From a virus (taxonomy: Duplodnaviria; Heunggongvirae; Uroviricota; Caudoviricetes): a DNA stretch of 39,448 nt. A program made the translations under genes and the position numbers. How positions within the stretch are numbered: the stretch's first letter is position 1; the number at the start of each line of letters is the position of its first letter. The stretch lies in the IMG/VR virus record IMGVR_UViG_2585427754_000011; one strand, given 5' to 3'. Positions 1 through 39,448 of the stretch are shown piece after piece. The notes beneath the pieces are model-generated. The model was not told the DNA's origin. It saw only the letters and a program-made list of their open reading frames with translations, and searched no databases.

Positions 1-1053
1 TTACGGGGTAATGCCAACCGCTGCCGCCACTTTGTCGCCACTTGGCAGCGTTGCCAGAGGATTGAAACGGAGCGCCGTTTCCAGATGATCCGGTGCCAGA
101 TGTGCGTAACGCATAGTCATTTTTATATCGTGGTGTCCGAGAATTTTTTGTAAGGCCAGAATGTTTCCACCCGACATCATGAAGTGCGCCGCAAACGTAT
201 GGCGCAGAACGTGTGTGAGTTGACCGCGAGGGAGCACGATAGACGTTTTTTCCATCACGGATAAAAATTGAAAATAGCAGTCTGTGAAGAAATTGAACCC
301 ATCAAGCGCCATGATCTCTTCGTAAAGCTCTTTACTGATAGGGATGCTTCTGTTTTTCTTCCCCTTCGTTCTTACAAAGGTAATTCGGTATTTGGTCACC
401 TGTGAGCGGGTAAGATTTACGGCTTCTCGCCAGCGTGCGCCTGTGCTTAAGCATATCTTAACTACCAGTGCCAGAATTGGGTCCTGACGTTTGCAATCAG
501 CCAGTAATTCAACAATCTGCTCATGGGTAAGCCATGCCATCTCTTTTTCTGCGATGGTGAATTTTCGCATGTTCTCCAGTGGGTTCGGATACGACCATTC
601 GCCCAGGCGGGATAGTTCGCTAAAAACACTACTTAGATAGCTTTGCTCCAGGTTAATGGTGACCGGGCTTGCTCCTTTCTTCCATTTCTCGCTGAAGTAG
701 ATCTCACCTGTCAGGCGTTTATCTCGATAGTGGGCAAACATTTTAGAGGTTAGATCAGTTGCAAGGGGATTGCCCAGAGCGTCAACCATCAGCAGCAATT
801 TGTCATAGACATGCTGCCCAGCAGTCAGAGATTTACCATGTAGTTTGAACCATAGCTCAACCACGTCTTTCAGTGTTCGACGATCCACTGATTCACCCAG
901 CCAGGGCTTTGCTTCGGTTTCTTCCATCGTGTGACGCTCAAAAGCCAGTGCTTCGCCTTTGGTGGCGAATTGTTTACGCACACGACGCCCACTACGTCCG
1001 GCGGGGTAACATTCGCAAAGCCATTTTCCTGTGGTGAGTTTTCGTACAGCCAT
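1..1053 (-). CDS. int: Tyrosine integrase, P2/186 family
   Basis: Translation from the internal ATG (MAVRKLTTGKW...) resembles P2 Int N-terminus (MAIKKL...) and carries the tyrosine recombinase C-terminal region (HVLRHTFAAHFMM...GHHDIKMTMRYAHL). The longer ORF start at 1131 would abut the upstream gene. Stop codon is at 1-3. Confidence 0.9.
   Translation of the reverse strand: MAVRKLTTGKWLCECYPAGRSGRRVRKQFATKGEALAFERHTMEETEAKPWLGESVDRRTLKDVVELWFKLHGKSLTAGQHVYDKLLLMVDALGNPLATDLTSKMFAHYRDKRLTGEIYFSEKWKKGASPVTINLEQSYLSSVFSELSRLGEWSYPNPLENMRKFTIAEKEMAWLTHEQIVELLADCKRQDPILALVVKICLSTGARWREAVNLTRSQVTKYRITFVRTKGKKNRSIPISKELYEEIMALDGFNFFTDCYFQFLSVMEKTSIVLPRGQLTHVLRHTFAAHFMMSGGNILALQKILGHHDIKMTMRYAHLAPDHLETALRFNPLATLPSGDKVAAAVGITP
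19..40. repeat. Putative attL core (22-bp direct repeat shared with 36594-36615)
   Basis: cgctgccgccaCtttgtcgcca at 19-40 versus cgctgccgccaTtttgtcgcca at 36594-36615; flanking sequence diverges on both sides. The core overlaps the int 3' end. Confidence 0.55.
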
Positions 1054-1054
1054 A

Positions 1055-1077
1055 AAAAATGCCCTCCAGTGGAGAGC
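1055..1077 (-). terminator. Hairpin plus T-run between the KAP NTPase gene and int
   Basis: Minus strand reads GCTCTCC-ACT-GGAGGGC followed by ATTTTTT immediately before the int ATG; the stem contains GGAGG, which could double as the int Shine-Dalgarno. Confidence 0.4.
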
Positions 1078-1132
1078 ATTTTTACTGTATATATAACCAG
1101 TGTCAATGTATGAATTTGTATAGCCATACATA

Positions 1133-2464
1133 TCACTGAAGTAAAAAAACTTTTAAAGCATCTTTCACAATATTTGTTGGTTCACCAATACCGCCACCAC
1201 CTTTTAAAAAATGGTATTCACTCATTTCTGCCCATTGTCTTTTTATATTTTCCTCAGCAGGTAAAAGAGATGAGTTTTCAGATAAGTATTTGTAAACTAT
1301 TCCAAATATAGCATATTCATAATTATCTACATTATATTCACTTGTTTGATATGAAAATTTAGATAAACCAAACAATTTCATGATTGATTGAGCATCAACT
1401 TTATCTTCAAGAAAGTTGAGAGCTAACTCTCGGTTAAAAGTGTAGATTATTATCGCTAGAGTCCTGTAATAACAATATCCATAAATATATTTGTTGCTAA
1501 TTTTGTCGCCTGATAGTAGTTGGTATATTTCAACATATCTAGCAAGTGTTTCAACCTCACGTAATGATAATTTTCTACTTTCAATGAACTGTAAGAAAAT
1601 ATCTTCGCTGGCTTCTACTGCAGCGGTCAGCCTTTCAGATTGCTCACATAGCATCATCCAATGATTTTTGGAAGTTAAAGTGTCATTATAATTATCTTCC
1701 TTAAAGGTAACAGGAAGGCTGTATGTAAATTTTATAAATTTGTCAAGATAACGGTTGGAGTCTACAGAAGAGCCATAGATATGATTTATGGATGCTTTTA
1801 GTTGAGTTGTGTTTGCAATTAATAAAAAGTTAATGTTTTTTATATCAAAAACATGTTTTATATTTTCAATAATAGAAATGGCAAAACTAGGCTTACATCT
1901 GTCTAACTCATCTATAATTATTGTTAGTTTACTTTCTCCAGCTAATTTGGTTAGTACTTCTTTTAGAGCAAGAACGTTCTTTTGTGCCTCGATATGATCT
2001 TCTAACAGAGCCTCGATGGTTCCATCGATAGCTGAATTTGCAGCGTCTTTGATAACCTCTTCAAATTCCTCATTAATTTCATCCGCATTTTGTTTTAATA
2101 CCCAACCAGCACCAGCTTTGAGTACAGTCTTAAGTCCGAATCTGAGGGCTGGCAATGCCTTAGATATTAATTCCTTTTTTTCATCGCTATTATATAGAGC
2201 TGCAATTGCGGCCATTATTGTAAGTATGGGAGCATCGTTGTGATCTTCAGTAAAAGCATCTATATAAACTACTTTATGATTGGTCGAGTTTATTTCAATT
2301 AAGGATGCTAACTTTTTTGAAAACTCTGTTTTTCCAGTCCCCCAGTCCCCATCTATGACCATAGGTGAAACAGGAATATTAGACTCTAGCAAACTTATTA
2401 TTTTTTCTGCAATGGCTTTTCTTTTATATTCATCACGTATATCGAAAGTTATATCTGTGCTCAT
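1133..2464 (-). CDS. KAP-family P-loop NTPase (443 aa)
   Basis: Walker A GDWGTGKT and the KAP-type Walker B IIIDELDRC are both present. ATG start confirmed; AT-rich relative to flanking phage genes. Sits 13 nt downstream of the small ORF stop. Confidence 0.8.
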   Translation of the reverse strand: MSTDITFDIRDEYKRKAIAEKIISLLESNIPVSPMVIDGDWGTGKTEFSKKLASLIEINSTNHKVVYIDAFTEDHNDAPILTIMAAIAALYNSDEKKELISKALPALRFGLKTVLKAGAGWVLKQNADEINEEFEEVIKDAANSAIDGTIEALLEDHIEAQKNVLALKEVLTKLAGESKLTIIIDELDRCKPSFAISIIENIKHVFDIKNINFLLIANTTQLKASINHIYGSSVDSNRYLDKFIKFTYSLPVTFKEDNYNDTLTSKNHWMMLCEQSERLTAAVEASEDIFLQFIESRKLSLREVETLARYVEIYQLLSGDKISNKYIYGYCYYRTLAIIIYTFNRELALNFLEDKVDAQSIMKLFGLSKFSYQTSEYNVDNYEYAIFGIVYKYLSENSSLLPAEENIKRQWAEMSEYHFLKGGGGIGEPTNIVKDALKVFLLQ

Positions 2465-2477
2465 TCATATTTTCTTA

Positions 2478-2660
2478 TTATTTGATGCATGTTTTTTTGG
2501 ATTTACTGATGGTTCCATCATTGCAAACAAATTTTCCATCAGAGGTACAGTGAGAGACACCTCCCTTTTTCCCAGAACAAGGATAATTTTTAGCATAGGT
2601 AGTTAGTGGGTTTAATAACAAAGAGCATGATAAAACCACAAAAAAAAACTTACCAAGCAT
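2478..2660 (-). CDS. Small secreted Cys-rich protein (60 aa)
   Basis: N-terminal hydrophobic signal-like segment ([12 protein letters not shown]...TYA), then a ~37-aa mature part with 4 Cys. GGAGG lies 6 nt upstream of the ATG. Stop is 13 nt before the KAP NTPase ATG, suggesting an operon. Confidence 0.55.
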
Positions 2661-2675
2661 AGTTTCCTCCAGGTA

Positions 2676-3245
2676 TTATCTAACATACTTAACTGTTAAG
2701 CTTATAATTTTTCCAATTATTTCAACATCTTCTATCTTGCACTCGAAGGCTCTGTTTCCACCTTCAACGAAAATTCTTCCACCGGGTAAACGAGTGATGT
2801 CGCGGATTGTTATTTCGCCATCAATACTTATTACCCATTTACCATCACGTATATCATCAAATTCTTTATCACAAATAAATTCAGAATTGTTATCTGTGAT
2901 GACAAAAGGTTTTTTAAACGTAGAGGGTAGAAATCCCTTATCAAAAATATAAAAACCGTCTTCCTGCAATGCTCCATCAGACAATAAATATTTTACTACT
3001 TCTATAGTATTTGTATTTGCTGATGCTTGCTTTGAACCATGCCCTGTTGTTAGCCAATTAAGCGAGGTACCCGTTTCAAGGGCGCACTGGATTACCCAAT
3101 CTGCCGGAAAAATATCACGCATATAACGCGTTGCCATGGTGCTCTTAGAAACACCTAAATGATCACAGAGAGCCTGACGGGTACCGAACCCGTATGCTTC
3201 AACCAAACGTTCTATGGCTTTCTTACCGCCGCTATTGAAATCCAC
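2676..3245 (-). CDS. cI: CI-like immunity repressor (phage 186 CI type)
   Basis: Resembles 186 CI as I remember it (EAYGF...HCALETG...LNWLTTGHG) with an HTH-like segment. The ORF-track start at 3332 is a GTG and would overrun the promoter region; I place the start at an internal GTG at 3245 preceded by GGAGG. Confidence 0.75.
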   Translation of the reverse strand: MDFNSGGKKAIERLVEAYGFGTRQALCDHLGVSKSTMATRYMRDIFPADWVIQCALETGTSLNWLTTGHGSKQASANTNTIEVVKYLLSDGALQEDGFYIFDKGFLPSTFKKPFVITDNNSEFICDKEFDDIRDGKWVISIDGEITIRDITRLPGGRIFVEGGNRAFECKIEDVEIIGKIISLTVKYVR

Positions 3246-3272
3246 AAATCCTCCAAAGAAATCCAAAATTCG

Positions 3273-3301
3273 TTGACAGATTCCAAAAGCGATCTTAAAG
3301 T
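3273..3301 (+). promoter_or_regulatory. Candidate pR-like early promoter
   Basis: TTGACA at 3273-3278, 17-bp spacer, TAAAGT at 3296-3301, upstream of apl; sits in the cI/apl switch region. Confidence 0.35.
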
Positions 3302-3390
3302 TGAACCAGAAGTCTTCTTTTGGAGCCTTCACTACTAATCACGACAAACAACGGCTCGCCAAAAGCCATATCTAGAAGGAATGTTGCCTT

Positions 3391-3594
3391 ATGACACCTA
3401 ACATTTCAATTACTCTGAATACACCACATGTCACAATCGAACGTTATAGCGAACTGACTGGCCTTTCTATTGATACGATTAACGACATGTTGGCTGATGG
3501 CCGACTACCTCGTCATCGTCTTCGTAAAGACAAAAAACGTGAAAAGGTAATGATTAACCTGGCTGCTCTGACTGTTGATGCTTTGTCTGCTTAA
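3391..3594 (+). CDS. apl: Apl/Cox-like small DNA-binding excision and regulatory protein
   Basis: 67-aa ORF in the position of 186 apl, between cI (divergent) and cII. Confidence 0.6.
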
Positions 3595-3658
3595 TAGACG
3601 TCTATTTTCGCAATAAGACGCTGAGTTCGATTTTGCGATAAGTTCGGAATTGAAAACC

Positions 3659-4168
3659 ATGTTTGATTACCAAGTTTCCAAACATCCACATTTTGATGAA
3701 GCCTGTCGTGCATTCGCACTGCGCCACAACCTGGTGCAGCTGGCAGGACGTGCAGGAATGAATGTGCAGATTCTGCGAAACAAGTTGAACCCTGCTCAAC
3801 CTCATTTATTAACCGCACCAGAAATTTGGCTGCTTACCGATCTGACTGAAGATTCGACGCTGGTAGATGGCTTTCTGGCTCAGATTCACTGTCTGCCATG
3901 TGTACCGATTAATGAGGTAGCAAAAGAGAAACTGCCACATTACGTCATGAGTGCAACCGCAGAGATCGGACGTGTTGCTGCAGGTGCGGTATCTGGCGAT
4001 GTAAAAACCAGTGCAGGTCGTCGTGATGCTATCAGCAGCATTAACTCTGTAACACGACTGATGGCGCTGGCTGCTGTTTCATTGCAGGCCCGTTTACAGG
4101 CTAATCCTGCGATGGCGAGTGCAGTTGATACCGTGACTGGCCTCGGTGCTTCATTCGGTTTGCTGTGA
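3659..4168 (+). CDS. cII: CII-like lysogeny establishment regulator (phage 186 CII type)
   Basis: [19 protein letters not shown]...[26 protein letters not shown] closely matches my recollection of 186 CII; start taken at the ATG at 3659. Confidence 0.85.
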
Positions 4169-4175
4169 GGTGCTT

Positions 4176-4409
4176 ATGCTGACGAAAGAACCATCATTTG
4201 CATCGCTGCTGGTAAAACAAAGTCCGGCAATGCACTACGGTCACGGCTGGATTTATTTACCTTGTGGGAAAAAGTGGCATCCAAGTTTTGAATTACAACC
4301 CCGGCAACAGGCTTACCGGGGAAGAAATAAAAAGCGATTCCTACAAAGATTTATGGTTAACGTGGCAAACAACCTGCGAACCAAGCGAAAAGTTTTTCTT
4401 GGAAGCTGA
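4176..4409 (+). CDS. Hypothetical early protein; its N-terminal coding segment is duplicated at 4996-5055
   Basis: ORF MLTKEPSFASLLVKQSPAMHYGHGW... overlaps the start of the duplicated 60-bp segment; the 3' part overlaps the antisense gene and may be non-functional. Confidence 0.3.
   Translation: MLTKEPSFASLLVKQSPAMHYGHGWIYLPCGKKWHPSFELQPRQQAYRGRNKKRFLQRFMVNVANNLRTKRKVFLGS
4193..4253. repeat. Direct repeat copy 1 (~60 bp, 2 mismatches against 4996-5055)
   Basis: atcatttgcatcgctgctggtaaaacaaagtccggcaatgcactacggtcacggctggat; weaker similarity continues ~35 bp further. Confidence 0.85.
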
Positions 4410-4815
4410 GGTTTACATCGTCAACCCGACCACAGGCAATAGCAGCTCTTTTGTAGGCAGGGTTTAACAAAGATCCGAATGTTGTGGAGTCAGAGTGATG
4501 CAAAGCTTTCAATTTTTGTGCAATGAACTGTGGAGACAATTCATCCTCGGCGTAAAGCAACTCACCATATTGTCGGCTTTGTACGCTTGCTCGTTCCGCA
4601 ATAATAGCTGGTTGCCATACAAGTTGGATTGTTGCGATTACAACAACAGGAAAAGCGAACAACCATTCCAGACCTGTATTAGCAAATACAGCTGTTCCGC
4701 TTATAAGTTGGATTGCTGTCATTAATTTATCAGCTCGACCATGGAACGTTGCTGTCATTAGTTCAAGGTAATAACAGTAGTGTAATTGGAAGTATTCGGA
4801 GCTTTGTTTAGTCAT
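4357..4815 (-). CDS. Predicted 2-TM membrane protein (152 aa), antisense to the early operon
   Basis: ATG start with AGGAA upstream; two hydrophobic stretches (LMTAIQLISGTAVFANTGL, WLFAFPVVVIATIQLVW) followed by a soluble C-terminal part. Hairpin ccccgg...ccgggg at ~4292-4316 lies downstream. Confidence 0.55.
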   Translation of the reverse strand: MTKQSSEYFQLHYCYYLELMTATFHGRADKLMTAIQLISGTAVFANTGLEWLFAFPVVVIATIQLVWQPAIIAERASVQSRQYGELLYAEDELSPQFIAQKLKALHHSDSTTFGSLLNPAYKRAAIACGRVDDVNLSFQEKLFAWFAGCLPR

Positions 4816-4824
4816 GCCGGATTC

Positions 4825-4905
4825 CTATTTCTTCTCTTGCCCCGGTTCAGGCTGAGGTGCTGGAGCCGGGCGAGGGAGTACATGAAAGTTGTCTGTTTCT
4901 GACAT
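4825..4905 (-). CDS. Pro-rich micropeptide (26 aa, MSETDNFHVLPRPAPAPQPEPGQEKK)
   Basis: Not in the ORF track (too short). ATG with GGAG 8 nt upstream; stop 9 nt before the ATG of the 2-TM gene. Confidence 0.3.
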   Translation of the reverse strand: MSETDNFHVLPRPAPAPQPEPGQEKK

Positions 4906-4995
4906 CAGTTTTCTCCTTTGAGGGGTAGATGATTGTTAGCACAAATAGTCTACCACTGAGGCACGCGCCGGGCGTGTAGAAAAATTCCCGGCACA

Positions 4996-5055
4996 ATCAT
5001 TTGCATCGCTGCTGGTAAAGCAAAGCCCGGCAATGCACTACGGTCACGGCTGGAT
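4996..5055. repeat. Direct repeat copy 2
   Basis: atcatttgcatcgctgctggtaaagcaaagcccggcaatgcactacggtcacggctggat. Confidence 0.85.
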
Positions 5056-5275
5056 CATGGGTGAGGATGGAAAACGCTGGCATCCATGTCATTCACAAGA
5101 TGAATTGCTGTCTGAATTGACCACGAGGAAACGGAGAAAGTCAAAATGTATGCAGCGGAAAGTGAAGTGGTTTATCAGTTTCGTTACAGAGGGGAGAGTT
5201 ATTCAGTACCTGAAGATGATTTGCTCTGTTGTTATCCGTCGTTGTCGGGCGATGGCAGTTACTTTTTCACGCTAA
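5033..5275 (+). CDS. Hypothetical early protein, paralogous start to 4176-4409
   Basis: MHYGHGWIMGEDGKRWHP... versus MHYGHGWIYLPCGKKWHP... in the first copy; overlaps the next ORF in another frame. Confidence 0.3.
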   Translation: MHYGHGWIMGEDGKRWHPCHSQDELLSELTTRKRRKSKCMQRKVKWFISFVTEGRVIQYLKMICSVVIRRCRAMAVTFSR

Positions 5276-5370
5276 AAGATGGGACGTTTTTACGGGGAGA
5301 GCAGGTTAAAGAGACGATACGAAAAAATGTATCTCCTCTTGAACGTTACCGTAATAACAAACAACGATAG
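5146..5370 (+). CDS. Hypothetical early protein (74 aa)
   Basis: ATG with AGGAAACGGAGAAAG upstream. Confidence 0.4.
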   Translation: MYAAESEVVYQFRYRGESYSVPEDDLLCCYPSLSGDGSYFFTLKDGTFLRGEQVKETIRKNVSPLERYRNNKQR

Positions 5371-5392
5371 TTGCGTTTTGGGGATATGAATT

Positions 5393-5734
5393 ATGGCAAT
5401 TAATGGCGCTGCGGCGACTGTTCCATTAAGCCCCGGTGAACGCCTGAATGGACTTAATCACATTGCGGAGCTAAGGGCGAAAGTTTTTGGCCTGAATATT
5501 GAGTCAGAGCTTGAGCGGTTTATTAAAGATATGCGTGATCCACGGGATATCAATAATGAACAAAATAAACGGGCACTGGCTGCCATATTCTTTATGGCAA
5601 AAATTCCAGCTGAACGTCATAGCATCAGCATTAATGAGCTGACCACTGACGAAAAGCGGGAGCTGATTAAAGCAATGAATCATTTTCGTGCAGTGGTGAG
5701 CTTATTTCCCAGACGGCTAACCATGCCCAATTAA
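5393..5734 (+). CDS. Hypothetical early protein (113 aa)
   Basis: ORF in the early operon, co-oriented with neighbours. Confidence 0.5.
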   Translation: MAINGAAATVPLSPGERLNGLNHIAELRAKVFGLNIESELERFIKDMRDPRDINNEQNKRALAAIFFMAKIPAERHSISINELTTDEKRELIKAMNHFRAVVSLFPRRLTMPN

Positions 5735-5801
5735 CCAACTAATGAAATTAATGGCGTAAACCCGCCGGGCATCCCTTTATCTAAATTCAGGAGAATTGAT
5801 T

Positions 5802-6035
5802 ATGCGTAATATTGAAACCCTCACGACTAAAACCGGACCGGATGACGCAGGGCTTAATATTTTACTGACAGAGGCTCGTCTGGAAGAACGCCGGGCAAGG
5901 GCTGAAGCAATGGCAGCTCGCCTTGATAGCCTGGCGTGTCATATCTCATCCCGTCAGCTAAACCACGTGGAAGCGGCAGAACTGCTGCGTGTGACTGCTG
6001 AAGCAATCCAGAACGAAGCGCAGGAGATCCACTAA
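5802..6035 (+). CDS. Hypothetical early protein (77 aa)
   Basis: ATG at 5802 with AGGAG 9 nt upstream; stop overlaps the next start (TAATG). Confidence 0.5.
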   Translation: MRNIETLTTKTGPDDAGLNILLTEARLEERRARAEAMAARLDSLACHISSRQLNHVEAAELLRVTAEAIQNEAQEIH

Positions 6036-6262
6036 TGGCTGATGCAATGGATCTCGTACAGCAGCGCGTTGAAGAAGAACGCCAGCGCCATATCCGTGCT
6101 GCCCGTGCCAAAACGCCGGGCGTGTCCCGCGTGCTTTGCGTTGAGTGTGAAGCGCCAATTCCGCCAGCACGCCGCCGTGCCATTCCGGGTGTGCAGCTTT
6201 GCATTACCTGTCAGGAAATCGCAGAGCTGAAAGGCAAACATTACAACGGAGGTGCTGTATGA
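6035..6262 (+). CDS. TraR/DksA-type C4 zinc-finger protein
   Basis: CVEC...CITC four-cysteine pattern in a 75-aa protein; stop overlaps the dam start (ATGA). Confidence 0.7.
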   Translation: MADAMDLVQQRVEEERQRHIRAARAKTPGVSRVLCVECEAPIPPARRRAIPGVQLCITCQEIAELKGKHYNGGAV

Positions 6263-7116
6263 GCACCATCCTGAAATGGGCGGGAAATAAAACCGCAATT
6301 ATGTCCGAACTGAAAAAACACCTTCCTGCTGGCCCGCGACTGGTTGAACCTTTCGCGGGTTCCTGTGCTGTGATGATGGAGACGGATTATCCCAGCTATC
6401 TGGTTGCGGATATTAATCCTGATTTAATCAACCTCTATAAAAAGGTTGCCGCTGATTGTGAATCATTTATATCTCGCGCCAGAGTTTTATTTAAGGAAGC
6501 AAACAGGGAGGTGGCTTATTACAACATAAGGCAGGAGTTTAATTACTCAACTGAAATTACTGATTTCATGAAAGCGGTATATTTCCTGTATCTCAATCGT
6601 CACGGTTACCGTGGTTTATGTCGCTATAACAAGAGCGGGCATTTCAACATTCCCTACGGTAATTATAAAAATCCGTATTTCCCTGAAAAAGAAATTCGCG
6701 CATTTGCAGAAAAAGCCCAGCGGGCAACGTTTATCTGCGCCAGCTTTGATGAAACGCTGGCGATGTTGAAGGCGGGGGATGTGGTGTATTGCGATCCGCC
6801 GTATGACGGCACGTTTTCCGGTTATCACACTGACGGCTTCACTGAAGATGACCAGTATCACCTGGCATCCGTTCTTGAACATCGGTCATCAGAAGGACAT
6901 CCGGTCATTGTTTCTAACAGTGACACATCCCTGATCCGTTCGCTGTATCGCAATTTTACTCACCACTACATCAAGGCAAAACGCAGCATCGGCGTAGCAG
7001 CTGGTGAGAGTAAATCTGCAACAGAAATCATCGCTGTTTCTGGGGCGTGCTGCTGGGTGGGATTTGATCCTTCGCGTGGCGTGGATAGTTCAGCCGTGTA
7101 CGGAGTGCGTGCATGA
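6259..7116 (+). CDS. dam: DNA adenine methyltransferase (Dam-like)
   Basis: ILKWAGNK N-terminus, FAGS, and DPPY catalytic motif. ATG at 6259 with GGAGGTG upstream. Confidence 0.85.
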
Positions 7117-9527
7117 GCCATGCTGATATGAACAACTGCAGCGGCTTTAACGAGGCCGCCGCAGCATTCTCATGGAACAGCCCGAAAAAGGCTATTAACC
7201 CTTATCTGGACCCGGCGGAAGTTGCGCCGGTTTCTGCGCTTTCAAACCTGATCACTCTGTACGCTGCCGATAACGAGCAGGAACAACTGCGCCGCGAGGC
7301 ACTGAGTGATCAGGTCTGGGAGCGTTATTTCTTTAATGAATCCCGTGATCCTGTCCAGCGCGAAATGGAGCAGGATAAGCTCATTAGCCGGGCAAAGTTG
7401 GCGCATGAGCAGCAGCGTTTTAACCCGGACATGGTCATTCTGGCAGACGTCAGCGTCCAGCCCTCCCATATCAGCAAGCCGCTGATGCAACGTATTGAAT
7501 ACTTCAGCAGCTTGGGCAGGCCAAAGGCTTATTCCCGCTATTTACGTGAGACGATTAAGCCATGTCTGGAACGACTGGAGCATGTACGCGACAGCCAGCT
7601 ATCTGCATCTTTTCGTTTTATGGCAAGCCATGTAGGGCTGGACGGCCTGCTGATTCTGCCTGAAATGAGTCAGGATCAGGTGAAACGCCTGTCTACCCTT
7701 GTCGCTGCGCATATGAGCATGTGCCTTGATGCAGCTTGTGGTGATTTGTATGCCACCGATGACGTTAAGCCGGAAGAAATCCGCAAGACATGGGAAAAGG
7801 TGGCAGCGGAAACCCTGCGTCTGGATGTCATCCCGCCTGCGTTTGAGCAACTCCGTCGGAAAAGAAACCGCCGTAAACCCGTGCCCTATGAACTCATTCC
7901 GGGTTCGCTGGCGCGTATGTTGTGCGCCGACTGGTGGTACCGGAAATTATGGAAAATGCGTTGCGAATGGCGGGAAGAGCAGTTGCGTGCTGTCTGCTTG
8001 GTCAGCAAAAAAGCATCTCCCTATGTCAGCTATGAAGCCGTGATGCATAAACGTGAGCAGCGCCGCAAGTCACTGGAGTTTTTCCGTTCTCATGAACTGG
8101 TGAACGAAGAGGGCGACACGCTGGATATGGAAGACGTGGTAAACGCCAGCAGCAGCAACCCGGCGCACCGCCGCAATGAGATGATGGCCTGTGTTAAAGG
8201 TCTGGAGCTTATCGCGGAAATGCGCGGTGACTGCGCCGTTTTCTACACCATTACCTGTCCGTCACGTTTCCATTCCACGCTCAATAACGGCAGACCAAAC
8301 CCAACCTGGACAAATGCGACGGTAAGACAAAGCAGCGATTATCTGGTCGGCATGTTTGCTGCATTTCGTAAGGCGATGCACAAAGCCGGGTTGCGCTGGT
8401 ATGGCGTGCGGGTGGCTGAGCCGCATCATGACGGTACAGTTCACTGGCACCTGTTGTGTTTCATGCGCAAAAAAGACCGCCGCGCCATTACTGCATTGTT
8501 GCGTAAGTTTGCCATCCGTGAAGACCGCGAGGAACTGGGTAATAACACTGGTCCACGCTTTAAATCTGAGCTGATAAACCCGCGCAAAGGAACGCCGACA
8601 AGCTACATCGCGAAATACATCAGTAAGAACATTGACGGGCGTGGTCTGGCTGGCGAGATCAGCAAGGAAACGGGTAAATCCCTGCGTGATAACGCTGAAT
8701 ACGTTAATGCCTGGGCGTCTCTGCATCGTGTTCAGCAATTCCGCTTCTTTGGCATTCCGGGGCGTCAGGCTTACCGTGAACTGCGATTGCTGGCTGGTCA
8801 GGCGGCAAGGCAACAGGGGGACAAAAAAGCAGGTGCGCCGGTACTGGATAACCCGCGCCTTGATGCCATCCTGGCTGCTGCTGATGCTGGTTGTTTTGCC
8901 ACCTACATCATGAAGCAGGGCGGCGTACTAGTTCCCCGCAAATATCACCTCATCAGAACCGCTTATGAAATCAACGAAGAGCCGACCGCCTATGGCGATC
9001 ACGGCATTCGTATTTATGGCATCTGGTCACCCATTGCAGAGGGCAAGATCTGCACTCATGCAGTGAAGTGGAAAATGGTTCGTAAAGCCGTTGACGTTCA
9101 GGAGGCGGCAGCCGACCAGGGCGCTTGCGCCCCTTGGACTCGTGGCAATAACTGTCCCCTTGCTGAAAATTTGTACCAACAAGGGAAAGACAAATCAGCT
9201 GATGGAGATACCAGAACGGATATCACCCGCATGGATGACAAGGAGTTGCACGATTACCTGCACAGTATGAGCAAAAAAGAGCGCCGGGAACTGGCTGCAA
9301 GGTTACGCCTGGTGAAACCGAAACGGCGTAAAGACTACAAACAGCGAATTACAGACCATCAGCGACAGCAGCTCGTCTATGAACTGGAGTCCAGAGGATT
9401 TAATGGCAGCGAGAAAGAGGTCGATTTACTCCTTCGCGGCGGCAGTATTCCGTCAGGAGCAGGCCTGCGTATCTTCTATCGGAACCAGCGTTTGCAGGAA
9501 GATGATAAGTGGCGGAACCTGTATTAA
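7113..9527 (+). CDS. A: Replication initiation protein A (rolling-circle HUH endonuclease, P2 gpA type)
   Basis: 804 aa with HUH-like TVHWHLL and a YIAKYISKN tyrosine motif; start overlaps the dam stop (ATGA). Confidence 0.9.
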
Positions 9528-9619
9528 TTACGCTGGTTAACAATTCGTGCTCTTAATAATACCAAGTATATCAGGCTGATAAGCGTAAAAAAACGTTTTA
9601 CATCAGTAAGATTATTATA

Positions 9620-9639
9620 TACTGTAAATATAAACAGTG
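9620..9639. promoter_or_regulatory. LexA box (SOS operator)
   Basis: TACTGTAAATATAAACAGTG fits CTGT-N8-ACAG; overlaps a TATACT -10-like hexamer upstream of the tum-like ORF. Confidence 0.6.
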
Positions 9640-9680
9640 TTTATACATACAGCATTGCGTGTGGTGTCATAGGAGGAAAG

Positions 9681-9869
9681 ATGCAGGACTATTTTTTGGA
9701 GTCTTTGAAGCTCCAGCGCATTGATTTTTTTCTTAAGCTTGTAGCGGCTAGTGAGTGTAGTGATGAAGAGAAGGGGCTGGCTCTGCAGTGGGTTTCTGAA
9801 TTGACTGATGAACTCATGGCAAAAATCAGAAGCCACGAATACAACCGCTCAATGGATGTCATCAGCTGA
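9681..9869 (+). CDS. Putative Tum-like antirepressor (62 aa)
   Basis: First ORF after the LexA box, strong AGGAGG RBS; position matches 186 tum. No sequence-level confirmation. Confidence 0.4.
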   Translation: MQDYFLESLKLQRIDFFLKLVAASECSDEEKGLALQWVSELTDELMAKIRSHEYNRSMDVIS

Positions 9870-9879
9870 GGTGACTTTT

Positions 9880-10113
9880 ATGCGCATTGAAATAATGATC
9901 GATAAAGAGCAGAAGATTAGCCAGTCTACCCTGGACGCCCTTGAATCCGAGCTTTACCGCAATCTGCGCCCCCTGTATCCCAAAACGGTAATTCGTATCC
10001 GCAAAGGTAGCTCTAACGGTGTGGAACTTACCGGATTGCAACTGGACGAAGAAAGAAAACAAGTGATGAAAATTATGCAGAAGGTGTGGGAAGACGACAG
10101 CTGGCTGCATTAA
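9880..10113 (+). CDS. DinI-like protein
   Basis: MRIEIMIDKEQK...WEDDSWL resembles E. coli DinI (MRIEVTIAK...WESADDWF) as recalled; GAGGTGA RBS. Confidence 0.7.
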   Translation: MRIEIMIDKEQKISQSTLDALESELYRNLRPLYPKTVIRIRKGSSNGVELTGLQLDEERKQVMKIMQKVWEDDSWLH

Positions 10114-10121
10114 GAAACGTT

Positions 10122-10151
10122 GCCCCCAGGAGGATTCATTCTGATGGGGGC
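10122..10151 (+). terminator. Hairpin downstream of the dinI-like gene
   Basis: Perfect 7-bp stem gccccca / tgggggc with a 16-nt loop. Confidence 0.4.
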
Positions 10152-10200
10152 TAGTTTAGGAAACGAGGCGTAAGGTGGGCGACCATTTTGATAATTGATC

Positions 10201-10274
10201 GTCCGCTTTGTGCTGTGAGTTCAACCGATGGATAGGGTTGCATCGATCCGTTGAACTCACAGCCATAAGCGGAC
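10201..10274. repeat. Long imperfect palindrome (~29-nt arms)
   Basis: gtccgctttgtgctgtgagttcaaccgatgg ... atccgttgaactcacagccataagcggac; roughly 25 of 29 arm positions pair. Confidence 0.7.
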
Positions 10275-10432
10275 TTAAATATCATATATACTAATTTGCC
10301 TTCAGGAGAAGGTAGTGAAATCCATCCTGCCGGAAAATCGTTAACGGCCCAAGAAAGGGCCGCTTGCTTATCAAAAATGTATCTATTTCTTAAAAATACA
10401 TTGAATTTATGGAAGTTTCCACTCTCAACATT

Positions 10433-11383
10433 TTAAACTATACCAGCGAAAGAGGTGCTTTTTGCTGGGGCTATGGCATATGAGAATGTTATTTCATTAC
10501 GATCATCGGCATCGCGACTACGATAAAGACTACTTTCAAGTTTAACGGCCAAATAATAACCATTAATATTTTGAATAACTGCAATATCGCCAACTTCAAG
10601 CGATTCTGTATCTTCACTCTTGAAGAATGCTTCAGAATTGGCATCTGTGATTTGATTGAAATCGGTAATGCCTTTAGCAAATACTAAGGAATGGAGACTT
10701 GGCTGACGCTTGTAAATGTAGGCTTGATTACGTCCCCCAACTCCCCACTTTGTCTCAAAAAGCATTTCACCTGAGCCAACCCAATAAGAGTCATAATTTC
10801 CATTTGGCACAAATGTAACTTTGCCTGTGCTTGTGGGGGATTGGTTAGCCCCATCTGGTTGAGATAAATTGACAGGGTTGATCGGAGGCGGTTTTCGGTT
10901 AAATGGGCTAGGTCCAGCCGCTGGGCGTGGTTTCATTTTCTCACCGTGCAAATCATGGATCAGCTCTACATAACTATTCTCATAATCCACAGCATCGAAA
11001 GAAAGCCGAAGGCGCGCACCTACGAAGGTTGGAACTGGCTCAGATAATGAGTTATTAACAATTACAGGGATAACGCGATTACTATTCAATTCTCGCATTA
11101 TCTGACTGGAAATGATCATTTTCTCATAACCTACCCCCCCTGATTTTTGCATATTGGCTTTAGCTACATATGGTTCTGTACAAATGACAAGCACTCGGTC
11201 AGCGCTTGTAAGCCCTTGCTCCATGAAAAGAGTAAGATCACTTCCCAATGTAATATCCCATTGGTCTAAGATTACGTGAACTCCATTTTGTTCAAGCCGG
11301 GTCGCAAGCTTTAACACCCATGCTTTATGCTCTTCACTATCATGAGAATAAGAAATAAAAAGTTTAGGTTTAGTTAGTTCCAT
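10433..11383 (-). CDS. TIR-domain protein with unknown C-terminal domain (316 aa)
   Basis: N-terminus KLFISYSHDSEEHKAW...VLVICTEPY is TIR-like, including a candidate catalytic Glu; ~180-aa C-terminal region without recognisable motifs. ATG start; AT-rich. Confidence 0.75.
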   Translation of the reverse strand: MELTKPKLFISYSHDSEEHKAWVLKLATRLEQNGVHVILDQWDITLGSDLTLFMEQGLTSADRVLVICTEPYVAKANMQKSGGVGYEKMIISSQIMRELNSNRVIPVIVNNSLSEPVPTFVGARLRLSFDAVDYENSYVELIHDLHGEKMKPRPAAGPSPFNRKPPPINPVNLSQPDGANQSPTSTGKVTFVPNGNYDSYWVGSGEMLFETKWGVGGRNQAYIYKRQPSLHSLVFAKGITDFNQITDANSEAFFKSEDTESLEVGDIAVIQNINGYYLAVKLESSLYRSRDADDRNEITFSYAIAPAKSTSFAGIV

Positions 11384-11748
11384 AAAAATCCCATTGTTTT
11401 ATATATGCCATACGATTCATACGATGAATACTAAGTGAAATCTGTGATTTATCTCGAAACTATTAAATTATAATGAGTCTTTAATTTAAATTATTTACAA
11501 CATGCATCTGATTCTAGTTTAAGTAACCATTTCAAACGGAACCATTCTCTTGTAGGTAGTGTCCAGCAGTCGGTTTAGGTAAATTCAAAGCCAGCGTTTG
11601 CCCTTCGCTCACTGTGGACTTTCATCTTTGTAAAACCGTATGTTTCGTTTTTCAAGCGGTCATACAGATACGGATTTGCACTTCCCTTAGTAGTGCATGA
11701 CTATGCCGCATGAAATCGCATGATCGTTTGAGGATCATCTTTGCTGAG

Positions 11749-11776
11749 GCCCGCCAGAATTGGCGGGCTTTTGCTT
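11749..11776 (+). terminator. Rho-independent terminator-like hairpin
   Basis: gcccgcc-agaatt-ggcgggc followed by ttttgctt. Confidence 0.5.
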
Positions 11777-11817
11777 ATCTCATGCAGGTGCATGAAAACC
11801 ACTACATAAAGCGGGCA

Positions 11818-11836
11818 GGCGTGGCGGGGATACGAG
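11818..11836. other. Candidate cos site (cohesive-end sequence)
   Basis: ggcgtggcgggga tacgag cgcgcgctg resembles the P2/186 cos ends as I recall them (GGCGAGGCGGGGAAAGCAC / GGCGTGGCGGGGAAAGCAT); sits in a GC-richer ~350-bp segment between AT-rich cargo. Confidence 0.4.
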
Positions 11837-11944
11837 CGCGCGCTGTATGCCTGAAGTGGCTAAAATAGTATCTGTCATAGGTACAACTTAGTGTAGTATC
11901 ATCCATATAATCCATTGAAATATAATCGACTCTCATTAGAGGTG

Positions 11945-12943
11945 ATGATGAACGGAATCTGGTACGAAAACACTCATACACGCATTCCTAATTTTGAAAC
12001 AACAGTACATCAAAAGCACAAATTCGGTTACGCTTATGAAACAACAAGTCATTTTGTGCATCTGTATGGGCGTGACATGGGATTTAATGTAATATCAGTT
12101 GGGTTAACTGTTATTGAGCAACGAAGTGGAACTCTCAATGATTGGGTTCGGAGAGTATTTGGGGCTCAGAACATATCTCCTTTAGATAATGAAATTGGAC
12201 ATGTAACTAGGGGAGTGTGGCGGCCATCCTTATATTATGTCAATGATACAGAAACAGCATTAGGTATCGATGAGTTTGAAAAAAGAGCAACAGAGCAAGC
12301 TCTAAGAGTTTTGATAGAAAAACTCGATGATATTTTTCTATATGTAGAACCAAGTGCCCATGGTTTGATTTCTTACAGTCATAAATGTAGAGAGCTATTA
12401 ATTCTTGCTTGTACTGAGGTTGAAAATCAATGGGTGTCAATCATTGGTAATTCGAATTTATCTCGTTCAAATGGTCGATACTCCACAAATGATTATGTGA
12501 AATTATTAGATAAGTGTTATTTGTCTGAATATAAAATTCAATATTTGAATTATGACGGATTAAGGCATTTCAAACCTTTTGATGGGTGGAATGCAAGTAC
12601 CCCTACAACATCTTTGTCATGGTATAATGCATATAATAAAACTAAACATGATAGATCAGGAGCATTCCACTTTTCCACTTTAGAAAATGTAATGGATGCA
12701 GTTGCTGCTTGTGTTGTAATGTACTGTGTAAAATATGGCCCGTTTAGCTTATTGGAAGCCAATACGTCTCTATCAACGATCGTTAATCAAAACTTTTCAA
12801 TTTCATTAGATAATAGCAATCCAGCAAGTTATTACATTCCTGAAATTGAACTTCCACCGGATACAAGAACGGATTTATTAATTTATGATTGTTATCGAGA
12901 AAACCATAATAAAGCATGGGTCACTGATCCCCTAGTGCTCTAA
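11945..12943 (+). CDS. Hypothetical protein (~332 aa), possibly HEPN/Abi-like
   Basis: ORF-track start at 11915 is TTG; ATG at 11945 follows GAGG. A single Rx4H-like motif (RSGAFH) is the only hint of a HEPN fold. AT-rich. Confidence 0.5.
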   Translation: MMNGIWYENTHTRIPNFETTVHQKHKFGYAYETTSHFVHLYGRDMGFNVISVGLTVIEQRSGTLNDWVRRVFGAQNISPLDNEIGHVTRGVWRPSLYYVNDTETALGIDEFEKRATEQALRVLIEKLDDIFLYVEPSAHGLISYSHKCRELLILACTEVENQWVSIIGNSNLSRSNGRYSTNDYVKLLDKCYLSEYKIQYLNYDGLRHFKPFDGWNASTPTTSLSWYNAYNKTKHDRSGAFHFSTLENVMDAVAACVVMYCVKYGPFSLLEANTSLSTIVNQNFSISLDNSNPASYYIPEIELPPDTRTDLLIYDCYRENHNKAWVTDPLVL

Positions 12944-12999
12944 TTTCCTGCTAAAGGGAGCTTTTAATTATAAACGCTCCCTTCGGTTGTCGCTATTTA

Positions 13000-13626
13000 T
13001 TATATATCAATAGAGTTTTGAAATTTTAATAACTGCCATCTTGTTAATAGTGGTTTTATTGCTATGTTGTGTTGTGTATTTATTTTTAAACCTTCGAATT
13101 TCGAATATCCATTTTCCAAGGCTTCCACTGAAAAATGAATGGTTTTTGTTATCGGGTTTATAGCACAAAGATTTAGGTCATATAAAGTATGAATGTCACT
13201 TCTGAGCAATAATCCATTGCTAATATGATTGTGACTATCGTTTCGATATACATTAATGTGAGCAGCATCAAGAATATCAACAAGCTTACAGCCCGTAACC
13301 GCACAAGTAGGATTTGATTTTAATAGCTGGTCGCGAAATGTTTTTTGCCCACTTCGTTGTTTTATTTGCCGTTCTACAATTTGCCGTTGATCTTCACCCA
13401 TTAAAGTGGGGGTGTCTTTATCAGCTTCGCTGGCGTTGAGCTCCAGAATAATAGTATGTTGGGCGGTAAGCAAAGCAACAGCCCATTGATAGTTAACTTC
13501 TTGGATGGACATTTGCCCATTGTAGCGTGGAGTTTCATCTATAAGTTGTGACATTGTAATATTGGATAATTTACGGTACTGGTTGCCGCAGTATGCTATA
13601 AATTCTTTAGCTGGCTCAAAAACCAC
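13000..13626 (-). CDS. HNH endonuclease-domain protein (HNH_2-like)
   Basis: DAAHI...NGLLLRSDIHTLYD matches the HNH motif pattern. Annotated start is GTG; true start uncertain. Confidence 0.65.
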   Translation of the reverse strand: MVFEPAKEFIAYCGNQYRKLSNITMSQLIDETPRYNGQMSIQEVNYQWAVALLTAQHTIILELNASEADKDTPTLMGEDQRQIVERQIKQRSGQKTFRDQLLKSNPTCAVTGCKLVDILDAAHINVYRNDSHNHISNGLLLRSDIHTLYDLNLCAINPITKTIHFSVEALENGYSKFEGLKINTQHNIAIKPLLTRWQLLKFQNSIDI

Positions 13627-13673
13627 TCTGGGTTCATCAAATTCATGGCCATTATCACAACGCCACTCTGATT

Positions 13674-13967
13674 TTATAGTTTTCCTTTGAAGAATTTTTT
13701 TGCTTTGCAGTCTAGGTTAATACATTTGTTACGCTTCTTATTAATGCTCTGTGTTTCTAATTTTTCAATAACAGATATACCTAATATATTTTCTCTGTTG
13801 GTAATAATATCACCGTCTTTTACATTTTTGTGGTTCGCTACAAAACTGTCATAGCGATAGAAAACTGATGAGTCATCGGGATAACTATCATTTCCCCAGT
13901 ATCTAAGATCGTCTTTCTCAATTGCCTTAAAAAAAACCATACTTGCTGTACCATGAACTTTTCCCAC
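13674..13967 (-). CDS. Hypothetical small protein (~90-97 aa)
   Basis: ORF 48 bp upstream of the HNH gene in a different frame; GTG start with an internal ATG at 13940. Confidence 0.3.
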   Translation of the reverse strand: MGKVHGTASMVFFKAIEKDDLRYWGNDSYPDDSSVFYRYDSFVANHKNVKDGDIITNRENILGISVIEKLETQSINKKRNKCINLDCKAKKFFKGKL

Positions 13968-14024
13968 TAATCAAATTTTGGTTTGTTCTATCGAACAGCA
14001 AAGCATGTTGATTTACAAGAGAAA

Positions 14025-15056
14025 TCATCCCAAAGAATATGGCTCAAATCGCAAAATTTTTTGTTCTAACCAGTCATTTACTTCACGCATCCTTTTTTGC
14101 AACGGTAATAATTCATTTCGCACAAACACATTTGCCGCCTTCTCCACATCCCCAAACCCCCCAACATTGCTAGGCATTATCCCCATCATTTGTGGTGGCA
14201 CACGATGCGCTGCCATCATGTCATCCCGACTCACGTTCTTGATGTTAAGAAATTCATCCTTCGCTGCGACTTCTGATAGCGGGATAATCTGAAGCCCGTC
14301 CTTTTTGCCGTTAGGCGAGTACATAAACAGGTTACGAAAGTTACCAGGACCTTTGGCACTTTTCATCGCGTTGCGGAGGTTGTTCACATCCTCCTGGTTC
14401 TGCGCGGCGTCGGTCATGTACATGATGAAGCCTGCATGGCTGCCGTTAATGTAATACTTCCGGCGGAACAGCGTGGCGGACTCGTTGAGCAGGGCGGATG
14501 GAATGGCAGAAAGGTAACCTGGCAGACCATAAATCTCCTGGTTGATATCCGGCTCCATCAGGTGGAAGACGTTACCTTTTGTGAACTGATACGGCTGTGT
14601 CGTCAGGCTGTATTGCACAAACCAGTAGGTATCCAGGTCTAATCCGCGTCGGGTGTATTTTGCCAGAGCTGGCTCAAGGGCGATAACTTCACCGAAGCGG
14701 TTCGTGCGTTTCTCCAGGTAGGCGTTACCAAATACCAGATAGTCCTGCACAAAACGTGAAAAAGCCTGCTGGCTGAGCAGCGGGTGAGGGATGTAGGTAC
14801 TGGTCAGAATGTTGCACTTTACTGCAATCGGGGAACTGTGATGCACAGCAGCGCGGAAGGTGCGCGCCAGTCCGTCAAAGCTGACGGGAGGCTCATACCA
14901 GCGATCTGTCTGTACGCATTCCACATAGTCCAGCAGTTCGCGGCGGTCAAGTACTGGAATGGGATCACCGAAGCTGAATGCTTCGGCTGTAGTCTGGCTT
15001 TTATGCTGGATCTGGTTCGTCGACGCAGCGCGGTTCTTCTTACTCTTTCCCATCAA
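14025..15056 (-). CDS. Q: Portal protein (P2 gpQ type)
   Basis: 343 aa, same size and position as P2 Q; overlaps the start of the terminase ATPase gene. Confidence 0.85.
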   Translation of the reverse strand: MMGKSKKNRAASTNQIQHKSQTTAEAFSFGDPIPVLDRRELLDYVECVQTDRWYEPPVSFDGLARTFRAAVHHSSPIAVKCNILTSTYIPHPLLSQQAFSRFVQDYLVFGNAYLEKRTNRFGEVIALEPALAKYTRRGLDLDTYWFVQYSLTTQPYQFTKGNVFHLMEPDINQEIYGLPGYLSAIPSALLNESATLFRRKYYINGSHAGFIMYMTDAAQNQEDVNNLRNAMKSAKGPGNFRNLFMYSPNGKKDGLQIIPLSEVAAKDEFLNIKNVSRDDMMAAHRVPPQMMGIMPSNVGGFGDVEKAANVFVRNELLPLQKRMREVNDWLEQKILRFEPYSLG

Positions 15057-16819
15057 AAAAACTCCACAATATTGCTGGTATTGGCGGATTCGCCCTGCAG
15101 CGGTTCGTTAAACAGTGCGTGCATCGTTGCCCAGGCCAGATCGGCGTGGCTGGCTTCTTCGCTGCGGCTGGCTTCATAGGTCGGGCGGTTGCCACTGGCG
15201 GTGGTGGCGCGACGGATTGCCATAAATGACTGGGCTATGTCGGTGTGTCCGGCGTCAAACTCCAGACGGCGGTGGCTGATAATGTCGTAGGCCTTGAGTA
15301 CCAGAGCGTTTTTAACGTTGGGGTTGTAGACAAACTCCCGGACGGCAGGAAAGAACGCTTTCACGTTCTCATAAACCCCGTGACCGACGCCTGTCGAGTC
15401 GATGCCGATATAGGTCACGTTGTACTGCTCGGTCAGTTTTTTGATTGCATCAGCCTGGGCGCGGAAGTCCATCCCGCGCCACTGGTGACGCTCAAGAATG
15501 CGAAACTTACCGCCTGGCACGGCTGGCGGTGCCACCACCACGCACCCGGCGCTGTCGCCGTTCTGCGTACCTTTTGCCGGGTCATAACCGATCCACACTT
15601 CGCGCCAGCCAAATGGGCGCAGCGCCAGTGCATGAAAGTCGGTCCAGACTTCCCAGCTGTCCACCATGCACGCCTGCAGCTCGCTGAGCGGGAACACGGA
15701 CGCGAGATCGTCCACGAACTCACACATCAGCAGGTTCTGGTATTCGTCCGGGCTGTACTCCATGCGTAACTGGTCGAGGTCGAACAGGTTACAGCCGCCG
15801 CGCACCGCATCTTCCACGGTGACTATCTGGCGGTATTGCCCGTCTGCGCACAGCAGGCCGGGGGCCAGATTGCTGTGGGACAGGTCGATGTCCACCTTAT
15901 CGGCTTTGTTGCGCCCACGGTTGAACAGCGCACCGGACCAGAGCGGATAAGCACTGTGTGTCAGGCTGGATGGCGTGGAAAAATAGGTTTGTCGCCATTT
16001 TTTGTGAATAGCCATACCGGAAGCCACTTTGCGCAGCTCCTGGAATTTCGGTATCCAGAAATATTCATCCAGATACAGGTTGCCGTGGTAACTCTGGGCC
16101 GTGCGGGCATTGGTGCCGAGGAAGTAAAGCGTGGCCCCGTTAGGAAGCACCATCGGATCGCCTTTCAGCTCCACCTCCACTTCTTTGGCAAAGTCGATGA
16201 TGTACTGTTTAAAGACGTGGGCCTGAGCCTTGCTGGCAGAAAGGAAAATCTGGTTACGCCCGGTCAGCAGGGCGTCAATCAGGGCTTCACGGGCAAAGTA
16301 AAAGGTCGCGCCGATCTGGCGAGACTTCAGCAGGTTGCGGATGCGATTGGTTTTTCCGGCTTCCCACCAGTGGCGCTGGTAGTTGAACATGGAGGAATGG
16401 AAGATTTCTTCCAGTTTCTCAATCTGTTCATCGGTGAAAACATTCTTTTCCGGCTGACGGCGCGGGCCCTTGTTGCGGTTGGCGACGTTAGGGTTTAAGT
16501 CAGCTTCGTTGCCGCCATTGTTAAACTTGCCGATCCGCGCGTGGCGCTCCGACTGGCGCGCCAGCAGGTCAATTTCTTTGAAATCTTTCCCTTCTTTATG
16601 CTCCTTCATGATGAGCTGGCAGTAGCGTGCGGCGGTGGTGAGCTGCATCTGATCCAGCGGCCCATAGTCACCCCACTTGTCGCGTTTTTTCCAGCTGTGA
16701 ACGGTTGCAACTTTCTCGCCCAGCATTTCAGCAATGCGGGCTACGCGGTATCCCTGAAAGTACAGCAGCATGGCCTGCCGACGGGGATCGAGATCTGCGG
16801 GTGTCAGTGTGGTGTTCAT
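15053..16819 (-). CDS. P: Terminase large subunit / ATPase (P2 gpP type)
   Basis: 588 aa, divergent from the capsid operon as in P2. Confidence 0.9.
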   Translation of the reverse strand: MNTTLTPADLDPRRQAMLLYFQGYRVARIAEMLGEKVATVHSWKKRDKWGDYGPLDQMQLTTAARYCQLIMKEHKEGKDFKEIDLLARQSERHARIGKFNNGGNEADLNPNVANRNKGPRRQPEKNVFTDEQIEKLEEIFHSSMFNYQRHWWEAGKTNRIRNLLKSRQIGATFYFAREALIDALLTGRNQIFLSASKAQAHVFKQYIIDFAKEVEVELKGDPMVLPNGATLYFLGTNARTAQSYHGNLYLDEYFWIPKFQELRKVASGMAIHKKWRQTYFSTPSSLTHSAYPLWSGALFNRGRNKADKVDIDLSHSNLAPGLLCADGQYRQIVTVEDAVRGGCNLFDLDQLRMEYSPDEYQNLLMCEFVDDLASVFPLSELQACMVDSWEVWTDFHALALRPFGWREVWIGYDPAKGTQNGDSAGCVVVAPPAVPGGKFRILERHQWRGMDFRAQADAIKKLTEQYNVTYIGIDSTGVGHGVYENVKAFFPAVREFVYNPNVKNALVLKAYDIISHRRLEFDAGHTDIAQSFMAIRRATTASGNRPTYEASRSEEASHADLAWATMHALFNEPLQGESANTSNIVEFF

Positions 16820-16865
16820 GGCACAAACCTACAGCCTTGAATGACGGCTTTCCCCGCCTGCGGTT

Positions 16866-16883
16866 TGTGTGGTTGTCGGTACA
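16866..16883. promoter_or_regulatory. Late-promoter activator site (TGT-N12-ACA)
   Basis: TGT gtggttgtcggt ACA, 79-96 bp upstream of O in the P/O divergent region. Confidence 0.4.
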
Positions 16884-16961
16884 AATACCGCGCATTGTTT
16901 CACTGCCCCCATCACCGCAACCATAAGGCTCCAGTAAGTTTTTTCTAACGGAGCACGGCTC

Positions 16962-17795
16962 ATGACAGTGAAAGCAAAGCGTTTTCGCATCGGGGTGGAA
17001 GGTGCCACCACCGACGGACGCGAAATCCAGCGTGAATGGCTGGAACAGATGGCAGCCAGCTACAACCCGGCGGTGTATACCGCGCTGATTAACCTTGAGC
17101 ACATCAAGTCTTATCTGCCGGACAGCACCTTTAACCGCTACGGCAAGGTGACGGCGCTGTTTGCTGAAGAAATCACGGAAGGTCCGCTGGCAGGCAAGAT
17201 GGCGCTGTATGCCGACGTTGAGCCAACGGAGTCCCTGGTGGAGCTGGTGAAAAAAGGCCAGAAATTATTCACCTCTATGGAAGTCAGCCCGAAGTTCGCT
17301 GATACGGGCAAAGCCTACCTGGTCGGCCTGGCTGCCACTGATGACCCTGCCAGTCTGGGCACTGAAATGCTGACATTCAGCGCCAGTGCAGCCCATAACC
17401 CACTGGCAAACCGCAAGCAGAATCCTGCCAATCTCTTTACCGCTGCAGAGGAAACGGTGATCGAACTGGAAGAAATCCAGGACGACAAACCGTCCCTGTT
17501 TGCCCGTGTCACGGCGCTGTTTACCAAAAAAGAGCAGTCCGATGACGCCCGGTTCTCTGATGTGCATAAGGCCGTGGAGCTGGTCGCCACTGAGCAGCAG
17601 AACCTGAGCGCACGCACCGAAAAATCCCTGTCTGAGCAGGAAGAACGCCTGTCTGAGCTGGAGACTGCCCTGCAGGCACAGCAAACCGCCTTTAACGAAC
17701 TGGTGGACAAGCTGAGTCATGAAGACAGCCGCCAGGACTACCGCCAGCGTGCAACAGGCGGTAACGCCCCCGCTGACACTCTGACCAATTGCTGA
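16962..17795 (+). CDS. O: Capsid scaffold protein (gpO)
   Basis: FRIGVEGATTDGREI...LVGLAATDDPASLGTE matches P2 gpO as recalled. Confidence 0.85.
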   Translation: MTVKAKRFRIGVEGATTDGREIQREWLEQMAASYNPAVYTALINLEHIKSYLPDSTFNRYGKVTALFAEEITEGPLAGKMALYADVEPTESLVELVKKGQKLFTSMEVSPKFADTGKAYLVGLAATDDPASLGTEMLTFSASAAHNPLANRKQNPANLFTAAEETVIELEEIQDDKPSLFARVTALFTKKEQSDDARFSDVHKAVELVATEQQNLSARTEKSLSEQEERLSELETALQAQQTAFNELVDKLSHEDSRQDYRQRATGGNAPADTLTNC

Positions 17796-17811
17796 TGGAG
17801 CACAAAACCCG

Positions 17812-18870
17812 ATGAAGAAGAATACCCGCTTTGCTTTTAACGCTTACCTGCAGCAGCTGGCGCGTCTGAACGGTGTGGCAGTTGAAGAACTGTCCAGCAA
17901 GTTCACCGTGGAGCCGTCTGTACAGCAGACGCTGGAAGACCAGATCCAGCAGTCCGCCGCTTTCCTGACGCTGATTAACGTCACGCCAGTGACTGAGCAG
18001 TCCGGTCAGCTGCTGGGGTTGGGTGTTGGCAGCACCATTGCCGGAACCACTGACACCACCGCGAAAGAGCGTGAACCTGTCGATCCTACGCTGATGGTCG
18101 ATGTGGAATACAAATGCGAGCAGACCAACTTTGACACGGTACTGACCTACGCGAAGCTGGACCTGTGGGCGAAGTTTCAGGATTTCCAGGTGCGTATCCG
18201 TGACGCCATCGTGAAACGTCAGGCACTGGACCGCATCATGATCGGCTTTAACGGCGTGAAGCGTGCGAAAACCTCCAACCGTAGCGAAAACCCGCTGCTG
18301 CAGGATGTGAACAAAGGCTGGTTACAGAAAATCCGTGAGGATGCACCGGATCACGTCATGGGCAGCAGCACCACGGGCGGTGAAACCACACCGCGTGCGG
18401 TGAAAGTCGGTAAAGGTGGCGAATATGCCAACCTGGACGCCGTGGTGATGGATGCCGTCAATGAGCTTATCGACGTTGTCTACCAGGACGATGACGATCT
18501 GGTGGTGATTTGCGGGCGTGAACTGCTGTCTGACAAGTATTTCCCGCTGGTCAACAAAGAGCAGGAAAACAGTGAAAAACTGGCTGCCGATATGATCATC
18601 AGTCAGAAACGCATGGGTGGCCTGCAGGCGGTGCGTGCGCCGTTCTTCCCGCCGAATGCGCTGCTGATCACCCGTCTGGATAACCTGTCCATCTACTGGC
18701 AGGAAGATACCCGCCGCCGTTCAGTTATCGACAACCCGAAACGTGACCGGATTGAAAATTTTGAATCCGTTAACGAAGCCTATGTGGTTGAGGACTATCG
18801 CTGCGCTGCACTGGTGGAAAACATCCAGATTGGTGACTTCAGCGCCGCCGCAGCAGAAACCGGAGCGTAA
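17812..18870 (+). CDS. N: Major capsid protein (gpN)
   Basis: RFAFNAYL...KFTVEPSV...LQDV..GWLQK matches P2 gpN as recalled. Confidence 0.9.
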   Translation: MKKNTRFAFNAYLQQLARLNGVAVEELSSKFTVEPSVQQTLEDQIQQSAAFLTLINVTPVTEQSGQLLGLGVGSTIAGTTDTTAKEREPVDPTLMVDVEYKCEQTNFDTVLTYAKLDLWAKFQDFQVRIRDAIVKRQALDRIMIGFNGVKRAKTSNRSENPLLQDVNKGWLQKIREDAPDHVMGSSTTGGETTPRAVKVGKGGEYANLDAVVMDAVNELIDVVYQDDDDLVVICGRELLSDKYFPLVNKEQENSEKLAADMIISQKRMGGLQAVRAPFFPPNALLITRLDNLSIYWQEDTRRRSVIDNPKRDRIENFESVNEAYVVEDYRCAALVENIQIGDFSAAAAETGA

Positions 18871-18873
18871 TTC

Positions 18874-19524
18874 ATGAGCCTGAGTCCCGCACGGCAGCAT
18901 CGCCTGCGCGTTCAGGCTGAACAGGCCGCTCGCGAGGGTGGTAGTGTTCGCCACGCGTCGGGCTATGACCTGATGCTGCTGCAACTGGCGGAAGACCGCC
19001 GTCGTCTCAAGGGCGTTCAGTCCACGGTCAAAAAAGCGGAAATCAAGGTGGAGCTGCTGCCGAAATATGCCGCCTGGGCGGAGGGCGTTCTGGCTGCCGG
19101 AGGCGCTCAACAGGATGACGTGCTGATGTACGTGATGCTGTGGCGCATTGATGCCGGAGATTATGCCGGGGCGCTGGAGATCGGGCGTCATGCCCTGCGT
19201 CATGGCTGGGTGATGCCGCTGGGTAACCGCAACGTGCAGACCGTGCTGGCAGAGGAAATGGCAGATGCAGCCCAGAGCGCAATGCTTGCCGCCACCTGCT
19301 TTGATGCCGACCTGTTGCTGCAGACGCTGGAGCTGACAGACGGTCTGGATATGCCGGACCAGTCACGGGCGCGTCTGCATAAAGCGATTGGCGCTGTCCT
19401 GAGTGAAAGCAACCCGGCTTCCGCCCTTAATCATCTCAACCATGCGTTACAGCTCGATCCTCGCTGTGGCGTGAAAAAAGACAAACAGCAGCTGGAGCGC
19501 AGACTGCGCAATGACAGCCGCTGA
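18874..19524 (+). CDS. M: Terminase small (endonuclease) subunit (gpM)
   Basis: Position and size (216 aa) in the O-N-M-L block. Confidence 0.75.
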   Translation: MSLSPARQHRLRVQAEQAAREGGSVRHASGYDLMLLQLAEDRRRLKGVQSTVKKAEIKVELLPKYAAWAEGVLAAGGAQQDDVLMYVMLWRIDAGDYAGALEIGRHALRHGWVMPLGNRNVQTVLAEEMADAAQSAMLAATCFDADLLLQTLELTDGLDMPDQSRARLHKAIGAVLSESNPASALNHLNHALQLDPRCGVKKDKQQLERRLRNDSR

Positions 19525-19619
19525 CAGAACGTGCCCCCGCGCACGGGCGGCACGGGGTGGCGAAAGGCACTGCCACATCAAAACCCCGTCCACCGCCCTC
19601 TATTTCAGGAGAAAGCAGC

Positions 19620-20084
19620 ATGAAGTTTGTTGCGCCAGAACAGGCACCGGAACAGGCGGAAATCATCAGGAATACGCCGTTCTGGCCTGATGTGGACCTG
19701 TCGGAGTTTCGCAGCGTGATGCGCACTGACGGCACGGTGACGCAGCCGCGTTTAAAGCAGGTTGCGCTGTCGGCAATTTCGGAGGTCAACGCAGAGCTGT
19801 ATGAGTTTCGCAGACGTCAGCAGATGCTGGGGTATGTGTCACTGGCTGAGGTTCCGGCGGAACAGCTGGACGGCAAAAGTGAGCGCATTCAGCACTATTT
19901 CAACGCGGTTTACTGCTGGGCACGCGCCATGCTCAACGAACGATACCAGGACTATGACGCCACGGCATCCGGTGTGAAGCGAGGCGAGGAACTGGCGGAA
20001 GCCAGCGGTGATTTGTGGCGTGACGCCCGCTGGGCCATCAGCCGGGTGCAGGATGCGCCGCACTGCACAGTGGAGCTTATCTGA
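19620..20084 (+). CDS. L: Head completion protein (gpL)
   Basis: ATG at 19620 with CAGGAG RBS (the ORF-track start at 19557 is GTG). Confidence 0.7.
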   Translation: MKFVAPEQAPEQAEIIRNTPFWPDVDLSEFRSVMRTDGTVTQPRLKQVALSAISEVNAELYEFRRRQQMLGYVSLAEVPAEQLDGKSERIQHYFNAVYCWARAMLNERYQDYDATASGVKRGEELAEASGDLWRDARWAISRVQDAPHCTVELI

Positions 20085-20287
20085 TGAAAGTGCGTGCGCA
20101 TCAGTATGACACGGTGGACGCGCTTTGCTGGCGTCATTACGGGCGCACGCAGGGTGTCACGGAGCAGGTACTGAAGGCAAATCCGGGGCTTGCCGAATTT
20201 GGCCCCTTTTTACCTCACGGGCTGCAGGTGGAGCTGCCGGACATTCCGACCACCACCACCGTGCAGACCGTCCAGCTATGGGACTGA
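20084..20287 (+). CDS. X: Tail protein X (gpX)
   Basis: 67-aa ORF in the gpX position. Confidence 0.6.
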   Translation: MKVRAHQYDTVDALCWRHYGRTQGVTEQVLKANPGLAEFGPFLPHGLQVELPDIPTTTTVQTVQLWD

Positions 20288-20290
20288 ATT

Positions 20291-20506
20291 ATGACGCTTG
20301 AGCGAATCAGCGCCTTTATCACGTATTGCATCGCCGTTGTGCTGGCCTGGCTGGGCGATTTGTCCATCAAGGATGCCTCAACGCTGGGCGGCCTGATGAT
20401 CGGTGTGCTGATGCTGGCTATCAACTGGTACTACAAACACAAAGCCTACCAGCTTCTGCGCGACGGGCAGATCTCGCGGGAGGACTATGAATCCATCAAT
20501 CGTTAA
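20291..20506 (+). CDS. Y: Holin (gpY-like)
   Basis: 71-aa protein with hydrophobic helices, directly upstream of the endolysin. Confidence 0.6.
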   Translation: MTLERISAFITYCIAVVLAWLGDLSIKDASTLGGLMIGVLMLAINWYYKHKAYQLLRDGQISREDYESINR

Positions 20507-20999
20507 ACGCTGCCTTGTCGGGGCCGTGCTGGCTATTGCTGCCACGCTGCCGGGGTTTCAGCAACTTCACACCTCCGTGGAGGGGCTGAAACTGATTGCC
20601 GATTACGAAGGCTGTCGTCTGCAGCCGTATCAGTGCAGCGCGGGTGTCTGGACCGACGGCATTGGTAATACGTCGGGCGTCATTCCCGGCAAAACTATTA
20701 CGGAACGACAGGCAGCAGAAGGGCTGATCTCCAACGTGCTACGTGTGGAGCGGGCGCTGGAAAGGTGTGTGAAGCAACAGCCGCCGCAGAAGGTGTATGA
20801 CGCTACGGTGTCGTTTGCCTTCAACGTGGGGACGGGCAATGCCTGTAGTTCCACGCTGGTGAAATTGCTCAATCAGCGGCGCTGGGCGGATGCGTGCCGA
20901 CAGTTGCCGCGCTGGGTTTATGTGAAAGGTGTTTTTAATCAGGGGCTGGATAACCGCCGTGCGCGGGAGATGGCCTGGTGCTTACAGGGAGCAAACTGA
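20487..20999 (+). CDS. K: Endolysin (phage lysozyme)
   Basis: EGLKLIADYEGCRLQPYQC...GVWTDGIGNT is lysozyme-like. Confidence 0.8.
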   Translation: MNPSIVKRCLVGAVLAIAATLPGFQQLHTSVEGLKLIADYEGCRLQPYQCSAGVWTDGIGNTSGVIPGKTITERQAAEGLISNVLRVERALERCVKQQPPQKVYDATVSFAFNVGTGNACSSTLVKLLNQRRWADACRQLPRWVYVKGVFNQGLDNRRAREMAWCLQGAN

Positions 21000-21000
21000 A

Positions 21001-21378
21001 ATGAAAAAGAAAGTAATCAGCGGGCTGTTTCTGATGTTATGGATGGCGCTGTTGATCGCAGCAATGGTGTATCCGCAGGGGATTTTTCCGGTACTGGCAG
21101 CGTCCGGTGTCTGGGTAGCCTGTCTGCTGACATGGGCGGTAATTCCGGTAGCACTGGCTGCGTTAATTAAGAACGGCCCGCTCTGGCAGGAGTTGAGGGC
21201 ATCTTTGCTAAAGACCATTACCCGAAAAGAAAACGTATTTATCAGCTGGGTGATGCGATTGCTGATTGTCGTAAGTTTCGCCTGGACGGGGTGGGCTATT
21301 ACCCTGGTCTTTTATCTGCTGACCGTTATTGCCTTCTGGATGATCCGTAATCAGATTGCGCAACAGGTAGCAGCATGA
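21001..21378 (+). CDS. lysA: LysA-like membrane protein
   Basis: Multiple hydrophobic segments; positional equivalent of P2 lysA. Confidence 0.5.
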   Translation: MKKKVISGLFLMLWMALLIAAMVYPQGIFPVLAASGVWVACLLTWAVIPVALAALIKNGPLWQELRASLLKTITRKENVFISWVMRLLIVVSFAWTGWAITLVFYLLTVIAFWMIRNQIAQQVAA

Positions 21379-21803
21379 ACCGGTTGCTGCTGGTTGTGCT
21401 GGCGTTATTACTGGCGGCGCTGGGCTGGCAGACGTGGCGGCTGGCTGATGCCAGCCAGACCATCAGCACGCAGGCAGACGAGCTTCGGAGCAAAAGCCAG
21501 GCACTGGCAAAGAGCAACAGCCAGCTTATCAGCCTGTCCATTCTGACTGAAACCAATAACCGGGAGCAGGCGCGGCTCTATGCCGAAGCAGAACAGACCA
21601 GTGTACTGCTGAGACAACGACAACACCGGATTGAGGAACTGAAACGTGAGAACGAGGATTTACGCCGCTGGGCTGATACTCCTTTGCCTGCTGACATTAT
21701 CCGGCTGCGGGAACGCCCCACACTCACCGGAGGTGCAGCTTACCGTCAGTGGTTGTCCGCGAGTGACGCCGTGTCGGCTGGATCAGGCAATGCCGCGCAC
21801 TAA
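21375..21803 (+). CDS. lysB: i-spanin (LysB/Rz-like)
   Basis: N-terminal TM segment then a coiled-coil-like region. Confidence 0.65.
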   Translation: MNRLLLVVLALLLAALGWQTWRLADASQTISTQADELRSKSQALAKSNSQLISLSILTETNNREQARLYAEAEQTSVLLRQRQHRIEELKRENEDLRRWADTPLPADIIRLRERPTLTGGAAYRQWLSASDAVSAGSGNAAH

Positions 21804-21936
21804 CGGTGATCTGAACGCGTTGCTGGATGAAACGGAGGCTGCCTGGGCGGTCTGTGCAGACAAAGTGGACATGATTATTGCGTGTCAGGAGCGAAACAGT
21901 GAACAAACCACAATCCCTGCGCCACGCCCTCAATAA
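21646..21936 (+). CDS. lysC: o-spanin lipoprotein (LysC/Rz1-like), embedded in and extending past lysB
   Basis: Signal peptide with lipobox LTLSGC; alternate frame overlapping the lysB 3' end; GTG start. Confidence 0.55.
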   Translation: MRTRIYAAGLILLCLLTLSGCGNAPHSPEVQLTVSGCPRVTPCRLDQAMPRTNGDLNALLDETEAAWAVCADKVDMIIACQERNSEQTTIPAPRPQ

Positions 21937-22330
21937 AGCGGTGCCTTATGTCCGCAATAACCCGGACAAACTGCATCTGTTTGTGGATAACGGTTCGCTA
22001 GTTGCTACGGGGGCCAGCTCCATGTCATGGGAGTACCGTTACACCCTGAACGTGGTGATTGAGGATTTCAGCGGCGACCAGAATCTGTTGATGGCCCCGG
22101 TTTTGCTGTGGCTGCGAGATAACCAGCCCGATGCAATCAATAACCCGGTGTTACGGGAAAAGTTATTCACCTTTGAAGTGGATATTTTGCGCAACGATGT
22201 CTGTGATATCAGCCTTAACCTGCAACTGACGGAACGTGTGCTGGTCAGCACTGACGGCACTGTGTCCAGCGTTGAAGCTGTAGCGGAACCCGATGAACCT
22301 GAAGAAGTGTGGACGGTGAAACGTGGCTGA
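21899..22330 (+). CDS. R: Tail completion protein R
   Basis: KPQSLRHAL...FVDNGS matches the P2 gpR N-terminus as recalled; GTG at 21899 after AGGAG. Confidence 0.75.
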   Translation: MNKPQSLRHALNKAVPYVRNNPDKLHLFVDNGSLVATGASSMSWEYRYTLNVVIEDFSGDQNLLMAPVLLWLRDNQPDAINNPVLREKLFTFEVDILRNDVCDISLNLQLTERVLVSTDGTVSSVEAVAEPDEPEEVWTVKRG

Positions 22331-22766
22331 ACTGCAGAAGGTGGACGACTGGCTGAGTGCTTTGCTGGCGAATCTGGAACCAGCCGCAAGAAGCCGCATG
22401 ATGCGCCAGCTGGCGCAGGAACTTCGGCGGACACAGCAGCAGAATATCAGGATGCAGCGCAACCCTGACGGCAGCAGCTATGAACCGCGACGGGTAACAG
22501 CACGCAGTAAAAAAGGCCGTATCAAACGTCAGATGTTTGCAAAGCTGCGCACCACAAAATACCTGAAAACTGCCGCCAGTGCCGATTCTGCCAGCGTGCA
22601 GTTTGAAGGCAAGGTACAGCGCATTGCCCGTGTTCATCACTACGGCCTGCGTGATCGCGTCAGTCGAAATGGACCAGAAGTGCGATATGCTGAGCGGCAG
22701 TTACTTGGCATAGATTCTAAAATAACCGCCGTTATTCGTAATAAGCTATTTGAGTTTATTAAATAA
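22323..22766 (+). CDS. S: Tail completion protein S (C-terminal tail encoded by AT-rich DNA)
   Basis: Position and size of gpS; the last ~18 codons switch abruptly to AT-rich sequence. Confidence 0.75.
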   Translation: MAELQKVDDWLSALLANLEPAARSRMMRQLAQELRRTQQQNIRMQRNPDGSSYEPRRVTARSKKGRIKRQMFAKLRTTKYLKTAASADSASVQFEGKVQRIARVHHYGLRDRVSRNGPEVRYAERQLLGIDSKITAVIRNKLFEFIK

Positions 22767-22772
22767 AAACTC

Positions 22773-24569
22773 TCAGGATTGTGATAAATTTATTAAACAT
22801 TGACAAAAATATTTAATGTCGTCACATATTTCATCTTTATTCATGTGTTCCAGAACTTCATCTCGAGTAATTGAGAAGTTATGTTTTAGTGAATTTTCGC
22901 CACTAATGAAAATTTCTTTTCCATGTGCGTCTTTTAAGGCTGCAGCTATATCTGTAGATGTTATCGAATCAGGGATAGCTAACGCATGCCTATCTCTAAA
23001 GAAGCTACGTATATCTTCTTCAGATGTCTCTGCAGCTCTTGCGATGGCTGATATATCTAGAAAGTAATTTTCAATGTGTCTGCGACGCCATTTCATGGCT
23101 AAAAAATCACTATCGCCGTGATTAGTTGATTTATCTTTAAGATCTGCTCCTACAGAATGGTCGCTATCATCATCACGATCGCGCATGCTAATGGCTTTTA
23201 AGTCAGGGATTTCATTTTTTAATTGTTTGTATAATTGAAACCTTTCTGAAGATTTTCCAGTCCAAAGCCATGTGACAATATTTTTTGGCCATGTTAGTTC
23301 TAACTTTTTAAATATTTTTTTTAGGAATCTTTCATCGCTAACACCTTCAACAATCAATAATCTTTTGTCTTCGGTAAGCTTATGGATTTTGGGGCTAAAG
23401 ATCGTGCCAATTCCACTTAATAGACCTATTTTTTCATTATCAGAACCAAGGTATTTCCCTCTGGAATTTGATAGTGCCAAAATTTTCTGTGGTTCATAAG
23501 CCCTGATTAACTCAGTAGAGTGTGTTGCCAATAGGACCTGCTTTCCTTTTTTAATTGTTATCTCTTCTAAACGTTCAGTTAGATTTTTCTGTAATTGTGT
23601 ATGTAGGTGAGCATCTGGTTCATCTAGTAGAATGACATTAAATTCTTCTGATAAGGCCAATGTATATACACTTAACCATTGAAGAAAACCGCTTCCTTCA
23701 ACCATAATATCTCTAGCATTGAAGTTTTTGTGTTTTTTAAATTGATAACCATTGACAACGCCAGCGACACATTCAATTTTTAAGTAACTATGATATTGTT
23801 CATTAAATGGAGTTACTTCAAGTTTTAAAGAAAAAAGGTCAAAGAGTGTTTTTTGTAATATTTCCCAAGGGTCTGTTTCCCTTAATAAATTAAGGTCTTT
23901 ATTGGCGATTTTGTTTCGCCCTTCTTTTAACCTCCGGCGTTTGTTTTGATTCTCTAGGTGAATATCGTAAATAGAATTTCTGATTACTCCACCAGAAAGC
24001 CCCTGACCGATTAGTCGATTCCTCATTGCTGGGCTAAGACGGCTTTCTCGGTCTGTAATACCTGCAAATGGAGGGAGATAAGCTATCTGGGGTATATTCT
24101 CATTATTTGGAGAACCATCGTCATTCTGTATTTCTTGTAAAGCAAGGTTGCTAGATGTATTTTTTATAAATAATCTATCATTTGCTAATGATAAACCGAT
24201 CTCTAAAAACTTCTCATTTTTTAAACTATCATCCCAAAAAAGCTTTATCTTTAGAGTATAACCATCATCTTCTGTTTGTTTTTGAGATTTTAAATTGGTC
24301 CATAAGTGGCTTAAAGACGGTATAAACATCGGCGTGAAATCGACAATGCCTAGTCCGACACCTTGATTTGTCGCATTTTCAGTCCAACTCACTCTTCCTT
24401 TTTCAATTTCTAAAAGAGTCTTACAGAATTGCCACGTTGCCATTGCTTGCAGTAACGATGATTTACCGGAATTGTTCCCGCCGACCAGGAGGCTTAATTC
24501 GTCATTTAATTGTATTGTTGAGTTTTTATATTTTTTAAATTTCTTAAGCTCTACTTTTTTTATGTACAT
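22773..24569 (-). CDS. OLD-family nuclease (ABC-type ATPase + Toprim), 598 aa
   Basis: Walker A GGNNSGKSS, Walker B ILLDEPDAHLH, H-loop LLATHS, then Toprim-like LLIVEGVSDE and RDRDDD. Convergent with S, sharing a terminator hairpin; strongly AT-rich. Confidence 0.75.
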   Translation of the reverse strand: MYIKKVELKKFKKYKNSTIQLNDELSLLVGGNNSGKSSLLQAMATWQFCKTLLEIEKGRVSWTENATNQGVGLGIVDFTPMFIPSLSHLWTNLKSQKQTEDDGYTLKIKLFWDDSLKNEKFLEIGLSLANDRLFIKNTSSNLALQEIQNDDGSPNNENIPQIAYLPPFAGITDRESRLSPAMRNRLIGQGLSGGVIRNSIYDIHLENQNKRRRLKEGRNKIANKDLNLLRETDPWEILQKTLFDLFSLKLEVTPFNEQYHSYLKIECVAGVVNGYQFKKHKNFNARDIMVEGSGFLQWLSVYTLALSEEFNVILLDEPDAHLHTQLQKNLTERLEEITIKKGKQVLLATHSTELIRAYEPQKILALSNSRGKYLGSDNEKIGLLSGIGTIFSPKIHKLTEDKRLLIVEGVSDERFLKKIFKKLELTWPKNIVTWLWTGKSSERFQLYKQLKNEIPDLKAISMRDRDDDSDHSVGADLKDKSTNHGDSDFLAMKWRRRHIENYFLDISAIARAAETSEEDIRSFFRDRHALAIPDSITSTDIAAALKDAHGKEIFISGENSLKHNFSITRDEVLEHMNKDEICDDIKYFCQCLINLSQS

Positions 24570-24659
24570 AGTGGAGATACCTAACCTTTATTAAACCAAA
24601 TCGCCTCATCATGAGAACTGGGACAGTTTACTATCTACTGAATTGTTTCTAAAGAGAAT

Positions 24660-24677
24660 TGTATCAAGTTCCAGACA
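24660..24677. promoter_or_regulatory. Candidate late-promoter activator site (TGT-N12-ACA) upstream of V
   Basis: TGT atcaagttccag ACA, 49-66 bp upstream of the V ATG; a little close for a canonical late promoter. Confidence 0.3.
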
Positions 24678-24725
24678 ATTACAATCCATTTTGGACACGC
24701 CCAATATGTGGCAATTTTTTAAGCT

Positions 24726-25304
24726 ATGAACGCACAATTAACCGAAATCATGCGCCTTATCACCAACCTGATCCGCACTGGGGTAGTCACCGAAGTGGAC
24801 CGGGAGAACTGGCTTTGCCGGGTGAAAACGGGCGACCTTGAAACCAACTGGATCAGCTGGCTGACGCTGCGTGCCGGGAATGCCCGCACATGGTGGCGAC
24901 CATCGGAAGGTGAACAGGTGGTGCTGCTGAGTCTGGGCGGAAATCTTGAAACCGCCTTTGCGCTGCCCGCCATCTATTCGAATCAGTTCGCACCACCGTC
25001 GACGTCGGCGGACGCCTGCGTGACAGAACATCCTGACGGTGGCTGGTTTGAATACGAACCCGCCACCGGGCGCTGGTATGTCAGAGGCATCAAATCAATG
25101 GTCATTGAGGCCGCTGACAACATCACCCTGAAAACCAGTGAGTTTGTGCTGGAGGCTGACCACACGCGTATTAACAGCGAAGTGGTGATCAATGGTGGCG
25201 TTACCCAGGGCGGCGGTGCAATGAGTTCTAACGGAATTGTGGTTGATGCACATCAGCATACTGGCGTCCTGAAAGGCGGCGACACAACCGGAGGCCCGGT
25301 ATGA
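24726..25304 (+). CDS. V: Baseplate spike protein V
   Basis: 192-aa ORF in the gpV position, first gene of the baseplate block. Confidence 0.8.
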   Translation: MNAQLTEIMRLITNLIRTGVVTEVDRENWLCRVKTGDLETNWISWLTLRAGNARTWWRPSEGEQVVLLSLGGNLETAFALPAIYSNQFAPPSTSADACVTEHPDGGWFEYEPATGRWYVRGIKSMVIEAADNITLKTSEFVLEADHTRINSEVVINGGVTQGGGAMSSNGIVVDAHQHTGVLKGGDTTGGPV

Positions 25305-25660
25305 CGCTTTATAGCGGGATGAACAATACCAGCGGCAAAGCTATTACTGATATTGACCATCTGCGCCAGTCGGTGCGGGACATTCTGCTGACACCGCAGG
25401 GTAGCCGCATTGCCCGCCGGGAATATGGTTCCCTGCTGTCGGCACTGATAGACCAGCCACAAAATCCGGCGTTACGCCTGCAGGTCATGTCGGCAGTGTA
25501 TGTGGCGCTGAGTCGCTGGGAGCCACGGCTGACGCTGGATTCCATCACCATCAACAGCAACTTTGACGGTTCTATGGTGGTGGAGCTGACCGGGCGGCGG
25601 AATAACGGTGTGCCTGTGTCCCTTTCCGTATCAACAGGAGCAGAGAATGGCAGTGATTGA
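25301..25660 (+). CDS. W: Baseplate protein W
   Basis: 119-aa ORF overlapping V and J starts, as in P2. Confidence 0.75.
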   Translation: MTLYSGMNNTSGKAITDIDHLRQSVRDILLTPQGSRIARREYGSLLSALIDQPQNPALRLQVMSAVYVALSRWEPRLTLDSITINSNFDGSMVVELTGRRNNGVPVSLSVSTGAENGSD

Positions 25661-26555
25661 CCTTTCGCAGTTGCCTGCGCCGCAGATTGTGGATGTGCCG
25701 GACTTTGAGACGCTGCTTACCGAACGCAAGGCAGAATTTGTGGCGCTTCATCCGAAAGATGAGCAGGAAGCAGTGATCCGCACGCTGGAACTGGAATCTG
25801 AACCCGTCACCAAATTGTTGCAGGAGAATGCTTACCGTGAGTTGCTTCTGCGCCAGCGCATTAACGAAGCCGCGCATGCTGTGATGGTGGCTTACGCGAT
25901 GGGCGGCGATCTTGACCAGCTCGCTGCCAACTACAACGTGAAACGCCTGACGGTGACGCCTGCTGATAATGACGCTGTGCCACCCGTTGCGGCTGTGATG
26001 GAAAGCGATGAAGCGTTACGCCTGCGTGTGCCTGCGGCTTTTGAAGGGCTTTCGGTTGCGGGGCCAACCGCAGCTTATGAATTTCATGCCCGAAGCGCCG
26101 ACGGTCGGGTGGCGGATGCCAGTGCAACCAGCCCGGCACCTGCAGAGGTGGTACTGACTGTCCTTAGCCGCGAAGGCGACGGAACAGCAGAAAAAGACCT
26201 GCTGGATGTGGTGGAGAACGCCCTGAACAGTGAGAACGTCCGCCCGGTGGCTGACCGTCTGACGGTTCGCAGCGCAGAAATCATACCGTACCGCGTGGAA
26301 GCCACCATTTTTCTCTATCCGGGGCCGGAAGCAGAGCCGGTAATGGCAGCGGCAAAAGCCAGCCTGCAGAAGTACATCGCCAGTCAGACGCGGCTTGGTC
26401 GGGATATTCGCCGTAGCGCCATCTTTGCCGCCCTGCATGTTGAGGGTGTGCAGCGTGTGGAGCTGGCTTCGCCGCTGGCGGATGTGGTTTTGAACAAAAC
26501 GCAGGCGGCATCATGTACGGAGTGGAGCGTGACCAACGGGGGAACGGATGAATAG
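25647..26555 (+). CDS. J: Baseplate protein J
   Basis: ATG at 25647 with AGGAGCAGAGA RBS (ORF-track start at 25608 is upstream). Confidence 0.85.
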   Translation: MAVIDLSQLPAPQIVDVPDFETLLTERKAEFVALHPKDEQEAVIRTLELESEPVTKLLQENAYRELLLRQRINEAAHAVMVAYAMGGDLDQLAANYNVKRLTVTPADNDAVPPVAAVMESDEALRLRVPAAFEGLSVAGPTAAYEFHARSADGRVADASATSPAPAEVVLTVLSREGDGTAEKDLLDVVENALNSENVRPVADRLTVRSAEIIPYRVEATIFLYPGPEAEPVMAAAKASLQKYIASQTRLGRDIRRSAIFAALHVEGVQRVELASPLADVVLNKTQAASCTEWSVTNGGTDE

Positions 26556-27153
26556 TCTGCTGCCATCGGGGTCAACTTCACTGGAGCGCCGACTGGCGCA
26601 GACCTGTAGCGGGATTTCTGATCTGCAGGTGCCGCTGCGTGACTTGTGGAATCCGGCTACCTGCCCGGTCAGCTTCCTGCCTTATCTCGCCTGGGCGTTC
26701 TCTGTGGATCGCTGGGACGAAGGCTGGACAGAAAGCGTCAAGCGCCAGGTGGTGAAGGATGCTTTTTATATTCATCAGCATAAAGGGACCACCAGTGCCG
26801 TGCGGCGGGTGGTGGAGCCGTTCGGCTTTCTGATCCGCATTATTGAGTGGTGGCAGACCGGAGAGGCACCGGGCACGTTTCGTCTGGATATCGGCGTGCA
26901 GGACCAGGGCATCACTGAAGATACCTATCTGGAACTTGAGCGGCTGATAAGCGATGCCAAACCATGTAGCCGTCACATGATCGGCATGTCCATCAATCTG
27001 CAGACCAGCGGTCCGCATTGGGTGGGGGCCGCCAGCTATCTTGGCGAAGAAATCACGATCTATCCGTATATCAACGAAACAATTATTTCCGGCGGCACCG
27101 CGCATGAAGGTGGGGCGGTCCATGTTATTGACACAATGAGAGTGAATCCATGA
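26548..27153 (+). CDS. I: Baseplate protein I
   Basis: 201-aa ORF between J and the tail fibre gene. Confidence 0.75.
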   Translation: MNSLLPSGSTSLERRLAQTCSGISDLQVPLRDLWNPATCPVSFLPYLAWAFSVDRWDEGWTESVKRQVVKDAFYIHQHKGTTSAVRRVVEPFGFLIRIIEWWQTGEAPGTFRLDIGVQDQGITEDTYLELERLISDAKPCSRHMIGMSINLQTSGPHWVGAASYLGEEITIYPYINETIISGGTAHEGGAVHVIDTMRVNP

Positions 27154-28880
27154 GCACAAAATTTTATACCCTGCTGACGGATATTGGCGCGGCGAAACTT
27201 GCCAGCGCCGCCGCGCTCGGTGTGCCTTTAAAAATTACCCATATGGCGGTCGGCGATGGCGGCGGAACATTGCCAACGCCGGACGCAAAGCAGACAGCAT
27301 TGGTAAATGAGAAACGCCGGGCTGCGCTGAATATGCTCTATATCGACCCGCAGAACAGCAGCCAGATTATTGCCGAACAGGTGATCCCAGAAAACGAGGG
27401 CGGTTGGTGGATACGTGAAGTGGGCCTGTTTGATGAGTCCGGGGCATTGATTGCCGTGGGCAACTGCCCGGAAAGCTATAAGCCACAACTGGCTGAAGGC
27501 AGCGGGCGCACCCAGACCGTGCGCATGGTGCTGATTACCAGCAGTACGGACAATATCACCCTGAAAATCGACCCTGCTGTCGTGCTGGCAACCCGTCATT
27601 ATGTAGATCAACAAATAGAAATTCATGAGCAATCGCGCCGCCATCCTTCTGCGTCTTTGACAGAAAAGGGATTTGTACGTCTGTATAGCGGTGTGGAAAG
27701 CAATGATGAAACAGTCGCTGCAACGCCAAAAGCAGTGAAAATAGCGATGGATAATGCCAGCGCCAGACTGGCAAAAGACCGCAATGGTTCTGATATTCCC
27801 AATCCGGCACTGTTTGTTCAGAATCTGGGATTGAAAACGACTGTTGATAAAGCTGCATCAGCGATTCAGCCAGGAGATTATGGAATTGGCCTGGCTTATC
27901 TGAAAACCATGGGAACCAAATCGCAATTTTTTGCTTATGGTACAGCTGTCGGCTATCCAGAAGTGCCAACACATGGTGCTGGTTTCCAGGCCTGTTACAA
28001 CGACAATCGACGTGCACAGATTTATGTCGCTAATGATGGCAAGATGTACTGTCGATTCAGCATGTTATCGAAAATTGCCGATGATGAAACACCGTGGAAT
28101 CAGGTGTTCACCAGTGCACATTATCCAGAAGCATCAGTGAGTGTTAAAGGAATGGTGCAACTGGGGAACGATGTAAACAGCGTGTCAGAAAATGTTGCGG
28201 CGACATTGAAAGCGGTAAAAATTGCGATGGACAACGCCAGCGCGAGACTGGCAAAGGACCGCAATGGTGCTGATATTCCTGACCCGACTTTGTTTATTCA
28301 GAATCTGGGACTTAAACCGACGGTTGATAAGGCTGAAAGTGCTCTGCAACAGGGAGCATACGGAATCGGTAGCAATAATAACTACGAAATGGGTGAGGTT
28401 TCACAGTTTCTTGCATATTCAGGTAATGCAGATGAAGTGCCATCGAATGGTGCAGGTTTTCAGGCTGCGTATAACAAGAACAGACGCGCGCAGATTTTCA
28501 TCACCGGAGCAGGGGAAATGTATCACCGTTTCAGCGGCTCTGATACGGTTAAAGACAATACAACACTATGGCGTCGGGGTGTTTGTGAAGATGAATTTTC
28601 ATTTGGCAGCAATTATCACCGAATAACTGGCGGTGTGCTGAAGCAGTTTTTTAACAGTTATTTTTCCGGGGCAACTGGTGTGGTGAATAAAGAGTATCAG
28701 GTGAATTTTCCGACACCATTTGCCCGTCAGTGCTGGTACGTGATCCCCGTTTTCCGTTCGTCACACGGTGGGAGTGTTGAGGGTGTCGCCATTACAGCTA
28801 TTACTGCAACTGGCTTTACTCTGAGCATCACCGGAGATAACGGTGGATGGAATATTGGGTTTATTGCGGAGGGGGTCTGA
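27150..28880 (+). CDS. H: Tail fibre protein H, with an internal tandem duplication
   Basis: Conserved N-terminus MSTKFYTLLTDIGAAKLA...; two ~150-aa repeat units in the C-terminal half. Confidence 0.8.
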   Translation: MSTKFYTLLTDIGAAKLASAAALGVPLKITHMAVGDGGGTLPTPDAKQTALVNEKRRAALNMLYIDPQNSSQIIAEQVIPENEGGWWIREVGLFDESGALIAVGNCPESYKPQLAEGSGRTQTVRMVLITSSTDNITLKIDPAVVLATRHYVDQQIEIHEQSRRHPSASLTEKGFVRLYSGVESNDETVAATPKAVKIAMDNASARLAKDRNGSDIPNPALFVQNLGLKTTVDKAASAIQPGDYGIGLAYLKTMGTKSQFFAYGTAVGYPEVPTHGAGFQACYNDNRRAQIYVANDGKMYCRFSMLSKIADDETPWNQVFTSAHYPEASVSVKGMVQLGNDVNSVSENVAATLKAVKIAMDNASARLAKDRNGADIPDPTLFIQNLGLKPTVDKAESALQQGAYGIGSNNNYEMGEVSQFLAYSGNADEVPSNGAGFQAAYNKNRRAQIFITGAGEMYHRFSGSDTVKDNTTLWRRGVCEDEFSFGSNYHRITGGVLKQFFNSYFSGATGVVNKEYQVNFPTPFARQCWYVIPVFRSSHGGSVEGVAITAITATGFTLSITGDNGGWNIGFIAEGV

Positions 28881-29314
28881 TGAGTTATTTTTACAGTCCA
28901 TCAAGAAATGCATTTTATAACAGTGAACTGAAATCTGATTATTACGATGCTCTCGATGCGTGGCCGGATGACTGTATTGAGGTAAGTGATGCAGTCTATC
29001 AGGAGTTTTATCTTGGTTATCGGGAAGGGTACAAAATGGTTGCAGGCACTGATAACCAGCCATCATGGGAAGAACGTCCACCATTGACCCATGAGGAACA
29101 GGTGGAACAGGCAGAAATGATGAAACAGATGCGCATTAATGAGGCTAACAACCTGATTAATGAAAAACAATGGCCATCAAAATTACAGCTTGGCAGGCTG
29201 AACGAAATGGAGACAACCAGATTTAATGCGATGCTGGATTATCTTGAGTTACTTGAAAATATTAATGTAAGTGATGCCCCGGATATAGTCTGGCCTTTAT
29301 CACCAGAAGTCTGA
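28880..29314 (+). CDS. G: Tail fibre assembly chaperone G
   Basis: ATG overlaps the H stop (TGATG). Confidence 0.7.
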   Translation: MSYFYSPSRNAFYNSELKSDYYDALDAWPDDCIEVSDAVYQEFYLGYREGYKMVAGTDNQPSWEERPPLTHEEQVEQAEMMKQMRINEANNLINEKQWPSKLQLGRLNEMETTRFNAMLDYLELLENINVSDAPDIVWPLSPEV

Positions 29315-29328
29315 ATACATCCCCGCGT

Positions 29329-29348
29329 CTGCGGGGATTCCTGTATCC
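29329..29348 (+). terminator. Hairpin after G
   Basis: atccccgc-gtct-gcggggat. Confidence 0.45.
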
Positions 29349-29353
29349 GCCGT

Positions 29354-29371
29354 TGTGCCATTTTTCATACA
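29354..29371. promoter_or_regulatory. Late-promoter activator site (TGT-N12-ACA) upstream of FI
   Basis: TGT gccatttttcat ACA, 76-93 bp upstream of the FI ATG. Confidence 0.45.
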
Positions 29372-29446
29372 AACCACATAACGTGCATCCTGCTCGTATC
29401 AACCAGAACATAGGCAGACCCCCTCTACTACCGGAGAGACTGCCTT

Positions 29447-30619
29447 ATGGCTCAGGATTACCACCACGGGGTGCGCGTTGTTGAAGTCAACGAAGGCACC
29501 CGATCCATTACCACGGTGAGCACCGCCATCGTGGGTATGGTCTGCACGGGCGATGATGCCGATGCAAAAATGTTTCCTCTTAATAAACCCGTGCTGATCA
29601 CTGATGTGCTGACTGCCAGCGGTAAAGCGGGTGAGTCCGGTACGCTGGCCCGTTCGCTGGACGCCATCGCTGACCAGGCAAAACCCGTGACCGTTGTTGT
29701 GCGTGTGCCGCAGGGTGAAACGGAAGAAGAAACCACGACCAATATCATCGGCGCAGTGACTGCTGAAGGTAAAAAAACAGGCATGAAAGCCCTGTTATCT
29801 GCCCAGTCACAGCTCGGCGTTAAACCGCGCATTCTCGGCGTGCCAGGTCACGACACGAAGGCGGTAGCTACTGAGTTGCTGAGCGTGGCGCAAAGCCTGC
29901 GTGGGTTTGCTTACCTGTCAGCGTATGGTTGCAAGACGGTGCAGGAAGCAATCACTTACCGTGAAAACTTCAGTCAGCGTGAAGGAATGCTGATCTGGCC
30001 TGACTTTACTGGCTGGGACACGGTGCTGAATGCCGAAGCAACGGCATATGCCACCGCCCGTGCGCTTGGTCTGCGCGCCAAAATTGACGAGCAGACCGGA
30101 TGGCACAAAAGCCTGTCCAACGTGGGCGTGAACGGTGTCACCGGAATTTCTGCAGATGTGTTCTGGGATCTGCAGGACCCGGCAACTGATGCGGGACTGC
30201 TTAACCAGAACGACGTCACCACGCTTGTGCGCAAGGATGGTTTCCGCTTCTGGGGTTCCCGCTGTCTGAGCGATGATCCGCTTTTTGCTTTCGAAAACTA
30301 CACTCGCACGGCGCAGGTGCTGACGGACACAATGGCAGAAGCGCACATGTGGGCGGTGGACAAACCGCTGAACCCGTCGCTGGCGCGCGACATTATCGAG
30401 GGTATCCGCGCCAAAATGCGCAGCCTGGTAAGTCAGGGGTATCTCATTGGTGGTGATTGCTGGCTGGACGAGTCGGTGAACGACAAAGACACCCTGAAAG
30501 CCGGAAAACTCACCATCGATTACGACTACACGCCAGTGCCGCCACTTGAAAACCTGATGCTGCGTCAGCGCATCACCGATCAGTACCTGGTGAATTTCTC
30601 CAGCCAGGTCAGCGCGTAA
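29447..30619 (+). CDS. FI: Tail sheath protein FI
   Basis: 390 aa, position after G. Confidence 0.9.
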
Positions 30620-30628
30620 GGGGACAAC

Positions 30629-31144
30629 ATGGCTTTACCACGCAAATTAAAACACCTGAACCTGTTTAATGACGGGAACAACTGGCAGGGAATCGTTGAG
30701 TCGCTGACGCTGCCGAAATTCACCCGCAAATATGAGAAGTATCGCGGCGGCGGAATGCCGGGGGCGGTGGATGTGGATCTGGGACTGGATGACAGTGCAC
30801 TGGATACAGAATTTTCCATTGGTGGTACTGAACTGCTGCTGTTTAAGCAGATGGGCAAATCCACGGTGGATGGCATCCAGCTGCGCTTTACCGGCTCTAT
30901 CCAGCGTGACGATACCGGGGAAGTGCAGGCCGTGGAGCTTGTCGTGCGTGGACGTCACAAAGAAGTGGATTCCGGCGAGTGGAAGACGGGCGAAAGCAAC
31001 ACCACCAAAGTGACCAGTACCAACAGCTACGCGAAGCTGACCATCAATGGTGAGGTGCTCTATGAAGTGGACCTTATCAACATGGTGGAAATTGTGGACG
31101 GTGTGGACCTGATGGAAGCGCACCGCAACGCCCTCGGCCTCTGA
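30629..31144 (+). CDS. FII: Tail tube protein FII
   Basis: 171 aa, directly after the sheath gene. Confidence 0.85.
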   Translation: MALPRKLKHLNLFNDGNNWQGIVESLTLPKFTRKYEKYRGGGMPGAVDVDLGLDDSALDTEFSIGGTELLLFKQMGKSTVDGIQLRFTGSIQRDDTGEVQAVELVVRGRHKEVDSGEWKTGESNTTKVTSTNSYAKLTINGEVLYEVDLINMVEIVDGVDLMEAHRNALGL

Positions 31145-31198
31145 TATATCTGAACGGCGCGGGATACCGCGCCAGAACCCAATTGACAGGACAGCAAA

Positions 31199-31501
31199 AT
31201 GAGCGATAAGCAGACTGAAAAGACCATTCAACTGGATACCCCCATCAAGCGCGGTAAAACAGAAATCACCGAAATTGTGCTGCGTAAACCGCAGTCCGGT
31301 GCGCTGCGCGGTACACGCCTGCAGGCCATTATGGATATGGATGTAAACGCGATGATGACCGTGATCCCCCGCATCTCCAGTCCGGCACTGACTGCACAGG
31401 AAATTGCAGAGATGGACCCGGCAGATCTCACTGCCATGTCGGTTGAGGTTGTCACTTTTTTGTTGAAGAAGTCGGTGCTTGCCGGTTTACCGACAGCCTG
31501 A
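31199..31501 (+). CDS. E: Tail assembly chaperone E
   Basis: 100-aa ORF containing the T_TTT_TTG slippery site at 31456-31462. Confidence 0.7.
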   Translation: MSDKQTEKTIQLDTPIKRGKTEITEIVLRKPQSGALRGTRLQAIMDMDVNAMMTVIPRISSPALTAQEIAEMDPADLTAMSVEVVTFLLKKSVLAGLPTA

Positions 31502-31635
31502 CGGTTGACGATCTGGTGGCAGATATCGCCACCATTTTTCACTGGCCGCCATCCGTTACTGACGTTATGCCGCTGACCGAAGTGCTGGAATGGCGGTATA
31601 AAGCGATTCAGAGAAGCGGGGCCAACGATGAGTGA
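31199..31635 (+). CDS. E': E+E' frameshift fusion (predicted -1 frameshift at 31456-31462)
   Basis: The -1 frame after the slippery heptamer stays open to a TGA at ~31633-31635, overlapping the T start. Confidence 0.5.
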
Positions 31636-34600
31636 TAACAACCTGCGTCTGCAGGTCATTCTTAATGCGGTTGACAAGCTCACCCGCCCATTTCGATCTG
31701 CGCAGGCCAGTTCAAGAGAACTGGCTGCTGCTGTCAAAAAATCCCGCGATGCAATAAAGCAGCTTGATCAGGCCGGGAGCAGTCTGGACAGCTTCCGAAA
31801 GCTGCAGGCAGAAAATCAGAAATTAGGCGACAGGCTGAACTATGCCCGCCAGCGTGCAAATTTGCTCAGTCAGGAACTGGGAGCGATGGGGCCGCCTTCG
31901 CAACGTCAGGTTGTTGCTCTGGGCCGTCAACGGCTGGCTGTTCAGCGCCTGGAAGAACGCCAGAAAAAGCTGCAGCAGCAGACGGCGCTTGTGCGTGCTG
32001 AACTGTACCGGGCGGGAATTTCTGCGAAAGATGATGCGGGAGCAACTGCCCGTTTAGCCCGTGAAACATCACGTTATAACCAGGAACTGTCGAAACAGGA
32101 GGCGCGGCTGAAGCGACTGGGGGAAGCTCAGCGCAGGATGAATGCAGCGCGTGCCAGTTATGCCCGTTCGCTGGAGGTGCGTGATCGTATTGCAGGTGCC
32201 GGAGCCACTACCACGGCGGCAGGGCTGGCAATGGGCGCGCCAGTGATGGCGGCAGTAAAAAGCTATACCAGCATGGAAGATGCCATGAAAGGTGTGGCAA
32301 AGCAGGTCAATGGTCTGCGTGACGATAATGGCAACCGCACTGCACGTTTTTATGAAATGCAGGATGCCATCAAGGCTGCCAGCGAACAGTTGCCGATGGA
32401 AAACGGTGCGGTAGACTTCGCTGCACTGGTTGAAGGTGGTGCGCGCATGAACGTCGCAAACCCTGACGACAGCTGGGAAGACCAGAAACGTGACCTGCTG
32501 GCCTTCGCCAGCACGGCAGCAAAGGCGGCAACAGCCTTTGAGCTGCCAGCGGATGAACTGTCAGAAAGTCTGGGGAAAATCGCCCAGCTCTACAAAATAC
32601 CTACCCGCAATATTGAACAGCTCGGCGATGCACTGAACTATCTGGATGATAACGCCATGTCGAAAGGGGCGGACATCATTGATGTGATGCAACGTCTGGG
32701 CGGTGTGGCTGACCGTCTGGATTATCGTAAAGCGGCGGCACTGGGTTCCACCTTTCTGACACTGGGCGCTGCGCCGGAGGTTGCAGCCAGTGCAGCAAAC
32801 GCGATGGTGCGTGAATTGTCCATTGCCACCATGCAAAGCAAGAGTTTCTTTGAAGGGATGAATCTGCTGAAACTCAATCCTGAAGTGATTGAAAAGCAGA
32901 TGACGAAGGATGCGATGGGAACTATCCAGCGTGTGCTGGAGAAGGTGAACGCACTGCCGCAGGACAAGCGTCTGTCTGCCATGACTATGTTGTTTGGCAA
33001 AGAGTTTGGCGATGACGCGGCGAAACTGGCAAACAACCTGCCGGAACTGCAGCGTCAGTTAAAACTGACAGCGGGCAATGATGCGCTTGGCTCCATGCAG
33101 AAAGAATCCGACATTAACAAGGATTCACTTTCTGCGCAGTGGTTGCTGGTCAAAACCGGAGCGCAGAACACCTTCAGCAGCCTGGGCGAAACGCTGCGCC
33201 AGCCGCTGATGGATATTCTGTACACGGTGAAAAGCGTCACGGGGGCGTCGCGTCGCTGGGTGGAAGCTAACCCGGAACTGACAGGCACACTGATGAAAGC
33301 ATCGGCTGTTGTGGCTGCGGTTACCGTCGGCCTCGGCACCTTAGCGGTGGCGCTGGCTGCAGTGCTGGGGCCGCTGGCAGTCATCCGTCTGGGATTCTCT
33401 GTGTTGGGTATCAAAACGTTATCTTCCGTTACGGCAGCAGTAACTCGAACCAGCAGCGCGTTGTCCTGGCTGGCTGGCGCACCACTGGCACTGCTGCGAC
33501 GCGGGCTTGCTTCATCCGGCAACGCCGCAGGTTTACTTACTGCGCCGTTGTCGTCTTTGCGCCGCACGGCATCACTGACGGGAAATGTCCTGAAAACTGT
33601 AGCAGGTGCGCAGGTTGCACTTTTGCGGTCTGGATTATCCGGTTTACGTGCTGTTGCTGTGATGTTTATGAATCCTCTGGCGGTACTGCGCGGTGGACTG
33701 GCCGCCGCAGGCACGGTGCTGCGAGTACTGGCATCTGGTCCACTGGCGATGCTGCGCGTTGCCCTGTATGCCGTATCTGGTCTGTTAGGTGCTCTGCTCA
33801 GTCCGATAGGTCTTGTGGTTACTGCACTGGCGGGCGTGGCGCTGGTTGTCTGGAAATACTGGCAACCCATCACCGCATTTCTTGGTGGCGTGGTGGAAGG
33901 ATTCAAAGCGGCGGCAGGTCCCGTCAGTGCAGCATTCGAACCGCTTAAGCCCGTGTTCCAGTGGATTGGCGACAAAGTACAGGCGTTGTGGGGCTGGTTT
34001 ACTGATCTGCTGACGCCCGTTAAGTCGACCTCTGCCGAACTGCAGAGTGCAGCGGCAATGGGGCGGCGATTCGGGGAGGCACTGGCGGAAGGGCTGAATA
34101 TGGTCATGCATCCGCTGGACTCCCTGAAATCCGGCGTTTCCTGGTTGCTGGAGAAGCTCGGCATTGTCAGTAAAGAGGCCGCAAAGGCAAAACTGCCGGA
34201 AAGCGTGACGCGTCAGCAACCTGCGACGGTGAATGCAGACGGTAAAGTGATGACGCCATCGGGTGGTTTTCCATCATGGGGATATGGCTTTGCGGGGATG
34301 TATGACAGCGGCGGGGATATCCCGCGCGGGCAGTTTGGCATCGTCGGTGAAAACGGGCCGGAAATTGTTAACGGCCCGGCAAATGTGACCAGCCGGAGAA
34401 ATACAGCTGCACTGGCTGCCGTTGTTGCCGGAATGATGGGCGTTGCTGCCGCGCCTGCAGAGCTTCCACCGTTGCATCCTTTGGCACTTCCCGCGAAAGG
34501 CGGCGAAGCGATGGTGAGTCGTGCAGCCACTGTGCCGCTCGTTCAACGGATTGAGGCACCGACGCAGATCATCATTCAGACGCAGCCAGGACAAAGTGCG

Positions 34601-34705
34601 CAGGATATTGCGCGGGAGGTGGCACGCCAGCTTGATGAACGTGAACGCAGGCTGAAGGCAAAGGCCAGGAGTAACTACAGCGATCAGGGGGGATACGACG
34701 CATGA
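31628..34705 (+). CDS. T: Tail tape measure protein T
   Basis: 1025 aa, coiled-coil and Ala/Gly-rich hydrophobic repeats typical of tape measure proteins. Confidence 0.85.
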   Translation: MSDNNLRLQVILNAVDKLTRPFRSAQASSRELAAAVKKSRDAIKQLDQAGSSLDSFRKLQAENQKLGDRLNYARQRANLLSQELGAMGPPSQRQVVALGRQRLAVQRLEERQKKLQQQTALVRAELYRAGISAKDDAGATARLARETSRYNQELSKQEARLKRLGEAQRRMNAARASYARSLEVRDRIAGAGATTTAAGLAMGAPVMAAVKSYTSMEDAMKGVAKQVNGLRDDNGNRTARFYEMQDAIKAASEQLPMENGAVDFAALVEGGARMNVANPDDSWEDQKRDLLAFASTAAKAATAFELPADELSESLGKIAQLYKIPTRNIEQLGDALNYLDDNAMSKGADIIDVMQRLGGVADRLDYRKAAALGSTFLTLGAAPEVAASAANAMVRELSIATMQSKSFFEGMNLLKLNPEVIEKQMTKDAMGTIQRVLEKVNALPQDKRLSAMTMLFGKEFGDDAAKLANNLPELQRQLKLTAGNDALGSMQKESDINKDSLSAQWLLVKTGAQNTFSSLGETLRQPLMDILYTVKSVTGASRRWVEANPELTGTLMKASAVVAAVTVGLGTLAVALAAVLGPLAVIRLGFSVLGIKTLSSVTAAVTRTSSALSWLAGAPLALLRRGLASSGNAAGLLTAPLSSLRRTASLTGNVLKTVAGAQVALLRSGLSGLRAVAVMFMNPLAVLRGGLAAAGTVLRVLASGPLAMLRVALYAVSGLLGALLSPIGLVVTALAGVALVVWKYWQPITAFLGGVVEGFKAAAGPVSAAFEPLKPVFQWIGDKVQALWGWFTDLLTPVKSTSAELQSAAAMGRRFGEALAEGLNMVMHPLDSLKSGVSWLLEKLGIVSKEAAKAKLPESVTRQQPATVNADGKVMTPSGGFPSWGYGFAGMYDSGGDIPRGQFGIVGENGPEIVNGPANVTSRRNTAALAAVVAGMMGVAAAPAELPPLHPLALPAKGGEAMVSRAATVPLVQRIEAPTQIIIQTQPGQSAQDIAREVARQLDERERRLKAKARSNYSDQGGYDA

Positions 34706-35187
34706 TGATGGTGCTGGGATTGTACGTGTTTATGCTGCGCACCGTTCCGTATCAGGAACTGCAGTATCAACGCAGCTGGCGACATGCGGCAAACAGTCGG
34801 GTAAACCGTCGTCCGTCCACGCAGTTTCTGGGACCGGAAAACGACATGCTGACGCTTTCCGGTGTTCTTATGCCGGAAATAACAGGCGGCAGGCTGTCGT
34901 TGCTGGCACTGGAGCAGATGGCAGAACAGGGGAAAGCATGGCCCCTGATTGAAGGCAGCGGCATGATTTATGGCATGTATGTGATTGAGGGACTGAATCA
35001 GACTAAAACGGAGTTTTTCCGCGATGGTATGCCGCGCCGGATTGAGTTTACCCTGTCGCTCAAACGGGTGGATGAATCCCTGTCCGATATGTTCGGTGAT
35101 CTCAGTGCGCAGCTGAATAATTTGCAGGATACGGCAACGTCTGCCTTAAGCGATATCAGTAAAACGGTGGGAGGGCTGCTGTCGTGA
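34702..35187 (+). CDS. U: Tail protein U
   Basis: 161-aa ORF between T and D. Confidence 0.8.
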   Translation: MMMVLGLYVFMLRTVPYQELQYQRSWRHAANSRVNRRPSTQFLGPENDMLTLSGVLMPEITGGRLSLLALEQMAEQGKAWPLIEGSGMIYGMYVIEGLNQTKTEFFRDGMPRRIEFTLSLKRVDESLSDMFGDLSAQLNNLQDTATSALSDISKTVGGLLS

Positions 35188-36284
35188 ATTTCAGCTCTGA
35201 ACTGCTTAACAAAGGCAACAAAACTCCCGCATTCAGCATCAGTATTGAGGGGAAGGATATCACCACTGTGCTGGATAACCGCCTGATGAGTCTGACGTTG
35301 ACGGACAATCGGGGCTTTGAAGCAGACCAGCTTGATCTGGAGCTGGACGACGCCGACGGAAAAATCGTGCTGCCGCGCCGTGGTGCGGTCATCACGCTGG
35401 CGCTGGGCTGGAAGGGGCAGCCGCTTTTCCCGAAAGGGGCATTCACGGTGGACGAGATTGAACACACCGGCGCACCGGATCGCCTGACTATCCGGGCGCG
35501 AAGTGCTGATTTTAGGGAAACGCTGAATCCCCGCCGTGAAAAATCGTGGCACAAGACCACTGTCGGGGAAGTGGTGAAGGAAATAGCCGCGCGTCATAAG
35601 CTGAAGATGGCACTGGGTAAAGACCTGTCGGATAAGCCCGTGGAGCATATAGACCAGACTAATGAGAGTGACGGCAGTTTTCTGATGCGGCTGGCGCGCC
35701 AGTACGGTGCCATCGCGTCGGTGAAAAATGGCAATCTGTTATTCATCCGGCAGGGACAGGGCAAAAGCGCCAGCGGTAAACCACTGCCGGTGATCTCAAT
35801 CACACGTAAGGACGGCGACAGTCACCGCTTTACCCTGGCAGATCGCGGAGCCTACACGGGCGTAATTGCCAGTTGGTTGCATACCCGCGAACCCGCGAAG
35901 AAAGAAAGCACCACGGTGAAGCGTAAGCGCAGGACTAAGAAGCAGAAGAAAGAGCCGGAAGCGAAGCAGGGCGATTACCTGGTGGGTACGGATGAAAACG
36001 TGCTGGTACTTAATCGCACTTATGCCAACCGGAGCAACGCCGAACGGGCAGCGAAAATGCAGTGGGAACGCCTGCAACGCGGCGTTGCATCATTCTCGCT
36101 ACAACTGGCGGAAGGGCGGGCAGATCTCTACACAGAAATGCCTGTGAAGGTCAGTGGCTTTAAACAGCCGATAGATGATGCGGAATGGACCATTACGACT
36201 CTGACGCATACCGTCAGCCCCGATAACGGTTTTACAACCAGTCTGGAGCTTGAAGTGAGGATTGATGATTTCGAAATGGAATGA
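35184..36284 (+). CDS. D: Tail protein D
   Basis: 366-aa ORF, last structural gene before ogr. Confidence 0.85.
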   Translation: MNFSSELLNKGNKTPAFSISIEGKDITTVLDNRLMSLTLTDNRGFEADQLDLELDDADGKIVLPRRGAVITLALGWKGQPLFPKGAFTVDEIEHTGAPDRLTIRARSADFRETLNPRREKSWHKTTVGEVVKEIAARHKLKMALGKDLSDKPVEHIDQTNESDGSFLMRLARQYGAIASVKNGNLLFIRQGQGKSASGKPLPVISITRKDGDSHRFTLADRGAYTGVIASWLHTREPAKKESTTVKRKRRTKKQKKEPEAKQGDYLVGTDENVLVLNRTYANRSNAERAAKMQWERLQRGVASFSLQLAEGRADLYTEMPVKVSGFKQPIDDAEWTITTLTHTVSPDNGFTTSLELEVRIDDFEME

Positions 36285-36374
36285 TTCTTCGCAATGGAGA
36301 ACTTTTAAGTTTGCAAAATGGAATAATGCGGTATCATTATTGTGAATTTAGCAAAAATGGGGAGAACTCGAAAA

Positions 36375-36593
36375 ATGATGATTTGCCCACTGTGTGGAAG
36401 TGCCGCCCATACTCGCAGCAGTTTTCAGGTATCTTCATTGACCAAAGAGCGTTACAACCAGTGCCAGAATATTAACTGCAGTCATACTTTTGTAACCCAT
36501 GAAACTTTTGTTCGTTCGATTGCAACGCCAAAAGAGTCAAATCCGGTTCAGCCGCATCCAATGAAATCAGGACAGGTGGCGCTCTCTCTTTGA
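36375..36593 (+). CDS. ogr: Late gene transcription activator (Ogr / 186 B zinc-finger)
   Basis: CPLCGSAAH...ERYNQCQNINCSHTF matches the Ogr/B Cys4 zinc-finger pattern as recalled. Confidence 0.8.
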   Translation: MMICPLCGSAAHTRSSFQVSSLTKERYNQCQNINCSHTFVTHETFVRSIATPKESNPVQPHPMKSGQVALSL

Positions 36594-36615
36594 CGCTGCC
36601 GCCATTTTGTCGCCA
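36594..36615. repeat. Putative attR core
   Basis: Direct repeat of 19-40, starting immediately after the ogr stop codon. Confidence 0.55.
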
Positions 36616-36828
36616 TCGTTAAAAAACAGTGCTTCTAACGTCATGATTTTAAACGGCATAAATTTCAGGCAACAAAAAACCCATCAACCTTGAACCGAAA
36701 TGGCGGGGGTGATGGGCTCCACAAAATGGGGACATCAAAGAAAAGCAGTGGCACTAATTAAGACTGATGCCCTGCGGAAAAGTTCTGCGGTTGTGCAAAA
36801 AAATTTCATTTTCAGGGCAACTTCAGTT

Positions 36829-38514
36829 TTATCCTAATCCTGGCCATACCATGACGATGATTGTCCCTGCCAGCGTCAGCAGGACGTTGGCGATTGCGTA
36901 GGTGCCCGCGTAGCCCAGCGCAGGGATGTTACTGCGAGCTGTATCACTGATGATCTCCATTGCCGGCGCGCAGGTGCGTGCGCCCATCATTGCGCCGAAC
37001 AACAGTGCGCGGTTCATTCGCAATACATAAGCACCGAACAAGAAACAGATAACCACGGGCACAAGACTGACAATTAATCCGGCAATCAACATCTGACCGC
37101 CAATCGCGCCCAGGCCGTTATTAATACCGCTACCGGCGCTCAGACCAACGCCTGCCATAAACACCATCAAGCCGAACTCTTTCACCATGCTTAATGCACC
37201 TTGCGGAATGTAACCGAAGGTCGGGTGGTTAGCACGCATAAAGCCCAGCATAATTCCGGCGAATAACAACCCGGCAGCGTTCCCCATGCCGAAACTGAAT
37301 GTGCTGAACTGGAAGGTGATCATCCCGATCATCAGCCCAATAACAAAGAAGGCGCAAAATGCCAGCAGGTCAGTGACCTGGCTGTGAATCGAGATAAAGC
37401 CGATGCGATCGGCGATGGTTTTTACGCGACGGGCATCACCGCTGACTTGTAAAACGTCACCTTTGTTAAGCACGACGTTGTCATCTATCGGCATCTCAAT
37501 CTGGCTACGAATGACGCGGTTAAGGAAGCAACCGTGATCGGTCAACTTCAGTTGTGCGAGACGTTTACCTACAGCGTTATGGTTTTTAACGACCACTTCT
37601 TCAGTGACGATACGCATGTCGAGAAGGTCACGATCGAAAACTTCTTTACCGTTACGGAAGCTGGGATCGAGTCGGGCATGGGCGTCGGGATAGCCTACCA
37701 ACGCTATTTCATCGCCCATTTGTAGCACGGCATCACCGTCTGGATTTGCCAGAATCCCGTTACGTCGAATACGTTCAATGTAGCAGCCGGTTTGTCGATA
37801 AATACCCAGTTCACGCAGATTTTTGCCGTCGGTCCAGGCCACCAGCTCCGGGCCGACGCGATAGGCGCGGATCACCGGTAAATAAACCTTACGGTTGGCA
37901 TCAGTGTCCAGGCCACGTTCGCGGGCGATTTGCTGGGCGCTGGTCTGTAAGTCCTGATGCTGCAATTTCGGCAAGTAACGCGCACCAACAATCAAACTCA
38001 CCAGACCGATTAAATAGGTTAAGGCATACCCGAGGCTCAGATTATCCAGTGCCAGTGAGAGCTGCCTGCTTTCCATGCCGGAATGACGCAGTGTATCGCC
38101 AGCACCGACCAGAACCGGTGTCGACGTCATAGAGCCTGCTAACATACCGGCCGTCAGGCCAATATCCCAGCCAAACAGCTTACCTAACCCTAAGGCGATC
38201 ACCAGCGCACTGCCAACCATCACCAGTGCTAACATTAGGTAATTTTTCCCATCGCGAAAAAAAATGGAAAAAAAGTTCGGTCCGGCTTCGACCCCGACGC
38301 AGAAAATAAACAGCATAAAGCCAAGATTAAGCGCATCGGTGTTAATGCTGAAATGTTGTTGGCCTAATAACAGCGATACGACTAAAACGCCAATGGAATT
38401 ACCCAGTTGGATCGAACCAAGTCGTAACTTTCCGAGACATAGCCCAAGCGCGAGGACCACAAATAATAACAGAATGTAATTCCCATTTAACAATTCGGCG
38501 ACGTTTATATTCAC
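36829..38514 (-). CDS. ybjL: Putative transport protein YbjL (host)
   Basis: 561 aa; full-length match to E. coli YbjL as recalled ([25 protein letters not shown]...). Confidence 0.9.
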
Positions 38515-38783
38515 GGAGGCTAACTTCTTGTTTACTAGTAAGCTGTTGAAAGAAATGGTAATTTACGATAATGTTTTTTACCAGAATTCAGGGCGCAGAT
38601 TCATTCAGCGCACCTAAACGATAGTAAAGTAACAATATATTTTACTAGTGTAATCACATTAGGTATCAACGGCTATATGAATTGCGTTGGCCTATATTAG
38701 CATGGAATGCGAAGCGGCTTTATCTTACTGAACGCCACACTGGCGAAAAATGTGTTCGATAGACGCAGTGTCAGGAGGAACGA

Positions 38784-39161
38784 GTGAAACATAAACAACG
38801 TTGGGCGGGGGCAATCTGCTGTTTTGTCCTCTTCATTGTGGTGTGCCTTTTTCTGGCGACGCACATGAAAGGCGCTTTTCGGGCTGCCGGGCATCCTGAA
38901 ATCGGCTTGCTATTTTTCATTCTTCCTGGAGCAGTCGCCAGCTTCTTTTCACAGCGTAGAGAAGTCCTGAAACCTCTGTTTGGCGCAATGCTGGCGGCAC
39001 CCTGTTCGATGCTCATTATGCGGCTGTTTTTTTCACCGACGCGCTCATTCTGGCAAGAGCTGGCATGGTTACTAAGCGCGGTGTTCTGGTGTGCGCTGGG
39101 GGCACTGTGTTTCTTATTTATCAGTAGTTTGTTTAAACCACAGCACAGAAAAAATCAGTAA
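38784..39161 (+). CDS. ybjM: Inner membrane protein YbjM (host)
   Basis: 125-aa membrane protein between ybjL and grxA, as in the E. coli K-12 gene order. Confidence 0.75.
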   Translation: MKHKQRWAGAICCFVLFIVVCLFLATHMKGAFRAAGHPEIGLLFFILPGAVASFFSQRREVLKPLFGAMLAAPCSMLIMRLFFSPTRSFWQELAWLLSAVFWCALGALCFLFISSLFKPQHRKNQ

Positions 39162-39180
39162 AGCCCTCAACGCGAGGGCT
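39162..39180. terminator. Hairpin between convergent ybjM and grxA
   Basis: agccctc-aacgc-gagggct. Confidence 0.5.
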
Positions 39181-39190
39181 TGTCAGACGA

Positions 39191-39448
39191 TCAGGCGTCC
39201 AGATTTTCTTTCACCCATGCAGCAAAATCGGTATAGCCGCCGATATGTTGCTGATCGACAAAAATCTGCGGCACGGTTTCTACGGGTTTACCTGCCTTTT
39301 GTTGTAGATCTTCTTTAGTGATCCCTTCCGCACGAATATCTACATACTGATACTGAAAATCATCGCGTTCATTGCTCAATTTCTCAGCCAGATCTTTTGC
39401 ACGCACACAGTAAGGGCAACCCGGACGACCAAAAATAACGGTTTGCAT
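39191..39448 (-). CDS. grxA: Glutaredoxin 1 (host)
   Basis: 85 aa with CPYC active site (MQTVIFGRPGCPYCVRAKDLAEKL...). Confidence 0.9.
   Translation of the reverse strand: MQTVIFGRPGCPYCVRAKDLAEKLSNERDDFQYQYVDIRAEGITKEDLQQKAGKPVETVPQIFVDQQHIGGYTDFAAWVKENLDA

Follow-up and report, generated by a model that had tools for sequence, protein, structure and literature searches.

Single-gene defence enzymes of the OLD type are poorly understood. Merged PARIS (AriAB), which represents single-gene clades of the Class 4 OLD family (Rousset 2022; Burman 2024), is a case in point: PARIS is frequently carried by P2/P4-type elements, and we know of no mechanistic study of the merged proteins. Among single-gene OLD-type enzymes, anti-phage activity has been demonstrated for P2 Old and Vc OLD only (PMC12392090), which belong to Class 1 together with Thermus scotoductus OLD (Ts OLD, 6P74), Vc OLD being the enzyme from Vibrio cholerae. 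Class 2 comprises GajA-type proteins, which have a helicase partner, GajB, whereas Class 3 corresponds to retron effectors. As for PARIS, its mechanism relies on free AriB released from the AriA hexamer, and clades with merged ariAB genes have been documented (PMC11464382).

We analysed a window of 39,448 nucleotides, that is, the whole stretch of DNA available, from a P2/186-like prophage with a cargo gene between tail genes S and V. The cargo ORF occupies 22773..24569 on the minus strand, and its product of 598 residues, which begins MYIKKVELKKFK, is predicted from ORF, Pfam, PADLOC and Foldseek analyses to be a single-chain ABC ATPase and Toprim nuclease of the OLD/PARIS superfamily. On one side lie gpR (PF06891, 1.2e-46) and the tail completion gene S (22323..22766, plus strand, 147 aa; PF05069, 1.8e-39); on the other, the baseplate spike gene V (24726..25304, plus strand; PF04717, 5e-18, with the Apex motif) represents the conserved right flank. 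Cargo gene and S are convergent, as their stop codons are 6 nt apart (S stop at 22764-22766), and the cargo start codon precedes that of V by 156 nt. The GC content is 0.347 in the cargo ORF and 0.359 in the 156-nt spacer, compared with 0.568 in V, and sliding windows gave values of 0.32-0.40 versus 0.52-0.62 in the flanks. An earlier sequence-only reading had described a 598-aa ORF convergent with S, upstream of V, AT-rich and bearing a series of ATPase and Toprim motifs. All of this was confirmed, including the composition (35% GC versus about 56% in the flanks) and the motifs themselves, namely, GGNNSGKSS (residues 30-38), ILLDEPDAHLH (313-323), LLATHS (346-351), LLIVEGVSDE (404-413) and RDRDDD (463-468). 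On the basis of sequence and modelled structure, we consider it probable that this is a lysogenic-conversion ('moron') gene in the S-V (orf30) slot, encoding a one-polypeptide OLD/PARIS anti-phage nuclease.

The same reading had taken S-V for an atypical cargo site and a new position, which does not hold. The P2 record includes a nonessential gene, orf30, between S and V on the minus strand, and 29 out of 55 S-V intervals from related E. coli prophages, sampled at even spacing, contain cargo, the remaining 26 being empty. The cargo found at S-V in sister prophages includes TIR, Septu, SIR2, AIPR, DUF262, DUF6216, FRG and others. These alleles and P2 orf30 resemble the cargo gene in position, AT-rich composition and nonessential character, and the minus-strand orientation, convergent with S, is common to the cargo gene, orf30 and the Septu allele. 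The encoded proteins, however, are unrelated to the cargo protein, and that of orf30 has no Pfam family.

The AT-rich exchangeable cassette, comprising the S tail, the cargo gene and the spacer with the pV control region, was delimited to 22700..24720 by alignments and composition, its boundaries being the points at which DNA similarity to the empty, TIR and Septu alleles stops and restarts. On the left, identity of S to the empty allele falls after about 22683, and the GC content of S changes from 0.563 in codons 1-129 to 0.246 in the last 18 codons plus stop; on the right, similarity to other alleles restarts about 10 nt before the V ATG. The left junction had been placed within the last 18 or so codons of S, and the allele DNA alignments, the S-tail protein alignment and the GC shift bear this out. 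The accompanying proposal, that insertion had created a chimeric S C-terminus, stands only in part. The S tail (codons 130-147; 22710-22766, plus strand) is indeed AT-rich, allele-specific and located within the variable cassette, but no allele, not even the empty one, lacks a full-length tail of its own. In the protein alignment with four other alleles the tail sequence differs in each of them, while its length is constant and its pattern similar. Since the tail varies even in the empty allele, it belongs to the exchangeable cassette, and is not damage from a particular insertion. Neither direct nor inverted repeats were found flanking the cassette, and a transposon-type insertion was rejected on this account. 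The cassette may spread among P2-like phages by recombination, the exchange ending within the 3' end of S on one side and shortly ahead of the V start on the other, and therefore S tail and pV control region would travel together with each allele. As one edge of the hotspot falls within an essential tail gene, screens bounded strictly by conserved gene ends misplace the left junction. To our knowledge, the main hotspot screens did not cover the S-V slot. Filled as it is in roughly one of every two P2-like prophages sampled from E. coli, it could be mined in the same way as the gpA-portal and psu-int hotspots.

With regard to the protein itself, the evidence for an N-terminal ABC ATPase of the AAA_15/AAA_21 type, with Walker A, Walker B, D-loop and H-loop, is strong at the sequence level. 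This domain spans residues 1-372 (23454..24569, minus strand), as defined by its Pfam matches, its invariant residues and the secondary structure of the AF2 model, and both AAA_15 (2.7e-23) and AAA_21 (3e-16) pass the Pfam cut-offs. Walker A maps to 24456-24482 and Walker B with the D-loop to 23601-23633, both on the minus strand; His350 is the H-loop residue, and a helical insert is seen in the AF2 secondary structure at about residues 193-246. K36, D316, E317, D319 and H350 do not vary among 39 diverse homologues that share 34-68% identity with the cargo protein.

The C-terminal half, with a Toprim core and a helical region (residues 398-598; 22776..23378, minus strand), was delimited by invariant residues, PADLOC, Foldseek and sub-threshold Pfam matches. 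Its motifs, all on the minus strand, are E408-x3-D412 (23331-23360), D464-x-D466 (23166-23183) and KWRRRHIENY, which includes E500 (23064-23093); K551 and D584 are further motif residues of this region. The five acidic residues E408, D412, D464, D466 and E500 are invariant in homologues, and K551 and R496 are also conserved. The order of these acidic residues matches that of the metal ligands in Ts OLD, namely, E377/D381/D431/D433/E480 (PMC7049728), and in AriB, namely, E26/D30/D88/E90/E122 (PMC11464382). By motif order and spacing we propose E408, D464 and D466 as ligands of metal A, and D412 and E500 as ligands of metal B.

Profile searches, with which the sequence-only reading had proposed to check its ATPase and Toprim assignments, gave a divided answer: the ATPase lies above the Pfam cut-offs and PADLOC AriAB matches the protein, but the Toprim-type Pfam models remain sub-threshold. 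Thus, DUF3226 scored 26.3 bits, just below its cut-off of 27, and OLD-like_TOPRIM (PF20469) reached 14.5 bits, its cut-off being 23.2 (E 0.055); PF20469 matched none of the 39 family members at E of 0.01 or less. Using the C-terminal 219 residues as a phmmer query, no match to PDB sequences was retrieved even at E 10, and an HMM of 25 C-terminal domains gave only spurious matches to them. The C-terminal alignment profile, when searched against a set of 5.8 billion proteins, recovered family fragments only, with no bridge to DUF4435 or OLD-like_TOPRIM.

The C-terminal domain was modelled by AF2 with a pLDDT of 90.5, and in Foldseek its matches at ranks 1 to 7 were all AriB or OLD C-terminal regions (prob 0.69-0.98), although every E-value was above 1e-3; the sole other match with prob above 0.4 was to full-length Ts OLD, in ninth place (prob 0.47). 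Against BFVD, the C-terminal model gave weak generic Toprim matches only (DNA primase and an RloB-like protein). A C-terminal Toprim fold with the Glu and DxD motifs thus holds, on sequence and model, but more weakly than the ATPase, because the call depends on sub-threshold Pfam matches, PADLOC AriAB, Foldseek matches limited to AriB and OLD, and invariant acidic residues. Taken together with the Pfam, PADLOC and Foldseek results, the sequence alignment with Ts OLD, which crosses the ATPase-Toprim junction (residues 306-425, E 4.9e-5), supports the earlier assignment of the protein as an ABC ATPase and Toprim fusion of the OLD/GajA/PARIS superfamily. By sequence and predicted fold, it belongs to the OLD/PARIS nuclease superfamily as a divergent member, and the hotspot in which it lies is a known one.

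We then asked which described system this protein most resembles, with the following results. First, merged PARIS AriAB is likewise one polypeptide in which an AAA_15/21 ABC ATPase is followed by a Toprim nuclease, and it is the best PADLOC model both for the whole cargo protein (1.1e-25) and for the C-terminal piece alone (1.5e-10), matching the C-terminal pieces of 18 out of 25 family members. AriB (8ux9_A, prob 0.93) also has the best C-terminal Foldseek E-value, and the spacing from DxD to the last acidic ligand, 34-36 residues in the cargo family, is close to that of AriB (32-34) and unlike that of Ts OLD (47-49). A true merged PARIS, whose ATPase would respond to anti-restriction proteins (Ocr, for example) and whose Toprim domain would cut host tRNA of the tRNA-Lys type, leading to translation arrest, is a less probable reading, although merged ariAB clades are on record. 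The AriAB score, the best with any defence model, amounts to only 88.5 bits, for a protein of 598 aa against a model of 694 positions, whereas genuine members of defence families elsewhere in this window reach 235-569 bits. The AriB family DUF4435 (PF14491) was matched in none of the 39 family members, and the TM-scores of the C-terminal domain to AriB are only 0.20-0.27, as against 0.42-0.49 (prob 0.92-0.98) to Class 2 OLD C-terminal regions. Moreover, sensor and effector are covalently tethered in the cargo protein, and release of AriB from an AriA hexamer (PMC11464382) is therefore impossible; switch-on would have to occur in cis.

Second, Class 1 OLD enzymes are single genes, as is the cargo gene by its context: S and V directly flank it, with no adjacent helicase, reverse transcriptase or ncRNA, or separate Toprim gene. 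The absence of a helicase or any other partner, claimed from the sequence, is true of this locus and of ten further contexts. The full-length model has Ts OLD as its first Foldseek match (6p74, 1.7e-12), and the E-x3-D, DxD and E ligand pattern is common to Class 1 and the cargo protein. However, Ts OLD lacks the helical region of about 100 residues that follows the Toprim core in the AF2 model of the cargo protein (PMC7049728), and in the absence of an OLD-like_TOPRIM match at threshold the protein falls outside the P2 Old/Ts OLD clade (PF20469) by sequence. It had also been suggested that this could be a relocated old-like gene. An orthologue of P2 old showing the classical phenotypes, i.e. 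lambda exclusion and killing of recBC hosts, would account for the similar domain order and size (586 versus 598 aa), for the fact that both genes are AT-rich cargo of a P2-type phage, and for an alignment that runs from Walker B to the Toprim-Glu segment; like that of Ts OLD, it extends through the Toprim Glu of the cargo protein. Yet this alignment covers only 144 of 598 residues (cargo residues 312-441) at 28% identity (E 8e-7), hhalign gives a probability of 77% over 127 columns, and the C-terminal halves do not align. In addition, tblastn of the cargo protein against 50,697 phage records, P2 included, returned no match at E 1e-5. Position differs as well, since old in P2 lies in the gpA-portal slot, and not in S-V, and the gpA-portal hotspot of the prophage studied here holds other cargo. 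We thus regard orthology with P2 old as very unlikely.

Third, the C-terminal regions of Class 2 OLD and GajA (Burkholderia pseudomallei 6NK8, X. campestris 6NJV and B. cereus GajA) gave the highest C-terminal TM-scores, with 6nk8 at prob 0.98 and TM 0.45-0.49, and they share with the cargo protein a Toprim core plus a helical domain. By analogy, the invariant K551 in the helical part could play the role of K562 in the B. pseudomallei enzyme (PMC7049728). GajA structures also rank 2-4 in the full-length Foldseek search, and many PADLOC GajA models match (1e-15 to 5e-23). Nevertheless, that the protein works as a Gabija-type GajA, relying on a helicase from another genomic locus, seems to us highly improbable: most GajA matches are confined to the ATPase motifs, GajA models touch only five of the 25 C-terminal pieces, and a UvrD-like helicase gene is adjacent neither here nor in any of the ten other contexts. 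Class 3 finds no counterpart at this locus either, as neither a reverse transcriptase nor an ncRNA is adjacent, the neighbours being S and V, and the NCBIfam Eco8 effector model scored 37.9 bits against a cut-off of 250.

It is tempting to speculate that we are dealing with a separate, unclassified OLD lineage, in which a single chain would combine a Toprim core of the PARIS kind, a helical C-terminal region akin to that of Class 2 and a C-terminal domain dark to Pfam, a suggestion that we put forward tentatively and which is rather doubtful. If true, it could reveal the gating and the targets of fused ATPase-Toprim defence enzymes. The family is in any case compact, well conserved and easily cloned, and stands between Class 1 OLD and merged PARIS by sequence and fold, which makes it a convenient test case for DNA versus tRNA as substrate and for nuclease gating in cis.

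Under the OLD/PARIS-type anti-phage nuclease reading, the lysogen would express the cargo gene from a separate promoter, located in the 156-nt spacer. By analogy with P2 Old, GajA and AriA, the ABC ATPase with its helical insert would dimerise or oligomerise, acting as sensor and gate for an infection cue, and ATP binding or hydrolysis would license the two-metal site of the C-terminal Toprim domain, where K551 or the WRRR patch may provide positive charge. Cleavage of nucleic acid would then block replication of the competing phage or abort the infection. As for the substrate, DNA nicking or degradation, as in OLD enzymes of Classes 1 and 2, may by analogy be slightly preferred to tRNA cleavage of the kind carried out by PARIS AriB. 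From its sequence and from the P2 record, the divergent control region (24570..24725) is expected to hold the cargo promoter on the minus strand and the V late promoter on the plus strand. A TGT-N12-ACA dyad is present at 24660-24677 (plus strand), where the P2 record annotates the pV activator site at the equivalent position. This pattern occurs in the window at chance frequency (10 matches versus 10.5 expected), so only the position of the dyad and its presence in other alleles point to a role in V control. No sigma-70 match of at least 9/12 was found within the spacer, and promoter and terminator scans gave no match above chance and none suitably placed.

The distribution of the gene bears on whether it serves defence at all. 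The allele was found in five out of 5426 complete genomes; set against about 1052 related E. coli prophages, these five mean that over 99% of such prophages lack the gene, which is therefore dispensable for the phage. Elsewhere, it occurs at a P2-like cI-int site, at the end of another prophage, at an ICE edge and in chromosomal islands, and no conserved neighbour was detected in the Pseudomonas, Mixta, Enterobacter, Burkholderia, Pantoea, Leclercia and Klebsiella contexts. The gene has evolved under strong purifying selection (pN 0.11-0.15 versus pS about 0.8). The ORF is intact in decayed Enterobacter and Leclercia prophage remnants in which S and V are fragments, as well as in the ICE and chromosomal islands, which fits a benefit to the host. 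It is conceivable that the gene serves the prophage in some other way, be it as a nuclease for addiction or stabilisation or as an accessory of recombination or replication. Some OLD-family ATPases act outside defence, as does archaeal Cran1 in cell-cycle progression (PMC12796447), and convergence with the late genes may allow antisense silencing during lytic growth, which would fit a lysogen-specific function without naming it. We find this unlikely, given the dispensability of the gene, its integrity outside functional prophages and the known defence proteins that are its sister alleles at S-V. The gene is a reasonable candidate for a defence role.

Two shorter forms of the protein were also considered. 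Proteins of about 310 aa, which could have represented a separate AriB-like gene, all start at the invariant Met289 and are therefore truncated gene calls, whereas a C-terminal-only protein of 245 aa derives from a gene cut by an IS66 insertion. In the window, S and V enclose no cargo gene other than the one described, and the other two hotspots of the same prophage carry PDC-S20 and bSEFIR.

The 598-residue ORF described in the sequence-only reading is real, and all five of the motifs quoted from it were found in the protein. It occupies 22773-24569 on the minus strand of a P2/186-like prophage that has genes for an integrase, a CI-type repressor, gpA, the portal and the tail, and it lies between the P2-type tail genes gpR (21878-22330) and gpS (22323-22766) on one side and gpV (24726-25304) on the other. 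This cargo gene is convergent with S, the two stops being 6 nt apart, and a 156-nt spacer separates its start from that of V. The GC content is 0.347 in the cargo ORF, 0.359 in the spacer and 0.568 in V, and within S it is 0.563 for codons 1-129 but only 0.246 for the final 18 codons. No terminator-like hairpin was found between the convergent stops (22764-22775), and therefore late S-operon transcripts would run antisense through the cargo gene; it is tempting to speculate that the gene could be switched off in this way while the phage itself grows lytically. The P2 record has a terminator annotated at the matching place.

An ABC ATPase (AAA_15, E 2.7e-23; AAA_21, E 3e-16) makes up the N-terminal 370 residues, with Walker A GGNNSGKSS at residues 30-38, Walker B/D-loop ILLDEPDAHLH at 313-323 and H-loop LLATHS at 346-351. 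Residues K36, D316/E317, D319 and H350 are invariant among 39 homologues with 34-68% identity to the query. Met289 (MVEGSG, in the ABC signature region; window ~23703-23705) is also invariant.

The C-terminal 220 residues, which include LLIVEGVSDE (404-413) and RDRDDD (463-468), were harder to assign than the ATPase. Profile search upheld the earlier ATPase assignment (AAA_15/AAA_21), while the Toprim models of Pfam stayed below threshold: the region matched DUF3226 at 26.3 bits (cut-off 27), OLD-like_TOPRIM at E 0.055 and nothing else; none of 39 diverse family members matched DUF4435 or OLD-like_TOPRIM at E 0.01; and a profile of the domain found no match among PDB sequences. Nevertheless, four independent lines of evidence identify an OLD/PARIS-type Toprim nuclease. 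First, the full-family profile aligns with Thermus scotoductus (Ts) OLD (6P74) over residues 306-425, spanning the ATPase-Toprim junction (E 4.9e-5), and an alignment with P2 Old covers residues 312-441, with LLIVEG opposite VLLVEG. Second, the best Foldseek matches of the full-length AF2 model (pLDDT 80.9) are Ts OLD and three GajA structures (1.7e-12 to 2e-10). Third, for a model of the C-terminal region only (pLDDT 90.5), places one to seven are taken by AriB (8ux9_A, prob 0.93) and C-terminal regions of Class 2 OLD proteins, with the B. pseudomallei and X. campestris enzymes at prob 0.69-0.98 and TM 0.42-0.49; beyond these, only full-length Ts OLD, at rank 9, exceeds prob 0.4, and all E-values in this search are weak (>1e-3). 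Fourth, the fused-PARIS model of PADLOC, AriAB, matches the C-terminal piece alone (1.5e-10, residues 398-518), and C-terminal pieces of 25 members matched AriAB in 18 cases, GajA models in 5 and AriB in 1. In the C-terminal domain, E408, D412, S461, D464, D466, E500, Y502 and D584 are invariant in the 39 homologues, and K551 nearly so. To judge from order and spacing, the succession E-x3-D, D-x-D, E would mirror the two-metal ligands of Ts OLD (E377, D381, D431, D433, S478/E480; PMC7049728) and AriB (E26, D30, D88, E90, E122; PMC11464382). The distance from DxD to the last Glu, 34-36 residues in the cargo family, is closer to that of AriB (32-34) than to that of Ts OLD (47-49).

Under published class definitions (PMC10568477; PMC12392090), the protein belongs with Class 1 OLD by its single-gene context, whereas by sequence its closest group is merged PARIS (AriAB), at only 88.5 bits; with two other cargo proteins of the window, the respective PADLOC models give 569 bits for PDC-S20 and 235 bits for bSEFIR. 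The proposal that the gene is a relocated P2 old does not hold, given an identity to P2 Old of 28% over 144 residues only, and a tblastn search of the protein against 50,697 phage genomes, which returned no match.

Comparison of alleles of the S-V interval confirmed that the junction falls inside the 3' end of S. Identity to the empty allele is ~97% up to ~22683 and then drops to 63%, 40% and 29% per 30-nt block; likewise, the S protein is (near-)identical in all alleles up to RYAER(R/Q)LLG, after which come differing tails of 18-21 residues and similar character (cargo, empty, TIR and Septu alleles, and P2). An S C-terminus made chimeric by the cargo insertion does not fit these data, since every allele, even the empty one, has its own full-length tail; the tail is a normal part of an exchangeable cassette. 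On the other side, similarity resumes only ~10 nt before the V ATG, so that the pV control region also belongs to the cassette. A TGT-N12-ACA dyad occurs at the equivalent position in three of four alleles compared, a pattern that by itself is no more frequent in the window than chance predicts. The variable cassette thus takes in the final 18 codons of S, an essential gene (22710-22766), and the whole pV control region (24570-24725), of which each allele, empty included, has its own version. No direct or inverted repeats flank it, which argues for recombinational exchange and against transposition. Hotspot screens bounded by conserved gene ends would misplace its left boundary.

The S-V slot had been called an atypical cargo site, a view that the P2 reference genome itself contradicts: there, the S-V interval contains the nonessential orf30, which is encoded on the minus strand, and after it comes the pV activator site. 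Of 5426 complete E. coli genomes, 1052 have the locus flanks, and only 5 of these 1052 carry the cargo gene. Among 55 evenly spaced E. coli loci spanning both flanks, 26 were empty and 29 filled, namely, with TIR, Septu-like AAA+HNH, DUF6216 (also in BL21), FRG, DUF2971, Sll1717 P-loop, DUF262, PcfJ, SIR2, AIPR or hypothetical proteins. The slot probably lies within the 'downstream of GpL' hotspot, to which PMC13586616 assigns 16% of the defence systems of P2. The analysis by Rousset et al. 2022 was confined to the gpA-portal slot, and the iLund4u preprint highlights the old/tin, Z/fun and CI-proximal hotspots. The S-V slot has therefore been long known but little exploited.

The family defined by the C-terminal domain is small (132 representatives at 50% clustering of 1.84 billion proteins), and every full-length member has the fused architecture of ~590 aa. 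Many database entries of ~310 aa begin exactly at Met289, and we read these as truncated gene calls; proteins that seemed to consist of the C-terminal domain alone are such calls, or a gene cut by an IS. Copies 99-100% identical were found in Klebsiella pneumoniae and Cronobacter as well as in E. coli, the Klebsiella copy in the same R-S-cargo-V-W order. Homologues of 79-81% also fill the S-V slot of P2-like phages in which S and V have only 51-87% identity. In Enterobacter roggenkampii (82%; L012:5354-8315) the intact gene adjoins fragments of S, V and portal, and in Leclercia (84%; L020:5812-6079) fragments of S: the prophages have decayed and the homologue has been kept. A SEFIR/TIR gene adjoins the Enterobacter homologue. 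Others lie in the cI-int slot of a P2/186-like prophage (Mixta calida, 68%), at the edge of a conjugative element (Pantoea ananatis), at the end of another prophage (Burkholderia multivorans) and in a small chromosomal island (Pseudomonas chlororaphis), with no neighbouring gene common to these contexts. Comparison with the 79-84% homologues gives a pN of 0.11-0.15 and a saturated pS of ~0.8, which indicates purifying selection on the protein, decayed remnants included. The GC content is 0.35-0.36 in enterobacterial copies, 0.47 in the Pseudomonas and 0.52 in the Burkholderia homologue; we take the latter two to be below that of their hosts and, in that case, the family is shifted towards AT, compared with its host, wherever found.

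The data best support an anti-phage nuclease carried by the prophage as a single gene. This reading draws on the domain architecture, the conservation of the catalytic residues, the solo occurrence of the gene on mobile elements, its retention under selection and the known defence cargo that sister phages have in this slot. The ATPase would sense or gate and the Toprim site would cleave nucleic acid, with expression presumably from an own promoter; a promoter scan for the gene found none. Trigger, oligomeric state and substrate are parts of the reading that we infer. By analogy, the substrate may be DNA, as for Class 1/2 OLD, or tRNA, as for AriB: overall fold similarity points to OLD C-terminal regions, whereas the local sequence and the spacing of the ligands point to AriB. 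Overall, what the sequence-only reading observed holds, as does the junction in S, but not its view of the site, of P2 old or of the S tail. The uncharacterised protein is new, its kind of system and its slot are already known, and the finding is not surprising; it is a reasonable candidate for experiments on single-chain OLD/PARIS enzymes.

At least two other cargo slots of this prophage also hold defence-type genes, as shown by PDC-S20 and bSEFIR. A KAP-family P-loop NTPase (1133-2464, minus; PADLOC candidate system PDC-S20, 569 bits; GC 0.31-0.35) has the integrase (1-1131) on one side and the CI repressor (2676-3332) on the other, in the slot that holds the OLD-like homologue in Mixta calida. 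The gpA-portal hotspot, which is the old/tin position in P2, corresponds to 10433-13626 and contains a bSEFIR/TIR protein (10433-11383, minus; PADLOC bSEFIR, 235 bits), a 342-aa ORF that matches neither Pfam nor PADLOC models (11915-12943, plus) and, again on the minus strand, an HNH_2 protein (13000-13626). Lastly, GC drops to 0.44-0.47 at 27600-29400, covering the distal half of a 576-aa tail-fibre gene (27150-28880) and just past it, which corresponds to the mosaic receptor-binding and assembly-gene region usual in P2-like phages.

Follow-up and report, generated by a model that had tools for sequence, protein, structure and literature searches.

In the tail fibres of the R-type pyocins, two tandem Knob domains of similar fold are described as duplicates that 'evolved from a single ancestor', and Knob2 and the lectin foot as the variable and putative binding regions (Buth et al. 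2018, PMC6116203). A 'Pyocin knob' pseudo-domain (D7) has been described as mobile, being found in several structural classes of fibres and in varying copy numbers within modular fibres (bioRxiv 10.1101/2024.10.28.620165). In the S and S-type fibres of phages Mu and P1, the distal part is varied by site-specific inversion (with Gin and Cin, respectively), and a shared block ('AATAKAVKIAMDNANARLAKDRNGADIPNKPLFIQNLGL'; structures 5YVQ and 8JU3) marks the junction of the constant and variable parts of the fibre. The fibre protein gpH of phage P2 has two adjacent PF03406 repeats; it is not known to have stem-knob units or a lectin tip.

The DNA analysed here is a P2-like prophage of Escherichia coli, and the whole stretch of 39,448 nt is referred to below as the window. 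The product of its tail fibre gene would be laid out as collar, stem, first knob, stem, second knob and lectin-like tip, and it contains the tandem internal repeat that had been noticed in a preliminary description of this DNA. The repeat is real, and it is probably a genuine and ancient repetition, in tandem and in frame, of a whole structural module of a P2-type fibre.

A homologue of gene H in a P2-like gene order

The fibre gene (27150..28880, on the plus strand, as are all features given below) is an open reading frame encoding 576 aa, with the stop codon TGA at 28878-28880. In its product, a Pfam search identified the PF12571 collar and PF03406 repeats, while a PHROGs search assigned it to phrog_988, 'tail protein' (1.7e-163). 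The gene is flanked by the Tail_P2_I baseplate gene gpI (26548..27153) and by a Caudo_TAP tail fibre assembly gene (Pfam), the latter being directly followed by the sheath gene, with the tube gene also located downstream. The same order is repeated in three related loci discussed below (L001-L003). The two domain types, together with the gpI and assembly-gene neighbours, justify naming the gene a homologue of H. This gene order (gpI, H, Tfa, sheath), the PF12571 collar and the PF03406 repeats are all shared with P2 gpH and the fibres of Peduovirus. The exact gene was present in 47 of the 5426 complete E. coli genomes.

The N-terminal tail-collar (baseplate-attachment) domain occupies aa 1-149 (27150..27596), which correspond to positions 1-149 of the 150 positions of the PF12571 Phage_tail_fib model (218 bits, E 6.9e-65). 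It is the sole part of gene H with at least 95% DNA identity to Klebsiella and Escherichia P2-like phages: the first 459 nt of the gene are 96–97% identical to their counterparts in these phages, whereas beyond approximately nt 460 it is unrelated, at the megablast level, to the fibres of the phage collection.

Downstream of gene H lies the gene of a tail fibre assembly chaperone (gpG/Tfa homologue, 28880..29314; PF02413 Caudo_TAP, 6.5e-26). Its open reading frame as listed begins at 28847 (28847-29314), and an ATG at 28880 overlaps the stop codon of H (TGATG); this ATG, and not position 28847, is likely the start. A Tfa of 143–145 aa, encoded next to H, is also found in L001-L003. No tRNA genes were found in the window. 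Mu and P1 vary the distal part of their fibres by inversion, whereas the window contains no invertase and no significant inverted repeat: a search of positions 26500-30500 returned just three weak pairs of 15–22 nt with 73–87% complementarity. An invertible segment of the Mu Gin or P1 Cin type was therefore rejected, given the lack of an invertase in the window and of meaningful inverted repeats around H and Tfa.

Extent and anatomy of the repeat

Local self-alignment of the protein (BLOSUM62) paired aa 162-318 with aa 322-477 at a score of 437, compared with a mean of 33.7 (SD 5.4, maximum 57) for 200 shuffled controls, so that the likeness is significant and extends beyond a short motif. Both this and a MAFFT alignment place the tandem repeat far above chance, and the two peptides quoted in the preliminary description lie within the open reading frame. 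In the MAFFT alignment, the units are 59% identical in protein over 160 columns, with a single indel of 2 residues (2 codons). Unit 1 (aa 162-321; 27633..28112), delimited by the self-alignments, and unit 2 (aa 322-479; 28113..28586), delimited by these and by the 480-nt register, are each composed of a Phage_fiber_2 head, a stem core and a knob. A unit profile aligns with the 576-aa representative at residues 162-321. At the nucleotide level, a repeat search revealed in-frame similarity of 27651-27889 to 28131-28369 (71% identity, with a spacing of 480 nt).

These results refine the initial picture in several respects. Two units of approximately 150 aa had been placed at 27690-28560; they do exist, but they are 160 and 158 aa long and the proposed span clips both ends. 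The segment 27714-27890 had been paired with 28195-28370, whereas the +480 register gives 28194-28370 as its partner. The identity of these two segments had been called high, and they are indeed similar, but only at the level of 76% (135/177), the longest exact word shared by the units being 14 nt. The divergence of the copies was too great for Tandem Repeats Finder, which reported no array in the gene. A megablast search with the DNA of stem 2 returned the same 66 places in complete genomes as the other parts of the repeat. Stem 1 of its own gene was not among the hits, confirming that no exact word of 28 nt or longer is common to the two units.

A short, widespread Phage_fiber_2 or 'ARLAKDRNG' motif recurs in many fibres, and the resemblance of the two units might be nothing but such a recurrence, with no real repeat behind it. 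A motif block that occurs in hundreds of fibre proteins does, in fact, make up the initial 80 aa of each unit, and of the 1231 hits obtained with the unit profile, in a search covering 1.84 billion representative proteins, most span positions 1-80 only. The likeness nevertheless continues through the knob. The two knobs are 48% identical over approximately 80 aa and share GAGFQ, RRAQI and Y.RFS motifs as well as a conserved Trp, and a knob-only HMM picks up both copies with E values of 1e-48 to 1e-52. The self-alignment, the MAFFT alignment and the knob-only HMM together refute the short-motif reading, to which we give practically no credence. The tandem repeat therefore comprises head, stem and knob.

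The first approximately 80 aa of each unit consist of the Phage_fiber_2 repeat followed by an 'AAT.KAVKIAMDNASARLAKDRNG.DIP.P.LF.QNLGLK.TVDKA' block. PF03406 matched the protein with 101.6 bits (cutoff of 22) in two stretches, the best of them at aa 169-209 (copy 1, 27654..27776); the second (copy 2) is set by the +160-aa register at aa 329-369 (28134..28256). Stem core 1 (aa 189-240; 27714..27869) contains the 'AATPKAVKIAMDNASARLAKDRNGSDIP..LFVQNLGLK..VDKA' block that is common with the Mu S fibre, and the extent of stem core 2 (aa 349-400; 28194..28349) follows from the unit alignment and the DNA comparison. Residues 327-403 are also matched by phrog_1833 and phrog_36614. In phmmer searches, the stem block, i.e. 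the first half of each unit, matched residues 111-191 of the Mu tail fibre S (8ju3, 5yvq) with E ~1e-23. Mu S possesses a single copy of this block and a different distal domain, whereas in gene H the block is present twice.

Knob 1 (aa 241-321; 27870..28112) and knob 2 (aa 401-479; 28350..28586), the latter located with the knob HMM and a structure model, showed no detectable sequence homology to characterised knobs. The knob profile had no match in Pfam and no credible match among PDB sequences (the best, with E 1.3, was an unrelated dynein chain), while a profile of eight knobs retrieved two fragments only in a word-indexed protein search. An AlphaFold2 model of aa 227-329 (m4f4251c73981) predicts knob 1 to be a small beta domain with a five-stranded antiparallel sheet (core pLDDT of 86–92); this model and the one covering knob 2 (mce21cea24c0d) are of monomers, while the protein must be a trimer. 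In Foldseek, the PDB entries that ranked first to third for the knob 1 model were the R1 and R2 pyocin fibres 6cl5, 6ct8 and 6cl6 (probability of 0.94–0.99 and TMq of 0.45–0.48, with weak E values of 0.1–0.3). Among predicted viral structures (BFVD), its confident matches were all tail fibres (best E 2.7e-4). Knob 2 was modelled with low confidence (pLDDT of 45–61); its strands follow one another in the order seen in knob 1. With its five strands, the knob 1 model fits the antiparallel sheet of five or six strands, linked by loops, by which the pyocin-type Knob domain is defined (PMC6116203), a definition that also comprises trimeric assembly with the sheets buried at the three-fold interface. 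Structure prediction of the repeat unit, proposed at the outset as a check, thus yielded a knob-like beta domain whose best matches are the knobs of R-type pyocin fibres, and the approximately 80-aa domain is, as judged from its modelled fold, a knob of pyocin type in an enterobacterial P2-like fibre.

The C-terminal tip (aa ~485-576; 28602..28877) is modelled as a confident, lectin-like beta-sandwich (pLDDT of 75–93). The PF21882 Gp53-like_C domain was a near miss here (23.2 bits, under the gathering cutoff of 24.9; E 9.9e-5), and nothing was found in PDB when the C-terminal 96 aa were searched by sequence. In Foldseek, the model of knob 2 plus tip matched pyocin fibres (E ~5e-6), and the tip alone matched the R1 pyocin foot 6cxb (E 1.6e-4, TMt 0.59, rmsd 3.8), H-type lectins (Helix pomatia agglutinin and a discoidin domain) and the C-terminal domains of tailspikes. 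The structural matches and the near-threshold PF21882 match are in agreement. By analogy with these proteins, the tip is probably the primary receptor-binding domain.

For both models, the best structural matches were the R-type pyocin fibres of Pseudomonas aeruginosa (R1, PALES_06171; R2, PA0620; structures 6CL5, 6CL6, 6CT8 and 6CXB). Gene H and the R-type pyocins have in common a P2-like contractile-tail fibre, two knobs of similar fold, a C-terminal lectin-like beta-sandwich and a chaperone gene downstream. They differ in three respects. First, the pyocin knobs are directly adjacent (separated by one helix-plus-turn), whereas those of gene H are spaced apart, because the repeated unit includes the 80-aa stem. 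Second, the pyocin knobs are 20% identical, compared with 48% in gene H. Third, in the pyocins an iron-containing shaft of 70 aa lies between Knob2 and the foot, while the gene H tip comes almost directly after knob 2. The sequence identity between gene H and the pyocin fibres is 13–20%, with no detectable sequence homology. The knob domain was additionally found in otherwise unrelated fibres, once each in proteins P0146, P0227 and P0254 and twice, back-to-back, in P0251. This scattered occurrence fits the mobility of D7, if the gene H knob is its equivalent, an equation that is drawn only from the Foldseek matches to pyocin fibres.

Age and origin of the two units

In windows of 20 codons, the DNA identity of the two units reaches a peak of 0.80–0.83 at codons 192-231, and elsewhere it is 0.41–0.60. 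Comparison of unit 1 with unit 2 by the Nei-Gojobori method gave, for the stem core, a pS of 0.60 (dS ~1.2) and a dN of only 0.11, and for the knobs a pS of 0.74–0.75, i.e. saturation. With synonymous divergence so high and non-synonymous divergence so low, the similarity of the stems stems from constraint on the protein, and the DNA likeness confined to this region is best ascribed to purifying selection rather than to recency or gene conversion. These values, with the longest exact word of 14 nt, contradict a recent duplication whose copies have been kept alike in DNA.

How the two units came to stand in tandem was approached through the knobs. As bootstrap support was too poor in an NJ tree of the knobs, pairwise identities were used instead, in a comparison of approximately 10 sequences. 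Knob 2 is 67–70% identical to the knobs of P0009 and P0012, 58% to that of P0146 and 56% to that of P0254, but only 48% identical to knob 1 of its own protein. Since knob 2 is nearer to these foreign knobs than to knob 1, a joining of two modules that had diverged beforehand is no less likely than a duplication in place. Most probably, two fibre genes that were already distinct underwent an out-of-register exchange at a conserved motif, which would have joined the two units.

The competing scenario is an ancient duplication in place by unequal crossing-over, after which the copies diverged and the knob-2 type spread horizontally. It would agree well with the collinearity of the units throughout (one 2-codon indel and an exact 480-nt register), and stems 1 and 2 are marginally nearer to each other (85% amino acid identity) than either is to any unrelated fibre stem (79–83%). 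For the R pyocin fibres, too, a duplication has been proposed to explain their tandem knobs (PMC6116203). However, it has to account for the greater likeness of knob 2 to the knobs of other fibres (56–70%) and for two further loci. One of these, L003 (P0009), represents a diverged lineage whose natural state is a single unit; its knob is of the knob-2 type, and its tip is of the kind found in gene H. In the other, L004 (P0005), the sequence is approximately 98% identical to gene H over 27300-28213 and then switches abruptly to a P2-H-like distal part, the breakpoint (28214-28220) being located within the second Phage_fiber_2 motif. The proximal block, composed of the collar, unit 1 and the second Phage_fiber_2 head, is therefore also found joined to an unrelated distal part. 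The L004 contig, from GCA_023876705.1, is 1167 nt long and could be a chimeric assembly. The two-unit distal part, in turn, was found behind at least two different collars. L003, L004 and the different collars of the two-unit distal part indicate that the pieces of the fibre travel independently. Duplication in place is a possible, though less likely, origin, and the joining of two already diverged modules is preferred here.

Copy number, recombination products and meaning for the fibre

The suggestion that such repeats can drive recombinational variation in fibre length and host range was followed up, as regards length, by comparing length and copy number across relatives. Two natural alleles of 416 aa (576 minus 160), L001 (P0007) and L002 (P0006), were identified; their read sets are SRR36148184 and SRR14117170. 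Two-unit alleles that share the collar of L001 align with it over its full length at 98.5% identity, in two pieces spanning 1731 nt, and L001 equals a two-unit allele minus 480 bp. Its last unit-1-specific site is at 27816 and its first unit-2-specific site at 27831, so the crossover interval is the 14-nt word TTCAGAATCTGGGA (27817..27830, equal to 28297-28310), and no exact match of the two units is longer. In L002, the last unit-1 site is at 27789 and the first unit-2 site at 27800, and the crossover interval is a 10-nt stretch (27790..27799, equal to 28270-28279). With the direction of change among the alleles inferred by parsimony, these sequences identify L001 and L002 as the apparent products of two independent and precise 480-bp deletions through crossover in the conserved stem. 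Assembly collapse was considered as a source of the 416-aa forms and judged unlikely: the crossover points differ, and the exact words shared by the units are of at most 14 nt, which is shorter than the usual assembly k-mer.

Deletions of this kind are rare. Both units were present in all 66 copies (66/66) found in 48 of the 5426 complete E. coli genomes, and knob 1, stem 2, and knob 2 plus tip were each found at the same 66 places in the same 48 genomes, while the one-unit form of 1251 nt occurred in no complete E. coli genome. The exact two-unit 576-aa protein is recorded on 265 contigs, compared with 1, 1 and 2 contigs for the one-unit forms, and no protein with three full units was found among the 1.84 billion representative proteins. 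Length variation by recombination is therefore borne out by two natural 480-bp deletions, and the comparison across relatives did uncover rare one-unit alleles; as to its frequency, the copy number is almost invariant. The two-unit fibre is a stable, selected form.

It follows that a recent tandem duplication which actively drives length variation, with the repeats recombining often, is very improbable. Its support comes from the two one-unit alleles, the crossovers of which lie inside the repeats. It is largely refuted by synonymous sites that are near saturation, by the near-invariant copy number in genomes and contigs alike, and by the longest exact word of 14 nt. From work of Shen and Huang in 1986, roughly 23–27 bp are reportedly needed for efficient RecA-dependent exchange, and the 14-nt word is below this length. 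Exchange between the units is infrequent because the homology between them is short and imperfect.

In the proposed working of the fibre, the protein would form a homotrimer, in which the collar docks on the baseplate and the stems build a thin shaft. The knobs would be globular nodes nucleating the folding of the trimer, and they may bind surface saccharides or add a second binding site. The tip, presumably matured by Tfa, whose translation would be coupled to that of H through the TGATG overlap, would make the primary receptor contact. Receptor binding by the knobs and by the tip is assigned by analogy and would parallel that of the described fibres; the extra stem-knob unit would make the fibre longer and might provide a second site of binding, a role put forward for Knob2 and the foot in the R pyocins.

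The stem with its Phage_fiber_2 motif probably also acts as a recombination site of low efficiency, because the motif is conserved both within gene H and across many fibre genes. Crossover between its own two copies would delete exactly one unit, as in the two natural one-unit alleles, and crossover with other fibre genes would swap the distal part, as in the one natural allele of this kind (L004). A more far-reaching reading is that the stem-knob unit is a self-contained cassette, the copy number of which is toggled by microhomology-mediated recombination in the stem, and that one- and two-knob fibres are functionally distinct, in reach or in possessing a second glycan-binding site, and are sampled by prophages as a slow, non-programmed host-range switch. 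We regard this as improbable, if conceivable.

No current concept is changed by these results, which represent the ordinary and well-documented modular building and reshuffling of phage fibres. The precise module boundaries (the edges of the units, the crossover words and the swap point at 28214-28220) could guide the engineering of P2 and tailocin fibres with respect to length and specificity. For the biology of these phages, gene H offers a natural example, at nucleotide resolution, of how conserved fibre motifs may serve as junctions for the gain, loss and swap of receptor-binding modules.

Proximal and distal ends of the fibre gene

The first 459 nt of the tail fibre gene H (27150-27608), which encode the collar, share 96-97% identity with P2-like phages of Klebsiella and Escherichia, while the part of H beyond these 459 nt has no match to these sequenced phages at megablast level. 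The abrupt loss of similarity to phages at this point identifies the end of the collar as another recombination boundary.

At the distal end, the open reading frame (ORF) of the tail fibre assembly chaperone gene Tfa, as listed (28847-29314, + strand), starts 34 nt within H. Translation of Tfa likely begins at position 28880, where an ATG overlaps the stop codon of H (TGATG) and is preceded by GGAGGGGG. This overlap, together with GGAGGGGG ahead of the ATG, suggests that H and Tfa are translationally coupled. In the related loci L001-L003, Tfa is 143-145 aa long.

Database proteins related to the fibre module

The database protein P0122 (491 aa) is a two-unit allele of the fibre, in which a frame shift falls within knob 2. 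Its C-terminal end corresponds to the translation of an alternative-frame ORF located inside H of the window (28222-28626, + strand, +1 frame). In the other isolate from which P0122 comes, either the fibre has been pseudogenised or the sequence contains an error. Another matched protein, P0251 (503 aa), is fibre-like but otherwise unrelated. It carries two knob domains side by side, without an intervening stem, an arrangement nearer than that of H to the Knob1-Knob2 layout of R-type pyocin fibres; these knobs are followed by a C-terminus which looks like the intramolecular-chaperone type.

A probable defence gene within the tail operon

A 598-aa ORF (22773-24569, - strand) is flanked by tail-completion gene S (22323-22766) on one side and by baseplate spike gene V (24726-25304) on the other, and lies on the strand opposite to both. 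It contains an AAA_15/AAA_21 ATPase domain and a sub-threshold match to DUF3226 (24.1 bits versus a cutoff of 27), and its best PADLOC matches are AriAB/AriA (PARIS) and GajA (Gabija), with E-values of 1e-24 to 1e-22. This ORF is probably an OLD-family-like anti-phage defence gene, carried as cargo within the tail operon.

Fibre copies across E. coli genomes

The two-unit fibre was found in 66 places in 48 complete E. coli genomes (matches H51-H160), with a maximum of three in any one genome. In some strains there are thus several P2-like prophages that share the distal part of the fibre, whereas their N-terminal collars differ at least in part.
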